A stretch of DNA of 64,000 bases from Acidimicrobiia bacterium (GTDB lineage Bacteria; Actinomycetota; Acidimicrobiia; Spongiisociales; UBA5794), in NCBI GenBank assembly GCA_036985855.1, contig BTQL01000007.1, forward strand, positions 3,060 to 67,059, given 5' to 3'. Shown here one piece after another: positions 1 through 64,000 of the stretch. Position numbers and translations under genes: made by a program. The notes under the pieces were generated by a model that worked only from the letters and a program-made list of their open reading frames with translations, ran no database searches and was not told the DNA's origin. The first letter of the stretch is position 1. Each line of letters opens with the position of its first letter.

Positions 1-2
1 GC

Positions 3-617
3 ACTCGTTCGGACTTCACCGACAACCGCCATTGGGTGACACTCAGAGAAGCAGAAGAAGCGACGGGGATCCCGACGAACACACTGCGCAAGTGGGTACG
101 CAAGGCCGACCTTCCCTCCTACCTCGAAGCCGATGGCGACCTCGCTCTGCGGATGGTGGATCTGGACGCGGTCGTTGCCAGAGCGAAAGAGCTTGGGCGG
201 AGCGTTGCTGCGCAGAGCAGGGAACGCGCGAGCGAGAACGAGCTCGAATCCCCCTCTCCCCTGGCGGGAGAGGCGCGAGGAGTCAAACGACGCGGCGCAG
301 AAGGGGAGAGCGAGTCGCCCCCAGGCACGATGATCGTTCCCATCGATGCGTGGAACAAGATGCTCAACCAACTCGGAAATCTCCACGAGGCCGGCCAGCA
401 GCTCGCAACAGCGCGCGAACGTGCGGCCAAGGCAGAGACGGAGGTTTCGTTTCTCAGGGAGCGGTTGGCAGAGATGAGGGTCGAAACACCAGACTCCAGA
501 CCTCGGTCACAGGAGCCGGTAGCCAATATCGTTGAACCAGAACCGGCCCAACCACCCACAACCACATACTGGCGTTACGTCACCACCGGTTGGCGGGACC
601 GCAGGAAGCGCCGCTAG
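3..617 (+). CDS. HTH DNA-binding / coiled-coil protein (probably 5'-truncated by the window edge)
   Basis: The frame is open from position 3 (TRSDFTDNRHWVTLREAEEATGIPTNTLRKWVR), giving a MerR/Xis-like HTH. It is followed by a heptad-rich segment (WNKMLNQL...FLRERLAEMR) and an aromatic/basic C-terminus (YWRYVTTGWRDRRKRR). Confidence 0.7.
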   Translation, partial: TRSDFTDNRHWVTLREAEEATGIPTNTLRKWVRKADLPSYLEADGDLALRMVDLDAVVARAKELGRSVAAQSRERASENELESPSPLAGEARGVKRRGAEGESESPPGTMIVPIDAWNKMLNQLGNLHEAGQQLATARERAAKAETEVSFLRERLAEMRVETPDSRPRSQEPVANIVEPEPAQPPTTTYWRYVTTGWRDRRKRR

Positions 618-654
618 GCCACCTCTCCGGCGCACGCCGTTGCGCGGCGGGCAG

Positions 655-1353
655 TCAGGACAGCCGGGCCGTACTCGCCCACCGGTAGCCCCACCAAAGC
701 AACGTGATCCCGACGGCCAACGACACAGCAAGCGCGGAGGACTCACCGAGTGCAGTCAAGCTGCCGCCGAACGCCGGCGCAAGTACGCCGCCAACGATGA
801 GCAGATTGCCATAGGCGAGTCGACGATTCGTGCGCCAGGATCGCACTGCCGACACCGCTGCGAAACCAATGATCACGATCGATCCGATGGCGCCGGAGAT
901 CGCTGCGAAGAGTCTCGGTCCTGGCAGGGTCAACGCCTCGATCATGAAGGTGAAATCGAATACCTCGCTGCCCTCCGGGACGCCGTCTGCCGACAGAGGC
1001 GCCACGAACGGCGCAAGAAAAGTCGCGAAGAACCCGAATACGAGCCAGAGGCTCACAATCGGCCCGGCACGCTTGGCAGCGGACTCCCGCCACAGCGCGA
1101 CCGAACCGGCAGCCAACAGCGATATGTTTGCTATTGCGCCCAGGAAGTAGAAGATCCGGAAGCTGAACGACGTCCACCCGAGACCAAGCCCATAGGCCAG
1201 CGTCCACATCGCGAACGCGTACGCTCCGAACGCTACAGACCAGATCTCAGCGTGCAGACGTCTACGGGCGCGCCAGCTGGTGAACAGCTGACCGGTAAAC
1301 ATCGTCGCGATTCCCGCACCGACGATCGCAAGGAAAACATCCACGCGGGGCAT
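655..1353 (-). CDS. Multi-pass integral membrane protein, unknown function
   Basis: 232 aa with about 6-7 hydrophobic segments; fills the space between convergent and divergent neighbours. Confidence 0.7.
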   Translation of the reverse strand: MPRVDVFLAIVGAGIATMFTGQLFTSWRARRRLHAEIWSVAFGAYAFAMWTLAYGLGLGWTSFSFRIFYFLGAIANISLLAAGSVALWRESAAKRAGPIVSLWLVFGFFATFLAPFVAPLSADGVPEGSEVFDFTFMIEALTLPGPRLFAAISGAIGSIVIIGFAAVSAVRSWRTNRRLAYGNLLIVGGVLAPAFGGSLTALGESSALAVSLAVGITLLWWGYRWASTARLS

Positions 1354-1393
1354 CGTATACAGCCGCTGGCGGTCGGAGGGTCATCGTCTGCCG

Positions 1394-1399
1394 TATTCT
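1394..1399 (+). promoter_or_regulatory. Candidate -10 element (TATTCT) for a leaderless ABC operon mRNA
   Basis: A TAnnnT hexamer ends 7 nt before the GTG at 1407, and there is no purine-rich RBS between them. Confidence 0.35.
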
Positions 1400-1406
1400 C
1401 CCCTCC

Positions 1407-2315
1407 GTGGGAGAAACTGCGTTCACAACTTCAGACCTCGGCCATGCGTACGGCAACATTGCCGCGCTGCATTCGCTCGATCTCCAGGTCCCACGCGGAC
1501 GGACCGGACTGGTCGGGGCGAACGGCGCGGGCAAATCGACCCTCATAATGGCCCTCCTCGGCATCATCACGCCGACCACAGGTACCGCATCGGTACTCGG
1601 GATGGACACCAGGTCTGAGACTATCGACATCCGGGGCGTCGTTGGATACATGCCGGAGGGACCGTGCCTTCCCCTCGACCAGACCGCAGCCGACTTCCTC
1701 GTGTTCGCCGCAGGAACCGCGGGACTCCCGAAGAGGGCAGCACGTCAGCGAGCATCGGACGTTCTCACCCTCGTCGGCCTGAACGAAGAACGGTTCCGCT
1801 ATCTCGGAGACTTCTCAACCGGGATGAAACAGAGAGCAAAGCTCGCTCAAGCGATCGTTCACGACCCGGACCTCGTGTTCCTAGACGAACCGACCTCAGG
1901 CCTCGACCCGTCCGGGAGAGAAGAGATGCTCGACCTCATCGGGCGCCTCGGAAGCTACGGCATCGACGTGATCGTGTCTTCCCACGTGTTGCGCGACATC
2001 GAGCGAACCTGTAGTTGGGTCATCATGCTCGACCGAGGCACGCTCCTCCACGCTGGTCCCATCGGGAGCGACCGCACGGAAGGGACCGTGCATCTCGAAT
2101 TGATCGACGATCCACAACACGTTGAGACGGCGCTTGTGCGCGCCGGTGCGACCGTGACGAAGCAGGGCAGGGTTCTCCAGGTCTCTGCCGAACATGGAGA
2201 CGTGTATGACATCGTTCGAGACTCGGTCGCTGCCGCGGGGGCATCGATCCGGAAACTCGACGCATCCGGTGGATCGCTCGAAGACATGTTCCTGCATCAC
2301 GGAGAAGGCCTATGA
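1407..2315 (+). CDS. ABC transporter ATP-binding protein (ABC-2/exporter type)
   Basis: Walker A GANGAGKST, signature FSTGMKQR, Walker B LVFLDEPTSG, H-loop SSH. Confidence 0.95.
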   Translation: MGETAFTTSDLGHAYGNIAALHSLDLQVPRGRTGLVGANGAGKSTLIMALLGIITPTTGTASVLGMDTRSETIDIRGVVGYMPEGPCLPLDQTAADFLVFAAGTAGLPKRAARQRASDVLTLVGLNEERFRYLGDFSTGMKQRAKLAQAIVHDPDLVFLDEPTSGLDPSGREEMLDLIGRLGSYGIDVIVSSHVLRDIERTCSWVIMLDRGTLLHAGPIGSDRTEGTVHLELIDDPQHVETALVRAGATVTKQGRVLQVSAEHGDVYDIVRDSVAAAGASIRKLDASGGSLEDMFLHHGEGL

Positions 2316-3205
2316 CCGAGCAGATCGGTGCCGTATACGACCTCGGATACGAACCTTTCGAGGGTGAACGCACGGGAAGAGCCGGCGCACGAAAGACACT
2401 GTATTTCGACGGAATCAGGCGCGTGCTCGGTCTGCGACGCAAAGCCAGACGCAAGGTCATGCCATGGGCACTGCTCTTCATCGCCATCGTTCCACCGATC
2501 GTCGCTGTCGGTATCTCCTTCGTGATCCCTCCAGGTGCAGCCGACACCATCGACCTCGCAGGACAGAACGCTGAATTCTTCTCACTGGCCGGCACGATCA
2601 CGATGCTCTTCACCGCGCTCGCGGCCCCTGAGCTCTTGATCCCCGACCGCAAAGACGGGGTGTTGTCGATGCTCGCGTCGCGACCCCTTACCACCGCTGA
2701 CTACCTCGGCACACGCCTCGCGAGCCTTGTCACCGTCGTCGGTGTGTTCATGATCATTCCCCAGCTCGTTCTCTTTCTGGGACAAGCCGGCACCGACCCC
2801 GAAGGACTGTTCAAAGGTCTCGTCAACGCTGCAGACACGCTGCCAAGAATCGTCGCAGTTGCCGCTGTCTACACGATTGCATACGTCCCGCTCGGATTCG
2901 TCATTGCGAGCCTATCGAACAGGAAGTCGATCGCCACAGCAAGCTACCTGGCGGTCATGATCGCTCTCACGGCGTTCGCAGAAGCCCTCGTTCGCGGATC
3001 GAACATCTCAGGGGGTCGGTGGGCAGCCCTGCTTGCCCCCATCAACACGGCGGATGCGGCCAATGTGTGGATCTTCGGTGGATCGAACGCTGAGTCCCTG
3101 CTCGCAGCCGCGGACATCCACCCGGCATTCGGGATTCTCGCACTTGTCGTCGCGGGCGCGGCGCTTTCGGTATTCGCTTTGAACCGGTACCGGAGATTGA
3201 TGTGA
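2312..3205 (+). CDS. ABC transporter permease
   Basis: About 6 TM segments; ATGA/GTGA overlaps with the flanking ATPase genes. Confidence 0.9.
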   Translation: MTEQIGAVYDLGYEPFEGERTGRAGARKTLYFDGIRRVLGLRRKARRKVMPWALLFIAIVPPIVAVGISFVIPPGAADTIDLAGQNAEFFSLAGTITMLFTALAAPELLIPDRKDGVLSMLASRPLTTADYLGTRLASLVTVVGVFMIIPQLVLFLGQAGTDPEGLFKGLVNAADTLPRIVAVAAVYTIAYVPLGFVIASLSNRKSIATASYLAVMIALTAFAEALVRGSNISGGRWAALLAPINTADAANVWIFGGSNAESLLAAADIHPAFGILALVVAGAALSVFALNRYRRLM

Positions 3206-4143
3206 CCTCCGATCCGGCTTTCGTCGAATCCCCGACCATTGAGATCTCGACCGCGTCGAAGTGGTTCGGGCAGAAAGTCGCGGTCTCGAACCTGTCGTGC
3301 TCCTTCGGGCCGGGAGTCACGGGATTGCTCGGCCCGAATGGGGCCGGCAAAACGACGCTCCTTCGCATGGTTGCGGGACTCATCAGGTCCTCAAACGGAA
3401 CTATTCGTGTCCTCGGCGAGGACCCGAGACGGCAGCCGAGGATCTTCAGCCGTGTCGCTCTCGTGCCAGATGAGGACGCCGTCTACGGAGACATGACGGC
3501 GCGCCGATTCGTCCGATACTCCGCTCAGCTCGCCAATGCCGACAGCTCCTCCGCGGCAATCGAGCGAACGCTGGATGAAGTGGCGATGCGCGACGCAGCG
3601 GACCGGCCAATCGCCGGATACTCAAAGGGTATGCGCCAGCGGACGAAGGTTGCAGCCGCGCTCGCATGTGACCCTGAGGTCTTGATCCTCGATGAGCCCC
3701 TCAACGGAACCGATCCGGTACAACGAGCTCATCTCATCGATCTCTTCCAGCGCCTTGGGGAGCGGGGCCGCACAGTGATCGTTTCGTCCCATGTGCTCGA
3801 AGAGGTGGAGAGAGTCTCTTCCCGAGTAGTCGCGATCGTCGACGGGAGGCTCGCGGCCGCAGGAACCGTCGACGCGATCAGAGCGGCAATGTACGACATT
3901 CCCTACGTCGTGAGGATCGATACCAACAAGCCTCGCGAGCTCGGCGCGGCAATGTTCAGAAACGGCGTAGTCGATACGGTCGAAGCAACTTCCACAGCGG
4001 TCGAAGTACGAACTCGAGATCTCGCGAGACTTGGCTCGGAGGCTCCAAGCCTCGCCGCGTCCCTCGGCGCACAGCTCACCGGATTCCACCCCCAGGATGC
4101 GTCCCTCGAATCCGTCTTCCGGTATCTCGTGGAGCGACGATGA
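3202..4143 (+). CDS. ABC transporter ATP-binding protein
   Basis: GPNGAGKTT, YSKGMRQR, LILDEPLNG, SSH. Confidence 0.95.
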   Translation: MTSDPAFVESPTIEISTASKWFGQKVAVSNLSCSFGPGVTGLLGPNGAGKTTLLRMVAGLIRSSNGTIRVLGEDPRRQPRIFSRVALVPDEDAVYGDMTARRFVRYSAQLANADSSSAAIERTLDEVAMRDAADRPIAGYSKGMRQRTKVAAALACDPEVLILDEPLNGTDPVQRAHLIDLFQRLGERGRTVIVSSHVLEEVERVSSRVVAIVDGRLAAAGTVDAIRAAMYDIPYVVRIDTNKPRELGAAMFRNGVVDTVEATSTAVEVRTRDLARLGSEAPSLAASLGAQLTGFHPQDASLESVFRYLVERR

Positions 4144-4886
4144 CCCCCACCCTCGCACTGTTCACCGTGTCGCTTCGACACGCCATGCCGAGGCGACGCA
4201 CACTCCTGCTCGGTCTTCTTGAGCTCGCACCTGCCGGCATATACCTCGTGTCCACGACCAACCGGACGGAGGACTTCGCCCTCCAAGGTGCGGTGCAGAT
4301 CGGCAGCAGCATTTTCTTCTCGCTTGTACTCCCTGTCGTCTCCATCGTCATTGCGGCAGGTGTTCTCGGAGCCGAACGAAAGGATCAGACGCTGAGCTTC
4401 ATCGCGCTGCGACCGATTCCTCGAATCGCCATCGCAGCTGCGAAGATCCTCGCCGCGATATTCGCAGCGTTCGCCGTGAACTCCGTCGGTGCCGTCGCCC
4501 TCGCCGGCGCACACACGATCCGCTTCGGGAATCCTCAACTCTTTCTGGGACTCATCGCCGGGGCTTTCGTGGCGACGGTCGCCTATGCGGCAATCTTCGT
4601 CCCGCTCGGGTTTCTCACCGACCGCGCCGTGATCATCGGGATGGCCTACCTGTTGGTTTTCGAGAACGGCATCGCTTTCGCCCTCCCCGGGCTCGCCTCG
4701 CTGTCACCCTGGCGTCTCGGAGTCGTGACGTTCGGTGCGTTGGCACCTGAAGTCGCTGCATATACGAGCGAGTTCATCGGAAGTCTCGACGTGAGCGCCT
4801 CGGCGTCTTTGCTCACTGCTTTGACCTTCCTCGTTGCCGGTGTCACGGCCACATCGATCCTTTTACGAACGCGGGACCTCGCGTAG
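4140..4886 (+). CDS. ABC transporter permease
   Basis: About 6 TM segments; 4-nt overlap with the upstream ATPase. Confidence 0.9.
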   Translation: MTPTLALFTVSLRHAMPRRRTLLLGLLELAPAGIYLVSTTNRTEDFALQGAVQIGSSIFFSLVLPVVSIVIAAGVLGAERKDQTLSFIALRPIPRIAIAAAKILAAIFAAFAVNSVGAVALAGAHTIRFGNPQLFLGLIAGAFVATVAYAAIFVPLGFLTDRAVIIGMAYLLVFENGIAFALPGLASLSPWRLGVVTFGALAPEVAAYTSEFIGSLDVSASASLLTALTFLVAGVTATSILLRTRDLA

Positions 4887-4920
4887 GGAGGGCGTAGGAC
4901 GCGTCCAAACGCGGACTACC

Positions 4921-4954
4921 AGAAATCCTCGGCGGCGGCAGCGGCGAGATTTCT
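4921..4954. terminator. Hairpin between the convergent ABC permease and yggT
   Basis: AGAAATCCTCG...CGAGATTTCT inverted repeat (one bulge) in a convergent intergenic gap. Confidence 0.5.
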
Positions 4955-5213
4955 ACAGAAATCCAGCAAGCAGCGAGAGCCCGAGTATCAATATCAGAGG
5001 GGAGAGATCAAGCGCTGCACCACCGATTCGCACCGGCGGGATCAGTGCACGTATGGGCCGCAGAATCGGTTCGATGATCTTCGACAACGCGTCATACACC
5101 TTCCGAACGGGATGATCCCAACCGAGCCTGCCGAATGCGACGAGGTACGACAGTACGATCCAAAGGAGCATTCCGAGCACGAACCAATTGATGATCAGCT
5201 TGACGAGTGCCAC
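4953..5213 (-). CDS. yggT: YggT family membrane protein
   Basis: Start re-picked at GTG 5213 (VALVKLIINWF). Typical EPILRPIR...LDLSPLI motif; position after sepF. Confidence 0.9.
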   Translation of the reverse strand: MALVKLIINWFVLGMLLWIVLSYLVAFGRLGWDHPVRKVYDALSKIIEPILRPIRALIPPVRIGGAALDLSPLILILGLSLLAGFL

Positions 5214-5214
5214 G

Positions 5215-5829
5215 TCAGGTCTGCGTGTCGAAGAGCCCGAGCTTTGTGAGCCGATCGCGTTCCTGCACACCGAGCGATACGCCTGAAGGTGTCACCAGTA
5301 TCACACCCTGGGCTGTCTTCGCCATCTTCCCTTCCAGGGCATAGGTGAGCCCCGATGCAAAATCGACGATCCTGCGCACCATCTCTGGTTCAGTATCGCG
5401 AAGGTCGAGCACGACCCCCCGACCCCCGCGGATCGCGTCTGCGAGCGTCTGGGCATCGGAAAAGTTTCGCGCCACGATTATGTGCAATTCCGGTTCGACC
5501 CGGCGAGCAGCTACCGCGGCATTCGCTCGCCCCGCATCGGGATGAATGTAGACACCTGCCTCCGCGTAGGTCCTGTCAGGCGACATCCTCTGTCTGGTGG
5601 CCGCAGGGGGTTCGACCCTTCTTCCGGCAACACCCGCACCTGGTTTCGCCACCGTCGAAGTTCGGGAAACATCACCTGGTTGGACTTGTGACGGGGGTGT
5701 CCCGATCGAATCTGCGGCCACAGGCCTGACCTCGCCAACGGACGACTCGATGATCCCGGCGCCCTGCTCTTCCTCGTCGACAAGACCAAGGTAGAAAAGG
5801 GTCTTGTTCCACAGTGATGACATGTTCAA
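5215..5829 (-). CDS. sepF: Cell division protein SepF
   Basis: N-terminal amphipathic SSLWNKTLFYLGL; C-terminal F.DAQ.LAD.I...RRIVDFASGL core. Start may be 5823. Confidence 0.93.
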   Translation of the reverse strand: MNMSSLWNKTLFYLGLVDEEEQGAGIIESSVGEVRPVAADSIGTPPSQVQPGDVSRTSTVAKPGAGVAGRRVEPPAATRQRMSPDRTYAEAGVYIHPDAGRANAAVAARRVEPELHIIVARNFSDAQTLADAIRGGRGVVLDLRDTEPEMVRRIVDFASGLTYALEGKMAKTAQGVILVTPSGVSLGVQERDRLTKLGLFDTQT

Positions 5830-5842
5830 ATCCCGTTACTTC

Positions 5843-6505
5843 TTAACGATCCGTTGGCTCAAAGATAGCCCGTCCAACGCGCACCATGGTTGACCCTTCT
5901 TCGATCGCAACCACAAAATCGTTTGACATGCCCATCGAGCAATGCTCCATGTTCCCATACTGACTGCGACAATGATCGAAGATGGTCCGCAGCCTGGCAA
6001 AGTACGGTCTCGAGACTTCGGCATCGATAGTCATCGGCGGGATCGCCATCACCCCGCGTACGTCAACACCCATCTCGATCAATCGATCGATGACAGCATC
6101 CGCGTCGTTCGGGTCGAACCCCGATTTCTGCGGCTCGTCGCCGAGGTTGAACTGCACCAGAACCGGTGTCGAGCCCGAGGCTGCCCATGTTCGCGCAAGC
6201 GACATGCGATCCATCGAATGCAGCAACGCCGCATGCCTACGCACCGATGCAACCTTTCGTCTTTGCAACGGACCTATGAAGTGCCACTCGAGACCATCGA
6301 AGAGTTCACCTTCCACACGGTCCGCGAGGCCCTGCTGACGATTTTCACCGAAGATCCTCTGACCCGCTCGAGCGATCGACGCGACCTCCGCATCCGGTCG
6401 ACCCTTCGACACTGCAACGAGTGTGACCGCATCCGGTGTCAGCCCGATGCGATGTGCGGCTGCAGCTATTGCAGATTTGACCTTTACGAGTCCCGAGGTA
6501 TCCAT
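5843..6505 (-). CDS. yggS: PLP homeostasis protein YggS/PLPBP
   Basis: LVAVSK (PLP lysine), FGENR, WHFIG, SMGMS, MVRVGRAIF. Confidence 0.95.
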   Translation of the reverse strand: MDTSGLVKVKSAIAAAAHRIGLTPDAVTLVAVSKGRPDAEVASIARAGQRIFGENRQQGLADRVEGELFDGLEWHFIGPLQRRKVASVRRHAALLHSMDRMSLARTWAASGSTPVLVQFNLGDEPQKSGFDPNDADAVIDRLIEMGVDVRGVMAIPPMTIDAEVSRPYFARLRTIFDHCRSQYGNMEHCSMGMSNDFVVAIEEGSTMVRVGRAIFEPTDR

Positions 6506-7116
6506 GCCACCGTTACCTGTCGATGAGATGTTGCATTCTCGCGGAAGGAGTGGAAACGCTCATCGTGCATTGTGCACGCGTCGAGCGCCGTCACATCCAC
6601 TCCGACCAGTCGCGCTCTCACCGCGTCGGAGAGGTCGACACTACGGGTACCGGACGTCGTCGATCGCGTGTGCCCTCCGATCGCCTCGACCACATCTCCG
6701 CCAACCTCATAACAACAGGATCCGATGTGTGGCCCGACCAGAGCGGATACCACAGCGTCACCCTCACGCTCCATCAACCCTACGGCCTCACCGATGATGC
6801 CTGCAGCAAGACCACGCCATCCGCAATGGACAACAGCAACCGATTTTGCACCCATGAGCACAAGGGGCACGCAGTCTGCCGTTGTGACAGCGATCGGCAA
6901 CATGGGCGCGGTCGTGATGATCCCGTCGGCTTCACCGAAGTTGCCAGGTTCCGTCGCAACAACAATGTCCGACCCATGGACCTGATCGACGAACGCCCAG
7001 GATTCCGGGATATCGAGAGATTCTGACATGCGACGTCTGGCTTCACCGTCGCTGCGCGGATCGCCATCGCTCGACTCGCCGAAGACAACCCCAGGGAGCC
7101 CCCGAGGGCGGATCAT
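6484..7116 (-). CDS. pgeF: PgeF/YfiH (purine nucleoside phosphorylase / peptidoglycan editing) family protein
   Basis: [31 protein letters not shown]; directly after ftsZ. Confidence 0.92.
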
Positions 7117-8195
7117 CCTTGAACGAAACCTGGGATATCCATCTCATCGGTACCGGGTTCTTGCTCATCGCCCGAACCACCGAGGATACTGGGACGCTCT
7201 GTTCGCGGCTGTTGGGTAGAGAAACCGCCCCTGCGATCGCGGTCGAACCCTGCAGCGATGACGGTCACCTGCATCTCGTCATCGAGCGTCTCGTCGACCA
7301 CTGCACCGAAGATGATGTTCGCGTCCGCATCTGAGTGGTCAGATATCAACGACGCGGCTGTGTTCACTTCGTGCAACGTCATGTCTGCGGGACCCGCGAT
7401 GGACAGCAACACTCCTCTGGCGCCCTCCATGGAGGTTTCGAGTAGCGGACTCGAGATGGCTTTCTCAGCCGCCTGCTGGGCGCGACTATCGCCCGTCGAC
7501 GTGCCAATGCCCATGACAGCGGACCCTGCGTCTGACATGACCGCTGTCACGTCTGCAAAGTCGACATTGATGAGACCAGGCGTTGTGATCAGCTCGGTGA
7601 TCCCTTTCACGCCGGACGTGAGGACCTCGTCAGCCATCGAGAATGCATCGGAAACGGGAGTAGAGGGTTCCGCGATCTCGAGCAGACGCTCGTTCGGGAT
7701 GATGATGAGTGTGTCGACGGCACCCTTGAGTGCTTGAATGCCCTGTTCGGCCTGGACACTGCGACGTCTCCCCTCGAAACCAAACGGTCTTGTAACGACC
7801 CCAACCGTGAGTGCGCCTGCCGCCCGCGCTACTTCGGCAACAACGGGAGCAGCACCCGTACCGGTCCCACCACCTTCGCCTGCGGTGATGAAGACCATGT
7901 CAGCGCCGGTGAGTGCGTCTTCGAGTTCGTCGCGATGATCTTCGGCAGCCTCTCTGCCGACCTCAGGGTTAGCGCCTGCGCCGAGACCTCGCGTTGACTC
8001 GCGGCCGATATCGAGCTTGAGATCCGCGTCCGACATCAAGAGGGCCTGTGCATCAGTATTGACGGCTATGAATTCGACGCCACCAACACCTTGAGCGATC
8101 ATGCGGTTGACGGCGTTGACTCCGCCGCCACCCACGCCGATCACTTTGATCACTGCGAGGTATGTAGTAGGTGGCTTGTTTGATTCTGTGGCCAT
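7113..8195 (-). CDS. ftsZ: Cell division protein FtsZ
   Basis: [26 protein letters not shown] tubulin motif, [11 protein letters not shown]-terminal peptide DIPGF. Confidence 0.99.
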
Positions 8196-8222
8196 GGAGT
8201 ATCCCTCCCCAAGAAGGTATCA

Positions 8223-8252
8223 ATCAACCTTAGCCCCCACTTCAAGGTTGAT
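8223..8252. promoter_or_regulatory. Perfect 9-bp inverted repeat upstream of ftsZ (putative operator or RNA hairpin)
   Basis: ATCAACCTT (8223-8231), 12-nt spacer, AAGGTTGAT (8244-8252) in the ftsQ-ftsZ gap. Confidence 0.6.
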
Positions 8253-8259
8253 GCCTGAC

Positions 8260-9030
8260 TTATTCCTCAACCTCTGGTTCAGGTAGAGGGTTGGTCACTG
8301 CGGGTCGTAGCGGAGCGATGATGTCTATCGACGCGCCCGGCTCGATGCCAGTTTCGAGCAACGCTTCAAGTACCATCGCTTTCTCAGCCATGTCAACGGG
8401 TCGACCGAGTCGTATGCGGTAGTCACCAATCTCCGCGGCCAGACCCTCGCCCTCGACATAGACCCTCGCTCCCGAACGGTTTCCTTCAGAGATTCGAGAA
8501 ACGAAAACAAGCGCGCCGAGCACCGCTGAATCCGATATCACGTCCCCAGGCAGGAGGGGACCTTGATCGATCGCGATCAACGAATCCCCGGCTCCCGGGT
8601 CCGGGACCGCCATGATCACTCCACCATCGCTTGCAACCAGTACCCACTGCTCCCCCGCCAGCACCGCTGCAACAGGAGTTCTCTCGACAACATCGATCAG
8701 CACGGATCCGGGCCAAATGATGTCAACGTCGACGGACGCCACCCACGGATCCTCGAGGATCCGAACGGTTATCTCTGTGCCATCGACATCGATCGTCGGC
8801 GTACCGATTCCCATGCCGAGAGCCTGCACCACCGCCCCTGGATCAGAGTGCTCTGCTCCGGTCACATCGACCTGCCGAATGGAAAGGATCGGTGACCGGA
8901 TGAGCCACAGCGTCGACAGCACAGTCGCCACCAGTGCGATCACGATGAGGATCCATTTCAAGCGTCGGCGCGCTCTATCTTCAGATACCGTTTTGCGACG
9001 TTGCGCAACGCGCGGCTCCATAACGGTCAT
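8260..9030 (-). CDS. ftsQ: Cell division protein FtsQ/DivIB
   Basis: Basic N-terminus, one TM, POTRA-like segment (PWVASVDV...WPGSVLIDVVERTP); directly upstream of ftsZ. Confidence 0.93.
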   Translation of the reverse strand: MTVMEPRVAQRRKTVSEDRARRRLKWILIVIALVATVLSTLWLIRSPILSIRQVDVTGAEHSDPGAVVQALGMGIGTPTIDVDGTEITVRILEDPWVASVDVDIIWPGSVLIDVVERTPVAAVLAGEQWVLVASDGGVIMAVPDPGAGDSLIAIDQGPLLPGDVISDSAVLGALVFVSRISEGNRSGARVYVEGEGLAAEIGDYRIRLGRPVDMAEKAMVLEALLETGIEPGASIDIIAPLRPAVTNPLPEPEVEE

Positions 9031-9926
9031 GCTCGGCCCCTAGAAGTATCGAATTCTCCGAGGAATCGTATCTCGGGTTCGAGCATGATCCCTGTAATGT
9101 CGAGCACTTTCTCTTGGATTTCGCGAACGAACCCGTAAATGTCTTCTGCCGTCGCACCGGTTGTGGTGACCATGAAATTGGCATGAACGGGAGATACTTG
9201 AACGGGTCCCACGGTTACGCCCTTCAATCCACACCGATCGATGATCGCTCCCGCTGCATCGTTCGGCGGATTCACGAAGACGCTGCCGGCGTTGAGTGTT
9301 CCGCCAGGCTGGTTCTCCCTCCGCCATCGTGTGATGTCCCTGATCGTCTCCTCGATCTCGGCCGGATCACCTCGAGATGTCATGAACGTGGCCTGCACGA
9401 CGATCTCCGTATCCGTGAGATCAGAGTGGCGATACGCCAATCCGAGTGATGACACGGCCCGTTTTACAAGAGATCCTGAAGCGAGATCGACCACGACGGC
9501 GTTCTCAAGGACATCAGCAGTTTCGGATCCGTGACCGCCGGCGTTCATTCGAACGGCACCACCGACGGATCCAGGAATTCCTACATAGAACTCGAGACCC
9601 GCCAATCCCACGCCGGCTGCCGTTCGTGCGAGCTTCGGGAGTGCCACCGCGGCACCGGCGACTACCTGGCCATCTGGTCGCGCATCGATGGCAGCGAACG
9701 CACCGCCGAGGTGCAGAACCAGACCGTCGATTCCTCGATCGGAGATAACGACGTTGCTCCCCCTCCCAAGCACAAAGATGGCAACGCGATCGGGGACCAC
9801 ACCGAGAATCGAACGCAACTCTTCAAGATCCTGCGGCTCAGCGAACCACCTTGCGGAGCCACCAACCTTGTACGTTGTCAATGGTGCGAGCGGAACGTCG
9901 CCCCTGACGGAGGCATGATCCATCAC
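9027..9926 (-). CDS. murB: UDP-N-acetylenolpyruvoylglucosamine reductase
   Basis: TYKVGG, GRGSNVV, GIPGSVGGAVRMNAG, NAGSVFVNP, HANFMV, LEPEI. Confidence 0.97.
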   Translation of the reverse strand: MMDHASVRGDVPLAPLTTYKVGGSARWFAEPQDLEELRSILGVVPDRVAIFVLGRGSNVVISDRGIDGLVLHLGGAFAAIDARPDGQVVAGAAVALPKLARTAAGVGLAGLEFYVGIPGSVGGAVRMNAGGHGSETADVLENAVVVDLASGSLVKRAVSSLGLAYRHSDLTDTEIVVQATFMTSRGDPAEIEETIRDITRWRRENQPGGTLNAGSVFVNPPNDAAGAIIDRCGLKGVTVGPVQVSPVHANFMVTTTGATAEDIYGFVREIQEKVLDITGIMLEPEIRFLGEFDTSRGRA

Positions 9927-11290
9927 GAGTCGCTCTGAATCGCCTGAGCCACAGTCCGAGCAACCGATGTGATATCTCCGGCGCCGAGCAAGAGCACCGT
10001 GTCGCCGGGTTCGGCCAGGTCGGCAACGATGGGCCCGATATCGGACAGGTTCGGCACATACACGGTGTGACCTCCTGCCGCTTCAGTCGCAGCAGCAACT
10101 ATCCGCCCCGAAACGCCGATGATCGGCACCTCACCTGCCGCGTACACATCAGTGACGATCGCGTGATCGGCCAATGCAAGCGGCGCTCCGAACTGCGGGC
10201 CGAGGTCGGCTGTTCGCGTGTATCGATGTGGCTGGAAGACGGCGATCACCTTGCGAGCTGTTCCTCGCGTCGCGGCCGCGATCGTGGCGGCGACCTCAGT
10301 CGGGTGGTGCGCGTAGTCATCGATGATCGTCACACCCGCGACCTTCCCTCGTATCTCATATCGCCTCCGCACTCCGGCAAAACCGGACAATGCGCGAGCC
10401 GCGCCTCCGGTGTCGTAACCGAGCTCCGTGAGGAACGCGAGAACGCCTGCAGCATTCGACGCGAGATGTGCGCCAGGCTTTGGGAGCGACACGTTGAGGG
10501 CGACATCACCTCGAACGACACGAAATACCTGCCCGTCGGCGGTGTGTTTGTGGTCCACGATCCGCCACATGGCGTCTGGCGAGAATCCGTATGAGATGAG
10601 AGAAACTCTCTGATCAAGCCGGCGAACGCCTGGATCGTCGAAGCAGCCGACTCGTGGACCGCCGACCTGCGCACTCACCTGGGCGAAGGCATCTTCGAGT
10701 GCCGCAACCGTTCCGTAATAGTCGAGATGGTCAGCTTCGATGTTCGACACGAGCAGTGCGTCGAGGTGGAGGTGCCGGAACGTTCCGAAGGCTTCATCTG
10801 CCTCGAGAACGAATAAGTCATCCGCCCCGAAATGGGCTCCTGTGTTGAGACCGATCATCTCTCCGCCGACGAGAAAGCTCGGATCGAGGCCTATTCCTCT
10901 GAGCGCGGTGACCGCTAGAGCGGTTGATGTTGTCTTGCCGTGCGTGCCAGCAAAACCGATCGTTGGAATGTTCCTTGTGAGGGCTGAAAGCAGTCGGGGG
11001 CGCTCCCAAACAGGGATACCGGCAGCCCGTGCGGCGCCGACCTCTGGATCGTTCTCTGGCACGGCTGAGGATGCAACAACCAGTTCGACACCGGCCATGG
11101 CGTTGGGTTCATGACCAACCCAGGTCCGCACTCCCACGTCCGCCAGTGAATCGAGCATACGACCTGGTTTCACATCGGAACCCGACACCGTGTGACCAAG
11201 CTGGCTCAACAGCTTCGCCAGGCCAGACATGCCGGCGCCACCGGCGCCGATGACGTGCACCCGCTCGGGAATGCTTTTCGGGTCAGTCAT
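9923..11290 (-). CDS. murC: UDP-N-acetylmuramate--L-alanine ligase
   Basis: Start re-picked at 11290 (MTDPKSIPERVHVIGAGGAGMSG). GTHGKTT, EADE, DDYAHHPTE, FQPHRYTRT. Confidence 0.97.
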   Translation of the reverse strand: MTDPKSIPERVHVIGAGGAGMSGLAKLLSQLGHTVSGSDVKPGRMLDSLADVGVRTWVGHEPNAMAGVELVVASSAVPENDPEVGAARAAGIPVWERPRLLSALTRNIPTIGFAGTHGKTTSTALAVTALRGIGLDPSFLVGGEMIGLNTGAHFGADDLFVLEADEAFGTFRHLHLDALLVSNIEADHLDYYGTVAALEDAFAQVSAQVGGPRVGCFDDPGVRRLDQRVSLISYGFSPDAMWRIVDHKHTADGQVFRVVRGDVALNVSLPKPGAHLASNAAGVLAFLTELGYDTGGAARALSGFAGVRRRYEIRGKVAGVTIIDDYAHHPTEVAATIAAATRGTARKVIAVFQPHRYTRTADLGPQFGAPLALADHAIVTDVYAAGEVPIIGVSGRIVAAATEAAGGHTVYVPNLSDIGPIVADLAEPGDTVLLLGAGDITSVARTVAQAIQSDS

Positions 11291-12362
11291 GGACCAACCC
11301 GAGAACGTGTTCGGCGATCGACCTGGCAACACCGTGGTGTTGTGAAGCTTTGGCTGTGTCTGACATCTCTTTTCGTTTCACTTCGTCCGCGAGTAACGCA
11401 TGAGCAGTGTCGATGATCTCATTCCTACGTTCCTGACCTATGACGATCCCAGCGCCGGTCTTGACAAGATCGCCGGCGTTCAGGCCTTGATATCCCCTCC
11501 CGGCCGGTAGTGGAACGAGGATCGCCGGCGTAGCGGTTGCGTGGAGTTCCGAGACGGTCATCGCACCGGATCTGGATAGCACGACGTCGCATGCCGCGTA
11601 GAGAAGCTCCATCTCGGTTTCGAACGGAACTACGAACCATCCTTCGACGGACGCAGCGTTGCCTGCGATCTGCTCGAAATGGGACTCACCCGTCACCTGC
11701 AGGATCTCGAACCCGCGGGTGTGATCCGACGCGATTTCGGCTGCGATCTCGTTCAGCGCGGCGGCCCCAAGACTTCCACCGAATACACCGAGGACGATTC
11801 CGCTCTGATCCATTCCGTAACGCTTCCTCGCCTCAGGGCGAAGCGCTTCTCTGTCGAATGACTCGAATGAACTGCGGAGCGGATTGCCAACGACAATCCC
11901 CTTCCTGAGCTTCTTGGTCGCCGGCTCGAATGCTACGAAAACAGTATCGGCGCTCGATGCCAGCAGCCTATTGGCCATCCCCGGCACGGCGTTTGCCTCG
12001 TGGATGATCAATGGGATCTTCGTCCTTCGCGCAGCCAAACCGGCAGGACCAGATACGTATCCGCCGAACACGACCATCGCCCGGATGCCCAGAAGTTCGA
12101 TCTGATCGGACATGACACGGGTGGCTCTCCTGATCTTCAGAGGGAGGGTGAGATTGTCGACGGACAACGAACGCCTGACGCCGTGTATGTCCACCTCGAC
12201 GAACGGATAACCCGCTGTCGGAATCACTTCGGCCTCCATTCGGTCACCGCCGAAGAACACGATGTCATCCTTGTGCATACCCAATTCGATGAGGGATTCC
12301 GCAACAGCGAGAGCGGGGTACACATGACCACCAGAGCCAGCCGCCGCGATTCCGACTTTCAC
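11283..12362 (-). CDS. murG: Undecaprenyl-PP-MurNAc-pentapeptide GlcNAc transferase
   Basis: GTG 12362 overlaps the ftsW stop. GSGGHVYP, HEANAVPG.ANR, GNPLR, GGSLGA, RSGA.TVSE. Confidence 0.97.
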   Translation of the reverse strand: MKVGIAAAGSGGHVYPALAVAESLIELGMHKDDIVFFGGDRMEAEVIPTAGYPFVEVDIHGVRRSLSVDNLTLPLKIRRATRVMSDQIELLGIRAMVVFGGYVSGPAGLAARRTKIPLIIHEANAVPGMANRLLASSADTVFVAFEPATKKLRKGIVVGNPLRSSFESFDREALRPEARKRYGMDQSGIVLGVFGGSLGAAALNEIAAEIASDHTRGFEILQVTGESHFEQIAGNAASVEGWFVVPFETEMELLYAACDVVLSRSGAMTVSELHATATPAILVPLPAGRGYQGLNAGDLVKTGAGIVIGQERRNEIIDTAHALLADEVKRKEMSDTAKASQHHGVARSIAEHVLGLVHD

Positions 12363-13555
12363 GCCGCGTCCTGAGTCGCCTGCGAACGGTCCGAAGTCCT
12401 CGAGATGTTGAGCAGAACTCCGACTGCCGCGAGATTCGCAAACATCGCGTTCCCGCCGGCAGAAATGAATGGGAGAGGCACCCCGGTGATCGGGAGCACA
12501 GCCACAACACCTCCGATGTTCACAAGCGCCTGTATCGAAAGCCACGAAACGATCCCAATGGCGAGCAGCCTCCCGTACATGTCCGGGGCTCGATACGCGA
12601 TCGATACGCCAACCACTCCGATGAGGGCGAACAGTGTGATCACGATGGACGCGCCTGCGAATCCGGTCTCCTCACCGATGATCGCAAAGATGAAGTCCGT
12701 ATGGGCGTTCGGAAGCCATAACCATCTGGCCCGGCTCTGTCCGAGTCCGACACCGAACATTCCGCCGGTGCCGAGAGCAACCATGGACTGCACGGCTTGG
12801 AGACCGGAGCCCTTTGCGTTCTCGAAAGGCTTCAGAAATCCCAGGAGACGGGCCTTTCGGTAGTCGGCCGACATCGCAAGAACGGTCATCGTAATGGCGC
12901 CAAGTCCGGCCATCGAAAGCACGAAGCGCAGCGGCACGGCTGACGCGGCAAGCACAACGAATGCCGGAAGGACGATGAGGAGCACGTTTCCGAAATCAGG
13001 CTGTGCAAGCAGCAGGAGGCCGACTGTCCCGAGGATCGCACCAACGGGAATCATCACGTGCCTGATGTCGCTGAGCAGCGCGTCCTTCTTTGTCAGCACG
13101 GAAGCCAGCAACGACAATGTTGCGAACTTCGCAAGTTCAGCCGCCTGAAACGTCACCGGCCCGATCTCGATCCACCTCGTTGCACCCCCCCGCGTGTCGC
13201 CTACCACCAAGGTGACCACAAGACCTATCACCGTCGCGGCGTAGATCGGCAACGCGAATCTCCTCCACACGTCATATGGAACGAAAGCCGTGACGACGAG
13301 CGCTCCGAGGCCGAGGCCGACCCACATCACCTGTTTCGTGAACAGCTCGAACTGGCCGGAATTCGATTGGATCGATACGACCGATGACGCGCTCAACATA
13401 GCCCCGAGGCCGATGGTCAGGAGCATTGCGACGACGACCAACAAGAACACGGATCTTCGGTTCCCGCCATGCTGAATCCTCGCCAGCCGGGAAGGGCGAC
13501 GTTCGATCTCCGAGCCATCAACCGTCCTGTGCTTGGCATCGGCTATCTGGACCAT
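12359..13555 (-). CDS. ftsW: Peptidoglycan polymerase FtsW (SEDS)
   Basis: RWIEIG...QAAELAK, QPDFG, HTDFIFAIIGEE.G, GVPLPFISAGG. Confidence 0.97.
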   Translation of the reverse strand: MVQIADAKHRTVDGSEIERRPSRLARIQHGGNRRSVFLLVVVAMLLTIGLGAMLSASSVVSIQSNSGQFELFTKQVMWVGLGLGALVVTAFVPYDVWRRFALPIYAATVIGLVVTLVVGDTRGGATRWIEIGPVTFQAAELAKFATLSLLASVLTKKDALLSDIRHVMIPVGAILGTVGLLLLAQPDFGNVLLIVLPAFVVLAASAVPLRFVLSMAGLGAITMTVLAMSADYRKARLLGFLKPFENAKGSGLQAVQSMVALGTGGMFGVGLGQSRARWLWLPNAHTDFIFAIIGEETGFAGASIVITLFALIGVVGVSIAYRAPDMYGRLLAIGIVSWLSIQALVNIGGVVAVLPITGVPLPFISAGGNAMFANLAAVGVLLNISRTSDRSQATQDAA

Positions 13556-14841
13556 GCGGCGGTCCCCTCGGTTCGCTTCACCAGAGCTTGGAATACGTCA
13601 CCGCGCTCAGCGTAGGATGAGAACTCATCAAAACTCGCGCATCCAGGCGAGAGCAGAACGGTGTCGCCCGACCCAGCTGTAGCGCGGGCTGCCTCGACGG
13701 CTTCTTCGAGCGAGTCGACAACCGTGACAGGTTGGCGCGTGATCTCTCCGATCGCCGGACCTGCCTCTCCGAATGCAATCAGCTTCGTGACACCATCGAG
13801 ACTCGCAATGGGCGAGAGATCGAGACCTTTGTTCTGTCCACCGGCGAGAAGAACAACCGGTGCATACGCCGCGACCGCCGCGGTTGTCGCATGAGGATTC
13901 GTTGCTTTCGAATCATCGATCCACACAATGCCATCGTTCGTCTCGACGATCTGCCTTCGATGCGCGCCCGGTCGGAAGCTTCCGATCGAGGCCGCGACAC
14001 CCTCAGGCGTCGCTCCGGCCGCCAAAGCGACCGTGCCGGCGGTCACGATATCGAACAAGAACGAGGGATCGGCTGTTGGTGCGAAAAAGTGGTTGTCTTC
14101 GATCACGATCCGAGCTTGTGCGACGCCGTTGCCTCCCTGGGGGATCCTCAGCCCAGAACAGGGCACGAGAGAGCATTCGGCTCCTGCCACAGCGTCGACA
14201 ACAACAGGATCGTCCGCGTTGTATGCCAGCACGGCCGTGGAATCCATGCCTGAGAAGATACGAGTTTTCGCCGCAACATAGGCCTCGAAGGTGCCGTGCC
14301 AATCGAGGTGGTCTGGCGCGATATTCAGGAGTGCGGCCGCCATGGGAACCGCCGACCCGAGGAATCGGAGCTGGTACGAAGAAAGCTCGAGCACCAGGAT
14401 CTGGGCATCGGTATCTGTCATGCCCGACACAGGAGTGCCCAGGTTGCCACCCCCTGTTGCCTGCACGCAGGACGCTGTGAGCATCTCCGCGATGAGTTCA
14501 GTGACCGTGGTCTTGCCATTCGTCCCTGTCACGGCGACGAAGGGCAGATCGATGTGCTCGAGACCGAATCCAGCTTCAGTGATGACCTCGATACCAGCGG
14601 AGAGAACATCGCTCAAAGGCGGCTGCACCTCTGCGAACCAGGGCGATGTCACGACGCGATCGACACCATCGAGAAACCCTGTCTGCCACTCTGCCGGCAG
14701 CACGGTGACACGGTCGCTGAGGTCCGAGGGAGGTTGGGGCGATTCAGCGTCGTACATCACAACCTCGGCGCCATCAGCGAGGCTGATCCTCGCAGCGTCG
14801 GCGAGGCCCCGAAGGTTTGTGCCGAGGATCAAGGTTCTCAT
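13543..14841 (-). CDS. murD: UDP-MurNAc-L-Ala--D-glutamate ligase
   Basis: Start re-picked at 14841 (overlaps the mraY stop). GTNGKTT, ELSSYQL, PDHLDWH, DDSKATN, LLSPGCASFD. Confidence 0.95.
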   Translation of the reverse strand: MRTLILGTNLRGLADAARISLADGAEVVMYDAESPQPPSDLSDRVTVLPAEWQTGFLDGVDRVVTSPWFAEVQPPLSDVLSAGIEVITEAGFGLEHIDLPFVAVTGTNGKTTVTELIAEMLTASCVQATGGGNLGTPVSGMTDTDAQILVLELSSYQLRFLGSAVPMAAALLNIAPDHLDWHGTFEAYVAAKTRIFSGMDSTAVLAYNADDPVVVDAVAGAECSLVPCSGLRIPQGGNGVAQARIVIEDNHFFAPTADPSFLFDIVTAGTVALAAGATPEGVAASIGSFRPGAHRRQIVETNDGIVWIDDSKATNPHATTAAVAAYAPVVLLAGGQNKGLDLSPIASLDGVTKLIAFGEAGPAIGEITRQPVTVVDSLEEAVEAARATAGSGDTVLLSPGCASFDEFSSYAERGDVFQALVKRTEGTAAWSR

Positions 14842-15896
14842 GGCACGATCGATCCTGGTCCTGAAACCCAATCTCCGTAGAACAGTCCGATGCCGACGGC
14901 GACCATCATTCCTGAGATGATCCAGAACCTGATGATCACCGTGGTCTCCGGCCAACCCTTCAATTCGAAGTGGTGGTGGATTGGAGCCATCAGGAAGATG
15001 CGTCTTCCGAATCCTCGGAACGAGATGACCTGGAGGATCACCGAGACCGTCTCCATCACATAGAGGCCTCCGATGATCACAAGAAGCAGTTGCGTGTTGG
15101 TGAGCAATGCCAGAGCAGCGATCGCTCCACCTATCGCGTGCGAGCCCGTGTCACCCATGATGATCTTTGCAGGTGCAGCGTTCCACCACAGAAATGCCAA
15201 CGCCGCTCCAAGCACTGCCGCGGCAAAGAGCCCTATGTCGAGAGCACCATCGACTTGGTAGAACGACGCATTGCGCGATTGCCAGAACGCGATCAGAACG
15301 TACGCGCCGAACACCAAGGCACTCGAACCAGCTACCAGGCCATCGAGACCATCCGTCAGATTCACGCCGTTCGCGGTCGCGGTCAGCATGAAGAGCACAA
15401 GACCGAAGAACAGTATGGGTCCCAGATCGATCCCGAGCGGTCGCGCAAAGGACAATTCGGTGCTCACACCGGCATTCGACGCACCCCACGCGAAGAATGC
15501 GGCGACGAGGAGCTGTCCACCAAACTTCCACCGCTTCGAAAGACCCTGGTTGCGCTTTCGAGCGAACTTCGCGAAGTCATCTGCGAATCCGATAGCGGCC
15601 ATGCCCACAAGGGCGAACAAACCAAGAAGTGCCTTGTCACTCATCGGTTGACTGACGAAACCGAAGCCCTCACCAACAGTGAAGAACTTGAAGTGGGCCA
15701 GCAGATAACCGAGCGCGGCACCCGCGACGATGACGACTCCGCCCATCGTCGGCACTCCCTGTTTGTGCAGGTGTCCCTCGACTTCTGACTGAATGAATTG
15801 CCCGATGTTGCGGCGCCGCAGAAACCGGATGGAAAAAGGCGTAACGAAGATCACGAGCACGAACGCGATTGCGGATGAAGCGAGCAGAGAGATCAC
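14838..15896 (-). CDS. mraY: Phospho-MurNAc-pentapeptide translocase
   Basis: K.GVPTMGG, GFADD, NGVNLTDGLDGL, IMGDTGS, MAPIHHHFE. Confidence 0.98.
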   Translation of the reverse strand: MISLLASSAIAFVLVIFVTPFSIRFLRRRNIGQFIQSEVEGHLHKQGVPTMGGVVIVAGAALGYLLAHFKFFTVGEGFGFVSQPMSDKALLGLFALVGMAAIGFADDFAKFARKRNQGLSKRWKFGGQLLVAAFFAWGASNAGVSTELSFARPLGIDLGPILFFGLVLFMLTATANGVNLTDGLDGLVAGSSALVFGAYVLIAFWQSRNASFYQVDGALDIGLFAAAVLGAALAFLWWNAAPAKIIMGDTGSHAIGGAIAALALLTNTQLLLVIIGGLYVMETVSVILQVISFRGFGRRIFLMAPIHHHFELKGWPETTVIIRFWIISGMMVAVGIGLFYGDWVSGPGSIVP

Positions 15897-17233
15897 GATG
15901 CAGAATCCTTGATCAGTTGAAGAGCTAGGCGTTCAAGGCTGGCTGAACGCGAGGCCTTCACCAGCACAACGTCTCCCGGTTCGACGATGCCCGCAAGCGT
16001 ATCGGCTGCATCCTCGATATTGGCGGCTTTGCGAGCGTTGCCTCCGAAGCCGACAGCGAATCCATGGTCAGGACCCACAACCACGAGCTCACAGAAGCCG
16101 AGGTCACTTGCAATACGCCCGAGCCGAATGTGCTCCCGCTCACAGGCGGATCCGAGCTCTGCCATCAGGCCAAGGACGGCAATGTGCCTTCCGCTCATCG
16201 AAGCTACGGTCGTGAGGGCGCTTTCGACGGATTGAGGATTCGCGTTGTACGCATCGTTCACAACCGTGTACCGACCTCGATGCACATCCATTCGCCAGTC
16301 GGACCCGGTCGCCGATTCGAGTCTTGAGACAAACGCCTCTATCTCCAGTCCGAGAGCGAGAGCAACGCCCACCGCAGCGGCTGTGTTGGAAGCGTGATGT
16401 GCTCCGGGCAGTGGAAGCGACACCAAGAGGTCGCCTTCAGCCGTATGCAATGTGAAACTGGGAAGGCCTCCGTCGTCAGTGGTCACATCAGTGACCATGA
16501 CATCCGCTCCTGTCTTGCCGAATGTGATCGTCTTGTGACTGCCCTCGCGCAGCAGCGACGGCTCGTCTGCAGGAAGCACCGCCACCCCGCCGGGGCCTAG
16601 AGCATCGATCAACTCGTACTTCGCATTCGCCAGGTTCCGCAGTGACCCGAACGTCTCGAGGTGCACGAGACCGAGGTTCGTGATGACAGAGACGGATGGT
16701 TTGATGATGGGTGCCAGCCATTCGATTTGACCGGTACCGCGCGTACCGACCTCGAGAATGAGCGCTGTTGCATCCGACGGCGTGGAGAGCACCGTGAGGG
16801 GAACCCCGATTTCATTGTTGAACGAGCGAGGAGACGCCCACGACCCATCGAGTCCGGCTGCAAGAAGGTCCTTGGTCGACGTCTTCCCTGTCGACCCGGT
16901 AATGGCAATAGTCGGGATATCCAACTCGTCTCGGCGTTTGACTGCCAGAGCAGCGAGAGCATCCCCCGTCGATTCGACCTCGATTCGGGGAGTGGCGTCG
17001 ACGGCGCTATCGCTCTGAACCACCACCGCGACCGCACCCGAGGAGAGAACTTGATCAACATAGGAGTGACCGTCGAATGTGTCCCCTTCAAGGGCCACGA
17101 ACAGTCCTCCGTCGACATCACCACGACTATCGCTGACGACCGCGGCCACCGGACGATCTGATCGGCCGACAAGATCGCCGCCCACCGCATCGGCTACATC
17201 GCCGAGACTCCAGCCAAGAAAGACACCGGTCAT
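15893..17233 (-). CDS. murF: UDP-MurNAc-tripeptide--D-Ala-D-Ala ligase
   Basis: ATG 17233 overlaps the murE stop. ITGSTGKTSTK, SFNNEIG.P, NDAYNANP. Confidence 0.97.
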   Translation of the reverse strand: MTGVFLGWSLGDVADAVGGDLVGRSDRPVAAVVSDSRGDVDGGLFVALEGDTFDGHSYVDQVLSSGAVAVVVQSDSAVDATPRIEVESTGDALAALAVKRRDELDIPTIAITGSTGKTSTKDLLAAGLDGSWASPRSFNNEIGVPLTVLSTPSDATALILEVGTRGTGQIEWLAPIIKPSVSVITNLGLVHLETFGSLRNLANAKYELIDALGPGGVAVLPADEPSLLREGSHKTITFGKTGADVMVTDVTTDDGGLPSFTLHTAEGDLLVSLPLPGAHHASNTAAAVGVALALGLEIEAFVSRLESATGSDWRMDVHRGRYTVVNDAYNANPQSVESALTTVASMSGRHIAVLGLMAELGSACEREHIRLGRIASDLGFCELVVVGPDHGFAVGFGGNARKAANIEDAADTLAGIVEPGDVVLVKASRSASLERLALQLIKDSAS

Positions 17234-18708
17234 GACGGTGTCCAACCCGCGGCTGTGAGTGCATCACGAACCTCTGCTCTGTCATCGAATGGCAGAATCT
17301 CTGCTCCAACGTCCTGGCCCTGCTCGTGTCCCTTGCCCAACACGACAACCATGTCGCCCGGCAGAGCGACTTGCACCGCATACCTGATCGCCTCCCTCCG
17401 ATCGATGACCATCTCGATGGTCGCACCGGGCTGGACTTCCGCACCGCGACGGACCTCGTCGGCGATCGCCACCGGATCCTCAGAACGTGGGTTGTCGGTC
17501 GTGATGACCGTCAGATCAGAAAGCCTTGCCGCGGTAGCTCCCATGATCGAGCGCTTGTCTCTGTCCCGGTCGCCTCCCGCACCGACGAGTGCGATCACGC
17601 GCCCTGGTACCGCCGACCGCACCGAATCCAACACAACCGCGATTGCGTCTGGCGTATGTGCGTAGTCGACGACGACGGTGAACGGCCCATCGTGGGGGAT
17701 CACCTCCATCCTCCCAGGGATCGAGTCGAGGCCCTCGAGCCCTTCGGTGATCGCGGCGAGGTCAACACCGAGTTCGACCGCCATTCCGATGGCGACGAGC
17801 GCATTGGAAACATTGAAGACCCCCACAAGAGGCAATGCCACGACACCGGATCCCCCCGGTGTGTGGACCGTGAAGGATGTCCCTTCTGCCGTTCCCTCAA
17901 GTCCATCGGCGGTGATATCGGCGGCTGAAGCCAAGGACACAGCGATCGACGGGATTCTCGATGACAACGTGAGTCGCTCCCCCCAAGGATCGTCGGTGTT
18001 GACCACCGCGGTGTCCGCAACACCCGGAGCAAAGAGCCTCCGCTTCACATCGAAATAGGTCTCCATGTCGCCATGAAAGTCAAGGTGATCCTGGGAGAGA
18101 TTCGTAAAACCGACTACCGCGAATACGATGGCGTCCGATCGGTGCAGCTCGATCGCGTGGCTCGACACCTCCATGAGCACCGTGTGCACTCTGCTGTCAC
18201 GCATCGTCGCGAGAATCCGCTGGAGGTCGGTCGCCTCCGGCGTTGTTCTGGCGATTGTGACGGGAGACCCATCGATCCTGGCACCGAGGGTACCGATGAT
18301 CCCCACCCGTACTCCGGATGCAACAAGGATGGATTCCAACATGTGGGTCACTGTTGTCTTTCCGTTCGTACCTGTGACAGCAGCCACAACCAGGGTTGAG
18401 TCAGGTTCTCTGAAAACCGCTCGCGCCGCCCATGCCGTTGCGAGCCGAGTGTCCTCCACGAGGATATGAGGGATCGACGTTTGCTGGACTCGTTCGACAA
18501 GAACTGCCGATGCTCCCCTTTCGACGGCCTCACCGATGAAATCGTGCCCATCGAGTTGCTCTCCGGGAATCGCTACGAACAGGGTGCCGGGTCGAACCTG
18601 ACGCGAGTCGTGGGTGATGTCTGACACCGACACATCACCCCCGGCTAAGGAGATGAAGCCGGGAACTCTCTCGGCGACCTGACGGAGCAAGACTCCCATA
18701 CCGGACAT
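17230..18708 (-). CDS. murE: UDP-MurNAc-dipeptide--diaminopimelate ligase
   Basis: DSR, VTGTNGKTT, RTTPE, MEVSSH, QDHLDFH, VDYAHTPD, DNPR (mDAP-type motif), GKGHE. Confidence 0.98.
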   Translation of the reverse strand: MSGMGVLLRQVAERVPGFISLAGGDVSVSDITHDSRQVRPGTLFVAIPGEQLDGHDFIGEAVERGASAVLVERVQQTSIPHILVEDTRLATAWAARAVFREPDSTLVVAAVTGTNGKTTVTHMLESILVASGVRVGIIGTLGARIDGSPVTIARTTPEATDLQRILATMRDSRVHTVLMEVSSHAIELHRSDAIVFAVVGFTNLSQDHLDFHGDMETYFDVKRRLFAPGVADTAVVNTDDPWGERLTLSSRIPSIAVSLASAADITADGLEGTAEGTSFTVHTPGGSGVVALPLVGVFNVSNALVAIGMAVELGVDLAAITEGLEGLDSIPGRMEVIPHDGPFTVVVDYAHTPDAIAVVLDSVRSAVPGRVIALVGAGGDRDRDKRSIMGATAARLSDLTVITTDNPRSEDPVAIADEVRRGAEVQPGATIEMVIDRREAIRYAVQVALPGDMVVVLGKGHEQGQDVGAEILPFDDRAEVRDALTAAGWTPS

Positions 18709-18709
18709 C

Positions 18710-20452
18710 TCAGTCCCGATCGGGGGTTACGCCAAGCTGGTGAAGTGCGTTCTGCGCAACCTCGGCGAAAACAGGTGCCGCAGAAGCTCCACCGAACGAC
18801 AGGTCGGTGCCGTCCGGAAGACGACCGTTCGGCGAGTCCAGAACGACAACGACAACGACCTTCGGATCATTGAGCGGAGCCATACCTATGAAAGACGCAG
18901 TCGTTGCGTTCGAGTAGGCGCCGGCTTCAACGTCGAACTTCTGGCTCGTTCCCGTCTTTCCGCCCGCTGTGTAGTCGGTCATGCGCCCGCGTCGACCGGT
19001 GCCCTTGTCGGTCTCGACGACACGGCCGAGCATTCGACGCATCTCGGAAGCCGTATCGGGAGAAAGGACACGGCGCGACCTCGCGTGTGTCTCGATCCTC
19101 GTACCGTCAGGCCTGAGGATCTCCTCGACCAGGTACGGCTCGGTCCACACACCATCATTGGCGATCGTTGCGTACACAGCGGCCATCTGGAGCGCCGTGG
19201 TTCCGACTGCGTATCCGATCGCGATCGATGACCCGCTCGTCTGGGTCCAGATCTTCGTCGGGTCGAGTTTGCCTTGTCTTTCGCCTGCGACGTCGAGTCC
19301 TGACGCTCGACCAAGACCGAACGCCGTCAGGTACTCGTAATGCAGTTCATTTCCGAGTCGGCGTTGAATCTCGATTGTTCCGACGTTCGAGGACCTCTGC
19401 AGGACGTCTTCTACCGGCATCCAATCGGGATAACTGGCGTGGTCCTGATATACGAATTCGCCGACGGTCACGGTCTTCGGTGTATCGATCGGTGTCTGAG
19501 GGGTAACCACACCTTCCTCGATCGCTGCAGCGATCGTGATGGTCTTGAGCGTAGATCCCGGCTCGTACACGTCTGCGACCGCCCGATTGCGCAAGACGGC
19601 TGGCGTGATCTCAGATCGGTCGTTGAGATCAAGACCCGGCCAGCTCGCCATCGCAACCACCTCGCCGGTCCCCGGCAGCAGGACAACGATGGAGCCACCG
19701 ACCGCGTTCGTTGTTTGTATCGCCTTGCGAAGCGCTTGCTCGGCAATGAACTGGATCTCACGATCGATGGTCGTGATGATGTCACTACCCGGAACCGCTG
19801 GCTCGACAAGTACCTGACCCTGGGGAATCGCACGACCACCTGGGTCGACTTCGACGACGATCTTCCCTGCGCGACCCTCGAGCTCGGAGTTGAACGTCTT
19901 TTCGAGACCTTCGATACCCGAGTTGTCGTCCAGGCGGAGGAGCCCGATCACCTGGGCGGCGACCGAACCGGCCGGGTAGACGCGGAGTGGCTGATCCCTG
20001 TAGAAGACGCCGATGATCCCCGCGGCATCGACAGCATCCTCAACCACGGCCTTCATCCTTTTCTCGACCCGCATGGCGATCTCGAGGTACCTACGTTCGT
20101 CCGCTTGACCCTCGACAAACTCGGCGAGAAGATCCTCGTACGACTTGCTCGAGAATGGGGCGAGAACCGTAGCAGCAGCCTGTGGGTCATCGATCAACAT
20201 GGGGTCGACCAAGATGTTGTAACCATTGATCGTCATCGCGAGCTCGATGCCTTCCCTGTCATAGATCGTTCCACGCGGCGGATCGATGGCCCGTTCGCGG
20301 ATGCGCTGGTCGAAACCATATTCAGCATTCGCAAGCGCCTGGCTGCCCTGCAAGTCGAAGAGCCTGAATCCGATGCCACCCCAGGAAAGAATGAAAGCGA
20401 GTCCGACGAGAAGCAACCGAAGGTCGCCTCTCTTCCAGATGTGGGCATTCAT
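18710..20452 (-). CDS. ftsI: Class B penicillin-binding protein FtsI
   Basis: N-terminal TM, RGTIYDR, SxxK (PGSTLK), SxN (SSNVG), KTG (GKTGT). Alternative start 20476. Confidence 0.96.
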   Translation of the reverse strand: MNAHIWKRGDLRLLLVGLAFILSWGGIGFRLFDLQGSQALANAEYGFDQRIRERAIDPPRGTIYDREGIELAMTINGYNILVDPMLIDDPQAAATVLAPFSSKSYEDLLAEFVEGQADERRYLEIAMRVEKRMKAVVEDAVDAAGIIGVFYRDQPLRVYPAGSVAAQVIGLLRLDDNSGIEGLEKTFNSELEGRAGKIVVEVDPGGRAIPQGQVLVEPAVPGSDIITTIDREIQFIAEQALRKAIQTTNAVGGSIVVLLPGTGEVVAMASWPGLDLNDRSEITPAVLRNRAVADVYEPGSTLKTITIAAAIEEGVVTPQTPIDTPKTVTVGEFVYQDHASYPDWMPVEDVLQRSSNVGTIEIQRRLGNELHYEYLTAFGLGRASGLDVAGERQGKLDPTKIWTQTSGSSIAIGYAVGTTALQMAAVYATIANDGVWTEPYLVEEILRPDGTRIETHARSRRVLSPDTASEMRRMLGRVVETDKGTGRRGRMTDYTAGGKTGTSQKFDVEAGAYSNATTASFIGMAPLNDPKVVVVVVLDSPNGRLPDGTDLSFGGASAAPVFAEVAQNALHQLGVTPDRD

Positions 20453-20462
20453 CCCTTCGCCA

Positions 20463-20864
20463 TCATGGACGTTCACCGGTCATGGCTCTCACAGGCTGCT
20501 CGGATTCGAGGATCTGTGCATCAGCAACGAACCGGTCCATCACAACGGCGATGCGCTCTTCGGGGTAGACCAACCCGATTCGTTGGGCTTCCGTGGCGAT
20601 TCTCAGAGGGTCCTGGAGTCCGGCGAGGTCGTATCGAAGATCGAGTTGACGTGACTGCTGCACAGCGATCTCCGTTTCGATTCTGTCGAGTTCGAACGCC
20701 GTCTGGTCGAGGGAGATTCGCAGGTAGATCATCGCAAAGAAGACCGCTACCACTCCGATCGCGAACAGGACGAGAGGAAAGATTCGAGGCCCCGATGTCC
20801 GCACGCGATCGTCGCTGTCATGCCGGGCCAAGAGATCGCTGTACGGAATGGCATGCACGGTCAT
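20463..20864 (-). CDS. ftsL: Cell division protein FtsL-like
   Basis: One TM plus a short coiled coil and the RIATEAQRIGL motif; lies between rsmH and ftsI. Confidence 0.8.
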   Translation of the reverse strand: MTVHAIPYSDLLARHDSDDRVRTSGPRIFPLVLFAIGVVAVFFAMIYLRISLDQTAFELDRIETEIAVQQSRQLDLRYDLAGLQDPLRIATEAQRIGLVYPEERIAVVMDRFVADAQILESEQPVRAMTGERP

Positions 20865-21793
20865 GAGATTCGTTCTCCAGCTCGCAGCACGGCGCTGCGG
20901 GATCGTGGATTGTCTTTCACTTCGTCATCAGACGGACGAACAGCTTTCGGCGTGAGGATCCTGAAGTCTGGAGCAGCACCGCAGACACATGTCGGAAAAT
21001 CCGGAGGACAGATGCAGGTACGCGCTCTGTCGAGGAACGCTCGCTTGACGATGCGATCCTCCAAAGAGTGATAGGCCATCACCACGAGCCGACCTCCGAT
21101 CGTAAGCCGGTCGAAGGCTGCGACCATGAAGCCGGCGACACCCTCAAGCTCATCGTTGACAGCGATCCTGAGCGCCTGGAAGACTTTCCGCGCCGGATGA
21201 CCGCCTCTTCGCGCGGCAGCAGGAACAGCGTTGGCGACGCATTCAGCAAGATCGACGGTGTCCATGATCGGGCGCCTGGCAACGATCGCTGCTGCGATGC
21301 GGCGCGCGTGCCGCTCCTCGCCGTACCGCTTGAAGATCGAAACAAGCTCTTGTTCTTCGCAGTTGTTGACGAGTTCAGCCGCGCTACGGGCGGCGTCAGG
21401 ACCCATACGCATATCGAGACGGCCAGACCGGTGATATGAGAAACCGCGGTGATCCGTGTCGAGCTGATGGGACGAAACACCGAGATCGCAGAGAATGCCC
21501 TCAACCTTGTCGGGGAACTCGGCCCGGTTGAGGACATCGTCGAGGTCGCGGAAGTTGGCTTCAACGACCGCGAGGCGGGGATCGTCGAACGCCTGGTCAA
21601 CAGCATCCGGGTCGCGGTCGATACCGATAACGCGAATAGTTGGAAATCGGTCAAGGAGCGCACGGCTATGCCCTCCCCCGCCGTAGGTGCAGTCGACGAT
21701 CCAACCGTGGGCTGCTGGTTCCAGCCATGACACCACCTCTGGGACCATTACCGGTATGTGGTATGTCTCGTCGCTTGATGTGGGCTGATCCAT
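20861..21793 (-). CDS. rsmH: 16S rRNA m4C1402 methyltransferase
   Basis: HIPVM, DCTYGGGGHS, DLGVSSHQLD, LDMRM, FQALRIAVNDEL, YHSLEDRIVK, NPRSRSA.LR. Confidence 0.98.
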   Translation of the reverse strand: MDQPTSSDETYHIPVMVPEVVSWLEPAAHGWIVDCTYGGGGHSRALLDRFPTIRVIGIDRDPDAVDQAFDDPRLAVVEANFRDLDDVLNRAEFPDKVEGILCDLGVSSHQLDTDHRGFSYHRSGRLDMRMGPDAARSAAELVNNCEEQELVSIFKRYGEERHARRIAAAIVARRPIMDTVDLAECVANAVPAAARRGGHPARKVFQALRIAVNDELEGVAGFMVAAFDRLTIGGRLVVMAYHSLEDRIVKRAFLDRARTCICPPDFPTCVCGAAPDFRILTPKAVRPSDDEVKDNPRSRSAVLRAGERIS

Positions 21794-21874
21794 GGTCAGC
21801 CCCCCGGAGCGCTGGCGCCAAAGAGGAAGCGGGCGGAGTAAGGGGCCTTCCCGATGGCATCCGGGGGACTGACC
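21794..21874 (-). ncRNA. Structured 5' leader of rsmH resembling the actinobacterial mraW RNA motif
   Basis: On the minus strand GGUCAGUCCCCCGGA pairs with UCCGGGGGCUGACC immediately before the AUG. The enclosed region contains CUUCCUC...GGCGCCAG. Confidence 0.55.
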
Positions 21875-21913
21875 GCGAGCCAGCCCACAACGAACACGTT
21901 CTGTTCTTTCTTG

Positions 21914-22345
21914 TCATATTCCGTCCTCAGTCAGTACCTCCTCGATTGCGGCGTAGTAGTCGTCGGCCTCGGCGGCAACGTTCTCCCACGTCGCGGAATC
22001 CCAGATCTCGACGTGATCCGCGACACCAACAACCGTTATGTCCTTCGCCAGCCCCGCATACACCCTGAGCGCTTCCGGAATCTGACATCGGCCCGTCCTG
22101 TCGAGCGTCTGGCTCGACGCGGAGGCGAAGAATGAGCGGGAGAAGTTCCTTGCCCGACGGTCCGTGCGCGGAAGCTTCAGCACACGCTGCGCCTCGTTCT
22201 CCCACTGGTCCATGGGAAAAACGTAAAGACACCGCTCCTGCCCCTTGGTCACGACACAGCCATCGCTGAAACCCTCGCGGAACCTGGATGGCATGACAAC
22301 GCGCCCTTTTGCGTCGAGTGAATGGCTGAATTCGCCAAGGAACAT
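21914..22345 (-). CDS. mraZ: Division/cell wall cluster transcriptional repressor MraZ
   Basis: MFLGEFSHSLDAKGRV (DxKGR), second repeat LDRTGR, GVADHVEIW. Confidence 0.98.
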   Translation of the reverse strand: MFLGEFSHSLDAKGRVVMPSRFREGFSDGCVVTKGQERCLYVFPMDQWENEAQRVLKLPRTDRRARNFSRSFFASASSQTLDRTGRCQIPEALRVYAGLAKDITVVGVADHVEIWDSATWENVAAEADDYYAAIEEVLTEDGI

Positions 22346-22380
22346 GGTCCGCTGTCTCCATCATCATCATCGGGATGTCT

Positions 22381-22445
22381 CCCACGAGAACCCACTATGG
22401 CCCACTCTATGACACTTGTCAACACAATGGCACACGGAAACCCAC
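22381..22445 (-). repeat. Array of seven 10-bp-phased GTG(GG) boxes (putative MraZ operator)
   Basis: Minus strand: GTGGG tttcc GTGTG ccatt GTGTT gacaa GTGTC ataga GTGGG ccata GTGGG ttctc GTGGG. Confidence 0.8.
22394..22422 (-). promoter_or_regulatory. Sigma70-type promoter of the mraZ/dcw operon
   Basis: TTGACA (22422-22417), N17, CATAGT (22399-22394) on the minus strand, embedded in the box array. Confidence 0.7.
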
Positions 22446-22613
22446 CGCACACTCGTGTGCAGATAACTCGGTCACCACCTCGTTCAGAGCACAGAGCTCA
22501 GATGCCGCTTGGCTCTCTTTCGGACATCCGTTTCCCTACCCCTCCCCCAAATCCAGCGAAGACGCCCTGTTCCGTCTACCGTCTACGGTCAACAGATTCT
22601 CGGAGGCTCTCTC

Positions 22614-23126
22614 ATGCACGTATTGGTCGCCACAGACGGAAGCAGCAGCATCGACGAGATGGCGAAGTTCGCATACGCGCTTGCCGGCTCGGACGGAACC
22701 ACCACAGTGACAACGGTCGTCCCGGTACCACGCCAACTGGTCGCACAGTTGCGCGAACAGTGGGGCGAGCCGGCACCGATATCCGTCGATACCGACGCAG
22801 AGTACGTGGGTGCCCCGGAGGTTGCAGGCGCCATCGCGAAGAGCTTTCCAGGCGATGACGCTGTGGTCGATCAGTACCTCGGTAACAAACGCGTCGAAGT
22901 CTGCAATCCGGTGCGCGAGGCGGTCCGCGAACTCGGAGGGCCCGCAGAGTCCAGGGTCAGTGAGGGAACGGATGTCGCTGGTGAAATCATGGCAACCGCC
23001 GCGAGTATCGATGCAGATGTGATCGTGATCGGATCCCACGGACACGGCGCGTTCCAAGGACTGCTCGGATCGACCGGAGCGAAACTTGTACGCAGGGCAA
23101 AACGTCCCGTGCTCGTGCTCAGGTAG
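22614..23126 (+). CDS. Universal stress protein
   Basis: Start re-picked at ATG 22614 (MHVLVATDGS). DVIVIGSHGHG...LLGSTGAKLVRRAKRPVLVLR. Confidence 0.93.
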   Translation: MHVLVATDGSSSIDEMAKFAYALAGSDGTTTVTTVVPVPRQLVAQLREQWGEPAPISVDTDAEYVGAPEVAGAIAKSFPGDDAVVDQYLGNKRVEVCNPVREAVRELGGPAESRVSEGTDVAGEIMATAASIDADVIVIGSHGHGAFQGLLGSTGAKLVRRAKRPVLVLR

Positions 23127-23158
23127 CAGGGACCTTGGCGACCACGCTTGAGCGATGA

Positions 23159-23187
23159 TTGACCACTCAACGCGCTGGTGCGATAAT
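23159..23187 (+). promoter_or_regulatory. Sigma70-type promoter of the recombinase-like gene
   Basis: TTGACC, N17, GATAAT with a TG extended -10; followed by GGAGG/GGAAGG before ATG 23208. Confidence 0.6.
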
Positions 23188-23207
23188 CGGAGGGCAAGGA
23201 AGGCATC

Positions 23208-23732
23208 ATGAAAATCGCCGGTTATGTACGACAGACTCCAGGGAGAACGGATCCGGATTCGGCATTCAGCCAGAGCGAACGCATTCGGCGCTGGGTTGCA
23301 GACACATCCAATGAGCTCATCGCAGTGTGCCAGGACCACCACGCCGCGTCCGCACAGACCGACAGACCGGGCTTCAGAGCACTTCTCGAGATTGTGCGAT
23401 CCAACAGCGCAGACGCTGTCGTGATAGCGAACCTGTCCGCCCTCTCCCCGGACAAGATGACTCAGGAGATCATGATCCAGGATCTCCTGAGAGCGGGCAT
23501 AACGGTGATCGCCACCGATGAGACCGACATTGCGGCCTTGCAATCGAGCGAAGATGACCACGCACGCATGCTCGTTCGTGACGTTCTCGCCCGGATCGCG
23601 GAGTATCGAGAGGCCTTTGGCCTGTCGGGAGAGGTTGAACCCTCCGATCAGCCCGGTGTGATCAACGCGGACCTAACCCTCACCAAGGAAACCACCGACG
23701 TGGTAGTCGAGCTGATCACCCCGGGAGCGTAG
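23208..23732 (+). CDS. Serine recombinase (resolvase) catalytic-domain-like protein, catalytic residues degenerate
   Basis: GYVRQT (canonical Y.RVS), Q..I, D...S...DRPGF..LL, VVIANLSALS (canonical DRL.R), E-helix AEYRE; no C-terminal DNA-binding domain. Confidence 0.75.
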   Translation: MKIAGYVRQTPGRTDPDSAFSQSERIRRWVADTSNELIAVCQDHHAASAQTDRPGFRALLEIVRSNSADAVVIANLSALSPDKMTQEIMIQDLLRAGITVIATDETDIAALQSSEDDHARMLVRDVLARIAEYREAFGLSGEVEPSDQPGVINADLTLTKETTDVVVELITPGA

Positions 23733-23756
23733 GCTCCCAGGGCGACGCCACGCTCC
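23722..23756. terminator. Hairpin(s) at a convergent junction
   Basis: GGGAGC-gtag-GCTCCC, with an alternative pairing of GGGAGCGT with ACGCTCCC (23749-23756). Confidence 0.4.
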
Positions 23757-23761
23757 CACTC

Positions 23762-24640
23762 CTAGAGAGCCAGTGCAGCCCAGGTCGCTCTTCCGAGCGC
23801 AAAGACTCTCCCAGCCACAACGATGGCTGAGCCGGTCGCCAGTTCACCATCGACATCGAGGACGATGAGCACGATGTCGACTCCTTCGACCCTCCGGTCC
23901 TCTATCTCGACGACGGTCGGGTCTGGAGCAGTGGGATCGGCAAGCTTCGCTGCTGCTTTCACCACAGCCAGCTCGACTCCACCCTCGGTTGATGAGGCCG
24001 TCTCAGTGATCTCGGTTCCATCAGATGCGCCGACGGTGACGGTGATCCCTGACCGCTTCTCCTCAACGGCAACCCGTTCGATCCTGGTGATCATTGCGCC
24101 GGTAGCCCGGGGTGGTGCCGCCTTTTCGACGGGGACTGCGTGCTCAAAATCTCGTGGTCGCAAGAACGCGGGAACATCTTCGCCCTCCTCCGATCCGGGC
24201 GCTGCAGACTCCTGCAACCGATCGTCCGATTCCTGGGAGGACTCCGGCTCGGGTCCTGAGGTCTCGCGGTGGTCATCGGTGAGGTCGATGATCGCCCGCC
24301 CCAGGTCTTCGGGATCTTCGGAGTCGTCTTCGGCATCTTCGGAGTCTTCGGGCGCTTCCTGAACGAGACCAGGCTCATCCGCTTCAGATGTGAGCAGAGC
24401 GACCGTGCCGGGATCATCTTGAAGCTCGTCGCGCACCGTCGGTTCGCCCGGCAACCGGGTGTCGGTTCCGAGGCCGTGTGAGCTCAGGACGCGCCGAATC
24501 GCACCACCTACGGCCTGCTGGTCTGCCCCTTCAGCGATCCTGATACGCAGCCCGGCAGGTGCGTCCTGGGACCCGTCGACCTCGGCGCCCTCGACGCCGG
24601 GAATTCGAAGCAAGTCATCCTGCAAAGAAGTAGCGATCAC
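23762..24640 (-). CDS. Hypothetical two-domain protein with an acidic low-complexity linker
   Basis: 292 aa: compact N-terminal alpha/beta domain, E/D/P-rich linker (EDSEDAEDDSEDPED), C-terminal beta/alpha domain of about 110 aa. Confidence 0.75.
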   Translation of the reverse strand: MIATSLQDDLLRIPGVEGAEVDGSQDAPAGLRIRIAEGADQQAVGGAIRRVLSSHGLGTDTRLPGEPTVRDELQDDPGTVALLTSEADEPGLVQEAPEDSEDAEDDSEDPEDLGRAIIDLTDDHRETSGPEPESSQESDDRLQESAAPGSEEGEDVPAFLRPRDFEHAVPVEKAAPPRATGAMITRIERVAVEEKRSGITVTVGASDGTEITETASSTEGGVELAVVKAAAKLADPTAPDPTVVEIEDRRVEGVDIVLIVLDVDGELATGSAIVVAGRVFALGRATWAALAL

Positions 24641-24664
24641 CGTGCCTCCTTGCCCGCTGATATG

Positions 24665-24898
24665 TCACGCTGCTCGTCTCCATCGAAGATACGAAACAAC
24701 GTCGCTCGGGACAAGGGCCAAATCCGGTTGTCCAAAGGCAGTAGTCACCCGCCACTCCGTCACGCTGCGGTCAGGAATCGGAAGAAATGGGGCCCTCGCC
24801 CACCACCGTCTCGGGGCAAACGCGAGCAGCGCGCCGATCGCGGTCGGCCACAGGACAGGCCGCACCAGTATTGCAAAGAACACACGAGCATTGACCAT
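24665..24898 (-). CDS. Small hypothetical protein (Trp/Arg/Pro-rich)
   Basis: 77 aa, protein-like composition, 24 nt upstream of the 292-aa gene on the same strand, divergent from moxR. Confidence 0.6.
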   Translation of the reverse strand: MVNARVFFAILVRPVLWPTAIGALLAFAPRRWWARAPFLPIPDRSVTEWRVTTAFGQPDLALVPSDVVSYLRWRRAA

Positions 24899-25075
24899 CT
24901 CGATACGACGATAACCGACAAAACCTGACGTGTCGTCCTCCCGCGTGCCTGCAAATGCAGCAGAGACGTCCGTGTACCCTGTCCTGTCATGGTGCCGACA
25001 GAAGTCTTTCGGTCACCGAAGTTCCGATTCGCAGGTATTGTCAACACGATTCGACCCGGCATTGGAGGAGGCGAC

Positions 25076-26047
25076 GTGCCCGTGACATCCGACGAACTCG
25101 CTTGGTTCGACGACCGATTTCAAGCGGTTGCCGGAAACATCGAACGCGTCATCCAGGGGAAACGTGAATCGATCGAGCTTGTCGTGACGAGTCTCGTCGC
25201 AGAAGGCCATGTTCTCATCGAGGACGTTCCTGGGGTGGGTAAGACGCTTCTGGCGAAGTCTCTCGCACGCTCGATCGACTGCTCGTTCCAGAGAATCCAA
25301 TTCACCCCTGACCTGCTTCCATCAGACGTCACAGGTGTTTCGGTGTGGAGCAGGGAGCAAGGAACCTTCACCTTCCGCGCCGGTCCGGTCTTCGCGAACG
25401 TGCTGCTCGGTGACGAGATCAACAGGGCGAGTCCAAAGACTCAGGCAGCACTTCTCGAAGCTATGGAGGAGCGTCAGGTCACCGTTGATGGAGAAACGCA
25501 CATTCTCGACGCACCGTTCATCGTCATCGCAACACAGAACCCGATCGAACATGAGGGCACCTATCCCCTGCCCGAGGCCCAACTCGACCGATTCATGATG
25601 CGAGTGACCATGGGATACCCGGACCGCGTGAAAGAGCTCGAGATGCTTCAGACGCACGGGGAACACTCGAGTTTCGTCGATCTCAAGCCCGTTGTACACG
25701 CCGAGGATGTGATTCGGATGGCTTCGATCGCCAGGGAGATCCACGTTGCGGATGTTCTGCGCGGTTACCTCATCGATCTGGCCGAAATGACTCGATCTCA
25801 TCCCGACATTCTCCTTGGCGCGTCTCCGAGGGCGACACTGTTCCTGCAAAGAGCCGCACGTACCATCGCGGCCGCCGACGGTCGTGACTATGCAAGCCCG
25901 GACGATGTCAAATCCATTCTCACACCGGTTCTCAATCACAGACTGATCCTCCGTCCGGAAGCTCAGATGCGCGGAACGACCGTAGACGAAGTTCTCGCGC
26001 AGATTTCCGCTTCGGTTCCCGTTCCCGGGACGCGGGACGCCCGCTGA
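25076..26047 (+). CDS. MoxR-family AAA+ ATPase
   Basis: Start re-picked at GTG 25076 after GGAGGAGG. GHVLIEDVPGVGKT, RIQFTPDLLPSD, DEINRA.PKTQ.ALLEAMEE, TQNP.E.EGTYPLPEAQLDRF. Confidence 0.96.
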   Translation: MPVTSDELAWFDDRFQAVAGNIERVIQGKRESIELVVTSLVAEGHVLIEDVPGVGKTLLAKSLARSIDCSFQRIQFTPDLLPSDVTGVSVWSREQGTFTFRAGPVFANVLLGDEINRASPKTQAALLEAMEERQVTVDGETHILDAPFIVIATQNPIEHEGTYPLPEAQLDRFMMRVTMGYPDRVKELEMLQTHGEHSSFVDLKPVVHAEDVIRMASIAREIHVADVLRGYLIDLAEMTRSHPDILLGASPRATLFLQRAARTIAAADGRDYASPDDVKSILTPVLNHRLILRPEAQMRGTTVDEVLAQISASVPVPGTRDAR

Positions 26048-27231
26048 TGCCCACCTTTCGGGGCTGGGCGGCCACAGGGGCCGCCGCAGCGCTCGTACTT
26101 CTCTGGCTGGCATTCGGCGAGGACTTACTGCTCGCTTTGGCGATCTTTCTGATCACCGCCGTTGTCGGAGGAACGGCCTACGTCCGTGTATCCGGTCCGA
26201 AACTTGCGCTCCGGCGCGTCATCAATCCCGAGCAGCTCCACGACGGGGAGCGAGCTCTCGTCGACCTGTCACTGGAATCCAAGCGAAAGGTCTACCGCGT
26301 ACGGGTCGAAGACAGAGTGCACGGTCTCGGTTCGGCTACCTTCGTCGCGGATCGTGTGGCATCCGGGGACACGATGGCAGGGCGATATGAGGTGCTTTGC
26401 AGACCGAGAGGGGTTTACAAGGTAGGTCCATCGCATGTCTCCGTAACGGATCCAATCGGTTTTGCAGAAGCAACCTCAAAGGCAGGGATCGTTGATCGCC
26501 TGGTGGTGTATCCAAGGGTCGAAGACCTTACAGGCGTGCCCACCGGCCGCGGCCAGGATCAAACCATCAGCACGTCAAGAGCGAGCTTCTGGCACACGGG
26601 GGGAGAGGATTTCTTCACGCTGCGCGAGTACCAGCAGGGCGACGACCTCCGGAAGGTGCATTGGCCGTCGTCGGCAAGACGGGATCAGCTGATGATCAAA
26701 CAGCTGGAGATGCCTTGGCAATCGCGGGCGTTCATCGTGCTCGATCCCCGCGTCGAACCTCACCAATCAGCGGAGAGCTTCGAACAGGCGGTCAAAGGCA
26801 CGGCTTCGGTGCTGCGTCATCTGTTCAGAAGTGGCTACACGCCAACGATCTGGGCGGGGAGCGGCAACGGAACCGTCGTCGGGAACGCAGGGGCGTACAG
26901 ACTGGCGATGGAGGAACTGGCGACGATCGCACCTCACCGATCGTTGGATCTTCGCCACCTGATCAGCAGGCTCAGACGCAGCGGCATGGCCGGCGGAGTC
27001 CTCGTGATGGTGACGGGCAGCGCGGATGAAGCTGACCTTGCCGCCTTCCAGCTTCTCAGTCAGGATTTCTACAGAACGGTGGTGCTATCTGTCGAACAAG
27101 GGGATAATGACGAGATCCTTGGGTTCGCACGAGCTGGCGCCCTCGTTGTTCGCACGACGCCAGACGGCGCGTGGGCTGACCCTTGGCGAAACGCAATGGA
27201 GCACGGATGGTCTACCGCTTCAGCTGGATAG
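26047..27231 (+). CDS. DUF58 domain membrane protein
   Basis: N-terminal TMs, Ig-like segment, LREYQQGDDLRKVHWPSSAR motif; follows moxR. Confidence 0.93.
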   Translation: MPTFRGWAATGAAAALVLLWLAFGEDLLLALAIFLITAVVGGTAYVRVSGPKLALRRVINPEQLHDGERALVDLSLESKRKVYRVRVEDRVHGLGSATFVADRVASGDTMAGRYEVLCRPRGVYKVGPSHVSVTDPIGFAEATSKAGIVDRLVVYPRVEDLTGVPTGRGQDQTISTSRASFWHTGGEDFFTLREYQQGDDLRKVHWPSSARRDQLMIKQLEMPWQSRAFIVLDPRVEPHQSAESFEQAVKGTASVLRHLFRSGYTPTIWAGSGNGTVVGNAGAYRLAMEELATIAPHRSLDLRHLISRLRRSGMAGGVLVMVTGSADEADLAAFQLLSQDFYRTVVLSVEQGDNDEILGFARAGALVVRTTPDGAWADPWRNAMEHGWSTASAG

Positions 27232-29621
27232 CAGGTATCACAGCGATGGGGCTCGCCTTCTGGGAGCTGTCATCGGTCATGCGAGACTCTGTCACGGGAA
27301 CACCGTGGCAGGTCGCAATCCTCGCAGCTGCCCTTCTGGGCGCGGGCATCACATGGACCGCGATTGCGTATCGTGCTCCCGCATGGCTCATCCTCGTTGT
27401 CAACGCTGGTGCATTCGTCATCTTGACCGGACTCATCGTTGCACCAGAAACCCTTCTCGTCATCCTGCCCACCGGTGAAACCTGGACTGTCGTCTTCGAC
27501 GAACTCGGGCGAGCCTTCGAAATCATCCAACGCAGTGTCGAGCCGGTACGGCCGGTGCCTGGACTCGTACTGCTCATCTCGCTTCTCTTCTGGACGCTAG
27601 GATTCCTGCTCACTGCAGGATTACTCAAAGATCGCCCATTTGTCGCCGTCCTCACTCCGCTCATCGTCGCAGTCCAATTCTCGATCATCGATCGGAAGCC
27701 GAAGAGCTTTGCGCACCTCGCAATGTTCATTCTCGTTGTTGCCTTCTCTCTCATAGCGATCCGCGCGGACGAACGAGATCGTGGAACTGGACGGCTGCAA
27801 AGAGTCAACGCCTCAGGTCCCCCAACGCGAAGACCGACGCCGGCAATCGGCGTACTGATCACCGGAACCGTCGTAGCAGGACTGCTCGCCGTCAGCCTTC
27901 TCGGCGATGCAGTGCCCTCGGACGGCTTCGTGACGTGGCGATCGGCGGCGGGTTACTCGGATGGCTACTCCGGCTCGACCTCCTACAACCCCTTCGTAGA
28001 CATCAAGGCCGGTCTCATCAGCCAGACTGACAATCCGCTTTTCACGGCCAATATCGAAGGCGTTGATCCCTCGACCGTCCGGTTCCGCACCGTGACACTC
28101 GATGTCTACGAGAATGGACGATGGGCAACAGACAGGGTCCATTTGTTCCCGCTCGACGATGAGCCGTGGATCGATCCTGCCCAGGAGTATCGAGGCGAGA
28201 CCGTCTCCGTGAAGGTAGCCATCACGATCCAGAATCTCGCTCAGCCGTGGATGCCGGCCCCCATAACGCCAACAGCGACCGTTGCCGGAACCGAAGGTGA
28301 CGGGAGATCGATGCGGGTGAGGCGACTCGATGGGTCGTTGTTCCTCCCCGGAGACGTCACGTACGAGGGGATGGTGTACACCGTTGAAGCAAACATCCCG
28401 ACGTACACCGCGGAAACCCTCAGTCGGCTCGCCCGAACCGAATCCGGAGAGCTGAGCCCGCTGTTCAGGGCGGCCGAGAACGCGGGAGAGAAGATCCCTC
28501 GTCTGGAAGAGGCCAATGAGATGGTCGAGCTCGAGAATTTCGAATACTGGACCGACATACCAGACAACCTCGGCTCCGGCGTCGTCGTCGAGGCACGAAG
28601 ACAGACAAAGGGCCTCAGCACGAACTTCGAAAAGGCGCTTGCTCTCGAGTACTACTTCAGGTCGTCTGGCAGCTTCATCTACAACACTGAGGTTCCAAGC
28701 CAGTGGATAACCGGTGACGTCTCGGATTGGCTCACCGATGCAGAGAATCCATACGCTCGCAACGGTTACTGCGAACAGTTCGCAACCGCCATGGCACTCA
28801 TGGGCAGAGCGCTTGGTATCCCTTCGAGAGTCGTCCTCGGGTTCACCCCAGGCGATGCGCTCAACGACACACTTGTCCAGGTGAGGGATAAGAACGCTCA
28901 CGCCTGGGTGGAGATGTGGGTACCGACGTATGGTTGGATGTCCTTCGACCCAACCCCCCGGTCTGGATACGCAGCCCCCACGGCCAACGAGAGCCTCGCC
29001 GACATCCTCGAGTTCTCACCCTACGACTACGTAGAGGCGATCCCTCCCAGCCAGTTGGTAGACGACTCTGGTGGCGGAATAGGGCCGGACGCAGGGCGCT
29101 TCGAAGCCCGCGAAGAACAGGACTCGACTTTCGTGCCGGGTGGCGGCGGCGAAGGGGAGGACATCGCCGGTCCAGACCTGCCAAGGTGGGCGACCTGGAT
29201 CCTTGCAATGGGCGCCGCCGCGGGCGTTCTCGTGGCTCTTGTCCCGATCACCAAGTGGTTTCGCAGGCGCCGCCGACTTGCGAGACTCAAGAAGGGGGAC
29301 ATCACCGCAGCCTGGCAAGACATCACCGAACGCCTCGTCGACCTGGGAGAGCCATTCGATTCTGCGGCCACTCCACTTGAAGCCGCCGGATCAATCGATG
29401 AGGCATTCGTTCCCCTTGCCGAGGCGTACGGCCAGTCGCTGTATGGCGAGTACGAGTCAACGACCGCTGTCATCGACAAAGCGACCGATGCTCACACACG
29501 AGCGGCGCAACACATGGCAACGCGCTACTCGCCAATCGAGCGGATCCTTGCCGCATTTCGACCCACGAGAATTATCGAGAAGTGGACCGATCTGGTGGGC
29601 CGGAGGAACGGGAACTCCTGA
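27207..29621 (+). CDS. Membrane-bound transglutaminase-like protein (DUF3488/TgpA type)
   Basis: Multi-TM N-terminus; catalytic triad GYCEQFA / NAHAWVE / FDPTP; C-terminal TM. Start re-picked at 27207. Confidence 0.93.
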   Translation: MVYRFSWIAGITAMGLAFWELSSVMRDSVTGTPWQVAILAAALLGAGITWTAIAYRAPAWLILVVNAGAFVILTGLIVAPETLLVILPTGETWTVVFDELGRAFEIIQRSVEPVRPVPGLVLLISLLFWTLGFLLTAGLLKDRPFVAVLTPLIVAVQFSIIDRKPKSFAHLAMFILVVAFSLIAIRADERDRGTGRLQRVNASGPPTRRPTPAIGVLITGTVVAGLLAVSLLGDAVPSDGFVTWRSAAGYSDGYSGSTSYNPFVDIKAGLISQTDNPLFTANIEGVDPSTVRFRTVTLDVYENGRWATDRVHLFPLDDEPWIDPAQEYRGETVSVKVAITIQNLAQPWMPAPITPTATVAGTEGDGRSMRVRRLDGSLFLPGDVTYEGMVYTVEANIPTYTAETLSRLARTESGELSPLFRAAENAGEKIPRLEEANEMVELENFEYWTDIPDNLGSGVVVEARRQTKGLSTNFEKALALEYYFRSSGSFIYNTEVPSQWITGDVSDWLTDAENPYARNGYCEQFATAMALMGRALGIPSRVVLGFTPGDALNDTLVQVRDKNAHAWVEMWVPTYGWMSFDPTPRSGYAAPTANESLADILEFSPYDYVEAIPPSQLVDDSGGGIGPDAGRFEAREEQDSTFVPGGGGEGEDIAGPDLPRWATWILAMGAAAGVLVALVPITKWFRRRRRLARLKKGDITAAWQDITERLVDLGEPFDSAATPLEAAGSIDEAFVPLAEAYGQSLYGEYESTTAVIDKATDAHTRAAQHMATRYSPIERILAAFRPTRIIEKWTDLVGRRNGNS

Positions 29622-29669
29622 TTCCTGCCCTGCAATGTTCGGGGTGTCGATGTCGAGGCAGGGCGCAGG

Positions 29670-30167
29670 TCAACCCGATGCTTCATGTGCCTCTGTTGTC
29701 ACGTCGTCCTCCACAAGCTTCAACATCTCCCTGAAGCTCGCACGGTCGAGCTCGAACTTCGTGACGTCGTCCTCGACGTCTTGTGCGATCTCGTCGATCC
29801 TCACGAAAAAAGCAAGCTGACCCTGGCGGAGAGCGTCGAGCAGCTCAGTTTCATCGTGAGCCACAGCGAACACCGACTGGCCGTCGGTCACGAGTTTCAC
29901 ATTTGCAAGATGGTCGTCCATGTCGCCGGTGCGGCGTAGATACTCCCAGGCTCGACGCACACGTTGAATCGACAAGCCGTTGTCGAGAAGGCTCTTGACC
30001 ACACGGAGGCCGACGAGATCGCGGAAGCTGTAGATGCGCCGTCTCCCTGGTCGACCGTCTGTCGTCTGGAGAGAGGGTTGTATCAGCCCGACCTTGTCCC
30101 AGTACCGAAGTTGATGTGGTGTACAAGACGTCAGCCGACATGCCTGTGCGGCGGTAAAACCCTCCAA
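29670..30167 (-). CDS. MerR-family transcriptional regulator (Rv1830/McdR-like)
   Basis: TTG start. QLRYWDKVGLIQPS...RRIYSFRDLV.LRVVKSLLDNGLS matches the actinobacterial Rv1830-type pattern as I recall it. Confidence 0.85.
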   Translation of the reverse strand: MEGFTAAQACRLTSCTPHQLRYWDKVGLIQPSLQTTDGRPGRRRIYSFRDLVGLRVVKSLLDNGLSIQRVRRAWEYLRRTGDMDDHLANVKLVTDGQSVFAVAHDETELLDALRQGQLAFFVRIDEIAQDVEDDVTKFELDRASFREMLKLVEDDVTTEAHEASG

Positions 30168-30269
30168 AACCCGTTCTCCCTTTACTCATCATGCGGACGA
30201 TGCACGGTTGTCCGCTCCAGTCCTTGCCCCTTCGGTGCCCTACCAGCTGATCCGAAGCGGTTGGTCATC

Positions 30270-30611
30270 CTAGCCGTCCCTGCGCCACCTATGTTGGAAC
30301 CGCAGCAACCAATCATCGACAGCCCCGGATGTCGACCGACCGATTCGGGATGCTCTGGCTGTGAGCGCCATCCAGCCGGCGGACGCAACCATGATCAAGA
30401 ACCCGGCACCCGCGATCGCCCAGGACCGCGGGAACGATACGAACATGACAATCGCTCCCAGCACGAATACCGCCGCCGCAACACGCATCTTCCAGCGCTC
30501 GGCTCCTCCCCTGACAGCCTTTGCGACCATCTCGGCGAGCTTCGGGTCCTCTTCGTAGAGCTGGCGCTCGATTTCATCGAGGATTTTCTGCTCGTGTTCG
30601 TTGAGTGGCAT
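30270..30611 (-). CDS. DUF3040 family membrane protein
   Basis: Start re-picked: MPLNEHEQKILDEIERQLYEEDPKLA, followed by two TMs. Confidence 0.9.
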   Translation of the reverse strand: MPLNEHEQKILDEIERQLYEEDPKLAEMVAKAVRGGAERWKMRVAAAVFVLGAIVMFVSFPRSWAIAGAGFLIMVASAGWMALTARASRIGRSTSGAVDDWLLRFQHRWRRDG

Positions 30612-30684
30612 GTTGTTCCCGTAGTCTACGAGCGGGTTCTTCTTGTCAGTATACCTGACCCTCGATATGCCGTCGGGGTCCATA

Positions 30685-30762
30685 TCAACTAGTTGACAGT
30701 TCACAGTTCCAGTTCACAGTCGCCCTAGCAGAGCGAACAGACAAGACTGATATCTGTGAACT
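30685..30762. repeat. Palindrome plus short tandem repeats in a divergent promoter region
   Basis: TCAACTAGTTGA perfect palindrome (30685-30696), then about 4 copies of (A)CAGTTC up to 30720, and an inverted CTGTGAACT at 30754-30762. Confidence 0.6.
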
Positions 30763-31376
30763 CTCAAGGCAACAGCGAACTCTTTCTCATACGCCATGGT
30801 GCCGTCTCCAATCCCAACCATGTTGTGTACGGGGACCTTCCGGGCTTTCATCTCTCCCCCACCGGAGTGCTTCAAGCACATCGCACAGCGGAACACCTCA
30901 GGACCTCCAGGATCGATGTTGTCCTCACGTCCCCCATCGAGCGCGCTTTCGAAACGGCGACAGCGATCGCTCGACACCACGATATCGAGCCGATTGTCGA
31001 CATCAGACTGACCGAATCGAGGCAATTCCCGCACTGGACCGGACACCGATGGGAATCGATACCTGTTCTGTACCCCGGAGAACTCGAGGCCTACATCGAG
31101 GATGCCGACGCGGCCAGAGGGCATGAGACGCTCACGGAAGTTTCGTCGCGCATCATATCGGCGATCGACGATGCAACGTCCCGCGGCTTCCGACACATTG
31201 CCGTTGTCGGTCATCAGGATCCTGTGCAAGCAACGAGGCTCGCTCTCACGGCCAGAGACCTCCGCGGATTGAGAACCGACCCGCCGCGCCATGCTGAGGT
31301 GGTCACGCTCGTTCGCCGGGATGACGATACCTGGACCGAGCAGAATCGATGGTTGCCGATGGAAGCAACCGGCTGA
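30756..31376 (+). CDS. Histidine phosphatase (phosphoglycerate mutase) family protein
   Basis: LIRHG, SP.ERA.ETA, L.E, VVGHQ. Confidence 0.9.
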   Translation: MNSQGNSELFLIRHGAVSNPNHVVYGDLPGFHLSPTGVLQAHRTAEHLRTSRIDVVLTSPIERAFETATAIARHHDIEPIVDIRLTESRQFPHWTGHRWESIPVLYPGELEAYIEDADAARGHETLTEVSSRIISAIDDATSRGFRHIAVVGHQDPVQATRLALTARDLRGLRTDPPRHAEVVTLVRRDDDTWTEQNRWLPMEATG

Positions 31377-31426
31377 GCCGATCGAAGTCCACTACACTCT
31401 CGCCAGTCTTGTCGACGAGGAGCGTC

Positions 31427-31876
31427 TTGACCAACCGAACTCTATTCAAGAGTGCAATCTTCATAGCTGGAGTATTCGTTGCCCTCGTCGTGGTCGGTTC
31501 ACTGGTGTCTTCAGGACCCTCACAGGCCACGGTCGAGTCCGACCGTCAACCAACGACGACCACCACGACCGAGCCACCCGCGGCAGGCGTCGTGGTTGTA
31601 CTCCTCGAGAACGGTGTCCTCAGGCCATCGAACCTCGAGATCGACCTCGAGCAGATTCAAATCGTCAACTGGATCAACAACGACGACAGGGTGTTCATCA
31701 TCGAGGACGCAGGAGGCGCGTTTGCCTCCGAACCTCTCAGCCCCGGCGATGAGTTCGAATTCGATTATTCGACCGTTCCACCGGGGCTCTATCGCTACAG
31801 AGCGGTTCTCGATACCGACAGCCTCTTCGGAGGAGTACGCGTCCCCGGCGTGGTGGACTCCCGTCCGGCCCAGTAG
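31427..31876 (+). CDS. Membrane-anchored cupredoxin-fold protein lacking type-1 Cu ligands
   Basis: TTG after GAGGAG; TM, Thr-rich linker, then F.PSNLEI...VNWINND...SEPLSPGDEFEFDY..PG.YRY pattern. Confidence 0.65.
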   Translation: MTNRTLFKSAIFIAGVFVALVVVGSLVSSGPSQATVESDRQPTTTTTTEPPAAGVVVVLLENGVLRPSNLEIDLEQIQIVNWINNDDRVFIIEDAGGAFASEPLSPGDEFEFDYSTVPPGLYRYRAVLDTDSLFGGVRVPGVVDSRPAQ

Positions 31877-31894
31877 TTCCCCGGCAGCGAAGCA

Positions 31895-32599
31895 ATGAGC
31901 CGTCCCCCGATTGCCATCGGCGCCTCGGGATTCATAGCAGTCACCTTTGGCTTGATCGCTTTCGCGCAGGACAGCGGGACAATCGCTTCGTCGGCCGCGG
32001 CGATGATCATCAGTGGTATCGCGGGCATGGCGATCGGTGGTCTCGCGGGACTCCTTCTTGTGCACGCTCGGTGGGGCGGATGGATGCTCGGATCTGCCGT
32101 TCTGGCTTCGATCTTCCTGGCTTCGGTCGGCGGATCAGTGCTCTTTTGGATCGCTCTCGGAATTGCAGCCATCTCGATCATCGGCCTCACCGGACCCTGG
32201 TTGACACTCTGGGTGCGCCAGCAGCCGGTCGCCGATCCGCTTGGGATGATCCCCGTGGCTCTCATCGCGAGCAGCGTAGCTGCACCGATCATCGTTGGAC
32301 TTGCAGCCTACGGAGGAGTCACCTGGTTCCACTGGACGCTCGTTGGTTTCGTTGTGGTTTCGGCGTGGGCGTACGGAAGAGGACTCCCGTTCGGTATCTG
32401 GGGGTTCCGAGTCATCGTTCCGATTGTCGGTCTGTTTGTTACGATTCTGACCCCTGGTCCGGCCAGCCTCGCGATCGCTGGTGGAGCCGTCGTAGTGGCT
32501 GGAATGGCATGGAACCGCCGGGCGCGAAAGGTAACCGCAGTGATCACACCTCCGCTACCGGCACCTGTCAATCGCGGGACGTCCAACCGTGAGAACTAG
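31895..32599 (+). CDS. Integral membrane protein
   Basis: About 7 hydrophobic segments; operon-like spacing. Confidence 0.75.
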   Translation: MSRPPIAIGASGFIAVTFGLIAFAQDSGTIASSAAAMIISGIAGMAIGGLAGLLLVHARWGGWMLGSAVLASIFLASVGGSVLFWIALGIAAISIIGLTGPWLTLWVRQQPVADPLGMIPVALIASSVAAPIIVGLAAYGGVTWFHWTLVGFVVVSAWAYGRGLPFGIWGFRVIVPIVGLFVTILTPGPASLAIAGGAVVVAGMAWNRRARKVTAVITPPLPAPVNRGTSNREN

Positions 32600-33014
32600 C
32601 GACGCACTTGCGATTGCAGTGTCGGCCCTCGTCGGTGCCGTCACGGGCTGGCTGATCGCCGAATCAGTTGGCGCAGTGATCGGGACCACCATTTCTGTGA
32701 TCCTCGCCTATGTCGGTGTCAGGGCGAACATCCGGCCCGGAGTTGTCTCAACCGTACTCGTCGGGACGATGGCTGGTGGACTCATCGGTTCGAGTGTCGT
32801 CGAGGCCATCTGTCTGCCCGCGAGCTGTCGACCACTTACGGTCGCAGGCGGGCTCATCACAGCGGCGCTCTCCTTTGTTGGGGTCGGACTCGTTGCAGCT
32901 CTCGTGACACGGTCGTTCGACGAGTACAACGAACGCATCGCGGCCGGCCTGCCACCAACGGGCGTCGGCTGTGAGGGAGGGGACACGAACAGGGACAAAG
33001 ATACCGATGACTGA
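32589..33014 (+). CDS. Small integral membrane protein
   Basis: About 4 Gly-rich TMs; CLPASC loop; overlaps the upstream gene. Confidence 0.7.
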   Translation: MRTSDALAIAVSALVGAVTGWLIAESVGAVIGTTISVILAYVGVRANIRPGVVSTVLVGTMAGGLIGSSVVEAICLPASCRPLTVAGGLITAALSFVGVGLVAALVTRSFDEYNERIAAGLPPTGVGCEGGDTNRDKDTDD

Positions 33015-33062
33015 TGACCCGTCCGATCCTTCGGCTATCGGTGAGCGGATGCCCTCAGGCCA

Positions 33063-34313
33063 CTAGTCCGGTGGTGCTCCGAAGATGAGGGACACATTGT
33101 GTCCTCCGAACCCGAATGAGTTCGTCATCGCTGTCGTAATGGCAACTGCTCTCGCACGGTTGGGCACATAGTCGAGATCGCACTCCTCGTCGGGTGTCTC
33201 GTAGTTGATCGTCGGTGGCAGCATGCCGTCGCGAATCGCGAGAAGGCACGCGAGTGACTCGACCGCTCCCGCGGCCCCGAGCAGATGACCGGTCATCGAC
33301 TTGGTAGAAGAGACAGGGATCTCGTAGGCAGCGTCGCCGAAGGCAGTCTTTATCGCAGCCGTTTCGGTCTTGTCATTGGCGGGCGTCGAAGTACCGTGGG
33401 CGTTGATGTAGCCAAGTTCGGCTGGGGCAAGACCTGCATCGTCCAACGCCGCCGTCATCGCGCGTGCTGCGCCTGCACCTCCCGGCCGTGGCAGGGTGAT
33501 GTGATAGCCGTCTGCGGACATGCCATACCCGAGAAGCTCACCGTAGATGTGAGCGCCACGGCTGCGAGCATGTCCGAGCTCCTCGAGGATCAACACCGCA
33601 GCCCCCTCACCCATTACGAACCCGTCTCTGTGCAGGTCGAATGGTCGCGACGCTCCCTCGGGATCATCGTTGTTCGTGCTCATGGCCCGTGCAGAAGCGA
33701 AACCAGCAATCGCGAACCGGGTTATGCTCGCCTCCCCTCCACCTGCAACCATGACGTCGGCAGCGCCACGTGCAATCACGGCTGCGGCGTCACCGATGGC
33801 GTTCGCCGATGCCGCGCACGCAGTCACGGTCGTCGAGTTCGGTCCATAGAGATTGAAGTCGATCGAAGCAACCCCTCCGGCCATGTTCGAGATGATCTTG
33901 GCGATGCCGTACGGAGAGATACGACTCGGGCCGCGATCGAGGAGCACACCGATCTGTTCCTCCATCGTCTCGATCCCGCCGATTCCGGTGCCCGCAAGAA
34001 CACCGGCACGCAGGGCAGCAGGGTCGTCTTCTTCATATGAAAGGCCGGCGTCTTGGAGCGCTTGTTTCGTCGCCACCCAGAACAGCTGGGAACTACGGTC
34101 AAGTCGACGCGCGTCGCGCACAGACATGTGATCGGTGATATCGAAATCCTTGATCTCCGAACCGATCTTTGTCGTGATATCGGAGACATCGACGCGCTCG
34201 ATCCTTGAAACACCGCTCCTGCCGTCAAGAAGATTGCGCCAGAGTTCGTCCACACTCGATCCGAGCGCGGTTCGTGTTCCCAAGCCCGTTATGACGACCC
34301 TGCGGCCGATCAT
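33063..34313 (-). CDS. fabF: 3-oxoacyl-ACP synthase II
   Basis: TACAAS (Cys), INAHGTST and TGHLLGAAG (His, His), NSFGFGGHN. Confidence 0.98.
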
Positions 34314-34321
34314 CAGCAGCC

Positions 34322-34567
34322 CTAACCAGCAAGTTTGGCAACGACCAGATCGACGGCTTGGCCAACGGTGCCGATCGACTCCGCTTCCTCGTCCGGGATC
34401 TGAACACCGAAATTGTCCTCGAGCGCCATGAGGAGCTCGACTACGCCAAGCGAGTCGACTTCGAGGTCTTCTTCGAATCGCGCTTCAGCGGTGATCTTGT
34501 CAGCATCGAGGCCGAGCTCTTCCACGAGAAGTTCGTTCAACTTCGATTCAATTTCCGCACGTTCCAT
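34322..34567 (-). CDS. acpP: Acyl carrier protein
   Basis: [18 protein letters not shown] phosphopantetheine site. Confidence 0.97.
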
Positions 34568-34587
34568 GGCATGTGTCTCCTGGTTGG

Positions 34588-35322
34588 TTATAGAGCCAAC
34601 CCACCGTCAACGACGATGGTCTGGCCGGTGATGTACGAAGCACCGTCGGAAGCAAGATAGCCGACTATCGATGCGACTTCCCCAGGCAAGCCGAGTCTGC
34701 CGAGGGCGATCTGTTCAGCTACTGCGTCGGTGACGTTGTCCCCGAGCGCAGCGGTCATGTCGGTCTGGATAAAACCCGGGGCAATGGCGTTGACGGTTAT
34801 TCCCCTGGAACCGACCTCTTTCGCTACAGATTTGGTGAAACCGATGATGCCAGCCTTGGCAGCTGCGTAGTTGCTTTGTCCCGGATTCCCTGAGATCCCT
34901 GAAACTGAACTGATGTTGATGATCCTTCCCGACTTCGCCCGCAGCATCGAACGCAGCGCTGCTTTGGTGCACAAGAAAACCGAACCGAGATTCGTGTTCA
35001 CAACGTTGTCCCACTGATCAGATGTCATGCGCAGAAGCAACCCGTCATCGGTGATCCCAGCGTTGTTGACGAGGACCGAAACCGAACCGAGTTCGTTGGA
35101 AACCATCTCGAACATGGCCGCGACGGCATCGGCGTCGGACACATCAGCCTGCACGGCGAGCGCGCTCCCGCCGTGTTCTTCAATCTTTGACACTACCTCG
35201 TCGGCCTTCGCAGAGTTCGAGGCATAGTTCACCGCAACGGCAAAACCGTCGGCAGCGAGGTGGAGCGCAATTGCGCGACCGATACCCCTGGAAGCTCCCG
35301 TTACGAGCGCAACATCGGTCAT
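34588..35322 (-). CDS. fabG: 3-oxoacyl-ACP reductase
   Basis: TGASRGIG, NNAGIT.D, YAAAKAG. Confidence 0.96.
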   Translation of the reverse strand: MTDVALVTGASRGIGRAIALHLAADGFAVAVNYASNSAKADEVVSKIEEHGGSALAVQADVSDADAVAAMFEMVSNELGSVSVLVNNAGITDDGLLLRMTSDQWDNVVNTNLGSVFLCTKAALRSMLRAKSGRIINISSVSGISGNPGQSNYAAAKAGIIGFTKSVAKEVGSRGITVNAIAPGFIQTDMTAALGDNVTDAVAEQIALGRLGLPGEVASIVGYLASDGASYITGQTIVVDGGLAL

Positions 35323-36380
35323 CTTTGGAATGCTTTCTGTTTCTGGATCAGAATCTCAAGACCCGTCTTGTCTGGTTCCGGTAGTTGTTCATCGATCGTT
35401 GCCAGTGGTTCTGTACGGTCTCCCCACTGGAATGCAACGGAACCCCATGTGACGCCGGCGCCATATGCGGCGAACACGAGCTTGTCCCCCGCGTGCACAC
35501 GACCTTCCTCAATCGCCTCCGAAAGAGCGATGGGGATCGTCGCCGCTGAGGTGTTGCCGTACTTGTGAATGTTCACAAACATCTTCGATTCATCAGCCTT
35601 GATTCTGCGTCGCACCGCATCGATGATCCTCAAGTTCGCCTGGTGCGGGATGACAAGGTCGATGTCTTCGAGTTCCCAGCCTGCATCCTTGGCAGCTGAG
35701 ATTGTGCCCTCACCCATCTTGACCACGGCGCCCTTGAAGATCTCCGCACCGTCCATGACGATGGCTATCTCTGCTTCCGAGTCGATGAATTCGGTTCCGA
35801 GCCCTGTAGCGGTGAGGTACTCGGCGCCGCTCCCGTCGGCGCCAAGCGCCATCGACTTGATTCCTGAGTCGTCGTCCGACGCCTCTACGACGACTGCGCC
35901 TGCGCCGTCGCCGAAGAGCACGGCGGTTGAACGTTTCTTAAGATTGAGATAGGACGTGATTCGCTCAGACCCGATCAAGAGGACGCGGTTGGCCGTGCCC
36001 GTTGCGATGAGTCCGTGGGCCATGGAGAGGCCATAGATGAATCCCGAGCAACCTGCATTGATGTCCGAAGCGGCTGCGCGCACCGCGCCGATCTTGGACT
36101 GCACGTACGCTGCCGAGGATGGGATCTGTCGGTCCGCGGTACACGTAGCGACGATCACATAGTCAACGTCGGTAGGTTGCAAACCCGCGGCCGCCACCGC
36201 GCGCTTTCCAGCGAGTGCTGCCATGTCGGAGTTGTTGACATGAGAAACGTGTCGCTCCTTGATGCCAGAGCGCGACGTGATCCACTCATCGCTTGTATCG
36301 ATGACCGTTGCGAGCTCATCGTTCGTCACAACAGGTTGAGGGATGCAGCGGCCCCAGCCGGTGATGGTTACGTTCTTCAT
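35319..36380 (-). CDS. fabH: 3-oxoacyl-ACP synthase III
   Basis: DINAGCSGF (Cys), LFGDGAGA, IPHQAN (His), GNTSAA (Asn); C-terminal extension of about 35 aa. Confidence 0.97.
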   Translation of the reverse strand: MKNVTITGWGRCIPQPVVTNDELATVIDTSDEWITSRSGIKERHVSHVNNSDMAALAGKRAVAAAGLQPTDVDYVIVATCTADRQIPSSAAYVQSKIGAVRAAASDINAGCSGFIYGLSMAHGLIATGTANRVLLIGSERITSYLNLKKRSTAVLFGDGAGAVVVEASDDDSGIKSMALGADGSGAEYLTATGLGTEFIDSEAEIAIVMDGAEIFKGAVVKMGEGTISAAKDAGWELEDIDLVIPHQANLRIIDAVRRRIKADESKMFVNIHKYGNTSAATIPIALSEAIEEGRVHAGDKLVFAAYGAGVTWGSVAFQWGDRTEPLATIDEQLPEPDKTGLEILIQKQKAFQR

Positions 36381-36402
36381 GCTGTTCCTTCCCAGCGAGC
36401 CT

Positions 36403-37329
36403 TCATTCTACGGAGAGTTCCCTCGCCACCGCGCGCGCTTGCACAATGGATGAAACCACCCTCACATCGACATCTTTGACGGTTCGTTTCGCGAGTCCGG
36501 CCGTGACCTCTCCCGGCCCAATGTGCACGAACGTGCCCACTCCTCCACGAGCTATGTGTTCGAGGGACTCGGAGAAGCGTACGGGGGCCGTCAACTGTTG
36601 GACAAGAGTCATCGACGGCTCGGTGGTTGGCTCAGCCGTGGCGTTTGCGTACACAGCAAACGCTGGTTCGGCGAACGAGACAGGTTCCAGCGCCGCTGCG
36701 AGCATCTCGGCGGCTGGGGCCATGTACGGCGAGTGAAACGCACCTTGCACTTTGAGCCTGATCACTCTCCGTACTCCGAGTTCTCGTGCGTTGTTCTCGA
36801 GCCACATGAGGTCGTCATCCCCACCGGCGACAACGACCTGACCGGGAGCGTTGATATTCGCCAGCGACAGGTGTCCACCCTCATCCGCCCGTTTGCGGGC
36901 GACAGCTTCGACCAGAGAGACGTCTGCTCCGAGCAGCGCCGCCATGCCCGAGGGCGTCAGCCGTGCTGCCGCTGCCATTGCCTCGCCACGTTTTGCAACG
37001 AGCGCGAGACCGTCGAAATAGTCGAGAGCTCCAGCTGCGGCCAGGGCCGTGTATTCCCCGAGACTGTGTCCCGCAGCTGCCTTGGGAGGACTCGCCACGT
37101 TCTTGGCGAACTCCAGCCAGAGAGCGTACGAAACCGCATACAACGACGGCTGGGCGTGTTGGGTTTCGGTAAGTCGCTCGTCCGGGCCATCGCTCACAAG
37201 GGCGTCGAGATCCCAGCCGAGCACTTCGTTGGCAGACTCACCGGATACTTCGGGATATGCGGCGCGCGCGTCGGCGCACATCCCGACAGATTGGCTTCCC
37301 TGACCTGGGAACAGTACGGCGTAGTCCAT
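36403..37329 (-). CDS. fabD: Malonyl CoA-ACP transacylase
   Basis: LFPGQGSQ, GHSLGEY, GAFHSP, PVRF. Alternative start 37380. Confidence 0.97.
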   Translation of the reverse strand: MDYAVLFPGQGSQSVGMCADARAAYPEVSGESANEVLGWDLDALVSDGPDERLTETQHAQPSLYAVSYALWLEFAKNVASPPKAAAGHSLGEYTALAAAGALDYFDGLALVAKRGEAMAAAARLTPSGMAALLGADVSLVEAVARKRADEGGHLSLANINAPGQVVVAGGDDDLMWLENNARELGVRRVIRLKVQGAFHSPYMAPAAEMLAAALEPVSFAEPAFAVYANATAEPTTEPSMTLVQQLTAPVRFSESLEHIARGGVGTFVHIGPGEVTAGLAKRTVKDVDVRVVSSIVQARAVARELSVE

Positions 37330-37397
37330 TGGTGCTCTCGTTGTCTCGATTCGTTTCGTCTCGGGTCCGGATAGTTGCAATCGTAATCTGCGATCAG

Positions 37398-38576
37398 CTA
37401 TCCGTTCCCCGCCTGAAGATACTTGCGAATATTTCGCACGGCCTGCGTGATTCGGTGCTCGTTCTCCACAAGCGCGAACCGAACGTGCTGATCGCCCGAG
37501 GGTCCGAATCCGATTCCGGGGCTCACGGCAACTTCGGCTTTGTCAAGGAGATCGAGTGCAAACGCGAGGCTTCCCATGGCTTGGAATCGATCGGGTATCT
37601 CGGCCCAGACGAACATCGTGGCGCGCGGCGTCTCGATCTCCCAGCCGGCTCGATTGAGTCCTTCCACCAACGTGTCACGCCGTACCTTGTACTCCTCGAC
37701 AACCTCACCGACGTAAGAATCGTGCTCGTTGAGAGCGATGATCGATGCGATCTGAATCGGCTGAAAGGTGCCGTAATCGAGATAGGACTTGAGCTGTTGC
37801 AGCGCTCTGACCATCTCGGCGTTCCCAACGACGAAACCGACCCTCCAACCTGCCATCGAATGAGACTTCGACAATGTGTACAGCTCAACGGCAACTTCCT
37901 TCGCACCATCAACCTGGAGCAGCGAAGGCGGCTTGTAGCCGTCGAAGCTGATATCGGCGTACGCGAAATCATGAACGAGCATGACGTCGTTCCGATGGGC
38001 GAATTCGACAAGCCGCTCGAAGAAGCCGACATCGACGGTCACGGTCGTCGGATTGTGGGGGAACGATGTGACGATCACTCTCGGTTTCGGCCATGACGTT
38101 CGGAACGCAGCAGTCAGCTGCTCGAAGAAATCGGCATTCGTCGACAGATGAACACGACGCACTTCAGCACCCGCGAGCACCGGCGCGTAGATATGGATCG
38201 GATACGAGGGTTCAGGTACGAGCGCGACATCACCCGGTTGCACGAGCGCCCACATGAGGTGGGACAGACCTTCTTTCGCACCGATCGTGTTGATGACCTC
38301 GGTTTCTGGATCCAACACGACCCCATACGCGCGCAAGTACCGGTCGGCGACTGCCTTTCGCAGGTTCGGGATTCCTCTCGAAGCCGAGTACCTGTGGTTC
38401 TTGGCCTGCGTAGCGGCCTCGACGAGCTTGTCAACGACGCCGGGCGGTGAAGGGATATTCGGGTTGCCGAAACCCAGATCGATGACGTCGACGCCTGCAC
38501 GCCTCGCCTCGGTCTTGCGCTGATTGATCTCGGCGAACACGTAGGGCGGAAGATTGTCGATTCTCCTGAACTGCAT
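37398..38576 (-). CDS. alaC: Class I/II PLP aminotransferase (AlaC/YfdZ-like)
   Basis: [55 protein letters not shown]. The exact substrate is uncertain. Confidence 0.8.
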
Positions 38577-38615
38577 ATCGTGACCCTAGACCGGGACCAG
38601 ATCGTCGTAGCGACT

Positions 38616-39038
38616 CTATCCAGGGAGCAATCGCCTGATTCCATCGGGGATGATCGCTGCACCCCATGAGAACGCCGACCGTACGAGATCGAGTGCATCT
38701 TCCGTTCCATCCCAGTGCGAACGAACGATATGTTCATCCACACCGACCATGAGGTGATTCACTGCAAGCGATACGAGTATGAGGTCATCCAAACGCCCAA
38801 AACCGATGATGAAGTCGGGAACCAGGTCGATAGGAAGGACCACATAACCGAGGACCGCACCTATGAAGATTTTGCGGCGGATCGGGACGCGTGGGTCACG
38901 GAGAAGCCGGGTCAACAACTTCACGATGTTCGGAAGCAGTACCACGGCTTCCATGGCCAACTGTCCGCGCGAGCGCGCCTCAACCGGCATGGAGTCGTCT
39001 ATCGCGACCAGTTCGACGGTCTCCTGTATGTCCTTCAT
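38616..39038 (-). CDS. YkvA/DUF1232 family protein
   Basis: YVVLPIDLVPDFIIGFGRLDD motif. Confidence 0.9.
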   Translation of the reverse strand: MKDIQETVELVAIDDSMPVEARSRGQLAMEAVVLLPNIVKLLTRLLRDPRVPIRRKIFIGAVLGYVVLPIDLVPDFIIGFGRLDDLILVSLAVNHLMVGVDEHIVRSHWDGTEDALDLVRSAFSWGAAIIPDGIRRLLPG

Positions 39039-39955
39039 CCACCCTCTTCCGCTGCAAGCAGGGCGGCTCCAACGGCCCCAGCAGCTGGTCCCAGGGTTGC
39101 CACCTGGACCGCGGGAGGTACTCGCAACTTTCCTCCGTGCAGCGAATCACTCAGAACCCTTCTCGCCGGCCCGACAATCGACTCCCCGATCGAACCGAGC
39201 CCACCCCCAACTACGATGAGTTCCGGATCGAATATGGCCACAAGTCCGGCAAGGCCTTGACCGAACGACCTGCCAACCTCGGTGACAAGCGCACGCGCTG
39301 TCTCGTCTCCTGCATCGGCTGCTGCGACCACAGACTCACCGGTGATCGAGTTCGATCCGAGAATCCTCGCAAGCGAACTATCGGGATTCGTCGTAACGAC
39401 CTGATGCGCCAGACGAACCATCGCAGGGCCGGATGCTCTCGTCTCCCAACATCCACGCTTTCCACAGTCGCACAGAAGACCGTCCCTATCGACCTGGACG
39501 TGCCCCCACTCACCTGCAAAGCCTCCCCCGCGGTACAGGACACCGTCGATGATCACCGCTCCACCGATACCGGTGCCGAGGGTTACGAAGAGAACGTTCC
39601 TGTATCCCTTGGCGGCTCCCACGCGGAGCTCTGCGAACGACGCCGTGTTTGCGTCGTTGTCCACGTATACCGGGACACCGAAACGATCTGAAATCGCCGT
39701 ACGCACATCGAGATTGGTTCCGGGCACATGTGGCCCCCAGACAAGGGTGCCGTCCTTGTGATTCACGAGACCAGCCACACCAACACCGATCGCATCGACG
39801 GCTTCGCCGTATACGGAGTCGATCGAGGCCATGATCGCATCGATGGTCCCCGTCGATCTGTCGACTTCGAACTGCGACTCCGCGACCGTCTCGGAGGCGT
39901 CCATCCTCACGGCGAGCGCCTTGGTACCGCCGATGTCGATGCCGATTGAAATCAT
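39035..39955 (-). CDS. glkA: ROK family (gluco)kinase
   Basis: GIDIGGTK, DNDAN, TLGTGIGG, GEWGH, CDCGKRGCWE Zn motif. Confidence 0.85.
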   Translation of the reverse strand: MISIGIDIGGTKALAVRMDASETVAESQFEVDRSTGTIDAIMASIDSVYGEAVDAIGVGVAGLVNHKDGTLVWGPHVPGTNLDVRTAISDRFGVPVYVDNDANTASFAELRVGAAKGYRNVLFVTLGTGIGGAVIIDGVLYRGGGFAGEWGHVQVDRDGLLCDCGKRGCWETRASGPAMVRLAHQVVTTNPDSSLARILGSNSITGESVVAAADAGDETARALVTEVGRSFGQGLAGLVAIFDPELIVVGGGLGSIGESIVGPARRVLSDSLHGGKLRVPPAVQVATLGPAAGAVGAALLAAEEGG

Positions 39956-40143
39956 TCGATGTCGATTTTCTGCGGACCGTTTGATTCCGGTTCATCGGTT
40001 CCATCGCTTTGACGAACCGTTCTCGTGACCCCGGTCACCAGTTCTCCCACCCCTGAGGCGACCTCAAACGCAGCTTTGGAAAAATGGATGAAAGCTCTCT
40101 TGATGCCGCTCACCAACGGATCCGTCGGCCGGTCTTGTGTCAC
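39952..40143 (-). CDS. Small hypothetical protein
   Basis: 63 aa; 4-nt overlaps on both sides; ends GPQKIDIE. Confidence 0.7.
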   Translation of the reverse strand: MTQDRPTDPLVSGIKRAFIHFSKAAFEVASGVGELVTGVTRTVRQSDGTDEPESNGPQKIDIE

Positions 40144-41318
40144 GACCCCTCCAATGTGAACACGATCCGCAATTCCCCTTCGCGGATCTTGGCGCCGCGG
40201 ATCGTACGACGCCGCAGCGAGTCGGGCAGCATCAGTGACCGCCGATGAGGACCGATCGTCACGAATACTTCATCGCCGTGACGCATCAGATCGACGTCGC
40301 CACGTTCGGTGAAAGGTACGCTCATCACGAGTTCAACGTCGTCGGTTTCCGTCGAGTGTTCGATGCGAAGGGCTTGGCCTTCAGACAGCTTGCGGGTTGG
40401 ATCGGTGTCACCGTAGAGCTCATCTGCAACCACTCGTAACAGTTCAGGACCGACCATCTCCTCTTCGAACAGCCTAAGCATCCGAATATCGGTATCCGCA
40501 AACCCCTCTTCGACATCTTCGATGTGTCTCGCCTGGATTTCCTGCCAGCGGGCGAAATACGGATCAGAAACGGCGTCCGGCAGAACTCGGTTCACGATCG
40601 CCGAATCGACTGCGTATCCGAACAGCCCGAGATATGTGTATGTCCTTTTCGCCTCGGCGATCACCATCTTTTCCGGGTTCATGACAAGGCGCGCCGTCGT
40701 CACGTCACCGTCAGACAAGATCTCTCTGATGCCATCGAGCCGGTCGTAGAACCGCGCCACCGTTTCGAACACTTCGTCGTTTGCGATCGGCATCGTCGAG
40801 ACCTTTGCCATCACGGGACGCACCACTTTCGCCACCCTGCGACCGATCGGAAACATCTTGTCCATATACCACGACATCACCTCGGGCAGACTCAGAAGGC
40901 GCAACGTCTCGGCCGTGGGCGCGCAGTCGACGACGATCAGGTCGTAGTGATCTGAACGTGCGTGGTCTCGCACCGTCGCGAGCGAGAAAAGCTCATCCAT
41001 GCCGGGAAACACGGTGAGTTCCTCAGCCTCGATGCCTTCGAGTCCTGACCAGTCGAACAGCTCGGTGAGGTGATCCCTCACCGCGCCCCATGATTCCTCG
41101 AGGCGTTGCTGACTGTCGATCTGTTGCGCCTCGAGATTCGGAACCACACCTGTTGGCATGTCGCCGAGCGGCATATCGAACGCGTCGGCGAGCGAGTGCG
41201 CCGGATCCGTCGACATGACGAGTGTCGAGTATCCGAGTTCGGCTGCCTTTATGGCAGTCGCGGCGGACACGGTCGTCTTTCCGACGCCACCTTTCCCGGT
41301 CACGAGGATGATGCGCAT
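40140..41318 (-). CDS. ArsA/Get3-family ATPase with a C-terminal HSP20-like domain
   Basis: GKGGVGKTT, STDPAHSLAD, PGMDE, DCAPT; beta-rich tail (VPF...VDL.RHGDEVFVTIG..RR.LMLP). Confidence 0.92.
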   Translation of the reverse strand: MRIILVTGKGGVGKTTVSAATAIKAAELGYSTLVMSTDPAHSLADAFDMPLGDMPTGVVPNLEAQQIDSQQRLEESWGAVRDHLTELFDWSGLEGIEAEELTVFPGMDELFSLATVRDHARSDHYDLIVVDCAPTAETLRLLSLPEVMSWYMDKMFPIGRRVAKVVRPVMAKVSTMPIANDEVFETVARFYDRLDGIREILSDGDVTTARLVMNPEKMVIAEAKRTYTYLGLFGYAVDSAIVNRVLPDAVSDPYFARWQEIQARHIEDVEEGFADTDIRMLRLFEEEMVGPELLRVVADELYGDTDPTRKLSEGQALRIEHSTETDDVELVMSVPFTERGDVDLMRHGDEVFVTIGPHRRSLMLPDSLRRRTIRGAKIREGELRIVFTLEGS

Positions 41319-41761
41319 CAGGCGCTCTCTTCAGCCCGTTTCTTCAATCCGCGGAGTGCGGTTCCTACGATCTGTTTCTCTGCCTGGCGACGCAGGAACC
41401 CTGGCACAGTGAAAGCTGGATCGACTTTGAGTGCGTACACCACTTCGCAGCCACCTTCGATTTCGTTGAACTCGTACTGCCCATCAAGCGACTTGAGATC
41501 TGCGTTTGGAATCGCCGACCATGCGAACCCGTTGTCATAGCCGTAGTCGTACTCGAGTGTGTATGAGATCTCCTTGACCATCGCGTCGATCACGAAGTCT
41601 GCGGTGGCCGGTCTGCCGAACTCGTCCTCGCTCGTCACCTGAACAGCCTTGACTCCACCGGCCCATTCGACATACGCCTCAAGATCAAGCGCCACCTCGT
41701 ATACATGTTGCGGGGTGGAAGACACCTCGACCCTTTGTACGGTCCCCTCGACCATAGGCAC
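41318..41761 (-). CDS. SRPBCC/START (polyketide cyclase, Coq10-like) protein
   Basis: VALDLEAYVEW, LDGQYEF, V.Y.L.VD, L..LKKRAE; 1-nt overlap with the ATPase gene. Confidence 0.88.
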   Translation of the reverse strand: MPMVEGTVQRVEVSSTPQHVYEVALDLEAYVEWAGGVKAVQVTSEDEFGRPATADFVIDAMVKEISYTLEYDYGYDNGFAWSAIPNADLKSLDGQYEFNEIEGGCEVVYALKVDPAFTVPGFLRRQAEKQIVGTALRGLKKRAEESA

Positions 41762-41797
41762 TCCTTTTTCTCCGTGCGACGATCGTGAGGGTAGCTT

Positions 41798-42517
41798 CTA
41801 TACGGTCGTGGTGATTCTCGTCAGCATGAGCTCGTACCGGTACGGTGCTTCACGATCAGGGTTCGCGGCGGTGAACCGGTCGAGCCCTGCGGAGATCTCT
41901 GCATCATCGAGCAGCTGAAGTGTGCTGACGAATCGTGCGTTCACCGCGTCCATCCAATCCCCCGCGGTTCGACTGACGGTTTCGCGCGTGTGAGCGATCT
42001 CAACCCTCGCTGCTCCACCCGCACAGTGGTCCGCAATGACCGATGGATCGGGAAAACGCTTTCGGTCGATTTCGACGACCTTGGGGAACCACCGGCCAAG
42101 CGAGGACTGTTCGATCGCCTCAGGACCCATGGTCCAGATGTCGATACGTCCATCCGGCTCAGTAACGCGTAGCGCCTCGGCGACCGAACGTCTCCAGTCG
42201 CCGTAATGGATCGACAAGTGGAAGTACACGAGAGCCACCGTACCGTCCCGGAACGGGAGAGCTTGCGCGGTCCCACACACAACATCGATCCCGCGATGCT
42301 GCGATGCTCTCACGAGCATCGCACTCGCCGGATCCACGACCACGGGACGGCGGCCAGGGCAGGCCCATGTCGATGCGTGATCTCCTGTACCACCTCCGAC
42401 ATCGATCATCCAACCACGGATGCCTGCCGAGGAGAGTTCTGCCCGGTCCCTCGCAGCGCCGGACATGGGCCTGAGGCGGTAGGCGTCGGCGAGCCGTTCC
42501 AGATCGATGTCAACCAT
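41798..42517 (-). CDS. Class I SAM-dependent methyltransferase
   Basis: IDVGGGTG, VDPAS.ML, GTAQALPF.DG. Confidence 0.88.
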   Translation of the reverse strand: MVDIDLERLADAYRLRPMSGAARDRAELSSAGIRGWMIDVGGGTGDHASTWACPGRRPVVVDPASAMLVRASQHRGIDVVCGTAQALPFRDGTVALVYFHLSIHYGDWRRSVAEALRVTEPDGRIDIWTMGPEAIEQSSLGRWFPKVVEIDRKRFPDPSVIADHCAGGAARVEIAHTRETVSRTAGDWMDAVNARFVSTLQLLDDAEISAGLDRFTAANPDREAPYRYELMLTRITTTV

Positions 42518-43262
42518 GGCGAACCGCTCGCCCCGTCGCCCGGAAGTATCCGACGTTCATGCATGTCGTCTTCCCGACCTGCCAGGTGATTGCCTTCGGC
42601 TGGTGGATGTCTCCGAAATAGTGGAATGCCGGCTCATGCTCGATGAGGTAGTCGAGGATCTCCGGCGATCCTTTCCTGGTTCGACCGATGACATCCGAAG
42701 CGAGCGCAGGCACGTCGGGTGGCACATGGGTACATAGGATCTCCACTGGTCCAAGCAAGTCGAGCTTCGATCTCATCTCGTCCGGTTCGACCTCCCCGGC
42801 GGTTCCGATACGAGGGATCCCCCCACCGACGAAACCCACGAGATGGCCCTCGATCTCGCGGGTCTCTGCGTCGACATACTGTGCACTCGAGGGCAGATGG
42901 TCCTTCAGCATGGCTGGTCGGTCGACATTGCCGTACATCACGAAAGCCTCTGAACCCTCCAAGGCAGAACACACGGAACGGTATTGCATCGCCATCAGTT
43001 CGCCGATCGCCGTATCCACCTCTTCCTTCCTTCCAGCCGTCGCTGTCTGCCACAGCTCATTGGCTTCAGCACGTCTTCTGCGCGCCCGAAGTGCCGAGAT
43101 CTCAACAATGAGCTGCTTGCCGACGACGTCCGAGACGATTCCCTCGCCGGTTCGATAGTCGATGAGGTTGACAAGATCCCCGAGTACGAGCAGGGGTTCA
43201 TCGACGCGGGCGACCCGCGCAAGGGCATCAGCTGCTCCATGGACGTCCGCGACGAGTAACAC
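42510..43262 (-). CDS. Calcineurin-like metallophosphoesterase
   Basis: ADVHG, LGDL, GNVD, THVPP, FGDIH. Confidence 0.88.
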   Translation of the reverse strand: MLLVADVHGAADALARVARVDEPLLVLGDLVNLIDYRTGEGIVSDVVGKQLIVEISALRARRRRAEANELWQTATAGRKEEVDTAIGELMAMQYRSVCSALEGSEAFVMYGNVDRPAMLKDHLPSSAQYVDAETREIEGHLVGFVGGGIPRIGTAGEVEPDEMRSKLDLLGPVEILCTHVPPDVPALASDVIGRTRKGSPEILDYLIEHEPAFHYFGDIHQPKAITWQVGKTTCMNVGYFRATGRAVRHG

Positions 43263-43265
43263 TAC

Positions 43266-43556
43266 TCAGTCGCCCGTTTCCGGACCCAGCCAGATCGACA
43301 CGAGGATGAGACCGACCGTGCCGGCAAAACCTGCCCCGACCGCAAGAAGGGATGGCCACCCCGCATACAGAGCCGAGATACCGGCCATCCCGAAACCGAT
43401 GATGCCTGCGAGCGCGAATCGGCCCGTCCGGCCGAAGCGCCTCTCGGGGTCAACGCTCTCCCAGCCATCAACCGTCGCCGCCACGGCGGTAGCGGCGATC
43501 CAAACAGCCATGAGCAAGAACCCGAGGAGCAAAGGAATGCCAAAGAGGGCCGTCAC
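43266..43556 (-). CDS. Small 3-TM membrane protein
   Basis: 96 aa, hydrophobic; overlaps the queG stop. Confidence 0.75.
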   Translation of the reverse strand: MTALFGIPLLLGFLLMAVWIAATAVAATVDGWESVDPERRFGRTGRFALAGIIGFGMAGISALYAGWPSLLAVGAGFAGTVGLILVSIWLGPETGD

Positions 43557-44695
43557 TCAGTTTTCTCCTCTGTATCGGCCGACCTGGGCGCCGGTATGCC
43601 GTCAGCGTAGACACCACCAAGCCGACACGCAGCGACCGCCGATTCAAGTTCGGCGCGCACGACTTGCCCCGGCTCACGATCGAGAGCTGCTTCACAGATC
43701 GCGGAGGCGAGCTGTCCACCGATCCGCCCAACCGCCCAAGCAGCATGTCCGGCAAGCAACCGGTCCGGATGCCCGACATATCCCGCTAGGAGTCCGAGCG
43801 ATGACTCGTCTCCCGTATTGCCGAGCGCAACAAGGGCGTTGCGTCGCACGAAGCGCATGCGCCGAGATGGGATGTACCAGTGCTCGACGATCCGAGCAAG
43901 TTCCCGGTCGCTGAGGCAGAGCATGTCTTCAGGTGTGAGCATGTCGCGGGTTGCCCCGACCGAACGCAAGGCGGGATGGCCGGGAGGACACGCGGTGAGG
44001 CATGCATCACAACCGTAGATCCTTCCCCCAATGGCGGTACGGATGGCTGGATCGATCACGCCTCTCCTCTGGAGCACAGCCGCGATGCACCTTCTCGCGT
44101 CGAGAACGCCCGGCGCAACGATCGCATCCGTCGGGCACGCGGGGATGCAGGCGTCACAGGTTCCACACGTTCTACGCATCGGCTCCGTATCGGACAACTC
44201 AGCATCCGTGACGACCGAGCCGATGAGTATCCAAGGACCCGACCCCACAGTGAGCGCCATCGTCGACTTCCCCCGCCACGTCACACCGGCGCGCACAGCA
44301 ACGGCCCTATCGATCAGCCGATCGTCGTCGAACACGATCTCGGTTCTGTGACCTTCGCCGTTCAATGTCGAGGCGATGCTCGCGAGGACCCCGCGCAGAC
44401 CTTCATATCGGTCTCCGTCCGCGAACCTGGCCACCGTCCGGGTTTCTCTGGCTCCGTCGCCGTCCGCGAGATAGGGAACGGCCGCGACGACAATGGAAGA
44501 TGCCCACGGAAACGATTCCTTCGGGCTTGCGGCGATCTCGGGATGAGCATAGGTGAACGCGAGTCCGCCGTGGAGACCGTTCGTCACCCGAGCCTCTATT
44601 CGCTCAGCCTCGTCGGGGAAGGGTGCGAGGCCGGTTACGCCGATCGTTGCCGACGCTCGATCGGCGATGACAGTGAGCGACGCGTACAGGTCCAT
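43553..44695 (-). CDS. queG: Epoxyqueuosine reductase
   Basis: ARFADG.RY, G..WRGK, CGTCDACIPACPT and GCDACLTACP Fe-S motifs, RRNA.VALGN HEAT tail. Confidence 0.9.
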   Translation of the reverse strand: MDLYASLTVIADRASATIGVTGLAPFPDEAERIEARVTNGLHGGLAFTYAHPEIAASPKESFPWASSIVVAAVPYLADGDGARETRTVARFADGDRYEGLRGVLASIASTLNGEGHRTEIVFDDDRLIDRAVAVRAGVTWRGKSTMALTVGSGPWILIGSVVTDAELSDTEPMRRTCGTCDACIPACPTDAIVAPGVLDARRCIAAVLQRRGVIDPAIRTAIGGRIYGCDACLTACPPGHPALRSVGATRDMLTPEDMLCLSDRELARIVEHWYIPSRRMRFVRRNALVALGNTGDESSLGLLAGYVGHPDRLLAGHAAWAVGRIGGQLASAICEAALDREPGQVVRAELESAVAACRLGGVYADGIPAPRSADTEEKTE

Positions 44696-44730
44696 GCCGC
44701 AACGTTAGGCGGCCCGGAATGGTGCATCGG

Positions 44731-44934
44731 TCAGGTTCCGCCGGCGACCGAGTTCCCGTTGTCGGACACGAGCCTGATCGGCGGTACGAGCCCGACCTTG
44801 CTCATCGAGTCGATGGCAGCCCGCTCGACTTCTGCGAGCTCGAGGATCCCCGCGTCTCGCACAAGCGCCGAGACCACACAATCGTCACACACCTTTGTCT
44901 CGCGCATGTCACACGTTCCACAATCGATGATCAT
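44731..44934 (-). CDS. Small CxxC-x7-CxxC protein
   Basis: MIIDCGTCDMRETKVCDDCVVSAL; strong RBS (AAGGAGG) upstream of ATG 44934. Confidence 0.8.
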   Translation of the reverse strand: MIIDCGTCDMRETKVCDDCVVSALVRDAGILELAEVERAAIDSMSKVGLVPPIRLVSDNGNSVAGGT

Positions 44935-45038
44935 CAGAACCTCCTTGGAAAGGAGAGTACGAAACGGGTGTGACAGGAAACAGTGGTCGGCCGTCAATTA
45001 TCAGCACAGACCACCGACCGCCGGCATCTGGTCTCTGT

Positions 45039-45749
45039 CTAGAGCCCCAACTCGGCCTTGAGGTTCGCGAGGGTCTCATCGGCCTGGGCCTCGTTCATCG
45101 CCTCGCGTAACTCTGCCTCTGCACCTTCAGGTGTCGCCTCGAAAATCTCTGCTTTTGCCATGGCCTGGGCCTTGCGTGTCTCGATCTTGTCCTCCACGGA
45201 TGCAAGGGAGGGCATGTCATCGTCGAGCGTTGCAGACATCGACTGGACGGCGGCGTTCACAGACTCTTGCATCTTGGCCTGCTCGAGAGCGCCAAGGAGT
45301 TCCATCTTCTTCGATGACAGCTCCTCGAGCCTCGCAGCGTTGGCCTGCACGGCACGTTTCGCGTCGTCGGCTTGAGCGATGGCTGTTTCGTACTGACTCT
45401 TGAATGATGCCAGGTTGTTCTCTGCGGCCAGCAGCTTTGTGGCCTGGCTCTGCGCAACACCGGTCCACTTGGCGACCGCTGCTTGATCTCCGGCTGCTTT
45501 TGCTTCCTCTGCCTTGAGGATCGCCTGTTTCGCCATCTCTCGCGCCTCACCGACATCGTCCGCCGCGTCCTCGATCTTGCTCCCGAGCTTGGTTCGGTGG
45601 GCCACGATGTTCGCTGCCTGGTTTCGAAGCTCCTGGTTCTTCTTGTTGGCCGCATCGACAGCCATCTGGATCTCGATCTCAGGATCCATCATCTCTTCTG
45701 ACGTTTTCTTGAACCACGACTTGATGTACTCAGACCATTTCTTCAACAT
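45039..45749 (-). CDS. pspA: PspA/IM30 (bacterial ESCRT-III) family protein
   Basis: N-terminal amphipathic helix, DPEIEIQMA, long coiled coils, LLGALEQAKMQE, DKIE.R.A.A.A.AE. Confidence 0.93.
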   Translation of the reverse strand: MLKKWSEYIKSWFKKTSEEMMDPEIEIQMAVDAANKKNQELRNQAANIVAHRTKLGSKIEDAADDVGEAREMAKQAILKAEEAKAAGDQAAVAKWTGVAQSQATKLLAAENNLASFKSQYETAIAQADDAKRAVQANAARLEELSSKKMELLGALEQAKMQESVNAAVQSMSATLDDDMPSLASVEDKIETRKAQAMAKAEIFEATPEGAEAELREAMNEAQADETLANLKAELGL

Positions 45750-45794
45750 TGGTCTCCCTCTCTGCTCGTCGTTGTGTGAAGTCTAGGAAAGTCT

Positions 45795-46898
45795 TCAACC
45801 CCGGCGTCGACCTCCGCCGCGCATACGTCCGACGCCCCGAGACAGAGAAGTTCCGGATCTACGCCGACCGCCACCCGATGAGGACATCATCGAGCCAATC
45901 AGCAACCCCTCCAACATCTCCAACGTGCCGGACGACCGCCGGCTCTGCGGCCTGCGGTACGCGGGCTGCGGAGTCCGAGATGGGGGGACATCGAACGCGT
46001 CGGCGCCAGACGAACGAGAGCCATCGGGGGCCGGCGACGGGGACCTCCGCGCCGGAGGTCGAGGCTCAAGCTTCACGGGTTTCTCCGGGAGCGGCTCTCC
46101 GTCGAGGATGGCGTCTGCGCTGTCAAGGTTCCAGATCGCGATGTCGAGTTCTCCTGCCATCGCCATCAGCTGCGGCACACCCGATGCCTTCTCGTAGTCG
46201 TGGAGCGCTTTTGTGTACGCCGACGCCGCAGCGTCGTAGTGCTCGCGAACCGTTGCATCCTCCGACAGGGCGACCTCTCCCTCGAGGTCGATTATGTCAT
46301 TGGCAACATCATCGAGGCGTTTCTGCACCGCCGCTCTCGCCCTGTCGACCGTGTCCGCTGCACGCTTCTTGGAGGACTGCGCAGCTCTCCAGAAGAGAAA
46401 CACTCCCCCGCCGACGATGACGACCAGGAATACCCAACCCCACCCGAATCCGCCGCCTCCATCCGCCTCTATCCCTCCAATGGACTTGCCGGTGAGGGTC
46501 GAGACGAAGAGCTGCACGACCTCAGTATCCGAGCGACCGCTCAGTGCGGCGTCCGTCGCTGAATCCAGCTGCTCGCGGCTGTAGATGTCACCCTCGGACG
46601 CCCAGCCGACCGTCTCGGGTCCGACGACGAACACCGTGCCGACACCGCCCATCGCACCGAGTGTGTTCTCCGCGAACACGGTTGCACCACCGGAAGGTTC
46701 CGCCGCGAGCACAGCCACAGACAGCGCGCCGCCCGCGAATCGGGCCTCTGCAACAGCGTCGCTGACGGCTCCGGAATCTGCATCTGAACCCGCCTCGATG
46801 AAGTAGCCGTTGGCTTTGAGCACGGGAGCGATCTCAGCCGGTTGAGCAGCAGCGACAAGAAAGACAAGAGCAGTCACTCCGATGGCCAAACGAGTCAT
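45795..46898 (-). CDS. Signal peptide + TPM-like domain + TM + helical cytoplasmic domain with a Gly/Arg-rich tail
   Basis: True start at MTRLAIG (46898); the upstream extension in the ORF track is shadow of the LLM gene. Signal peptide, alpha/beta domain, [22 protein letters not shown], helical region, tail GGGRRRG. Confidence 0.8.
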
Positions 46899-46976
46899 GG
46901 AGAACACAGTAGCCAGAGAGCCGAGATCACAGATAAGTCGTACCGTCTCATGCGTGGGTGGTACTACGTTTATCCC

Positions 46977-48011
46977 ATGAACCTTGGACTCAACATCGGA
47001 TACTTCGGAACAGCGATCGCGGACGATTTCACGCTCATCTCCACTGCCGAAGACCTCGGCTACGACAGCGTGTGGACCGCCGAGGCCTACGGCGCGGACG
47101 CTCTGACGCCTTTGGCGTGGGTCGCAGCAAAGACCGAACGCATCAAAGTTGGCTCCGCTGTGTTTCAGATGCCAGCGCGCACACCGGGGATGACGGCGAT
47201 GACCGCATCGACCCTGGACATCATGTCGAACGGTCGTTTCTTGCTCGGTCTTGGAGTGTCGGGTCCTCAGGTCGTTGAGGGATGGCACGGCCAACCCTAC
47301 GGCAAACCTCTCGGCGTCACTCGCGAGTACGTCAGCATCCTGCGGAAGATGTTCGCTCGCGACGAGCCCGTCAGCTTTGACGGCACGTATTACCAGCTCC
47401 CGTTCACGGGGGAAGGGGCAACGGGTCTCGGCAAACCGTTGAAATTGATGCATCGCCCCAAGAACCCGAATCTCCCCATCTACATCGCCGCGATCGGCCC
47501 GAAGAACGTGCAACTCACCGCCGAGATCGCCGACGGGTGGCTGCCCGTGTTTCTCTCACCCGAAAGAGTGGACCAGATGTATGGACCTCTGCTCGAAGCG
47601 GGGTTCCGAGAGTCGGGAGAAACGGACAAAGCTGAACGGTTCGACATCGCCCCGACACTGAGTGCGCTCGTGACGGACGACCTCGACAAAGGTCGCCTGT
47701 CGATGAAACCGTTCCTCGCGTTGTACATCGGGGGGATGGGAGCGAAGGGTCGGAATTTCTACAATGACCTCGCATGCCGCTACGGCTATGAGAAGGAGGC
47801 AGAGACGATCCAGGATCTCTATCTCGCCGGCAAGAAGATGGAGGCGACCATGGCGGTTCCCGACGCTCTTGTCGATGAATTGGCCCTTGTCGGTTCGAGA
47901 GACCGCATCGCGGATCGGCTGGATGTCTGGCGGGATGCCGGCGTGACAACGATGATCCTCGGCACCAGCGACGTCCCGACCCTGCGAACGATGGCTGAAC
48001 TGGTTCTGTAG
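46977..48011 (+). CDS. LLM-class F420-dependent oxidoreductase
   Basis: Start re-picked (MNLGLNIGY). [43 protein letters not shown]...AEIADGW. Confidence 0.93.
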
Positions 48012-48015
48012 CCGG

Positions 48016-50241
48016 CTATCGGTCGTCTGCTGCCGGAAGTGGCACCGCCAGCCGGAACGTTGCACCATCGCCCCGGACATACGTCAGGCTTCCGTCCATG
48101 AGCTGCGCAAGACGTCGAGACAACGCGAGACCAAGTCCCACGGACGCCTTCACCGTCCTCGAACTGCTCGCCCTCTCGTATGGCTCGAAGATCCTCTCCC
48201 GATCTTTGTCAGGAATTCCGGGACCAGAGTCGTGCACGTCGAGGTACCCAAGGTCTTCACTCTGTGCGACCGACACCGTGATCGGTGAGGCACCGTAACG
48301 GAAAGCGTTGGTGAGGAGGTTGCGGATCACCTGGCGTACACGCACAGGATCCGCGAAGGCAACAGAGTCGGCATCCTCGATAACGACATCCCACCCCTCC
48401 GGCACGGTCAGCTGGGCAAGCACTGATTGGGCGAGCAAGGACAGATCGATGCGTTCGGGGAAGACAGGTAGCGTCCCCTCTTCGGATCGTGCAGCAACCA
48501 GCAGATCCTCGATGAGATCGGCCATCTCCCTCGAGGATTCTGCAATGATCTGCATGAGCTGGCCGCGTTCCTCGACTCCCAACTCGTCACCGGCAGTGAT
48601 CAATTCCTCGGCAAGGCCAACTACGGCGGTGAGCGGTGTTCTCAGCTCGTGGCTGACAGAGGCAATGAGTTGGTCCTTGGACGACAAAGAGTGCTCGAGC
48701 CTGGCGCGGTTCTGCGATCGTTCGAAGAACGCGCTCAGAATGTCAGCAATCGCCTGGCAGAAAGCAATGTCACGATCTGACCAGTCCTTCGAACTGTCGT
48801 GACGCGTGAACGACACGGAACCGTACCAAGCACCGCCGACATTGATCGCAACGATGATCTGCCTCGATGGGCCACTCTCACAGAACGCGACCTCGTCACT
48901 TTGTATCGCACGACGTACATCTGGCATCCCGTCATAGAAAATATGCTCGTCGATGCCGTAGGTTCGGCCGACGCCAGGCGTGGACCATGCAGCGGTGACA
49001 CGGGCCGCCGGAGCACCTTGATCCGCGGAGATGGTCTCCGCTACGAACACCTCGTCGACGTCCGCTGCTGTTCCGATCGCCTCGAGGGCGGATGAGAGAT
49101 CGGTCGACCGCTCACCGAGCAGTGCGCGAGAAGACTTGGCCATTGCCTCTTCGTACCTGAGCCTTCCATCGAGGCTCCCGATGAGTGATTCCCGGACGCG
49201 TGAACCCTCAGCGCGTTCCCAAACCGCCGCGGTCAGATCCGCCATAGTCCTGAGAAGAACGAGATCGTCGGTCTGCCATGCTCGATCTGGCTCATCGTCT
49301 GCCGCACCGATGACCCCAACCCACGAGCCGTTGACGACAATCGGAACGTCTACCTCCATGTGAATACCCGAATCGCCTCCCCTGTCGAACGGCGTACCAC
49401 GAGCTTCTTCAACGCGGTAGAAGAATGGAGCACCTCCCTCGAGGTGCGCCCTGGCCCCTGGCATCACGGACCAAGGCATCACTGCGGTCCGGTCGAAAGA
49501 TGGGTGTGCGTGGCGAGGGTCTACCGAGCGCTCCTCGACAATGGCGCAAAGGCCATGTGTCGGATCGTCGACGTTGCGCTCGACGAATACGACTGCTGTG
49601 TGCATTGCATTCCTGATGGCATCGAGCGCGTTCGCCATCGCGCCCACGTCGTCCTGGGCAACGAGCGCTCGCGATGCGGCTGAGACTGCGTCGGCGACTT
49701 CAACCTTGCGACCGAACGTGCGATCATCTCTCCTCTTTTCCCTCACGAAGTCTCGTGCGATACCAAGCATCGAAAGCCCGAATACGGCGACGATCACGAT
49801 GCCGGCCACGATCGACCGCTGGACAGACTGATCCTGCAATCCGAACACATCGGAAAGGAACGAGGCGACGAACCCGACAACGACTGCCAAAAGTCCAACG
49901 ACCCATGCCCTGGACGAGTCACCAAGGACGGCAATGACCAGGAGGAAATACGCGACGACTGCGCCGACGGCTGTTCCAGGTGCCCCGATTGCGAGCATCG
50001 CTGTTCCCGTGAACAGAATGTCGACAACGATCGTCGGAGACGACCTCAACCGCTTGTTCTTGAGCGCAAGAGAGGCGTCAATTGCCATCCCGACACCCAT
50101 TGCTGCGATCAGGTACATCGCCGGCCACTCAAGCATGATGGCGGCTGAGAGTCCGACGAGCGCGGCGATGGACCCCATCAACCTTCGATAACTGTGCCAC
50201 CGGTGCGTGACAGCCGCCCGTTTCGGTCCGGGTTCTGACAT
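48016..50241 (-). CDS. Membrane sensor histidine kinase with two GAF-like domains (orphan)
   Basis: About 5 TMs; two GAF-like repeats (VPIVV.G.WVGVIGA, I.VGG.WYGSVSF); SHELRTPLT, NLLTNA, DSGPGI, GLGLAL boxes. Start uncertain (50178-50313). Confidence 0.92.
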   Translation of the reverse strand: MSEPGPKRAAVTHRWHSYRRLMGSIAALVGLSAAIMLEWPAMYLIAAMGVGMAIDASLALKNKRLRSSPTIVVDILFTGTAMLAIGAPGTAVGAVVAYFLLVIAVLGDSSRAWVVGLLAVVVGFVASFLSDVFGLQDQSVQRSIVAGIVIVAVFGLSMLGIARDFVREKRRDDRTFGRKVEVADAVSAASRALVAQDDVGAMANALDAIRNAMHTAVVFVERNVDDPTHGLCAIVEERSVDPRHAHPSFDRTAVMPWSVMPGARAHLEGGAPFFYRVEEARGTPFDRGGDSGIHMEVDVPIVVNGSWVGVIGAADDEPDRAWQTDDLVLLRTMADLTAAVWERAEGSRVRESLIGSLDGRLRYEEAMAKSSRALLGERSTDLSSALEAIGTAADVDEVFVAETISADQGAPAARVTAAWSTPGVGRTYGIDEHIFYDGMPDVRRAIQSDEVAFCESGPSRQIIVAINVGGAWYGSVSFTRHDSSKDWSDRDIAFCQAIADILSAFFERSQNRARLEHSLSSKDQLIASVSHELRTPLTAVVGLAEELITAGDELGVEERGQLMQIIAESSREMADLIEDLLVAARSEEGTLPVFPERIDLSLLAQSVLAQLTVPEGWDVVIEDADSVAFADPVRVRQVIRNLLTNAFRYGASPITVSVAQSEDLGYLDVHDSGPGIPDKDRERIFEPYERASSSRTVKASVGLGLALSRRLAQLMDGSLTYVRGDGATFRLAVPLPAADDR

Positions 50242-50339
50242 CTGTTGAACATGTGTGCGCGGAAGCGTCGCGGTCACGTGGTATCCGTCGGTCGCTGAGC
50301 ACTGTATCGGCACACGGCGACCCGGCGTTTAGACATCTA

Positions 50340-51560
50340 TCAGCCCCACTCAACGAAGGCAGTGGCCCAAACGGGGACACAGCCTTCGATGGTGCAACGA
50401 TCGCGCAGCTCCCGATCGTTGGTTATGACAATCGTTCGCCCTCGTTCAGTGCGAACGAGGTCGGCGATCACATCGTCGGCCTCGTCACCTCGGGAGAAGC
50501 GGACGGAGACCCCGGCGGTGGACTGGAACCCTGTGCTTCCATCCGCGTCGGGACCGTCGAACACGACGAGAATCTCCGCAGTCGTGCTCCTCGCCAATCT
50601 TCCGGCACGACCGACCACATCGTCCCTGGCATCCCTGGTCGAGAACCGCTCTCCGTGGATCGCTCCCGCGACGTTGTATCCGTCGATGACGATCCTGGTT
50701 GGAGACTGCTCGATCAGAGATGCGAGAGCTGGTCCGGAGTCGGGAGCAACACCCGGCGGTACGCGCAGCGGAAGGCTTTCGGCAGGCACGTGTTCGACTC
50801 CAGACCTGGCACGGAACGGTCTGGCGTTGCGCTCGATCACATCAAGCCATCGAGCGAATTCGAGAGGATCAGCCGGAGTCGTGTCTGCTCTCAGAGCGCG
50901 TCCATTCGAGATGTTCGCCTCCGATCGCCTGCGGACCCGTACTGTTGCCGCTTCAAGCCTGGTACCTATCTCGCTCACATCACTGTGCAAACCTGCGACC
51001 TTCTCGGTGAGCGAACGGATCTCCGACCGTTGCACTTCAACGATCTCGCGCAGCTCGCCATTTCTCGCTTTGATGCGCTTCTGTCCATCCGACAAAGACT
51101 TGCGAGTTTCGCGAAGTTCCCTGGTGTGTTCGGAACGAGTGTCGGCCAACCTTCGTTTCGCCTCAGCGAGCTGGTCGTTGAGGATGGCAATCTGCTGGTT
51201 GGCCGACACCAGGTCATTGTCGGCAGCGAGCTCATTCTCCCTGTGAACCCGTCCGGCGATCGTTTCAAGTCCAACCACCGGGTCATCCAGGAACGTAACC
51301 AGATCAGCGTCGATCGACACCAGGGACTCGAGCCTGACCCTGGTAGCATCACGGAGCGGCTCATTGTCGATCAGTTCTTGGACAACCGACCTTGCAAAGG
51401 GAGGTGGAAGCGAGCGGGCAGAGCTCTTGGCTACTTTCCGAAGACCCGCAGGAATGTCATCAGGCTCCATGTCTGCAAGTTCTCTGCGCGTCGATTCAAT
51501 CACCGGAAGGAGAAAGTCGAGGGTGGGTTTGTCCCAGGTCACCTGGTTGTTGTGTGACAT
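50340..51560 (-). CDS. NYN (YacP/Rae1-like) ribonuclease domain protein with a long coiled coil
   Basis: IVIDGYNV, LVVFDG, ADDVI, VITNDREL; central heptad region. Start re-picked at MSHNNQ. Confidence 0.88.
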   Translation of the reverse strand: MSHNNQVTWDKPTLDFLLPVIESTRRELADMEPDDIPAGLRKVAKSSARSLPPPFARSVVQELIDNEPLRDATRVRLESLVSIDADLVTFLDDPVVGLETIAGRVHRENELAADNDLVSANQQIAILNDQLAEAKRRLADTRSEHTRELRETRKSLSDGQKRIKARNGELREIVEVQRSEIRSLTEKVAGLHSDVSEIGTRLEAATVRVRRRSEANISNGRALRADTTPADPLEFARWLDVIERNARPFRARSGVEHVPAESLPLRVPPGVAPDSGPALASLIEQSPTRIVIDGYNVAGAIHGERFSTRDARDDVVGRAGRLARSTTAEILVVFDGPDADGSTGFQSTAGVSVRFSRGDEADDVIADLVRTERGRTIVITNDRELRDRCTIEGCVPVWATAFVEWG

Positions 51561-51575
51561 ATCCGATCCGTCATT

Positions 51576-51603
51576 TTGACATGCGTTTTCACAGTGCCAT
51601 ACT
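51576..51603 (+). promoter_or_regulatory. Promoter of the ilv leader/operon
   Basis: TTGACA (51576-81), N16, TG-extended CATACT (51598-603). Confidence 0.6.
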
Positions 51604-51638
51604 CGCAGGCCACGCCAACAAGCGGAGCAACGGACATC

Positions 51639-51677
51639 ATGACGAACCGATACGAACTGGTACTCATTCTTATATAG
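51639..51677 (+). CDS. ilvB leader peptide MTNRYELVLILI
   Basis: 12-codon ORF ending in six consecutive Leu/Val/Ile codons (CTG GTA CTC ATT CTT ATA), upstream of ilvB; not in the ORF track. Confidence 0.85.
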   Translation: MTNRYELVLILI

Positions 51678-51728
51678 GCGCATTGGACCCCTGATGCGCC
51701 AAACCCTCCGTGTCCCGGAGGGTTCTTT
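51677..51728 (+). terminator. Attenuator hairpins upstream of ilvB
   Basis: GGCGCAT/ATGCGCC stem (51677-51700), then AACCCTCCG-tgtcc-CGGAGGGTT followed by CTTT (51702-51728). Confidence 0.8.
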
Positions 51729-51745
51729 CGTACCCGGAGAACACC

Positions 51746-53461
51746 ATGGCAGAACAACTCAGCGGAGCAGCGATCCTCATCCGATCCCTCGAACACGAGG
51801 GCGTCGAGATGATCTTCGGCGTCCCGGGTGGGGCGATCCTCAAGGCATACGATGAGCTGTACTCGAGCCCGATTCGACACATCTTGGCGAGACACGAACA
51901 GGGCGGAGGTCACATGGCCTCGGGATACGCCCATGCCACCGGACGTGTGGGTGTGACTTTTGCCACATCTGGACCCGGAGCTACGAACCTGATCACACCG
52001 CTCGCCGACGCCTATATGGATTCGATTCCTGTCGTAGCAGTCACCGCGCAAGTCGGCTCGAGCTCGATCGGACTCGACGCATTCCAGGAGACCCACACAT
52101 GGGGTATCTCGATGCCCGTGACCAAACACAACTACCTCGTCACCGACATCGACGAGATCCCGACGACCATCAGGGAGGCATTCCATATTGCCTCCACAGG
52201 GCGTCCCGGACCAGTGCTCGTCGACATCACCAAGGACGCACTTGCAGACTCTATGGCGTGGCACGGTCCGGCTGAGATCAATCTGCCAGGTTATAGACCG
52301 TCTGTGAAGGGACACCCCCGTCAGGTGAGAGCCGCGATGGATGAGATTCTCAAATCTGAACGACCGGTTCTGTACGCCGGGGGTGGCATCATCCGTTCTC
52401 AGGCGAGCGAACAGCTTCGAGCATTTGCCGAACAGCAGAACCTGCCCGTAGTGACGACGCTCATGGCCCGCGGGGCTATTCCGGACTCCCATCCGCTGAC
52501 ACTTGGAATGTCTGGCATGCACGGCAACTACACGGCGACAACCGCGATCCAGCGATCTGATCTGCTCATCACCATCGGCGCCAGATTCGATGACAGGGTG
52601 ACGGGCAATCCCGAGTTCTTCGCTCCACGTGCTCGCGTTATCCATGTCGATGTCGATCCGGCAGAGATCGGCAAGATCCGTAGGGCCGATATCCCGATCG
52701 TCGGGGACGCAAAGGCTGTGCTCGAACAGTTCCTCACCGACGGTGCCGAGCGCCTCGCAACCGGTCCAGCGCCCGATCGCAGCAAGTGGCTCGGGACACT
52801 TACAGAGTGGCAAAACGATTTTCCGCTTGCCTATGTCCAGGATCCCGATGGACTCATACAACAGCAGTATGTGATAGACGAACTCTCGAAACGGACGCCC
52901 CAGGACACGATCGCCGTTGCCGGCGTTGGCCAGCATCAGATGTGGGCTTCTCAGTTCTGGCGGTTCGAGGAACCGAACACCTGGATCAACTCGGGAGGCC
53001 TCGGAACCATGGGTTATGCGGTGCCGGCCGCGGTGGGTGCTCAAGCCGCGATGCCCGACAGGACCGTCATCGCCATCGATGGCGACGGATGTTTCCAGAT
53101 GACCTTCCAGGAACTGATAACCGCGGCCGAAGAGAACATCCCAGTCAAGATCGCCGTGCTGAACAACGCGAACCTCGGAATGGTCCGCCAATGGCAGAAG
53201 CTTTTCTACGACGACCGGTATTCGGCGACGGAGTTGTCCTACACGAATCCGAATATCCCGATGCTCGCAGAGGCTCTGGGATGCGCAGGGTTCCGCGCAG
53301 AAACGCCAGAGGACGTCATCCCAACGATCGAAAAGGGTCTTGCAATCAACGATCGGCCCGTTGTGATGGAATTCGTGTGCGACCCCGATGCCATGGTCTT
53401 CCCCATGGTCGTTGCCGGCGGATCGAACGATGAGGTTCTCATGGGTCCGGAGGATCTCTGA
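51746..53461 (+). CDS. ilvB: Acetolactate synthase large subunit
   Basis: FGVPGGA, RHEQGGG, SGPGATN, GVGQHQMW, SGGLGTMG, IDGDG.FQM ThDP motif. Confidence 0.98.
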   Translation: MAEQLSGAAILIRSLEHEGVEMIFGVPGGAILKAYDELYSSPIRHILARHEQGGGHMASGYAHATGRVGVTFATSGPGATNLITPLADAYMDSIPVVAVTAQVGSSSIGLDAFQETHTWGISMPVTKHNYLVTDIDEIPTTIREAFHIASTGRPGPVLVDITKDALADSMAWHGPAEINLPGYRPSVKGHPRQVRAAMDEILKSERPVLYAGGGIIRSQASEQLRAFAEQQNLPVVTTLMARGAIPDSHPLTLGMSGMHGNYTATTAIQRSDLLITIGARFDDRVTGNPEFFAPRARVIHVDVDPAEIGKIRRADIPIVGDAKAVLEQFLTDGAERLATGPAPDRSKWLGTLTEWQNDFPLAYVQDPDGLIQQQYVIDELSKRTPQDTIAVAGVGQHQMWASQFWRFEEPNTWINSGGLGTMGYAVPAAVGAQAAMPDRTVIAIDGDGCFQMTFQELITAAEENIPVKIAVLNNANLGMVRQWQKLFYDDRYSATELSYTNPNIPMLAEALGCAGFRAETPEDVIPTIEKGLAINDRPVVMEFVCDPDAMVFPMVVAGGSNDEVLMGPEDL

Positions 53462-53973
53462 TGCCAAAGTCACAGCACCTCATCACCGTGACGGTCGAGA
53501 ACAAACCTGGTGTACTCGCAAGGATCGCATCGATGTTCGCCAGGCGGGATTTCAACATCCACTCCCTCGCTGTTGGACCAACCGAGGATCCGACCAGATC
53601 GCGAGTCACGATGGTCGTCGACGGTCCCGAGATGGAGCAGATCGTGAAACAGCTCTACAAGCTCGTCCACACGATCAAGGTCACAGAACACGCGCAAGGC
53701 GAAGCCATCGAACGCGAGATCATGCTCGTCCGTGTCAACGCAGACCCGAAGCGGCGCAGTGAGATTCTCGATGCAGCCAACATCTTCGATGCGACCGCTG
53801 TCGACGTCGGAGCGAACACGATCACCTTCGAGGTCGTCGGCGAGCCATCACGGCTGTCGGATTTCTTCGAGTTCATGAAGACGTATGGCATCGTGAGCCT
53901 CGTCAAGTCGGGGCGGATCGCTCTCGCCAAAGACAACAAGTCGCAGTCGAAGAAGAACAGACAAGCGGTGTAG
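53461..53973 (+). CDS. ilvN: Acetolactate synthase small subunit
   Basis: [14 protein letters not shown] domain, [14 protein letters not shown]. Confidence 0.97.
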
Positions 53974-53984
53974 GAGCCAGACAC

Positions 53985-54998
53985 ATGACAACGATGTACT
54001 ACCAAGCCGATGCAGACCCAGGCCTGATCACGCGCCGCAAGGTTGCGATCATTGGATTCGGAAGCCAGGGACATGCACACGCTCTCAACCTCAAGGACTC
54101 GGGCGTCGATGTGGTGGTCGGTCTCCGCGACGGCTCGCCGAGGGTCAAGGCAGCGTCAGATGCCGGACTGAAGGTCGTCGATCCTGGGACAGCCGCCGAG
54201 TGGGCCGACCTCATCATGGTGCTCGTGCCAGACCAGGTACAGAAGGGGTTCTATGAGAATGTCATCGCTCCGAGGCTCTCCCCCGGCGACGCGCTCTTCT
54301 TCGCCCATGGATTCTCCATCCACTTCGAATTCATCAAACCACCCGACTACGTCGATGTTGCGATGGTTGCTCCGAAGGGGCCGGGCCACCTCGTTCGACG
54401 CCAATACGTCGAAGGCTCAGGTGTCCCAACGCTTATCGCTGTCAAGCAAGACGCCACAGGCGACGCCTTCGCCCTCGCGCTCTCCTATGCCCACGGGATC
54501 GGAGGAACGAGGGCAGGCGTCATCGAAACAACATTCAAAGACGAGACAGAGACCGACCTGTTCGGTGAGCAGGTAATCCTGTGCGGCGGCGTCGATTCGC
54601 TGATTCAGGCATCATTCGAAACACTGACCGAGGCCGGCTACGAACCGGAGATGGCCTATTTCGAAGTTCTGCACGAGCTCAAGCTGATCGTCGATCTTCT
54701 CTGGGAAGGGGGGATCGAGTGGATGCGCCATTCCGTGTCGGACACGGCCGAGTACGGAGACGTGACCCGCGGTCCTCGCATCGTCACGAGCGAGACAAAG
54801 GTCGAGATGCGCAAGATCCTCGCCGAAATCCAGTCGGGTGACTTCGCCAGGGAATGGATGGCCGAATATGAGGCTGGTTCCCCGAACCTCAATGCGGCCA
54901 GGGCGGCGATCGCCGAACATCCCGTCGAGACAACCGGCAGAGGCCTCCGCGACATGATGACCTTCATGGTCCCGAAAACTCCCGAGGATGACGTATGA
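53985..54998 (+). CDS. ilvC: Ketol-acid reductoisomerase
   Basis: [45 protein letters not shown]. Confidence 0.98.
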
Positions 54999-56536
54999 GT
55001 GACCGTCTCATCATTTTCGATACGACGTTGCGCGACGGTGAACAGGCGCCCGGCATCGCGCTTTCGCCTGATGACAAGGTTGCGATAGCAAAACAGCTTG
55101 CGCTCCTCAAAGTCGACGTCATCGAGGCTGGTTTCGCTGCGTCCAGTCCAGGCGACTTCGCGGCGGTTTCGAGAATCGCGCAGGAGGTGCAGGGTCCAAC
55201 GATTGCTTCGCTCGCCCGTACGCATCCGGATGACATCGATCGGGCAGCCGACGCGTTGAAGCTCGCCGACAAGAAGCGCATCCATGTCTTCATGTCCACC
55301 TCACCCATCCACATGGAGCAGATGCTCCGCATGTCCCCCACCGAAGTCCTCCGCTCCGTCGTGGACGGGGTGACGCGTGCGAAACGTTATGTCGACGACA
55401 TCGAGTTCTCGCCACAGGATGCGACCCGATCTGACCCCGACTTCATCGTTGAGGTGTGTCGGGCAGCCGTTACAGCCGGTGCCACAACCATCAACATCCC
55501 CGACACCGTGGGATATGCGATGCCGGAGGACTTTGTTGAGCTGCTCACCAGGGTGTTCGATGACGTAAGGGGCGGCAATGAGGATGTCATCATCTCGACC
55601 CATTGTCATAACGACCTCGGACTCGCCGTGGCGAACTCCCTGTCAGCCATCAACGCTGGAGCACGTCAAATCGAGGGCGCCATCAATGGGATCGGCGAAC
55701 GCGCTGGTAACACGTCAACTGAAGAGATCATCATGGCATTGAGTACTCGGCAGGACTATTTCGATGTCGAGATCGGTGCAGACACAACCCAGATCTTCGA
55801 AACGTCGCGCCTTGTGTCGAGCCTGACGGGTTATCCGATCCAGTACAACAAGGCAGTCGTTGGCCGGAACGCGTTTGCACACGAGTCCGGCATCCATCAG
55901 CACGGGGTGCTCCGGAACCGTGAGACGTACGAGATCATGGATCCAAGGTCGGTCGGTACCGAGTCTGTGCTCGTACTCGGAAAGCATTCTGGCAGGGCGG
56001 CGTTCCAGGATGCACTCGCCAAGATGGGGATCTCACTCGAAGACGTCGATTTCCAGTCATCGTTCGATCGTTTCAAAGAACTCGCCGACCGAAAGGGCGA
56101 AATCTCGGAGGAAGGTATCAGAGCGATCGTCGCGCAGGAGACCGGAACCGATTTCGAAGAGATGCGCTTCGAAGCGATCTATGTTTCGGGAGGTTCCAAC
56201 GAGGTACCTGTGGCGACCGTCACGTTGACACGAAACGGCGAACAGCTCGAGAAGACCGCAGAGGGTGACGGGATGGTGAACGCAACATTCGTTGCCATGC
56301 AGGATGCCTACGGGATTCCTGCACGACTCCTCGACTATCGCGTTTCACCGATCACTTCCGGTGCCGATGCCATGGCTGAGGTCAACGTCATGATCAAAGT
56401 CGGCTCGTCGACCTTCTCAGGTCGAGGCGTCTCGACAGACGTCGTCGAAGGTTCCGCAAGAGCGATCGTCGCTGCGATGAACAAAGCAGCGTTTGACCGC
56501 GGGGTCATCGAGGACACTCGAGACTCGGACGCGTGA
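54995..56536 (+). CDS. leuA: 2-isopropylmalate synthase
   Basis: [44 protein letters not shown]-terminal regulatory domain. Confidence 0.97.
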
Positions 56537-57597
56537 ACGCACAGATCGCCCTTCTCCCTGGCGACGGTATCGGCCCGGAGATAGTGCAGCAGGCAAGAGT
56601 CGTCCTCGATACTGTCGCTGCTCGGTTCGACCACAACTTCTCGTATTCGGAGCACCTCATGGGCGGCTGCGCCATCGATGCAACCGGCGACGCTCTGCCG
56701 GCCGCAACGCTGCAAGCCTGCAACGAATCCGACGCGATCATCCTCGGCGCTGTCGGCGGGCCGCAGTGGAGCGATCCGGACGCCAAGACGCGGCCTGAGG
56801 CAGGACTCCTCGCCCTCCGAAAGAACCTTGGTCTCTATGCGAATCTGCGTCCCGTAAGGACCTTCGACGCACTCGTCGATGCCTCTCCCCTTCGTCGCGA
56901 CATCGTCGAAGGTACGGACATCCTGTTCCTGAGGGAGCTGACCGGCGGTATCTACTTCGGTGGCTCGACGGTCTCGGAGGACGGCACCGAAGTCGCCGAT
57001 CACATGCGATACACCGTTGTGGAGATCGAACGCATCATCCGCATGGCAGCAAGAGCTGCTCGTGATCGGTCGGGGAAGCTCACTTCTGTCGACAAGGCGA
57101 ATGTTCTCGAGGTCTCGCGTCTATGGAGACGCACCACCGACCGCGTGATGTCAGACGAATTCCCCGAAGTAGAGCTCGAGACGCTGCTCGTCGATGCGAT
57201 GGCGATGCACCTATTGTCACGTCCACGGGACTTCGATGTCGTCGTCACCGGCAACCTCTTCGGCGACATCCTGACCGACGAAGCCTCGATGCTACCGGGG
57301 TCGCTCGGTCTGTTGCCTTCGGCGTCCTTGGGCGATGGAAACGTCGGACTCTACGAGCCGATCCACGGATCAGCACCGGACATTGCGGGCCACGGCATTG
57401 CCAACCCCCTCGCCACCATCCTCGCCGCAGCAATGGCACTACGACACTCACTGCACCTCGAGGACGAAGCGATTGCCATCGAGAACGCGGTAGATCGGGT
57501 TCTCAGAGACGGTCTGCGGACGGCCGACATCGCAGACGGCGCAGACTCAGTCGATACCGCATCGATGGGCGCGGCAGTCGCTCGAGCGATCGCATAG
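56533..57597 (+). CDS. leuB: 3-isopropylmalate dehydrogenase
   Basis: [49 protein letters not shown]. Confidence 0.98.
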
Positions 57598-57629
57598 GAA
57601 CTCGAAACACAGGAACACACGTGACTGGG

Positions 57630-58547
57630 TCAGGGTGGGTTTGTCCGTTGTGGTGACCCTCTTGTCGGGCTGCTGTGGATGAGGCGACGTCGCATGGATG
57701 GCGAGTCGGGATCGAGACGGTACCGGGAGGTACAGCCGTCTATGAGACAGACCCCGTCACGGTGCGCAACCACGTGACGGATCGCAGGCGGGATCGCCCT
57801 GGCCGCCGGCGAGGTGACCACAGGTACACCGTGGTCATCGAGTCCGACGATACGGACCCTGCCGGTACACAACATCTGTTCCAAAGCATCCGGTCCGACA
57901 CGGGGACCATATTCGACCCCGGCGGCAGTTTCGGCAGGATTATCTCGGCGTGCGTCAACAAACACCGTCACCTGAGGTGAGTTGGATCCGGCTGAAGTGG
58001 CCCCGTCGAGACTGTCCATGGCCATCGCAGCAAACGCATCCAACCGGCGTTGAGAACCAGTCGAGGGCAGGCCGCCTACTGTGCGGTGGAGCCGATCTGC
58101 ACGTTCAAAGATCGCTCCCTCGATCGTGGCACCGATGATCCCCGGTGCTTCACCCCACATGCGGTACCTCGACCCATCGAGATTCGGTTGGATCGTGAAG
58201 AACCGATCGGCGAACACGGCACGCTCTTCACAAGCGGTCACCCGCTTGCGGTGAGCAATCATGCGCCGCACACCGTCGAGATCACACCCATAAGAATCGT
58301 CAACAACACCAGCGGAAACACCCGTATCGGCAAGCCTCACCGCAACAACCGTACGGTCGAACGTTGCGGTGCCGTTGAGCATCCGGTCGTGCAACCCCCG
58401 ATGCTGCCCGAACCGTCTGGCAGCAAACACAAGATCACGGGCGGTCTCCCTCTTGACATCCAAATGAGACTGCACCCACTCCTCAAGCGAACGAGAAGCA
58501 TCACTTTGTGGCGCCTGAGCCCTATCAAGCTCATTGACCAACACCAA
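57630..58547 (-). pseudogene. DUF222/HNH (REP13E12-like) gene remnant: no clear 5' start, HNH core missing
   Basis: LDRAQ...RSLEEWV..LDV, RRLDAF, GPRVGP.ALE..LC, AIPPAIR..V.HRDG.C..DGC; no HH...GG...NL..LC..HH follows. The frame is bounded upstream by the MFS stop. Confidence 0.7.
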
Positions 58548-58616
58548 CTGCCGAGAACGAAGAGGGCCAGAGACCCGGCGGGTAGAGCGGGGACGATGTT
58601 CTGTCGGCGCTGTCGC

Positions 58617-59804
<1,188 letters not shown>

Positions 59805-59872
59805 GCTGTTCCAAGCGATCACGGGACGTTGTTCTTCCCGCTCCATCGACAACCTCTGTACTCTCAACCGAC

Positions 59873-61312
59873 ATGACGACACTGCAACCTACCAGCGACA
59901 TTGGACTCATCGGTCTGGCTGTGATGGGCCAGAACCTCGTCCTGAATCTTTCGGACCACGGTTTCCGTGTTGCTGTGTTCAATCGAACTCCAGCACGAAC
60001 AGAGAAATTCGTTGCGGAGAACCAAGACCGGGACATCACGGGTTTCAGCGATCTGGCCGGGTTCGCGGCATCCATCGAACGCCCCAGACGCATCCTGCTC
60101 ATGATCAAGGCGGGACAGCCGGTCGATGCCCAGATCACAACTCTCCTGCCACTGCTCGACGAGGGAGACGTCATCGTCGATGGTGGGAACTCGTTGTTCA
60201 CCGATACCGCACGAAGATACGAGGACCTGGCCGACGTCGGCATCCATTTCGTTGGTGCTGGTATCTCCGGCGGTGAAGAGGGAGCCCGATTCGGGCCATC
60301 GATCATGCCGGGTGGAGACGAGACAGCATGGCCCATCATCGGGGATGTTCTCAGAGCCATTGCCGCCGTAGCCGACGGAGACCCGACCGTTGCGTGGATC
60401 GGCCCCGGAGGAGCCGGCCACTTCGTCAAGATGGTGCACAACGGGATCGAGTACGGAGACATGCAGGTCATCGCAGAGGCGTATGACATCATGGGACGGG
60501 GACTCGGTATGGGGGCAGCGGACATGCAACCTCACTTTGCAGAGTGGAACGAGGGCAAGCTCGACTCCTATCTCATCGAGATCACCGCAGACATCCTCGG
60601 TCATCGTCAGGACAATGGAACACCGACGGTCGACGTCATCGTTGATGCCACGGGCCAGAAAGGAACCGGCAAGTGGACCGTCGAGGCCTCGATGGAGCTT
60701 CCGACGCCCGTTTCACTGATCGCTGAGTCCGTCTACGCACGCATCGTGTCCTCATTGCGGGACGAGCGTGCAAAAGCCTCGGCCTATCTGGGCGGAACGA
60801 ATGATCCCATCGAAGGCGATCCAGATCAGATCATCACCGACCTCCATGACGCGCTCTACGCAGCGAAGATCATCTCGTATGCCCAGGGTTTCATGCTTCT
60901 CCGTTCCGCAAGTGAGGAGTTCGGCTGGGATCTTGATTTCGGCACGATCGCCAGCCTGTGGAGGGCAGGAGCCATCATCCGCTCGCGATTCCTCAACGAC
61001 ATCACCGCCGCGTACCGTCGCGATCCAGACCTCACGAATCTGCTGCTCGACGGCTTCTTCAGAAGCGAGGTTGCATCGGCGGTCGGGGGCTTGCGCAGAA
61101 CCGTCGCAAGAGCCACAACCGCCGGCATACCTGTGCCATCGTATTCGGCTGCGCTCTCCTTCTTCGACGCATACCGGTCCGAACGCCTACCGGCCAACCT
61201 CACCCAGGCACAGCGCGACTACTTCGGAGCACATACCTATGAGCGGACCGACCGTCCTCGGGGAGAGTGGTTCCACACGGAGTGGGCCGCGAATGGGGAT
61301 GGATCGACTTGA
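59873..61312 (+). CDS. gndA: 6-phosphogluconate dehydrogenase (decarboxylating, long form)
   Basis: IGLAVMGQNL, FNRT, DGGNS, GISGGEEGA, KMVHNGIEYGDMQ, QKGTGKW, QAQRDYFGAHTY. Confidence 0.98.
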   Translation: MTTLQPTSDIGLIGLAVMGQNLVLNLSDHGFRVAVFNRTPARTEKFVAENQDRDITGFSDLAGFAASIERPRRILLMIKAGQPVDAQITTLLPLLDEGDVIVDGGNSLFTDTARRYEDLADVGIHFVGAGISGGEEGARFGPSIMPGGDETAWPIIGDVLRAIAAVADGDPTVAWIGPGGAGHFVKMVHNGIEYGDMQVIAEAYDIMGRGLGMGAADMQPHFAEWNEGKLDSYLIEITADILGHRQDNGTPTVDVIVDATGQKGTGKWTVEASMELPTPVSLIAESVYARIVSSLRDERAKASAYLGGTNDPIEGDPDQIITDLHDALYAAKIISYAQGFMLLRSASEEFGWDLDFGTIASLWRAGAIIRSRFLNDITAAYRRDPDLTNLLLDGFFRSEVASAVGGLRRTVARATTAGIPVPSYSAALSFFDAYRSERLPANLTQAQRDYFGAHTYERTDRPRGEWFHTEWAANGDGST

Positions 61313-62181
61313 GCCAGCCATGGCCGCGAACGATGCCTGCGCTCATCACGGCCTTCGACTCCAATGAGAACATCGATGCCGATGCTCATGGGCACAACGT
61401 ATCCGTGGCGGTCGCCGCCGGAGCCGATGGCGTCCTCCTGGCCGGGTCGACGGGCGAAGGACCCTACCTCGAATCAGGCGAACGCAAGCTGCTCAGCTCC
61501 ATCACACGCGACGCGTTTCCAGATCTCACGATATTGTGTGGCATCTTCGCTGAAACAGATCGTTCAACGGAGAGCCAGATTGCGGAAGCGGCAGATGGTT
61601 GTGCAAACGCGGTGCTGATTGTCACACCAGGCACGCTCGTGCGGAACCGCCACCATATCATCACCGCCTTCTATCGTCGGATCGCCGACTCCTCTCCTCT
61701 GCCGATGTTCCTCTATACCGTGCCTCGTGTGACGGGATACGAGTTCCCGGTCGAGTCGGTAGCCGAACTCGCCAGCCACTCCAACATCGTCGGCATCAAG
61801 GACAGCGGAGGCGATGTGTCCCGCCTCACAGCGCTCGCAGAGACTCTGAACGCCGGATTCACCGCCTACACCGGAAACTCGAAAGCTCTTGCCGACAGCG
61901 GCGGTCGGGGCGCATTCGGAGCGATCACGGCAAGTGCCAACTACGCATTCACACTCGTGGAATCGGCCGCATCGGGAGACGAGGGGGCTCAGGCGATTCT
62001 GGTCGAGATCACGAACATCGTCGAACAGTTCGGAGTCTCGGGAACGAAGTTCGCCGCCTCCCTCGCCGGCTTGCGACCCGGCGTGAGTCGCCTCCCCCTC
62101 CAACCCCTCGACTCCGAGGCCGAACAGTCGATCACCAACGCCTACGAGCACATGTTGTCGAGGGTTTCACGGGACACCTGA
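61309..62181 (+). CDS. DHDPS/NAL-family class I aldolase (probably not DapA)
   Basis: TTG overlaps the gnd stop. PALITAF, GSTGE, LFLY, GIKDSGG Schiff-base Lys. Confidence 0.85.
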   Translation: MSQPWPRTMPALITAFDSNENIDADAHGHNVSVAVAAGADGVLLAGSTGEGPYLESGERKLLSSITRDAFPDLTILCGIFAETDRSTESQIAEAADGCANAVLIVTPGTLVRNRHHIITAFYRRIADSSPLPMFLYTVPRVTGYEFPVESVAELASHSNIVGIKDSGGDVSRLTALAETLNAGFTAYTGNSKALADSGGRGAFGAITASANYAFTLVESAASGDEGAQAILVEITNIVEQFGVSGTKFAASLAGLRPGVSRLPLQPLDSEAEQSITNAYEHMLSRVSRDT

Positions 62182-62257
62182 CGTGATCCCAGAATCCTGT
62201 GGACATATGCCGGCCGGTGTGCGGATTGTTGCACCGGAGGGATTACCGTTTCGTCTG

Positions 62258-63367
62258 ATGCAACTCGGAATCCCTAACGAACAGACCTCACATGAAAGCC
62301 GGGTTGCGGCACCTCCGGCCTCTGTGCCCACCTTCGTCGAGCTCGGTTTCGACGTGGCGGTCGAAACCGATGCGGGAAGAGCCGCAGGATTCTTGGACAC
62401 GGACTACGAATTGGCCGGCGCAACAGTCGTCGGAAGTCTCTCGGATGCACGACCGATCCACCTACTCGTACGCATATCTCCTCCGACGAACACAGACCGC
62501 GCGCTCATGGCTCGCGGTGGTGTCATCGTGGGGCTCATTGACCCGGCAGCGAACCGAGACCTGGTCACCGGTTGGGGCGATGATGGAATCACTACGATCT
62601 CGATGGAAATGCTGCCGCGGTCGACCCTTGCCCAGGCGATGGACGCACTCTCCTCCCAGGCAACCGCAGCGGGTTATGCAGCCGTTCTGCTCGGTGTCAC
62701 GACTCTTCCCAAGTTCATGCCGATGCTGGTCACCGCTGCCGGCACGATTCCGCCATCGAACGTCCTCATCCTTGGTGTCGGCGTCGCTGGTCTCCAGGCC
62801 ATCGCAACAGCCAAGCGGCTCGGGGCTGTGGTGTACGCATATGACATCCGGCCCGAAACGAAGGAGCAAGTCGAGTCTCTGGGTGGCCGATTCGTCGAAG
62901 CGCCCACCCTCAAGATGGACGAAGGTGGATACGCCAGAGCCGTAGATGAGGAGACCCAGGCTGCACAGAAAGAAGCTCTCGCTTCTGCGGTTGCCGCGGC
63001 GGACCTCATCATCACAACCGCCCAGGTTCCGGGTCGTCGGGCCCCACGTCTCATCGACCGTGAGATGGTCGAGGCGATGAAACCAGGGTCTGTCATCATC
63101 GACATGGCCGCGGCCTCGGGAGGAAACGTCGAGGGCTCTTCGCCGGACGAAACGGTCGTCGTGCACGATGTGACGATTCTCGGTCCGACCGACCTCGCAT
63201 CGCGCGTCGCCACAGACTCAAGCCGCATGTTCGGGCGCAATGTGCTCGAGCTCGTCAAACGAATGGTCGTAGATGGTGAGCTGATCGTTGACCCTGAGGA
63301 CCCGGTAGTCGGACCGGCCATCGTCGCCCCAATCCCCGCGCCCCAAGAAAGCGAGGCCACCGAATGA
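62258..63367 (+). CDS. pntA: NAD(P) transhydrogenase subunit alpha, part 1 (domain I)
   Basis: ESRVA, DALSSQA..AGY, GVGVAGLQAI, DIRPE, ITTAQVPG..AP, IIDMAA..GGN. Confidence 0.96.
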   Translation: MQLGIPNEQTSHESRVAAPPASVPTFVELGFDVAVETDAGRAAGFLDTDYELAGATVVGSLSDARPIHLLVRISPPTNTDRALMARGGVIVGLIDPAANRDLVTGWGDDGITTISMEMLPRSTLAQAMDALSSQATAAGYAAVLLGVTTLPKFMPMLVTAAGTIPPSNVLILGVGVAGLQAIATAKRLGAVVYAYDIRPETKEQVESLGGRFVEAPTLKMDEGGYARAVDEETQAAQKEALASAVAAADLIITTAQVPGRRAPRLIDREMVEAMKPGSVIIDMAAASGGNVEGSSPDETVVVHDVTILGPTDLASRVATDSSRMFGRNVLELVKRMVVDGELIVDPEDPVVGPAIVAPIPAPQESEATE

Positions 63368-63657
63368 GCGCCGAGTTCATCGCAGGCATCGTGGTCTTCG
63401 TACTCGCCGCGTTCGTCGGTTTCGAAGTCATCGCAAAGGTCCCGCGAACGCTTCACACACCACTCATGTCCGGGGCAAACGCGATCTCAGGTATCACGAT
63501 CGTCGGGGCGATCATCGCGGCCGCGGTCGGGACCGGGGTGCTCGCGGCGGTGCTCGGATTCCTCGCGGTCACCTTCGCCATGATCAACGTCATTGGTGGT
63601 TTCCTCGTCACGGACCGCATGCTCGAGATGTTCAAGAAGATCCCTGGTAAGCGCTGA
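63364..63657 (+). CDS. NAD(P) transhydrogenase subunit alpha, part 2 (membrane)
   Basis: LHTPLMSGANAISG, NVIGGF.VTDRML.MF. Confidence 0.96.
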   Translation: MSAEFIAGIVVFVLAAFVGFEVIAKVPRTLHTPLMSGANAISGITIVGAIIAAAVGTGVLAAVLGFLAVTFAMINVIGGFLVTDRMLEMFKKIPGKR

Positions 63658-64000
63658 TGGTCGAACTTGCCTACCTCGTCGCCGGTGTGCTTTTCATCGT
63701 CGGCCTCAAGGGTCTGACCTCTCCCAGAACTGCCAGGCGTGGCAACCGTATCGCGGCTCTCGGCATGCTCGTCGCCATCGTGGTGGTCGTTGTGGACCTC
63801 ATCGGACTTGATGCCCAGCTTGCCTGGAGCATCGTCATCGCGGGCATCATCGTTGGTGGCGGAATCGGTGCATTCCTTGCGATTCGAGTCCAGATGACGG
63901 ACATGCCGCAACTCGTTGCAGCATTCAACGGATTCGGCGGTGGGTCTTCCGCTCTCGTCGCCGCGGCAGCGGTGGTCGGCTCCAGCGCGATCATGCCAAC
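63657..64000 (+). CDS. pntB: NAD(P) transhydrogenase subunit beta (partial, runs off the window)
   Basis: ATG overlaps the previous stop; translated by hand: MVELAYLVAGVLFIVGLKGLTSPRTARRGN...MTDMPQLVAAFNGFGGG. Confidence 0.95.
   Translation, partial: MVELAYLVAGVLFIVGLKGLTSPRTARRGNRIAALGMLVAIVVVVVDLIGLDAQLAWSIVIAGIIVGGGIGAFLAIRVQMTDMPQLVAAFNGFGGGSSALVAAAAVVGSSAIMP

What the first reader, a model, noticed from the sequence alone, without database searches (positions are those of the whole stretch)
22381..22445. Seven helically phased GTG boxes covering the dcw promoter
Seen: NNCAC at exact 10-bp spacing at 22381, 22391, 22401, 22411, 22421, 22431 and 22441 (four perfect CCCAC), spanning a TTGACA-N17-CATAGT promoter. 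Known: MraZ forms oligomeric rings and represses its own operon through about 3-4 GTG(G/T)-type boxes spaced 10 bp apart. Inference: seven phased boxes could engage most of a ring or two rings, allowing DNA wrapping or graded repression.
Basis: partly seen in the sequence, partly recalled or inferred. Interest (0 to 1): 0.65.

Follow-up and report, generated by a model that had tools for sequence, protein, structure and literature searches.

The report
Seven-box MraZ operator over mraZ promoter
The promoter of the cell-division operon in this uncultured Acidimicrobiia bacterium is covered by seven evenly spaced copies of the short sequence that the division repressor MraZ recognises, against the three or four described so far, which makes it a long natural variant of a known control element and not a new kind of system.

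Summary
Seven CAC triplets, which read GTG(G/T) on the mraZ-sense strand, lie exactly 10 bp apart at 22381-22445. This is the only run longer than three boxes in the window and the longest in the 2.47-Mb genome bin. The boxes span a TTGACA-N17-CATAGT promoter directly upstream of mraZ-rsmH-ftsL-ftsI. The local MraZ keeps all DNA-contact residues (D11, K13, R15, D82, R86).

In 43 non-redundant relatives from the same order:
- Boxes 1-4 are nearly invariant (GTG, or A/GTGG at box 3, in 91-100%).
- Box 5 is fused to the -35 hexamer and is partly kept.
- The positions of boxes 6 and 7 carry conserved, phased G-rich (K-G-G) elements (p about 1e-23 and 1e-14). These are mostly not strict GTG and usually sit 1 bp off register.

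Other Actinomycetes in the sample have 2-3 boxes. The papers I found describe 3 or 4.

Best reading: this is an extended MraZ auto-operator running from about -58 to +7, with one subunit bound per box. The published cryo-EM work shows the MraZ ring must open and lie along roughly straight DNA, so wrapping around a ring is not supported. Graded, cooperative repression remains plausible. Binding of boxes 5-7 is inferred, not shown. I class it as a new variant of a known kind, of moderate interest.

The parts
22441..22445 (-). Box 7, GTGGG, predicted -58..-54
   Evidence: Slot 7 in relatives has GG at the matching columns in 26/43 against 4.7 expected (p 7e-15). Strict GTG is rare there.
22431..22435 (-). 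Box 6, GTGTG, predicted -48..-44
   Evidence: Slot 6 in relatives has GG in 33/43 against 4.7 expected (p 1e-23). The order-wide consensus is g-K-G-G, one base upstream of the strict register.
22421..22425 (-). Box 5, GTGTT. Its TT is the first two bases of the -35 hexamer. Predicted -38..-34.
   Evidence: GTGTT is present in 9 of the 10 same-genus sequences, including this one. Across the order it is GTG in 37%, with G at the third position in 88%.
22417..22422 (-). -35 hexamer TTGACA
   Evidence: TTGACA was the anchor used to select and align the 43 relatives, so its invariance there is by construction. It is independently invariant in the 15-sequence MAFFT alignment.
22411..22415 (-). Box 4, GTGTC, directly after the -35. 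Predicted -28..-24.
   Evidence: GTG is present in 95% of relatives. The fourth base is G in 84% and T in 16%.
22401..22405 (-). Box 3, GTGGG, in the spacer. Predicted -18..-14.
   Evidence: (G/A)TGG: the TGG part is present in 91-100% of relatives.
22394..22399 (-). -10 hexamer CATAGT. Its last two bases, GT, are the first two bases of box 2.
   Evidence: The hexamer's second base (A, 22398) and last base (T, 22394) are invariant in relatives.
22391..22395 (-). Box 2, GTGGG, predicted -8..-4
   Evidence: GTGG is present in 100% of relatives.
22381..22385 (-). Box 1, GTGGG(AGA), predicted +3..+7, at the inferred transcription start near 22387
   Evidence: GTGG is present in 93-98% of relatives. 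The start site is inferred from the -10 position only. In M. genitalium the start lies inside box 1.
22346..22380 (-). 5' leader carrying the conserved motif TGATGATGGAGA (Shine-Dalgarno GGAG) ahead of the mraZ ATG
   Evidence: Alignment A1
21914..22345 (-). mraZ (143 aa)
   Evidence: PF02381, E 2e-33. It aligns without gaps over residues 1-132 to M. genitalium MraZ 9qlr, with D11, K13, R15, D82 and R86 all conserved.
18710..21793 (-). Downstream operon: rsmH (20861-21793), ftsL-like gene (20463-20864), ftsI/PBP (18710-20476)

Best explanation
The array is an extended auto-operator for the MraZ encoded immediately downstream. MraZ subunits each place their beta-sheet 'cradle' (K13, R15, R86) in the major groove of one GTG(G/T) box. 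Neighbouring subunits stay joined through the ring interface, so an opened ring or short filament lies along one face of the DNA.

With the start site placed from the -10 hexamer, the seven boxes fall at +3, -8, -18, -28, -38, -48 and -58. That covers the start site, the -10, the spacer, the -35 and the upstream alpha-CTD zone, which is essentially the whole RNA polymerase footprint. Occupancy therefore blocks polymerase and shuts off mraZ-rsmH-ftsL-ftsI.

Boxes 1-4 form the conserved core. Boxes 5-7 are auxiliary sites that add cooperative binding energy, which should lower the MraZ concentration needed for repression and sharpen the response.

Shown here: the sequence array and its statistics, its position on the predicted promoter, intact MraZ contact residues, and conservation of boxes 1-4 and of phased G-rich elements at slots 5-7.

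Inferred: MraZ binding to every box, the start site, and repression as opposed to activation.
For: - Seven in-phase GTG(G/T) boxes are unique in the window and the genome.
- A single sigma-70-like promoter lies inside the array.
- mraZ is authentic and keeps D11, K13, R15, D82 and R86.
- Published structure and biochemistry: one subunit per GTG(T/G) box at 10-bp period, stepwise gain of affinity and repression per box, fibre-like assemblies on concatenated box DNA, and a start site inside box 1 (PMC12957436).
- In 43 non-redundant relatives anchored on the -35, boxes 1-4 are 91-100% conserved. GG occurs at slot 6 in 33/43, slot 7 in 26/43 and slot 8 in 14/43, against 4.7 expected. Out-of-phase control columns sit at expectation.
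- A-rich bases precede the G-rich cores at slots 5-7, as they do in the canonical boxes and the Mollicutes AAAGTG(T/G) unit.
- Slots 6 and 7 are kept equally in loci without the divergent Usp neighbour, at 24/31 and 21/31.
- Twenty other TTGACA-type promoter-like sites in the same genome show no such GG enrichment.
- A relative from another genus (L011) also has seven in-phase GTG and L042 has six.
Against: - No binding, footprint or transcript data exist for this organism.
- In most relatives slots 6 and 7 are GGGG or TGGG, not GTG. The published base contacts are to TG(T/G). These elements also sit about 1 bp upstream of the strict register, so they could be weak MraZ sites or sites for another protein.
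- Box 5's last two bases are dictated by the -35 hexamer.
- The oligomer-interface residues named in M. genitalium (F36, F52, F58) are Q, A and L here (alignment). The oligomeric state of this MraZ is therefore unknown.
- Boxes 1-3 alone already cover the -10 and the start site, so extra boxes are not needed for repression as such.
Confidence: 0.68

Rival explanations
1. This is a core-only MraZ operator with a second factor upstream. MraZ binds only the conserved proximal boxes (1-3 or 1-4). The phased elements at slots 6-7 serve another protein that reads direct repeats at 10-11 bp spacing, such as an OmpR-family response regulator like MtrA. Alternatively they act as an upstream promoter element. 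On this reading, their GTG spelling in this genome is incidental.
For: In relatives, slots 6 and 7 are mostly K-G-G or GGGG, not GTG, and are shifted about 1 bp. MtrA binds the mraZ promoter region in the actinomycete Dietzia (PMC9602371). An earlier scan note reports phased non-MraZ-like boxes upstream of mraZ in another lineage (e1-2277082; unchecked).
Against: In this genome all three distal boxes are exact GTG(G/T) in exact register with the core. The same A-rich-then-G-rich unit recurs at every slot. No motif specific to another regulator was identified. The G-rich slots are not a general promoter feature of this genome.
Confidence: 0.22
2. The G-tracts on the non-template strand form a G-quadruplex that controls transcription, as claimed for the S. 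aureus mraZ promoter.
For: PMC11796246 reports a G4 in the G-tracts of the S. aureus mraZ promoter and says similar motifs occur in other bacteria. Several relatives have four GGG tracts with 7-nt loops, for example L003.
Against: Only three adjacent GGG tracts exist here (boxes 1-3). Boxes 4-6 are GTGT with no G-tract, and the fourth tract (box 7) is 37 nt away. The T of GTG is conserved in 91-100% of relatives at boxes 1-4, which a G4 does not require.
Confidence: 0.04
3. The distal boxes are chance or neutral drift. A 4-box operator happens to be flanked by three GTG triplets with no function.
For: GTG is a short word. The strict GTG chain is 4-5 in most relatives.
Against: Runs longer than 4 never occurred in 200 simulations. 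Phased conservation at slots 5-7 across 43 relatives has p values from 1e-14 to 1e-23.
Confidence: 0.05

Closest known systems
M. genitalium MraZ 4-box operator (AAAGTGT-N3 x3, then AAAGTGG); cryo-EM structures 9qlr, 9qlg and others; PMC12957436
   Same: It uses the same GTG(G/T) core, the same 10-bp period and direct orientation, and sits upstream of mraZ with box 1 at the start site. The contact residues K13, R15 and R86 are identical.
   Different: There are seven boxes here, not four. The array spans the -35, the -10 and about 25 bp upstream of the -35. The spacers are GC-rich and lack the AAA prefix. The ring-interface residues differ.
E. coli Pmra direct repeats and B. subtilis MraZ-binding repeats (three GTGG[A/T]G); B. 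cenocepacia four 7-nt repeats
   Same: All are autoregulated dcw promoters with phased GTGG-type direct repeats that overlap the core promoter or start site.
   Different: Those have 3 or 4 boxes, placed at or downstream of the -10. Here four conserved boxes fill the interval from the -35 to +7, and three more extend upstream.
Tandem-operator repressors with beta-sheet DNA recognition (MetJ met-boxes, Arc, CopG)
   Same: They bind cooperatively to a variable number of short tandem repeats, and more repeats give tighter repression. PMC12957436 itself draws this parallel. The variable met-box number is from my own knowledge.
   Different: They belong to a different protein family and fold class. 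This is an analogy of mechanism, not membership.

Membership tests
MraZ operator (MraZ-binding repeats at the dcw/mra promoter) | Lies directly upstream of mraZ at the head of the dcw cluster | tested here: met
   The array ends 36 bp upstream of the mraZ ATG. rsmH, ftsL and ftsI follow.
MraZ operator (MraZ-binding repeats at the dcw/mra promoter) | Direct repeats of GTG(G/T) separated by 6 nt (10-bp period), all in one orientation | tested here: met
   Seven of seven boxes fit, at exact 10-bp spacing.
MraZ operator (MraZ-binding repeats at the dcw/mra promoter) | Overlaps the promoter or transcription start of the operon | tested here: inconclusive
   It overlaps the only predicted sigma-70-like promoter, and the hexamers are invariant in relatives.
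MraZ operator (MraZ-binding repeats at the dcw/mra promoter) | The cognate MraZ has both DXXXR motifs and the base-contacting residues K13, R15 and R86 | tested here: met
   The ungapped alignment to 9qlr and 1n0e shows D11, K13, R15, D82 and R86 present.
MraZ operator (MraZ-binding repeats at the dcw/mra promoter) | Boxes conserved in related genomes | tested here: met
   Boxes 1-4 are conserved in 91-100% of relatives. Slots 5-7 are conserved as phased G-rich elements and only partly as GTG.
MraZ operator (MraZ-binding repeats at the dcw/mra promoter) | MraZ physically binds the boxes and changes transcription | not testable with these tools
   This needs EMSA, footprinting or a reporter assay.

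The most novel reading that the evidence does not exclude
The seven boxes form a docking track for almost a whole opened MraZ octamer (7 of 8 subunits). The affinity pattern would be strong-weak-strong: GTGGG at boxes 1-3 and 7, and GTGT at boxes 4-6 over the -35. This layout would give a two-stage or biphasic switch. At low MraZ, the terminal strong sites would be occupied. Box 6-7 occupancy at about -45 to -58 could even recruit polymerase, since MraZ is reported as an activator in M. gallisepticum. At higher MraZ, the filament would zip across the weak -35 boxes and shut the promoter. The exact 10.0-bp spacing would force a superhelical path for the protein or the DNA.
Probability: 0.12. 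Interest if true: 0.7.

Novelty: new variant of a known kind. Interest (0 to 1): 0.45.

Why it matters
MraZ is among the most conserved bacterial regulators, yet how its ring-shaped oligomer reads DNA was solved only in 2026, on a 4-box site. A natural 7-box operator spanning a full RNA polymerase footprint is a ready-made substrate for three questions:
- Does the opened ring extend as a filament beyond four subunits?
- How many subunits of a ring can engage DNA?
- Does box number tune the set-point of cell-division gene expression?

The comparative data also define a lineage-specific promoter and operator architecture: a -35 fused between boxes 5 and 4, a -10 fused to box 2, and extra upstream slots. 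It occurs in one order of Acidimicrobiia, a group with no genetic system. If the distal boxes are not MraZ sites, they instead mark an unidentified second regulator of the division operon.

Tried and rejected
- **Collection-wide scan for seven GTGK boxes at 10-bp period.** None of the 119 loci fetched had an mraZ nearby by tblastn. It therefore gives no census of long MraZ arrays.
- **Rfam search of the intergenic region.** No match at E up to 1.
- **G-quadruplex reading.** Rejected because the middle boxes lack G-tracts and the T of GTG is conserved.
- **General promoter feature.** Rejected because 20 other TTGACA-type sites in the genome show background GG frequencies at the slot positions. 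The sample is small.
- **Distal boxes belong to the divergent Usp gene.** Rejected because slots 6 and 7 are kept equally in loci without that neighbour.
- **WhiA-type GACAC site.** Box 4 reads GACAC on the + strand. I set this aside, from my own knowledge of the WhiA motif, because relatives have GTGGC or GTGGG at that position.
- **Duplication origin for boxes 7-6.** The repeat finder pairs CACGAGAACCCAC (boxes 1-2) with CACGGAAACCCAC (boxes 6-7) at 50-bp spacing and 85% identity. Eight of the 13 positions are fixed by the boxes themselves, so this is not evidence of duplication.

Full report
**Observation**

Reading 22000-23200 and its reverse complement shows that CAC recurs on the + strand at 22383, 22393... 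22443. On the - strand the sequence is GTGGG-tttcc-GTGTG-ccatt-GTGTT-gacaa-GTGTC-ataga-GTGGG-ccata-GTGGG-ttctc-GTGGG, running from 22445 down to 22381. All seven units fit GTG(G/T).

A scan of the window for phased runs of every trinucleotide at period 10 finds this run of 7 and nothing else longer than 3. The longest CAC/GTG run in 200 Markov-1 simulations was 4. In the whole 2.47-Mb genome bin, only this array (7) and a 4-box array in front of a second mraZ on contig C15 reach four phased GTG.

The promoter scan returns one sigma-70-like site in 22200-22700, on the - strand: TTGACA (22422..22417), 17 nt, CATAGT (22399..22394).

**Context**

The ORF at 22345..21914 (-) is MraZ (PF02381, E 2e-33). 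It is followed by RsmH/MraW (E 6e-102), a weak FtsL/DivIC-like ORF and a PBP/FtsI-like ORF. A universal stress protein gene starts divergently at 22614.

The nearest public relatives are Acidimicrobiia MAGs. The MraZ aligns without gaps over residues 1-132 to the M. pneumoniae and M. genitalium structures (E about 1e-19 to 4e-20). D11, K13, R15, D82 and R86 are conserved. These are the residues that hold and make the base contacts in the 2026 cryo-EM structures.

**What is known**

[quoted passage not shown] It also reports the following:
- One subunit binds one box through K13, R15 and R86, contacting TG(T/G).
- Binding and repression drop stepwise as boxes are mutated.
- The start site lies inside box 1.
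- A closed octamer cannot fit four boxes, so the ring opens and the DNA-bound assembly is roughly linear, forming fibre-like assemblies on box DNA.

B. subtilis has three GTGG[A/T]G repeats and B. cenocepacia has four repeats. Three literature searches found no description of more than four boxes, nor of actinobacterial operators of this kind.

**Comparative test**

MraZ was found in 39 of 41 related genomes, and 80 further loci came from the named collection. Upstream regions were lined up without gaps on the -35 hexamer, which gave 43 non-redundant sequences from the same order.

Boxes 1-4 are essentially fixed:

| Box | Conservation |
|---|---|
| 1 | GTGG in 93-98% |
| 2 | GTGG in 100% |
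| 3 | (G/A)TGG in 91-100% |
| 4 | GTG in 95%, fourth base G 84% / T 16% |

The -10 is fused to box 2 (CA[T/A]AGTGG), and box 4 follows the -35 directly (TTGACA-A-GTG).

Slot 5 is fused to the 5' side of the -35. It reads GTG in 37% of sequences, including nine of the ten same-genus sequences (this one among them), and has G at its third base in 88%.

Upstream of that, the sequences no longer align, yet the G frequency oscillates with a 10-bp period. GG counts at the slot columns are:

| Position | GG observed | Expected | p |
|---|---|---|---|
| Slot 6 | 33/43 | 4.7 | 1e-23 |
| Slot 7 | 26/43 | 4.7 | 7e-15 |
| Slot 8 | 14/43 | 4.7 | 1e-4 |
| Out-of-phase control columns | 3-5/43 | 4.7 | not significant |

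The order-wide consensus for slots 6 and 7 is a-a-g-K-G-G, starting one base upstream of the strict register. That puts it about 21 bp from box 4, or two turns at 10.5 bp per turn. In this genome the two boxes are true GTG in exact register.

Strict chain lengths are as follows:
- 7 here and in one other genus (L011), and 6 in L042.
- Mostly 2, 4 or 5 in the other Acidimicrobiia (4-5 once A/GTGG-type boxes are counted).
- 2-3 in the sampled Actinomycetes.
- 4-5 by relaxed criteria in Anaerolineae.

The fused pattern TTGACA-N-GTGK-N6-RTGG-N6-GTGG-N6-GTGG occurs once per genome in 25 of 301 sampled genomes of the class. All 25 are in this order, including 15 of 17 in this family, and the reversed control pattern never occurs.

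**Controls**
- Slots 6 and 7 are kept just as often where no divergent Usp gene is adjacent, at 24/31 and 21/31. They therefore belong to the mraZ promoter.
- Twenty other TTGACA-type promoter-like sites in this genome show background GG at those positions.
- No Rfam family matches the intergenic region.

**Mechanism**

Placing +1 seven bases after the -10 (about 22387) puts the boxes at +3..+7, -8..-4, -18..-14, -28..-24, -38..-34, -48..-44 and -58..-54. This is the full polymerase contact region.

The best-supported reading is an extended MraZ auto-operator. It would have one subunit per box, with an opened ring or short filament on one face of the DNA and competition with polymerase for the -35, the -10 and the start site. 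Boxes 1-4 would be the conserved core. Boxes 5-7 would be auxiliary sites that add cooperative energy.

My estimates are about 0.93 that the array is an MraZ operator at all, about 0.65-0.7 that more than four boxes are used, and about 0.5 that all seven are used. Graded, cooperative repression fits the stepwise box-mutant data but is untested here.

**Rivals**
1. *A second factor at slots 6-7.* The G-rich elements are mostly not GTG in relatives. MtrA binds the mraZ promoter in Dietzia. Probability about 0.22.
2. *A G-quadruplex, as claimed for S. aureus.* This is unlikely, because only three adjacent G-tracts exist here and the conserved T of GTG would be unexplained.
3. *Chance.* Excluded by the simulations and the phased conservation.

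**Novelty**

This is a known kind of element, the MraZ-binding repeats, in a longer form and with a lineage-specific fusion to both promoter hexamers. Earlier notes from this scan report other unusual arrangements upstream of mraZ in other lineages (unchecked), which tempers the surprise. I class it as a new variant of a known kind, with interest about 0.45.

**Limits**

The collection-wide census attempt failed. The oligomeric state of this MraZ is unknown, because the interface residues F36, F52 and F58 of M. genitalium are Q, A and L here.

Noticed in passing
G000 contig C15:1-5200 (outside the window): The genome bin holds a second, syntenic cluster: resolvase-like gene, a divergent Usp, then mraZ-rsmH-ftsL-ftsI. 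Amino-acid identity to the window's genes is 52-80%. It has its own TTGATA-type promoter and four phased GTGG boxes. This looks like a co-binned related organism and not a paralogous operon.
   Followed up: partly
window 22447-22460: A perfect palindrome, GCACAC-GA-GTGTGC, lies immediately upstream of box 7 and contains the out-of-phase eighth GTGTG. It is not conserved in the relatives examined. It could be a site for a dimeric regulator, or chance.
   Followed up: partly
window 22346-22385 (- strand): The 5' leader has a conserved TGATGATGGAGA motif before the start codon. It also has a small inverted repeat, GGGA-GACA-TCCC, starting inside box 1, which could form a 5'-terminal hairpin in the mRNA. 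The ATG repeats open an out-of-frame overlapping ORF (21927-22385) that is probably meaningless.
   Followed up: no
window 23208-23732 and 24989-27231: A serine-recombinase (resolvase) N-terminal domain gene lies next to the Usp gene. A MoxR-like AAA ATPase ORF and the ORF directly after it lie about 2.6 kb upstream of mraZ; neither was run against Pfam here. This is the same neighbourhood that an earlier scan note discusses for actinobacterial mraZ promoters.
   Followed up: no
loci L064, L065, L067, L077, L100 (Anaerolineae / Chloroflexota): The mraZ upstream regions in these loci carry 4-5 phased GTGG or TGGG boxes about 60-100 bp upstream of the start codon. Arrays longer than the textbook three are therefore not confined to Acidimicrobiia.
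   Followed up: partly

What the first reader, a model, noticed from the sequence alone, without database searches (positions are those of the whole stretch)
23159..23756. Apparently dead, stand-alone serine recombinase domain with its own strong promoter beside the dcw operon
Seen: a 174-aa resolvase-like fold in which the nucleophile motif YxRVS is YVRQT, the SG is AS and the DRLxR arginines are replaced (SALSP). There is no HTH or recombinase DNA-binding domain, yet the ORF is intact, with a near-consensus promoter, an RBS and a downstream hairpin. No att sites, transposase or cargo lie nearby. Known: serine recombinases need the Ser and these Arg residues. Inference: a domesticated non-catalytic protein (scaffold, regulator, or inhibitor of incoming serine recombinases via E-helix dimerisation) rather than a decaying mobile gene.
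Basis: partly seen in the sequence, partly recalled or inferred. Interest (0 to 1): 0.7.

Follow-up and report, generated by a model that had tools for sequence, protein, structure and literature searches.

The report
Domesticated dead serine-recombinase domain gene
A small gene next to the cell-division cluster encodes the catalytic domain of a DNA-cutting recombinase that has lost its cutting residues and its DNA-binding part. It has still been kept as a single-copy core gene across one order of uncultured Acidimicrobiia, so it now does some other, unknown job.

Summary
ORF 23208-23732 (+) encodes a 174-aa protein that matches Pfam Resolvase (PF00239, E 5.7e-14). Its predicted fold matches only serine-recombinase catalytic domains. 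Profile alignment to active relatives puts Thr at the nucleophile Ser and LSALSPD at LDRLARD. In 155 family members the two Arg positions are never Arg, and the Ser position varies (T/A/S/I/V/L/P). There is no DNA-binding domain and the protein is acidic (pI about 4.6).

It is not a decaying mobile gene:
- Orthologues occur once per genome.
- They keep the order mraZ | USP | (HNH) | this gene | 292-aa orphan | small membrane protein | MoxR-DUF58 in 51 species, down to 37% identity.
- They diverge in step with their neighbours (r 0.88).
- dN/dS is about 0.13.
- The promoter (TTGACC-17-TGnGATAAT) and the RBS are conserved.

The family is confined to one order. It is the only PF00239 protein in most of these genomes.

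Function is inferred only. The most likely role is a non-catalytic protein-interaction module, built from the retained N-terminal half of the E-helix and a conserved C-terminal DVVVEL strand. The convergent 292-aa neighbour, which has a matching presence/absence pattern, is the likeliest partner. This is a new variant of a known kind, of moderate interest.

The parts
23141..23166 (+). Two ACCAC boxes exactly 21 nt apart (23141-23145 and 23162-23166). The second overlaps the -35 hexamer. This may be a regulator site.
   Evidence: The same 21-nt spacing occurs in 13 of 27 orthologous upstream regions. The function is not tested.
23159..23187 (+). Sigma-70-type promoter: -35 TTGACC (23159-23164), 17-nt spacer with TG at 23179-23180, and -10 GATAAT (23182-23187).
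   Evidence: The consensus scan gives 10 of 12 matches. The hexamers are conserved in orthologous loci L001-L031 while the surrounding DNA diverges.
23196..23203 (+). Ribosome-binding site AAGGAAGG, 4 nt before the ATG.
   Evidence: Read from the sequence. AGGAAGGCATCATG is conserved in most orthologues.
23208..23732 (+). Coding sequence of the 174-aa dead resolvase-domain protein ('RES'). It has a beta-alpha core (residues 2-112), an E-helix (118-136), an acidic disordered linker (about 140-162) and a conserved C-terminal strand motif TDVVVELI (163-170).
23719..23742 (+). GC-rich hairpin (CCC-GGGAGC / GCUCCC-GGG) with the TAG stop codon in its loop. It lies in the 29-nt gap between the two convergent genes.
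   Evidence: Folding gives MFE -27.5 kcal/mol for the 71 nt and z -1.68, with no U-tract. The terminator scan did not call it on the + strand.
23762..24640 (-). Convergent neighbour 'P292', an orphan 292-aa acidic protein. It has a very conserved N-terminal alpha-beta-beta-alpha domain, a disordered acidic linker with an (I/V)IDLTD motif, and a C-terminal (beta-beta-beta-alpha)x2 domain. It is the candidate partner of RES.
   Evidence: No Pfam, NCBIfam, PADLOC or PHROG hit. It lies next to RES in nearly all loci. At E<=1e-8 it is found only in RES-positive genomes. The AF2 model and Foldseek point to the LeuA/CMS regulatory domain.
24665..24898 (-). Small 77-aa predicted membrane protein upstream of P292 on the same strand, divergent from moxR (context).
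   Evidence: tblastn finds it at the same position in 48 loci, including loci that lack RES.

Best explanation
SHOWN. The gene encodes a stand-alone serine-recombinase catalytic domain.
- The family has lost the Ser nucleophile, the Asp/Arg/Arg of the DRLxR motif, the DNA-crossing C-terminal half of the E-helix and every DNA-binding domain.
- It keeps R8, D36, R45, the QE of helix D and the first half of the E-helix (D..R..VR...AEYRE).
- It is an old, vertically inherited, single-copy core gene of one order of Acidimicrobiia, fixed between the dcw cluster and a MoxR-DUF58 operon.
- It has its own conserved promoter and is under purifying selection.

INFERRED. It no longer cuts or binds DNA. 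No conserved nucleophile remains, two of the phosphate-gripping arginines are gone, and the net charge is -8 to -15.

MOST LIKELY MECHANISM (inference, about 35-40% on its own). It works as a pseudo-enzyme protein-interaction module.
- The retained E-helix half and core would still make recombinase-type dimers or tetramers.
- The family-wide C-terminal strand motif [DN]V[VIL][VI]E[LF], held on a variable acidic tether, would dock by beta-strand addition. The docking site could be the domain's own open sheet edge, possibly in trans, or a partner.
- The best partner candidate is the convergent 292-aa protein with a LeuA-type ligand-binding-like domain, which is gained and lost together with it.

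The confidence of 0.55 is for the statement as a whole. It is about 0.85 for 'non-catalytic domesticated host protein' and about 0.35-0.4 for the interaction mechanism.
For: Identity and loss of catalytic parts:
- Pfam match.
- Foldseek against PDB: the top 34 hits are all serine-recombinase catalytic domains, led by TP901-1 3bvp at E 8.5e-8. The viral library gives the same picture.
- hhalign residue mapping.
- Family statistics over 155 sequences: the R68 and R71 equivalents are never Arg, the S10 equivalent is variable, and R8, D43, D82, R120 and R124 are invariant.
- The clean split from canonical YxRVST/LDRLARD proteins in a scan of 1.84 billion representatives.

No DNA-binding part and acidity.

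Vertical inheritance and selection:
- Synteny in 51 species loci down to 37% identity.
- One copy per genome, in only one order of the class and phylum samples.
- Pairwise distances correlate with MoxR (r 0.88) and DUF58 (r 0.89).
- Median dN/dS is 0.13, and 0.13-0.15 for the least saturated pairs.

Expression signals are conserved. There is no mobile-element signature.

The C-terminal motif is conserved even in members at 37-48% identity.

Link to P292:
- The two genes are adjacent and convergent nearly everywhere.
- P292 is detected only in RES-positive genomes.
- One genome of the same family lacks both genes cleanly, with the order HNH | small TM | MoxR.
Against:
- The AF2 model gives the C-terminal 30 residues pLDDT below 50, so docking of the strand motif is not predicted in the monomer.
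- No multimer modelling was possible.
- Mirror-tree co-evolution between RES and P292 beyond shared phylogeny is absent (partial r 0.13).
- A possible diverged P292-like protein exists in a sister family that has no RES, so P292-type proteins may not need RES.
- The most conserved residues still line the old active-site pocket (R8, D43, R53, R120, R124). That would fit ligand binding at least as well as a pure scaffold.
- dS is near saturation (about 1.5), so dN/dS values are approximate.
Confidence: 0.55

Rival explanations
1. Ligand sensor. The retained pocket (R8, D43, R53, S80/D82, R120, R124) has been re-used to bind a phosphate-bearing or other small ligand. The domain would be a sensor or allosteric switch rather than a passive scaffold.
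For: The invariant residues of the family are concentrated at former active-site positions. Two of the four phosphate-contacting arginines survive. The neighbour P292 also carries a domain that resembles an amino-acid-binding regulatory domain.
Against: No ligand-binding motif or family match was found. The same residues are ancestral and may be kept for fold stability. The pocket has gained acidic or neutral residues (E/Q9, S/A77).
Confidence: 0.17
2. Anti-recombinase decoy. The protein forms mixed, inactive dimers or tetramers with incoming phage or element serine integrases through the E-helix interface and blocks integration.
For: The E-helix N-terminal half and the core resemble those of active relatives of the short large-serine-recombinase type. 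Dead resolvase-domain genes next to integrases were noted elsewhere in this scan (unchecked leads).
Against: It sits in a core housekeeping locus, not a defence island, and has no PADLOC hit. It shows purifying selection and co-divergence with neighbours rather than arms-race evolution. It is the only PF00239 protein in most genomes of its family. It shares only about 28% identity with the nearest active recombinases.
Confidence: 0.08
3. Partner or regulator of the HNH endonuclease that is encoded divergently just upstream in most relatives.
For: An HNH gene (PF01844/PF14279) lies head-to-head with the RES gene in 41 of 54 loci. RES is acidic, as a nuclease inhibitor might be.
Against: The window's clade (window, L001-L009) has lost the HNH gene. 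The only copy found in this assembly is on a contig that belongs to a mixed-in relative. RES is still conserved in that clade with dN/dS about 0.13. The HNH gene also exists in genomes without RES.
Confidence: 0.05
4. Still an enzyme: a recombinase or nuclease that uses Thr10 or another residue as nucleophile.
For: Thr occupies the nucleophile position in 97 of 121 close homologues. R8, D36 and R45 equivalents are retained.
Against: The position is A, I, V, P, L or F in many members. R68 and R71 equivalents are never Arg. There is no DNA-binding domain, the pI is about 4.6, and no target repeats were found.
Confidence: 0.03
5. Decaying remnant of an old mobile element with no function.
For: It descends from a mobile-element enzyme. 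A few genomes of the family lack it.
Against: Intact ORFs occur in 51 or more species. dN/dS is about 0.13. The promoter and RBS are conserved, the synteny is fixed, and a C-terminal motif is conserved.
Confidence: 0.02

Closest known systems
Catalytic domain of serine recombinases (Pfam PF00239), especially the N-terminal domain of large-serine-recombinase-type proteins such as TP901-1 integrase (PDB 3bvp) and PhiC31 integrase
   Same: It has the same fold and strand/helix order and an HMM match above the cut-off. It shares the motifs GYxR, Q...IRxW, the D at the end of beta2, RxG(L/F), QE and D..R..(I/V)R...AEY(E/R).
   Different: It has no Ser nucleophile and no D67/R68/R71. The E-helix stops at about residue 136. 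There is no Recombinase/zinc-ribbon or HTH domain. It is acidic, chromosomal, syntenic and single-copy, and lies in no mobile element.
About 240-aa actinobacterial 'Resolvase + partial Recombinase (PF07508)' proteins (P0180, P0188, P0221 and others), the nearest active-looking relatives found
   Same: They give the best profile-profile match (99.65%, 28% identity over 137 columns). They share the DPxRxLIRQ / DDHxRMxVRD start of the E-helix.
   Different: They keep YxRVST and LDRLARD and carry a C-terminal DNA-binding part. One example sits in a mobile element next to a tyrosine integrase.
Bacillus subtilis YneB, a resolvase-like protein encoded in the SOS operon with the division inhibitor YneA (PMC6051672 for the operon; NCBIfam NF049883)
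   Same: It is also a small chromosomal resolvase-family protein of unknown role, encoded beside cell-division-related genes.
   Different: The match to the YneB model is 18.2 bits against a cut-off of 175, so this gene is not a member. YneB is about 211-217 aa, long enough for a C-terminal DNA-binding part. Its catalytic residues were not examined here.
Dead resolvase-domain genes next to large serine integrases in mobile elements
   Same: They are also stand-alone PF00239 domains without a nucleophile or a DNA-binding part.
   Different: Those sit beside an integrase inside mobile elements and are rare. This family sits in a core locus, usually with no other serine recombinase in the genome.
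WhiA of Actinobacteria, an inactive LAGLIDADG homing-endonuclease fold re-used as a division/sporulation transcription factor (from my own knowledge; analogy only)
   Same: It is also a mobile-element DNA enzyme fold that lost catalysis and became a conserved host gene in Actinomycetota.
   Different: The fold is different. WhiA kept and extended DNA binding, whereas this protein lost all DNA-binding parts.

Membership tests
Serine recombinase catalytic domain (PF00239), as a structural domain | HMM score above the gathering cut-off | tested here: met
   52.9 bits against a cut-off of 23.3, E 5.7e-14, residues 3-135.
Serine recombinase catalytic domain (PF00239), as a structural domain | Resolvase-like alpha/beta fold followed by a long E-helix | tested here: met
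   The AF2 model has mean pLDDT 76, and 82-92 for most of the core. The top 34 PDB Foldseek hits are all serine recombinases.
Functional serine recombinases (resolvase/invertase/integrase) | Conserved Ser nucleophile (S10 of gamma-delta resolvase) | tested here: not met
   Thr10 in the window. Across 155 members the position is T, A, S, I, V, L, P or F.
Functional serine recombinases (resolvase/invertase/integrase) | Active-site D67, R68 and R71 (DRLxR motif) | tested here: not met
   LSALSPD aligns to LDRLARD. None of 155 members has Arg at either position.
Functional serine recombinases (resolvase/invertase/integrase) | R8, D36 and R45 equivalents | tested here: met
   R8 is R in all 152 members with a residue at that position, and D43 in all 154; the rest are alignment gaps. 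R53 is retained in 148 of 155.
Functional serine recombinases (resolvase/invertase/integrase) | A DNA-binding domain (HTH_7, or Recombinase plus zinc ribbon, or an N-terminal MerR-like HTH) | tested here: not met
   PF00239 is the only Pfam domain. The last 40 residues are acidic and predicted disordered. The pI is 4.56.
Functional serine recombinases (resolvase/invertase/integrase) | Cognate recombination sites or a mobile-element or invertible-segment context | tested here: not met
   No flanking repeats beyond chance-size matches and uniform GC. The chromosomal synteny is fixed in 51 species.
Functional serine recombinases (resolvase/invertase/integrase) | DNA strand-exchange activity | not testable with these tools
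   This needs a biochemical assay.
YneB family resolvase-like protein (NF049883) | HMM score above the curated cut-off (175 bits) | tested here: not met
   18.2 bits, E 0.0013.
Dead resolvase-domain partners of large serine integrases (scan notes) | Encoded next to a large serine integrase inside a mobile element | tested here: not met
   The neighbours are USP, P292, MoxR and the dcw genes. RES is the only PF00239 hit of this genome proper and of most genomes of the family.

The most novel reading that the evidence does not exclude
RES, the 292-aa acidic protein with a LeuA-type regulatory-like domain, and possibly the adjacent small membrane protein and the MoxR/DUF58 system may form an undescribed signalling module specific to this order of Acidimicrobiia. 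In it, a domesticated dead recombinase domain would serve as the oligomerising hub. Its tethered C-terminal strand peptide would plug into the ligand-sensing partner and couple a metabolite signal to an output near the division cluster. The two conserved ACCAC boxes in its promoter hint at control by a direct-repeat-binding regulator such as MraZ.
Probability: 0.15. Interest if true: 0.72.

Novelty: new variant of a known kind. Interest (0 to 1): 0.55.

Why it matters
Serine recombinases are treated as mobile-element enzymes. Databases label this whole family 'recombinase family protein' or 'DNA invertase Pin-like', which is almost certainly wrong as a functional label.

The family would be a clear case of a serine-recombinase catalytic domain turned into a host pseudo-enzyme. 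It has been kept for a long time as a core gene beside the cell-division cluster. I found no description of such a case in the searchable literature.

It gives structural biologists a natural 'interface-only' recombinase domain. It also flags a conserved, wholly uncharacterised gene pair (RES and P292) in a widespread, uncultured marine, soil and sediment lineage. Its weakness is that the function is unknown and no cultured host is evident.

Tried and rejected
- Sequence-only search of the PDB, with the protein and with the family profile, found no recombinase. It found only spurious designed TIM barrels and RecA. The fold search was needed.
- PADLOC gave nothing. PHROGs gave only weak invertase/integrase hits.
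- A mirror-tree partial correlation between RES and P292 was not significant (r 0.13).
- Apparent co-absence in genome G142 turned out to be an assembly gap: the contig ends about 2.9 kb past mraZ and the DUF58 gene is also missing. Only G266 is a clean double absence.
- The second RES copy in this assembly is not a paralogue. Contigs C15 and C60 carry a whole second dcw locus from a mixed-in relative.
- Hits outside the order were canonical recombinases or a different dead form.
- The 31-nt palindrome inside the coding sequence is specific to this window and not conserved.
- Literature searches for inactive or domesticated resolvase domains found nothing relevant.

Full report
**1. What is there**

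The window carries the dcw cluster on the minus strand (ftsI 18710-20476, ftsL, rsmH, mraZ 21914-22345). On the plus strand follow a universal stress protein gene (Pfam Usp, E 9e-22) and the ORF in question at 23208-23732, 174 aa. I call this protein RES.

Convergent with RES, 29 nt away, is a 292-aa ORF with no family match in Pfam, NCBIfam, PADLOC or PHROGs (P292, 23762-24640, minus strand). P292 is preceded on its strand by a 77-aa predicted membrane protein (24665-24898). That small gene is divergent from a MoxR AAA+ ATPase gene (24989-26047) and a DUF58 gene (26047-27231).

**2.

- RES matches Pfam Resolvase PF00239 over residues 3-135 (E 5.7e-14, 52.9 bits against a cut-off of 23.3) and nothing else.
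- An AlphaFold2 model built on 34 homologues (mean pLDDT 76) gives beta1-alphaA-beta2-alphaB-beta3-alphaD-beta4, two short helices and a long helix at 118-136. Residues 142-169 are predicted disordered.
- In Foldseek against the PDB, the first 34 hits are all serine-recombinase catalytic domains: TP901-1 integrase 3bvp (E 8.5e-8), IS607-type TnpA, PhiC31, Bxb1, Sin and gamma-delta resolvase. The viral structure library gives the same picture.
- Plain sequence searches of the PDB miss these relatives, which shows how far the family has drifted.
- A profile-profile alignment to 13 canonical relatives (probability 99.65%, E 4.7e-25) fixes the residue mapping. GYVRQTPG aligns to GYLRVSTDRQ, so the nucleophile Ser is Thr10. 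'SG' becomes 'AS'. LDRLARD becomes LSALSPD, so D67, R68 and R71 are S, A and P.
- The promoter-like site TTGACC-17-(TG)C-GATAAT lies at 23159-23187 and AAGGAAGG lies 4 nt before the ATG.
- A hairpin spans the stop codon (23719-23742). It is only marginally more stable than shuffled sequence (z -1.68) and has no U-tract.
- No repeats that could be recombination sites flank the gene, and GC content is flat at 0.57-0.63.

**3. It is a family, and the losses are family-wide**

A word-indexed search found 150 proteins at 57-90% identity, all about 170-190 aa. Sources label them 'recombinase family protein' or 'DNA invertase Pin-like'.

A profile scan of 1.84 billion representative proteins found roughly 50 clusters (at 50% identity) of this short form down to E about 1e-17. 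Below that, the hits switch abruptly to 215-260-aa proteins with canonical YxRVST and LDRLARD motifs. Those carry Resolvase plus a partial Recombinase (PF07508) domain.

Over 155 members:
- The R68 and R71 positions are never Arg.
- The Ser position is T in 97 of 121 close members, but also A, S, I, V and P. In 34 distant members it is S, A, L, V, T, F or P.
- R8, D43 (the D36 equivalent), D82, R120 and R124 are invariant or nearly so. R53 (the R45 equivalent) is kept in 148 of 155.

All 34 aligned members are acidic, with pI 4.4-5.5 and net charge -4 to -15.

A short C-terminal motif, [DN]V[VIL][VI]E[LF], follows a variable acidic linker. It is conserved even in members at 37-48% identity.

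**4. It is a vertically inherited core gene, not a mobile remnant**

- In 51 species-representative genomes, all Acidimicrobiia-type MAGs, the gene sits in the same block: mraZ(-) | USP(+) | [HNH(-)] | RES(+) | P292(-) | small TM(-) | MoxR(+) DUF58(+). This holds down to 37% identity.
- In an even sample of 301 genomes of the class, 39 carry it, with one match per genome apart from the mixed bin G000 described below. All 39 belong to the window's order: families f1 and f3-f7, but not the large family f2 or other orders.
- In 401 genomes of the phylum, only members of this order have it. The weak hits elsewhere that I examined were a canonical recombinase and a different dead form.
- Pairwise distances of RES track those of MoxR (r 0.88) and DUF58 (r 0.89).
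- Nei-Gojobori dN/dS among eight close orthologues has a median of 0.13, and 0.13-0.15 for the least saturated pairs. The values for USP, P292 and MoxR are 0.14, 0.18 and 0.05. dS is about 1.5, so the ratios are approximate.
- The -35 and extended -10 hexamers and the RBS are conserved in more than 20 species while the rest of the intergenic DNA diverges.
- Within family f1, 35 of 41 genomes have a PF00239 hit. In most of them the only hit is the weak, 1-125-position match typical of RES. Only about eight genomes also carry canonical recombinases.
- This assembly's only two PF00239-domain hits are both of the RES type. The RES profile also picks up a 53-residue fragment at the start of contig C15.

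**5. The second copy is an artefact of binning**

The assembly shows a second RES (59% identical) at the start of contig C60, and the first 53 residues at the start of contig C15. C15 continues with HNH, USP, mraZ, rsmH, ftsL and ftsI. C60 continues with P292, MoxR and DUF58. All are 51-83% identical to the window's genes. This is a second complete dcw locus, so it comes from a related organism mixed into the bin and is not a paralogue.

**6. Neighbours that bear on function**

(a) HNH. An HNH endonuclease gene (PF01844/PF14279, about 180 aa) lies head-to-head with RES in 41 of 54 loci. It is missing in the window's clade (window, L001-L009), and the only copy in this assembly is on the foreign contig C15. 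RES is therefore kept without it.

(b) P292.
- It has an extremely conserved 66-aa N-terminal domain (alpha-beta-beta-alpha), a disordered acidic linker with an (I/V)IDLTD motif in the closer clades, and a C-terminal (beta-beta-beta-alpha)x2 domain with pLDDT above 90.
- Foldseek places the C-terminal domain nearest the leucine- or isoleucine-binding regulatory domains of M. tuberculosis LeuA and Leptospira citramalate synthase (E about 2e-3, TM 0.56 to 3f6g). This gives modest support to the separate first-reader note on that ORF.
- At E<=1e-8, P292 is found in 33 of the same 301 genomes, and every one is RES-positive.
- One genome of family f1 (G266) lacks both genes cleanly and reads HNH | small TM | MoxR.
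- The other apparent double absence (G142) is an assembly gap.
- In sister family f2, a genome reads HNH | 197-aa protein | small TM | MoxR with no RES. The 197-aa protein may be a diverged P292 N-domain homologue (hhalign E 1e-3, probability 20%, so weak).
- A mirror-tree test for RES-P292 co-evolution beyond phylogeny was negative (partial r 0.13).

**7. How it most likely works**

Shown: it has a recombinase fold. It has lost the nucleophile, two active-site arginines, the distal half of the E-helix and all DNA-binding parts. It is acidic, shows purifying selection, has its own conserved promoter, and has a fixed core-genome position.

Inferred: it does not cleave or bind DNA.

What remains conserved falls into three groups:
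- The hydrophobic core.
- The former pocket residues (R8, D43, R53, R120, R124).
- The proximal half of the E-helix, which is very similar in sequence to active relatives up to AEYRE, together with the tethered C-terminal strand.

In active enzymes the proximal E-helix and core make the dimer and tetramer contacts (established knowledge of gamma-delta, Sin and LSR structures). The most economical reading is therefore a pseudo-enzyme that still oligomerises like a recombinase domain and uses its tethered strand peptide to bind something. P292 is the best candidate partner because of adjacency and shared presence and absence.

I put about 85% on 'non-catalytic domesticated host protein' and about 35-40% on this particular interaction mechanism.

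The rivals are:
- A ligand-sensing use of the retained pocket (about 17%).
- An anti-integrase decoy (about 8%). This is disfavoured by the core location, the purifying selection and the lack of resident recombinases.
- An HNH partner (about 5%). This is disfavoured by the HNH loss in this clade.
- Residual catalysis through Thr10 (about 3%).
- Decay (about 2%).

**8. Comparison with what is known**

It works like, and descends from, the catalytic domain of serine recombinases of the short LSR-like type. It fails the defining functional features of that family (Ser, D67/R68/R71, a DNA-binding domain, recombination sites). It is a structural member of PF00239 but not a recombinase.

It is not a YneB-family protein (18 bits against a cut-off of 175). 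It differs from the dead resolvase-domain genes noted elsewhere in this scan, which sit beside integrases in mobile elements.

An earlier agent of this scan studied the orthologous block in another genome and reached the same main conclusion. I reached mine before reading that note and re-tested its claims here. It is not independent evidence.

Literature searches found no description of such a family.

**9. Verdict**

- The function is unknown, and the mechanism above is an inference.
- This is a new variant of a known kind, with interest about 0.55.

Noticed in passing
G000 contigs C15:1-5200 and C60:1-3900 (loci L055, L056): The assembly holds a second complete locus: ftsI-ftsL-rsmH-mraZ | USP | HNH | RES (split across two contig ends) | P292 | MoxR | DUF58. 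It is 51-83% identical to the window's genes. The bin is therefore mixed with a related Acidimicrobiia genome, and the 'second copies' are not paralogues.
   Followed up: yes
L019:5339-5878 (-), L045:5372-5950 (-); absent from window 23127-23207: A conserved HNH endonuclease gene of about 180 aa (PF01844/PF14279) lies head-to-head with RES in 41 of 54 loci. It has been lost from the window's clade, where USP abuts RES with an 81-nt gap.
   Followed up: yes
window 23762-24640 (-): The orphan 292-aa protein has a nearly invariant 66-aa N-terminal domain, a disordered acidic linker with an (I/V)IDLTD motif, and a C-terminal (beta-beta-beta-alpha)x2 domain. The nearest solved folds are the LeuA and citramalate synthase regulatory domains (Foldseek E about 2e-3). 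It has no Pfam, NCBIfam, PADLOC or PHROG family.
   Followed up: partly
window 24665-24898 (-): A 77-aa predicted single-pass membrane protein (conserved motif ...YLRWRR near the C-terminus) lies upstream of P292 and divergent from moxR. It is conserved at this position in 48 loci, including genomes that lack RES and P292.
   Followed up: partly
window 23141-23145 and 23162-23166: Two ACCAC boxes lie exactly 21 nt apart, and the second overlaps the -35 of the RES promoter. The same spacing occurs in 13 of 27 orthologous promoters. The nearby mraZ promoter has CCCAC boxes at 10-nt spacing (22382, 22392, 22402), so a shared direct-repeat-binding regulator such as MraZ is conceivable. This is not tested.
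   Followed up: partly
L067:1423-2025 (+) (genome G566, another actinobacterial family): A different 200-aa resolvase-like protein also lacks the catalytic residues (YVHVPSVD..., SIDDLDEDMV) and has a basic tail. It is encoded between an acyl-CoA carboxylase beta-subunit-like gene and a clpS-like gene (both named by eye from the translations, not scanned). Similar proteins of 190-220 aa appear in the representative search (for example P0250, P0177, P0211). Dead resolvase domains may have been domesticated more than once in Actinomycetota.
   Followed up: no
L060:7304-7897 (-) (genome G007, sister family f2): Between HNH and the small membrane protein gene, where RES and P292 lie in other families, there is only a 197-aa ORF. 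Its N-terminus weakly resembles the P292 N-domain (hhalign E 1e-3, 30% identity over 56 columns). No RES gene is present.
   Followed up: partly
window 23461-23491: A 31-nt near-perfect palindrome (CTCAGGAGATCATG-ATC-CAGGATCTCCTGAG) lies inside the RES coding sequence over the conserved QEIMIQDL codons. None was seen in 30 shuffles of the region. It is 13 of 14 only in this window and 5-10 of 14 in orthologues, so it is probably a by-product of the codons.
   Followed up: yes
L035, L039-L043, L045, L046, L048-L051 (RES C-termini): Distant RES orthologues end in a recurrent ...(A/Q/N)AS or ...ASA carboxy-terminus after the strand motif. The window's clade ends in ...PGA or ...PTG. The meaning is unknown.
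   Followed up: no
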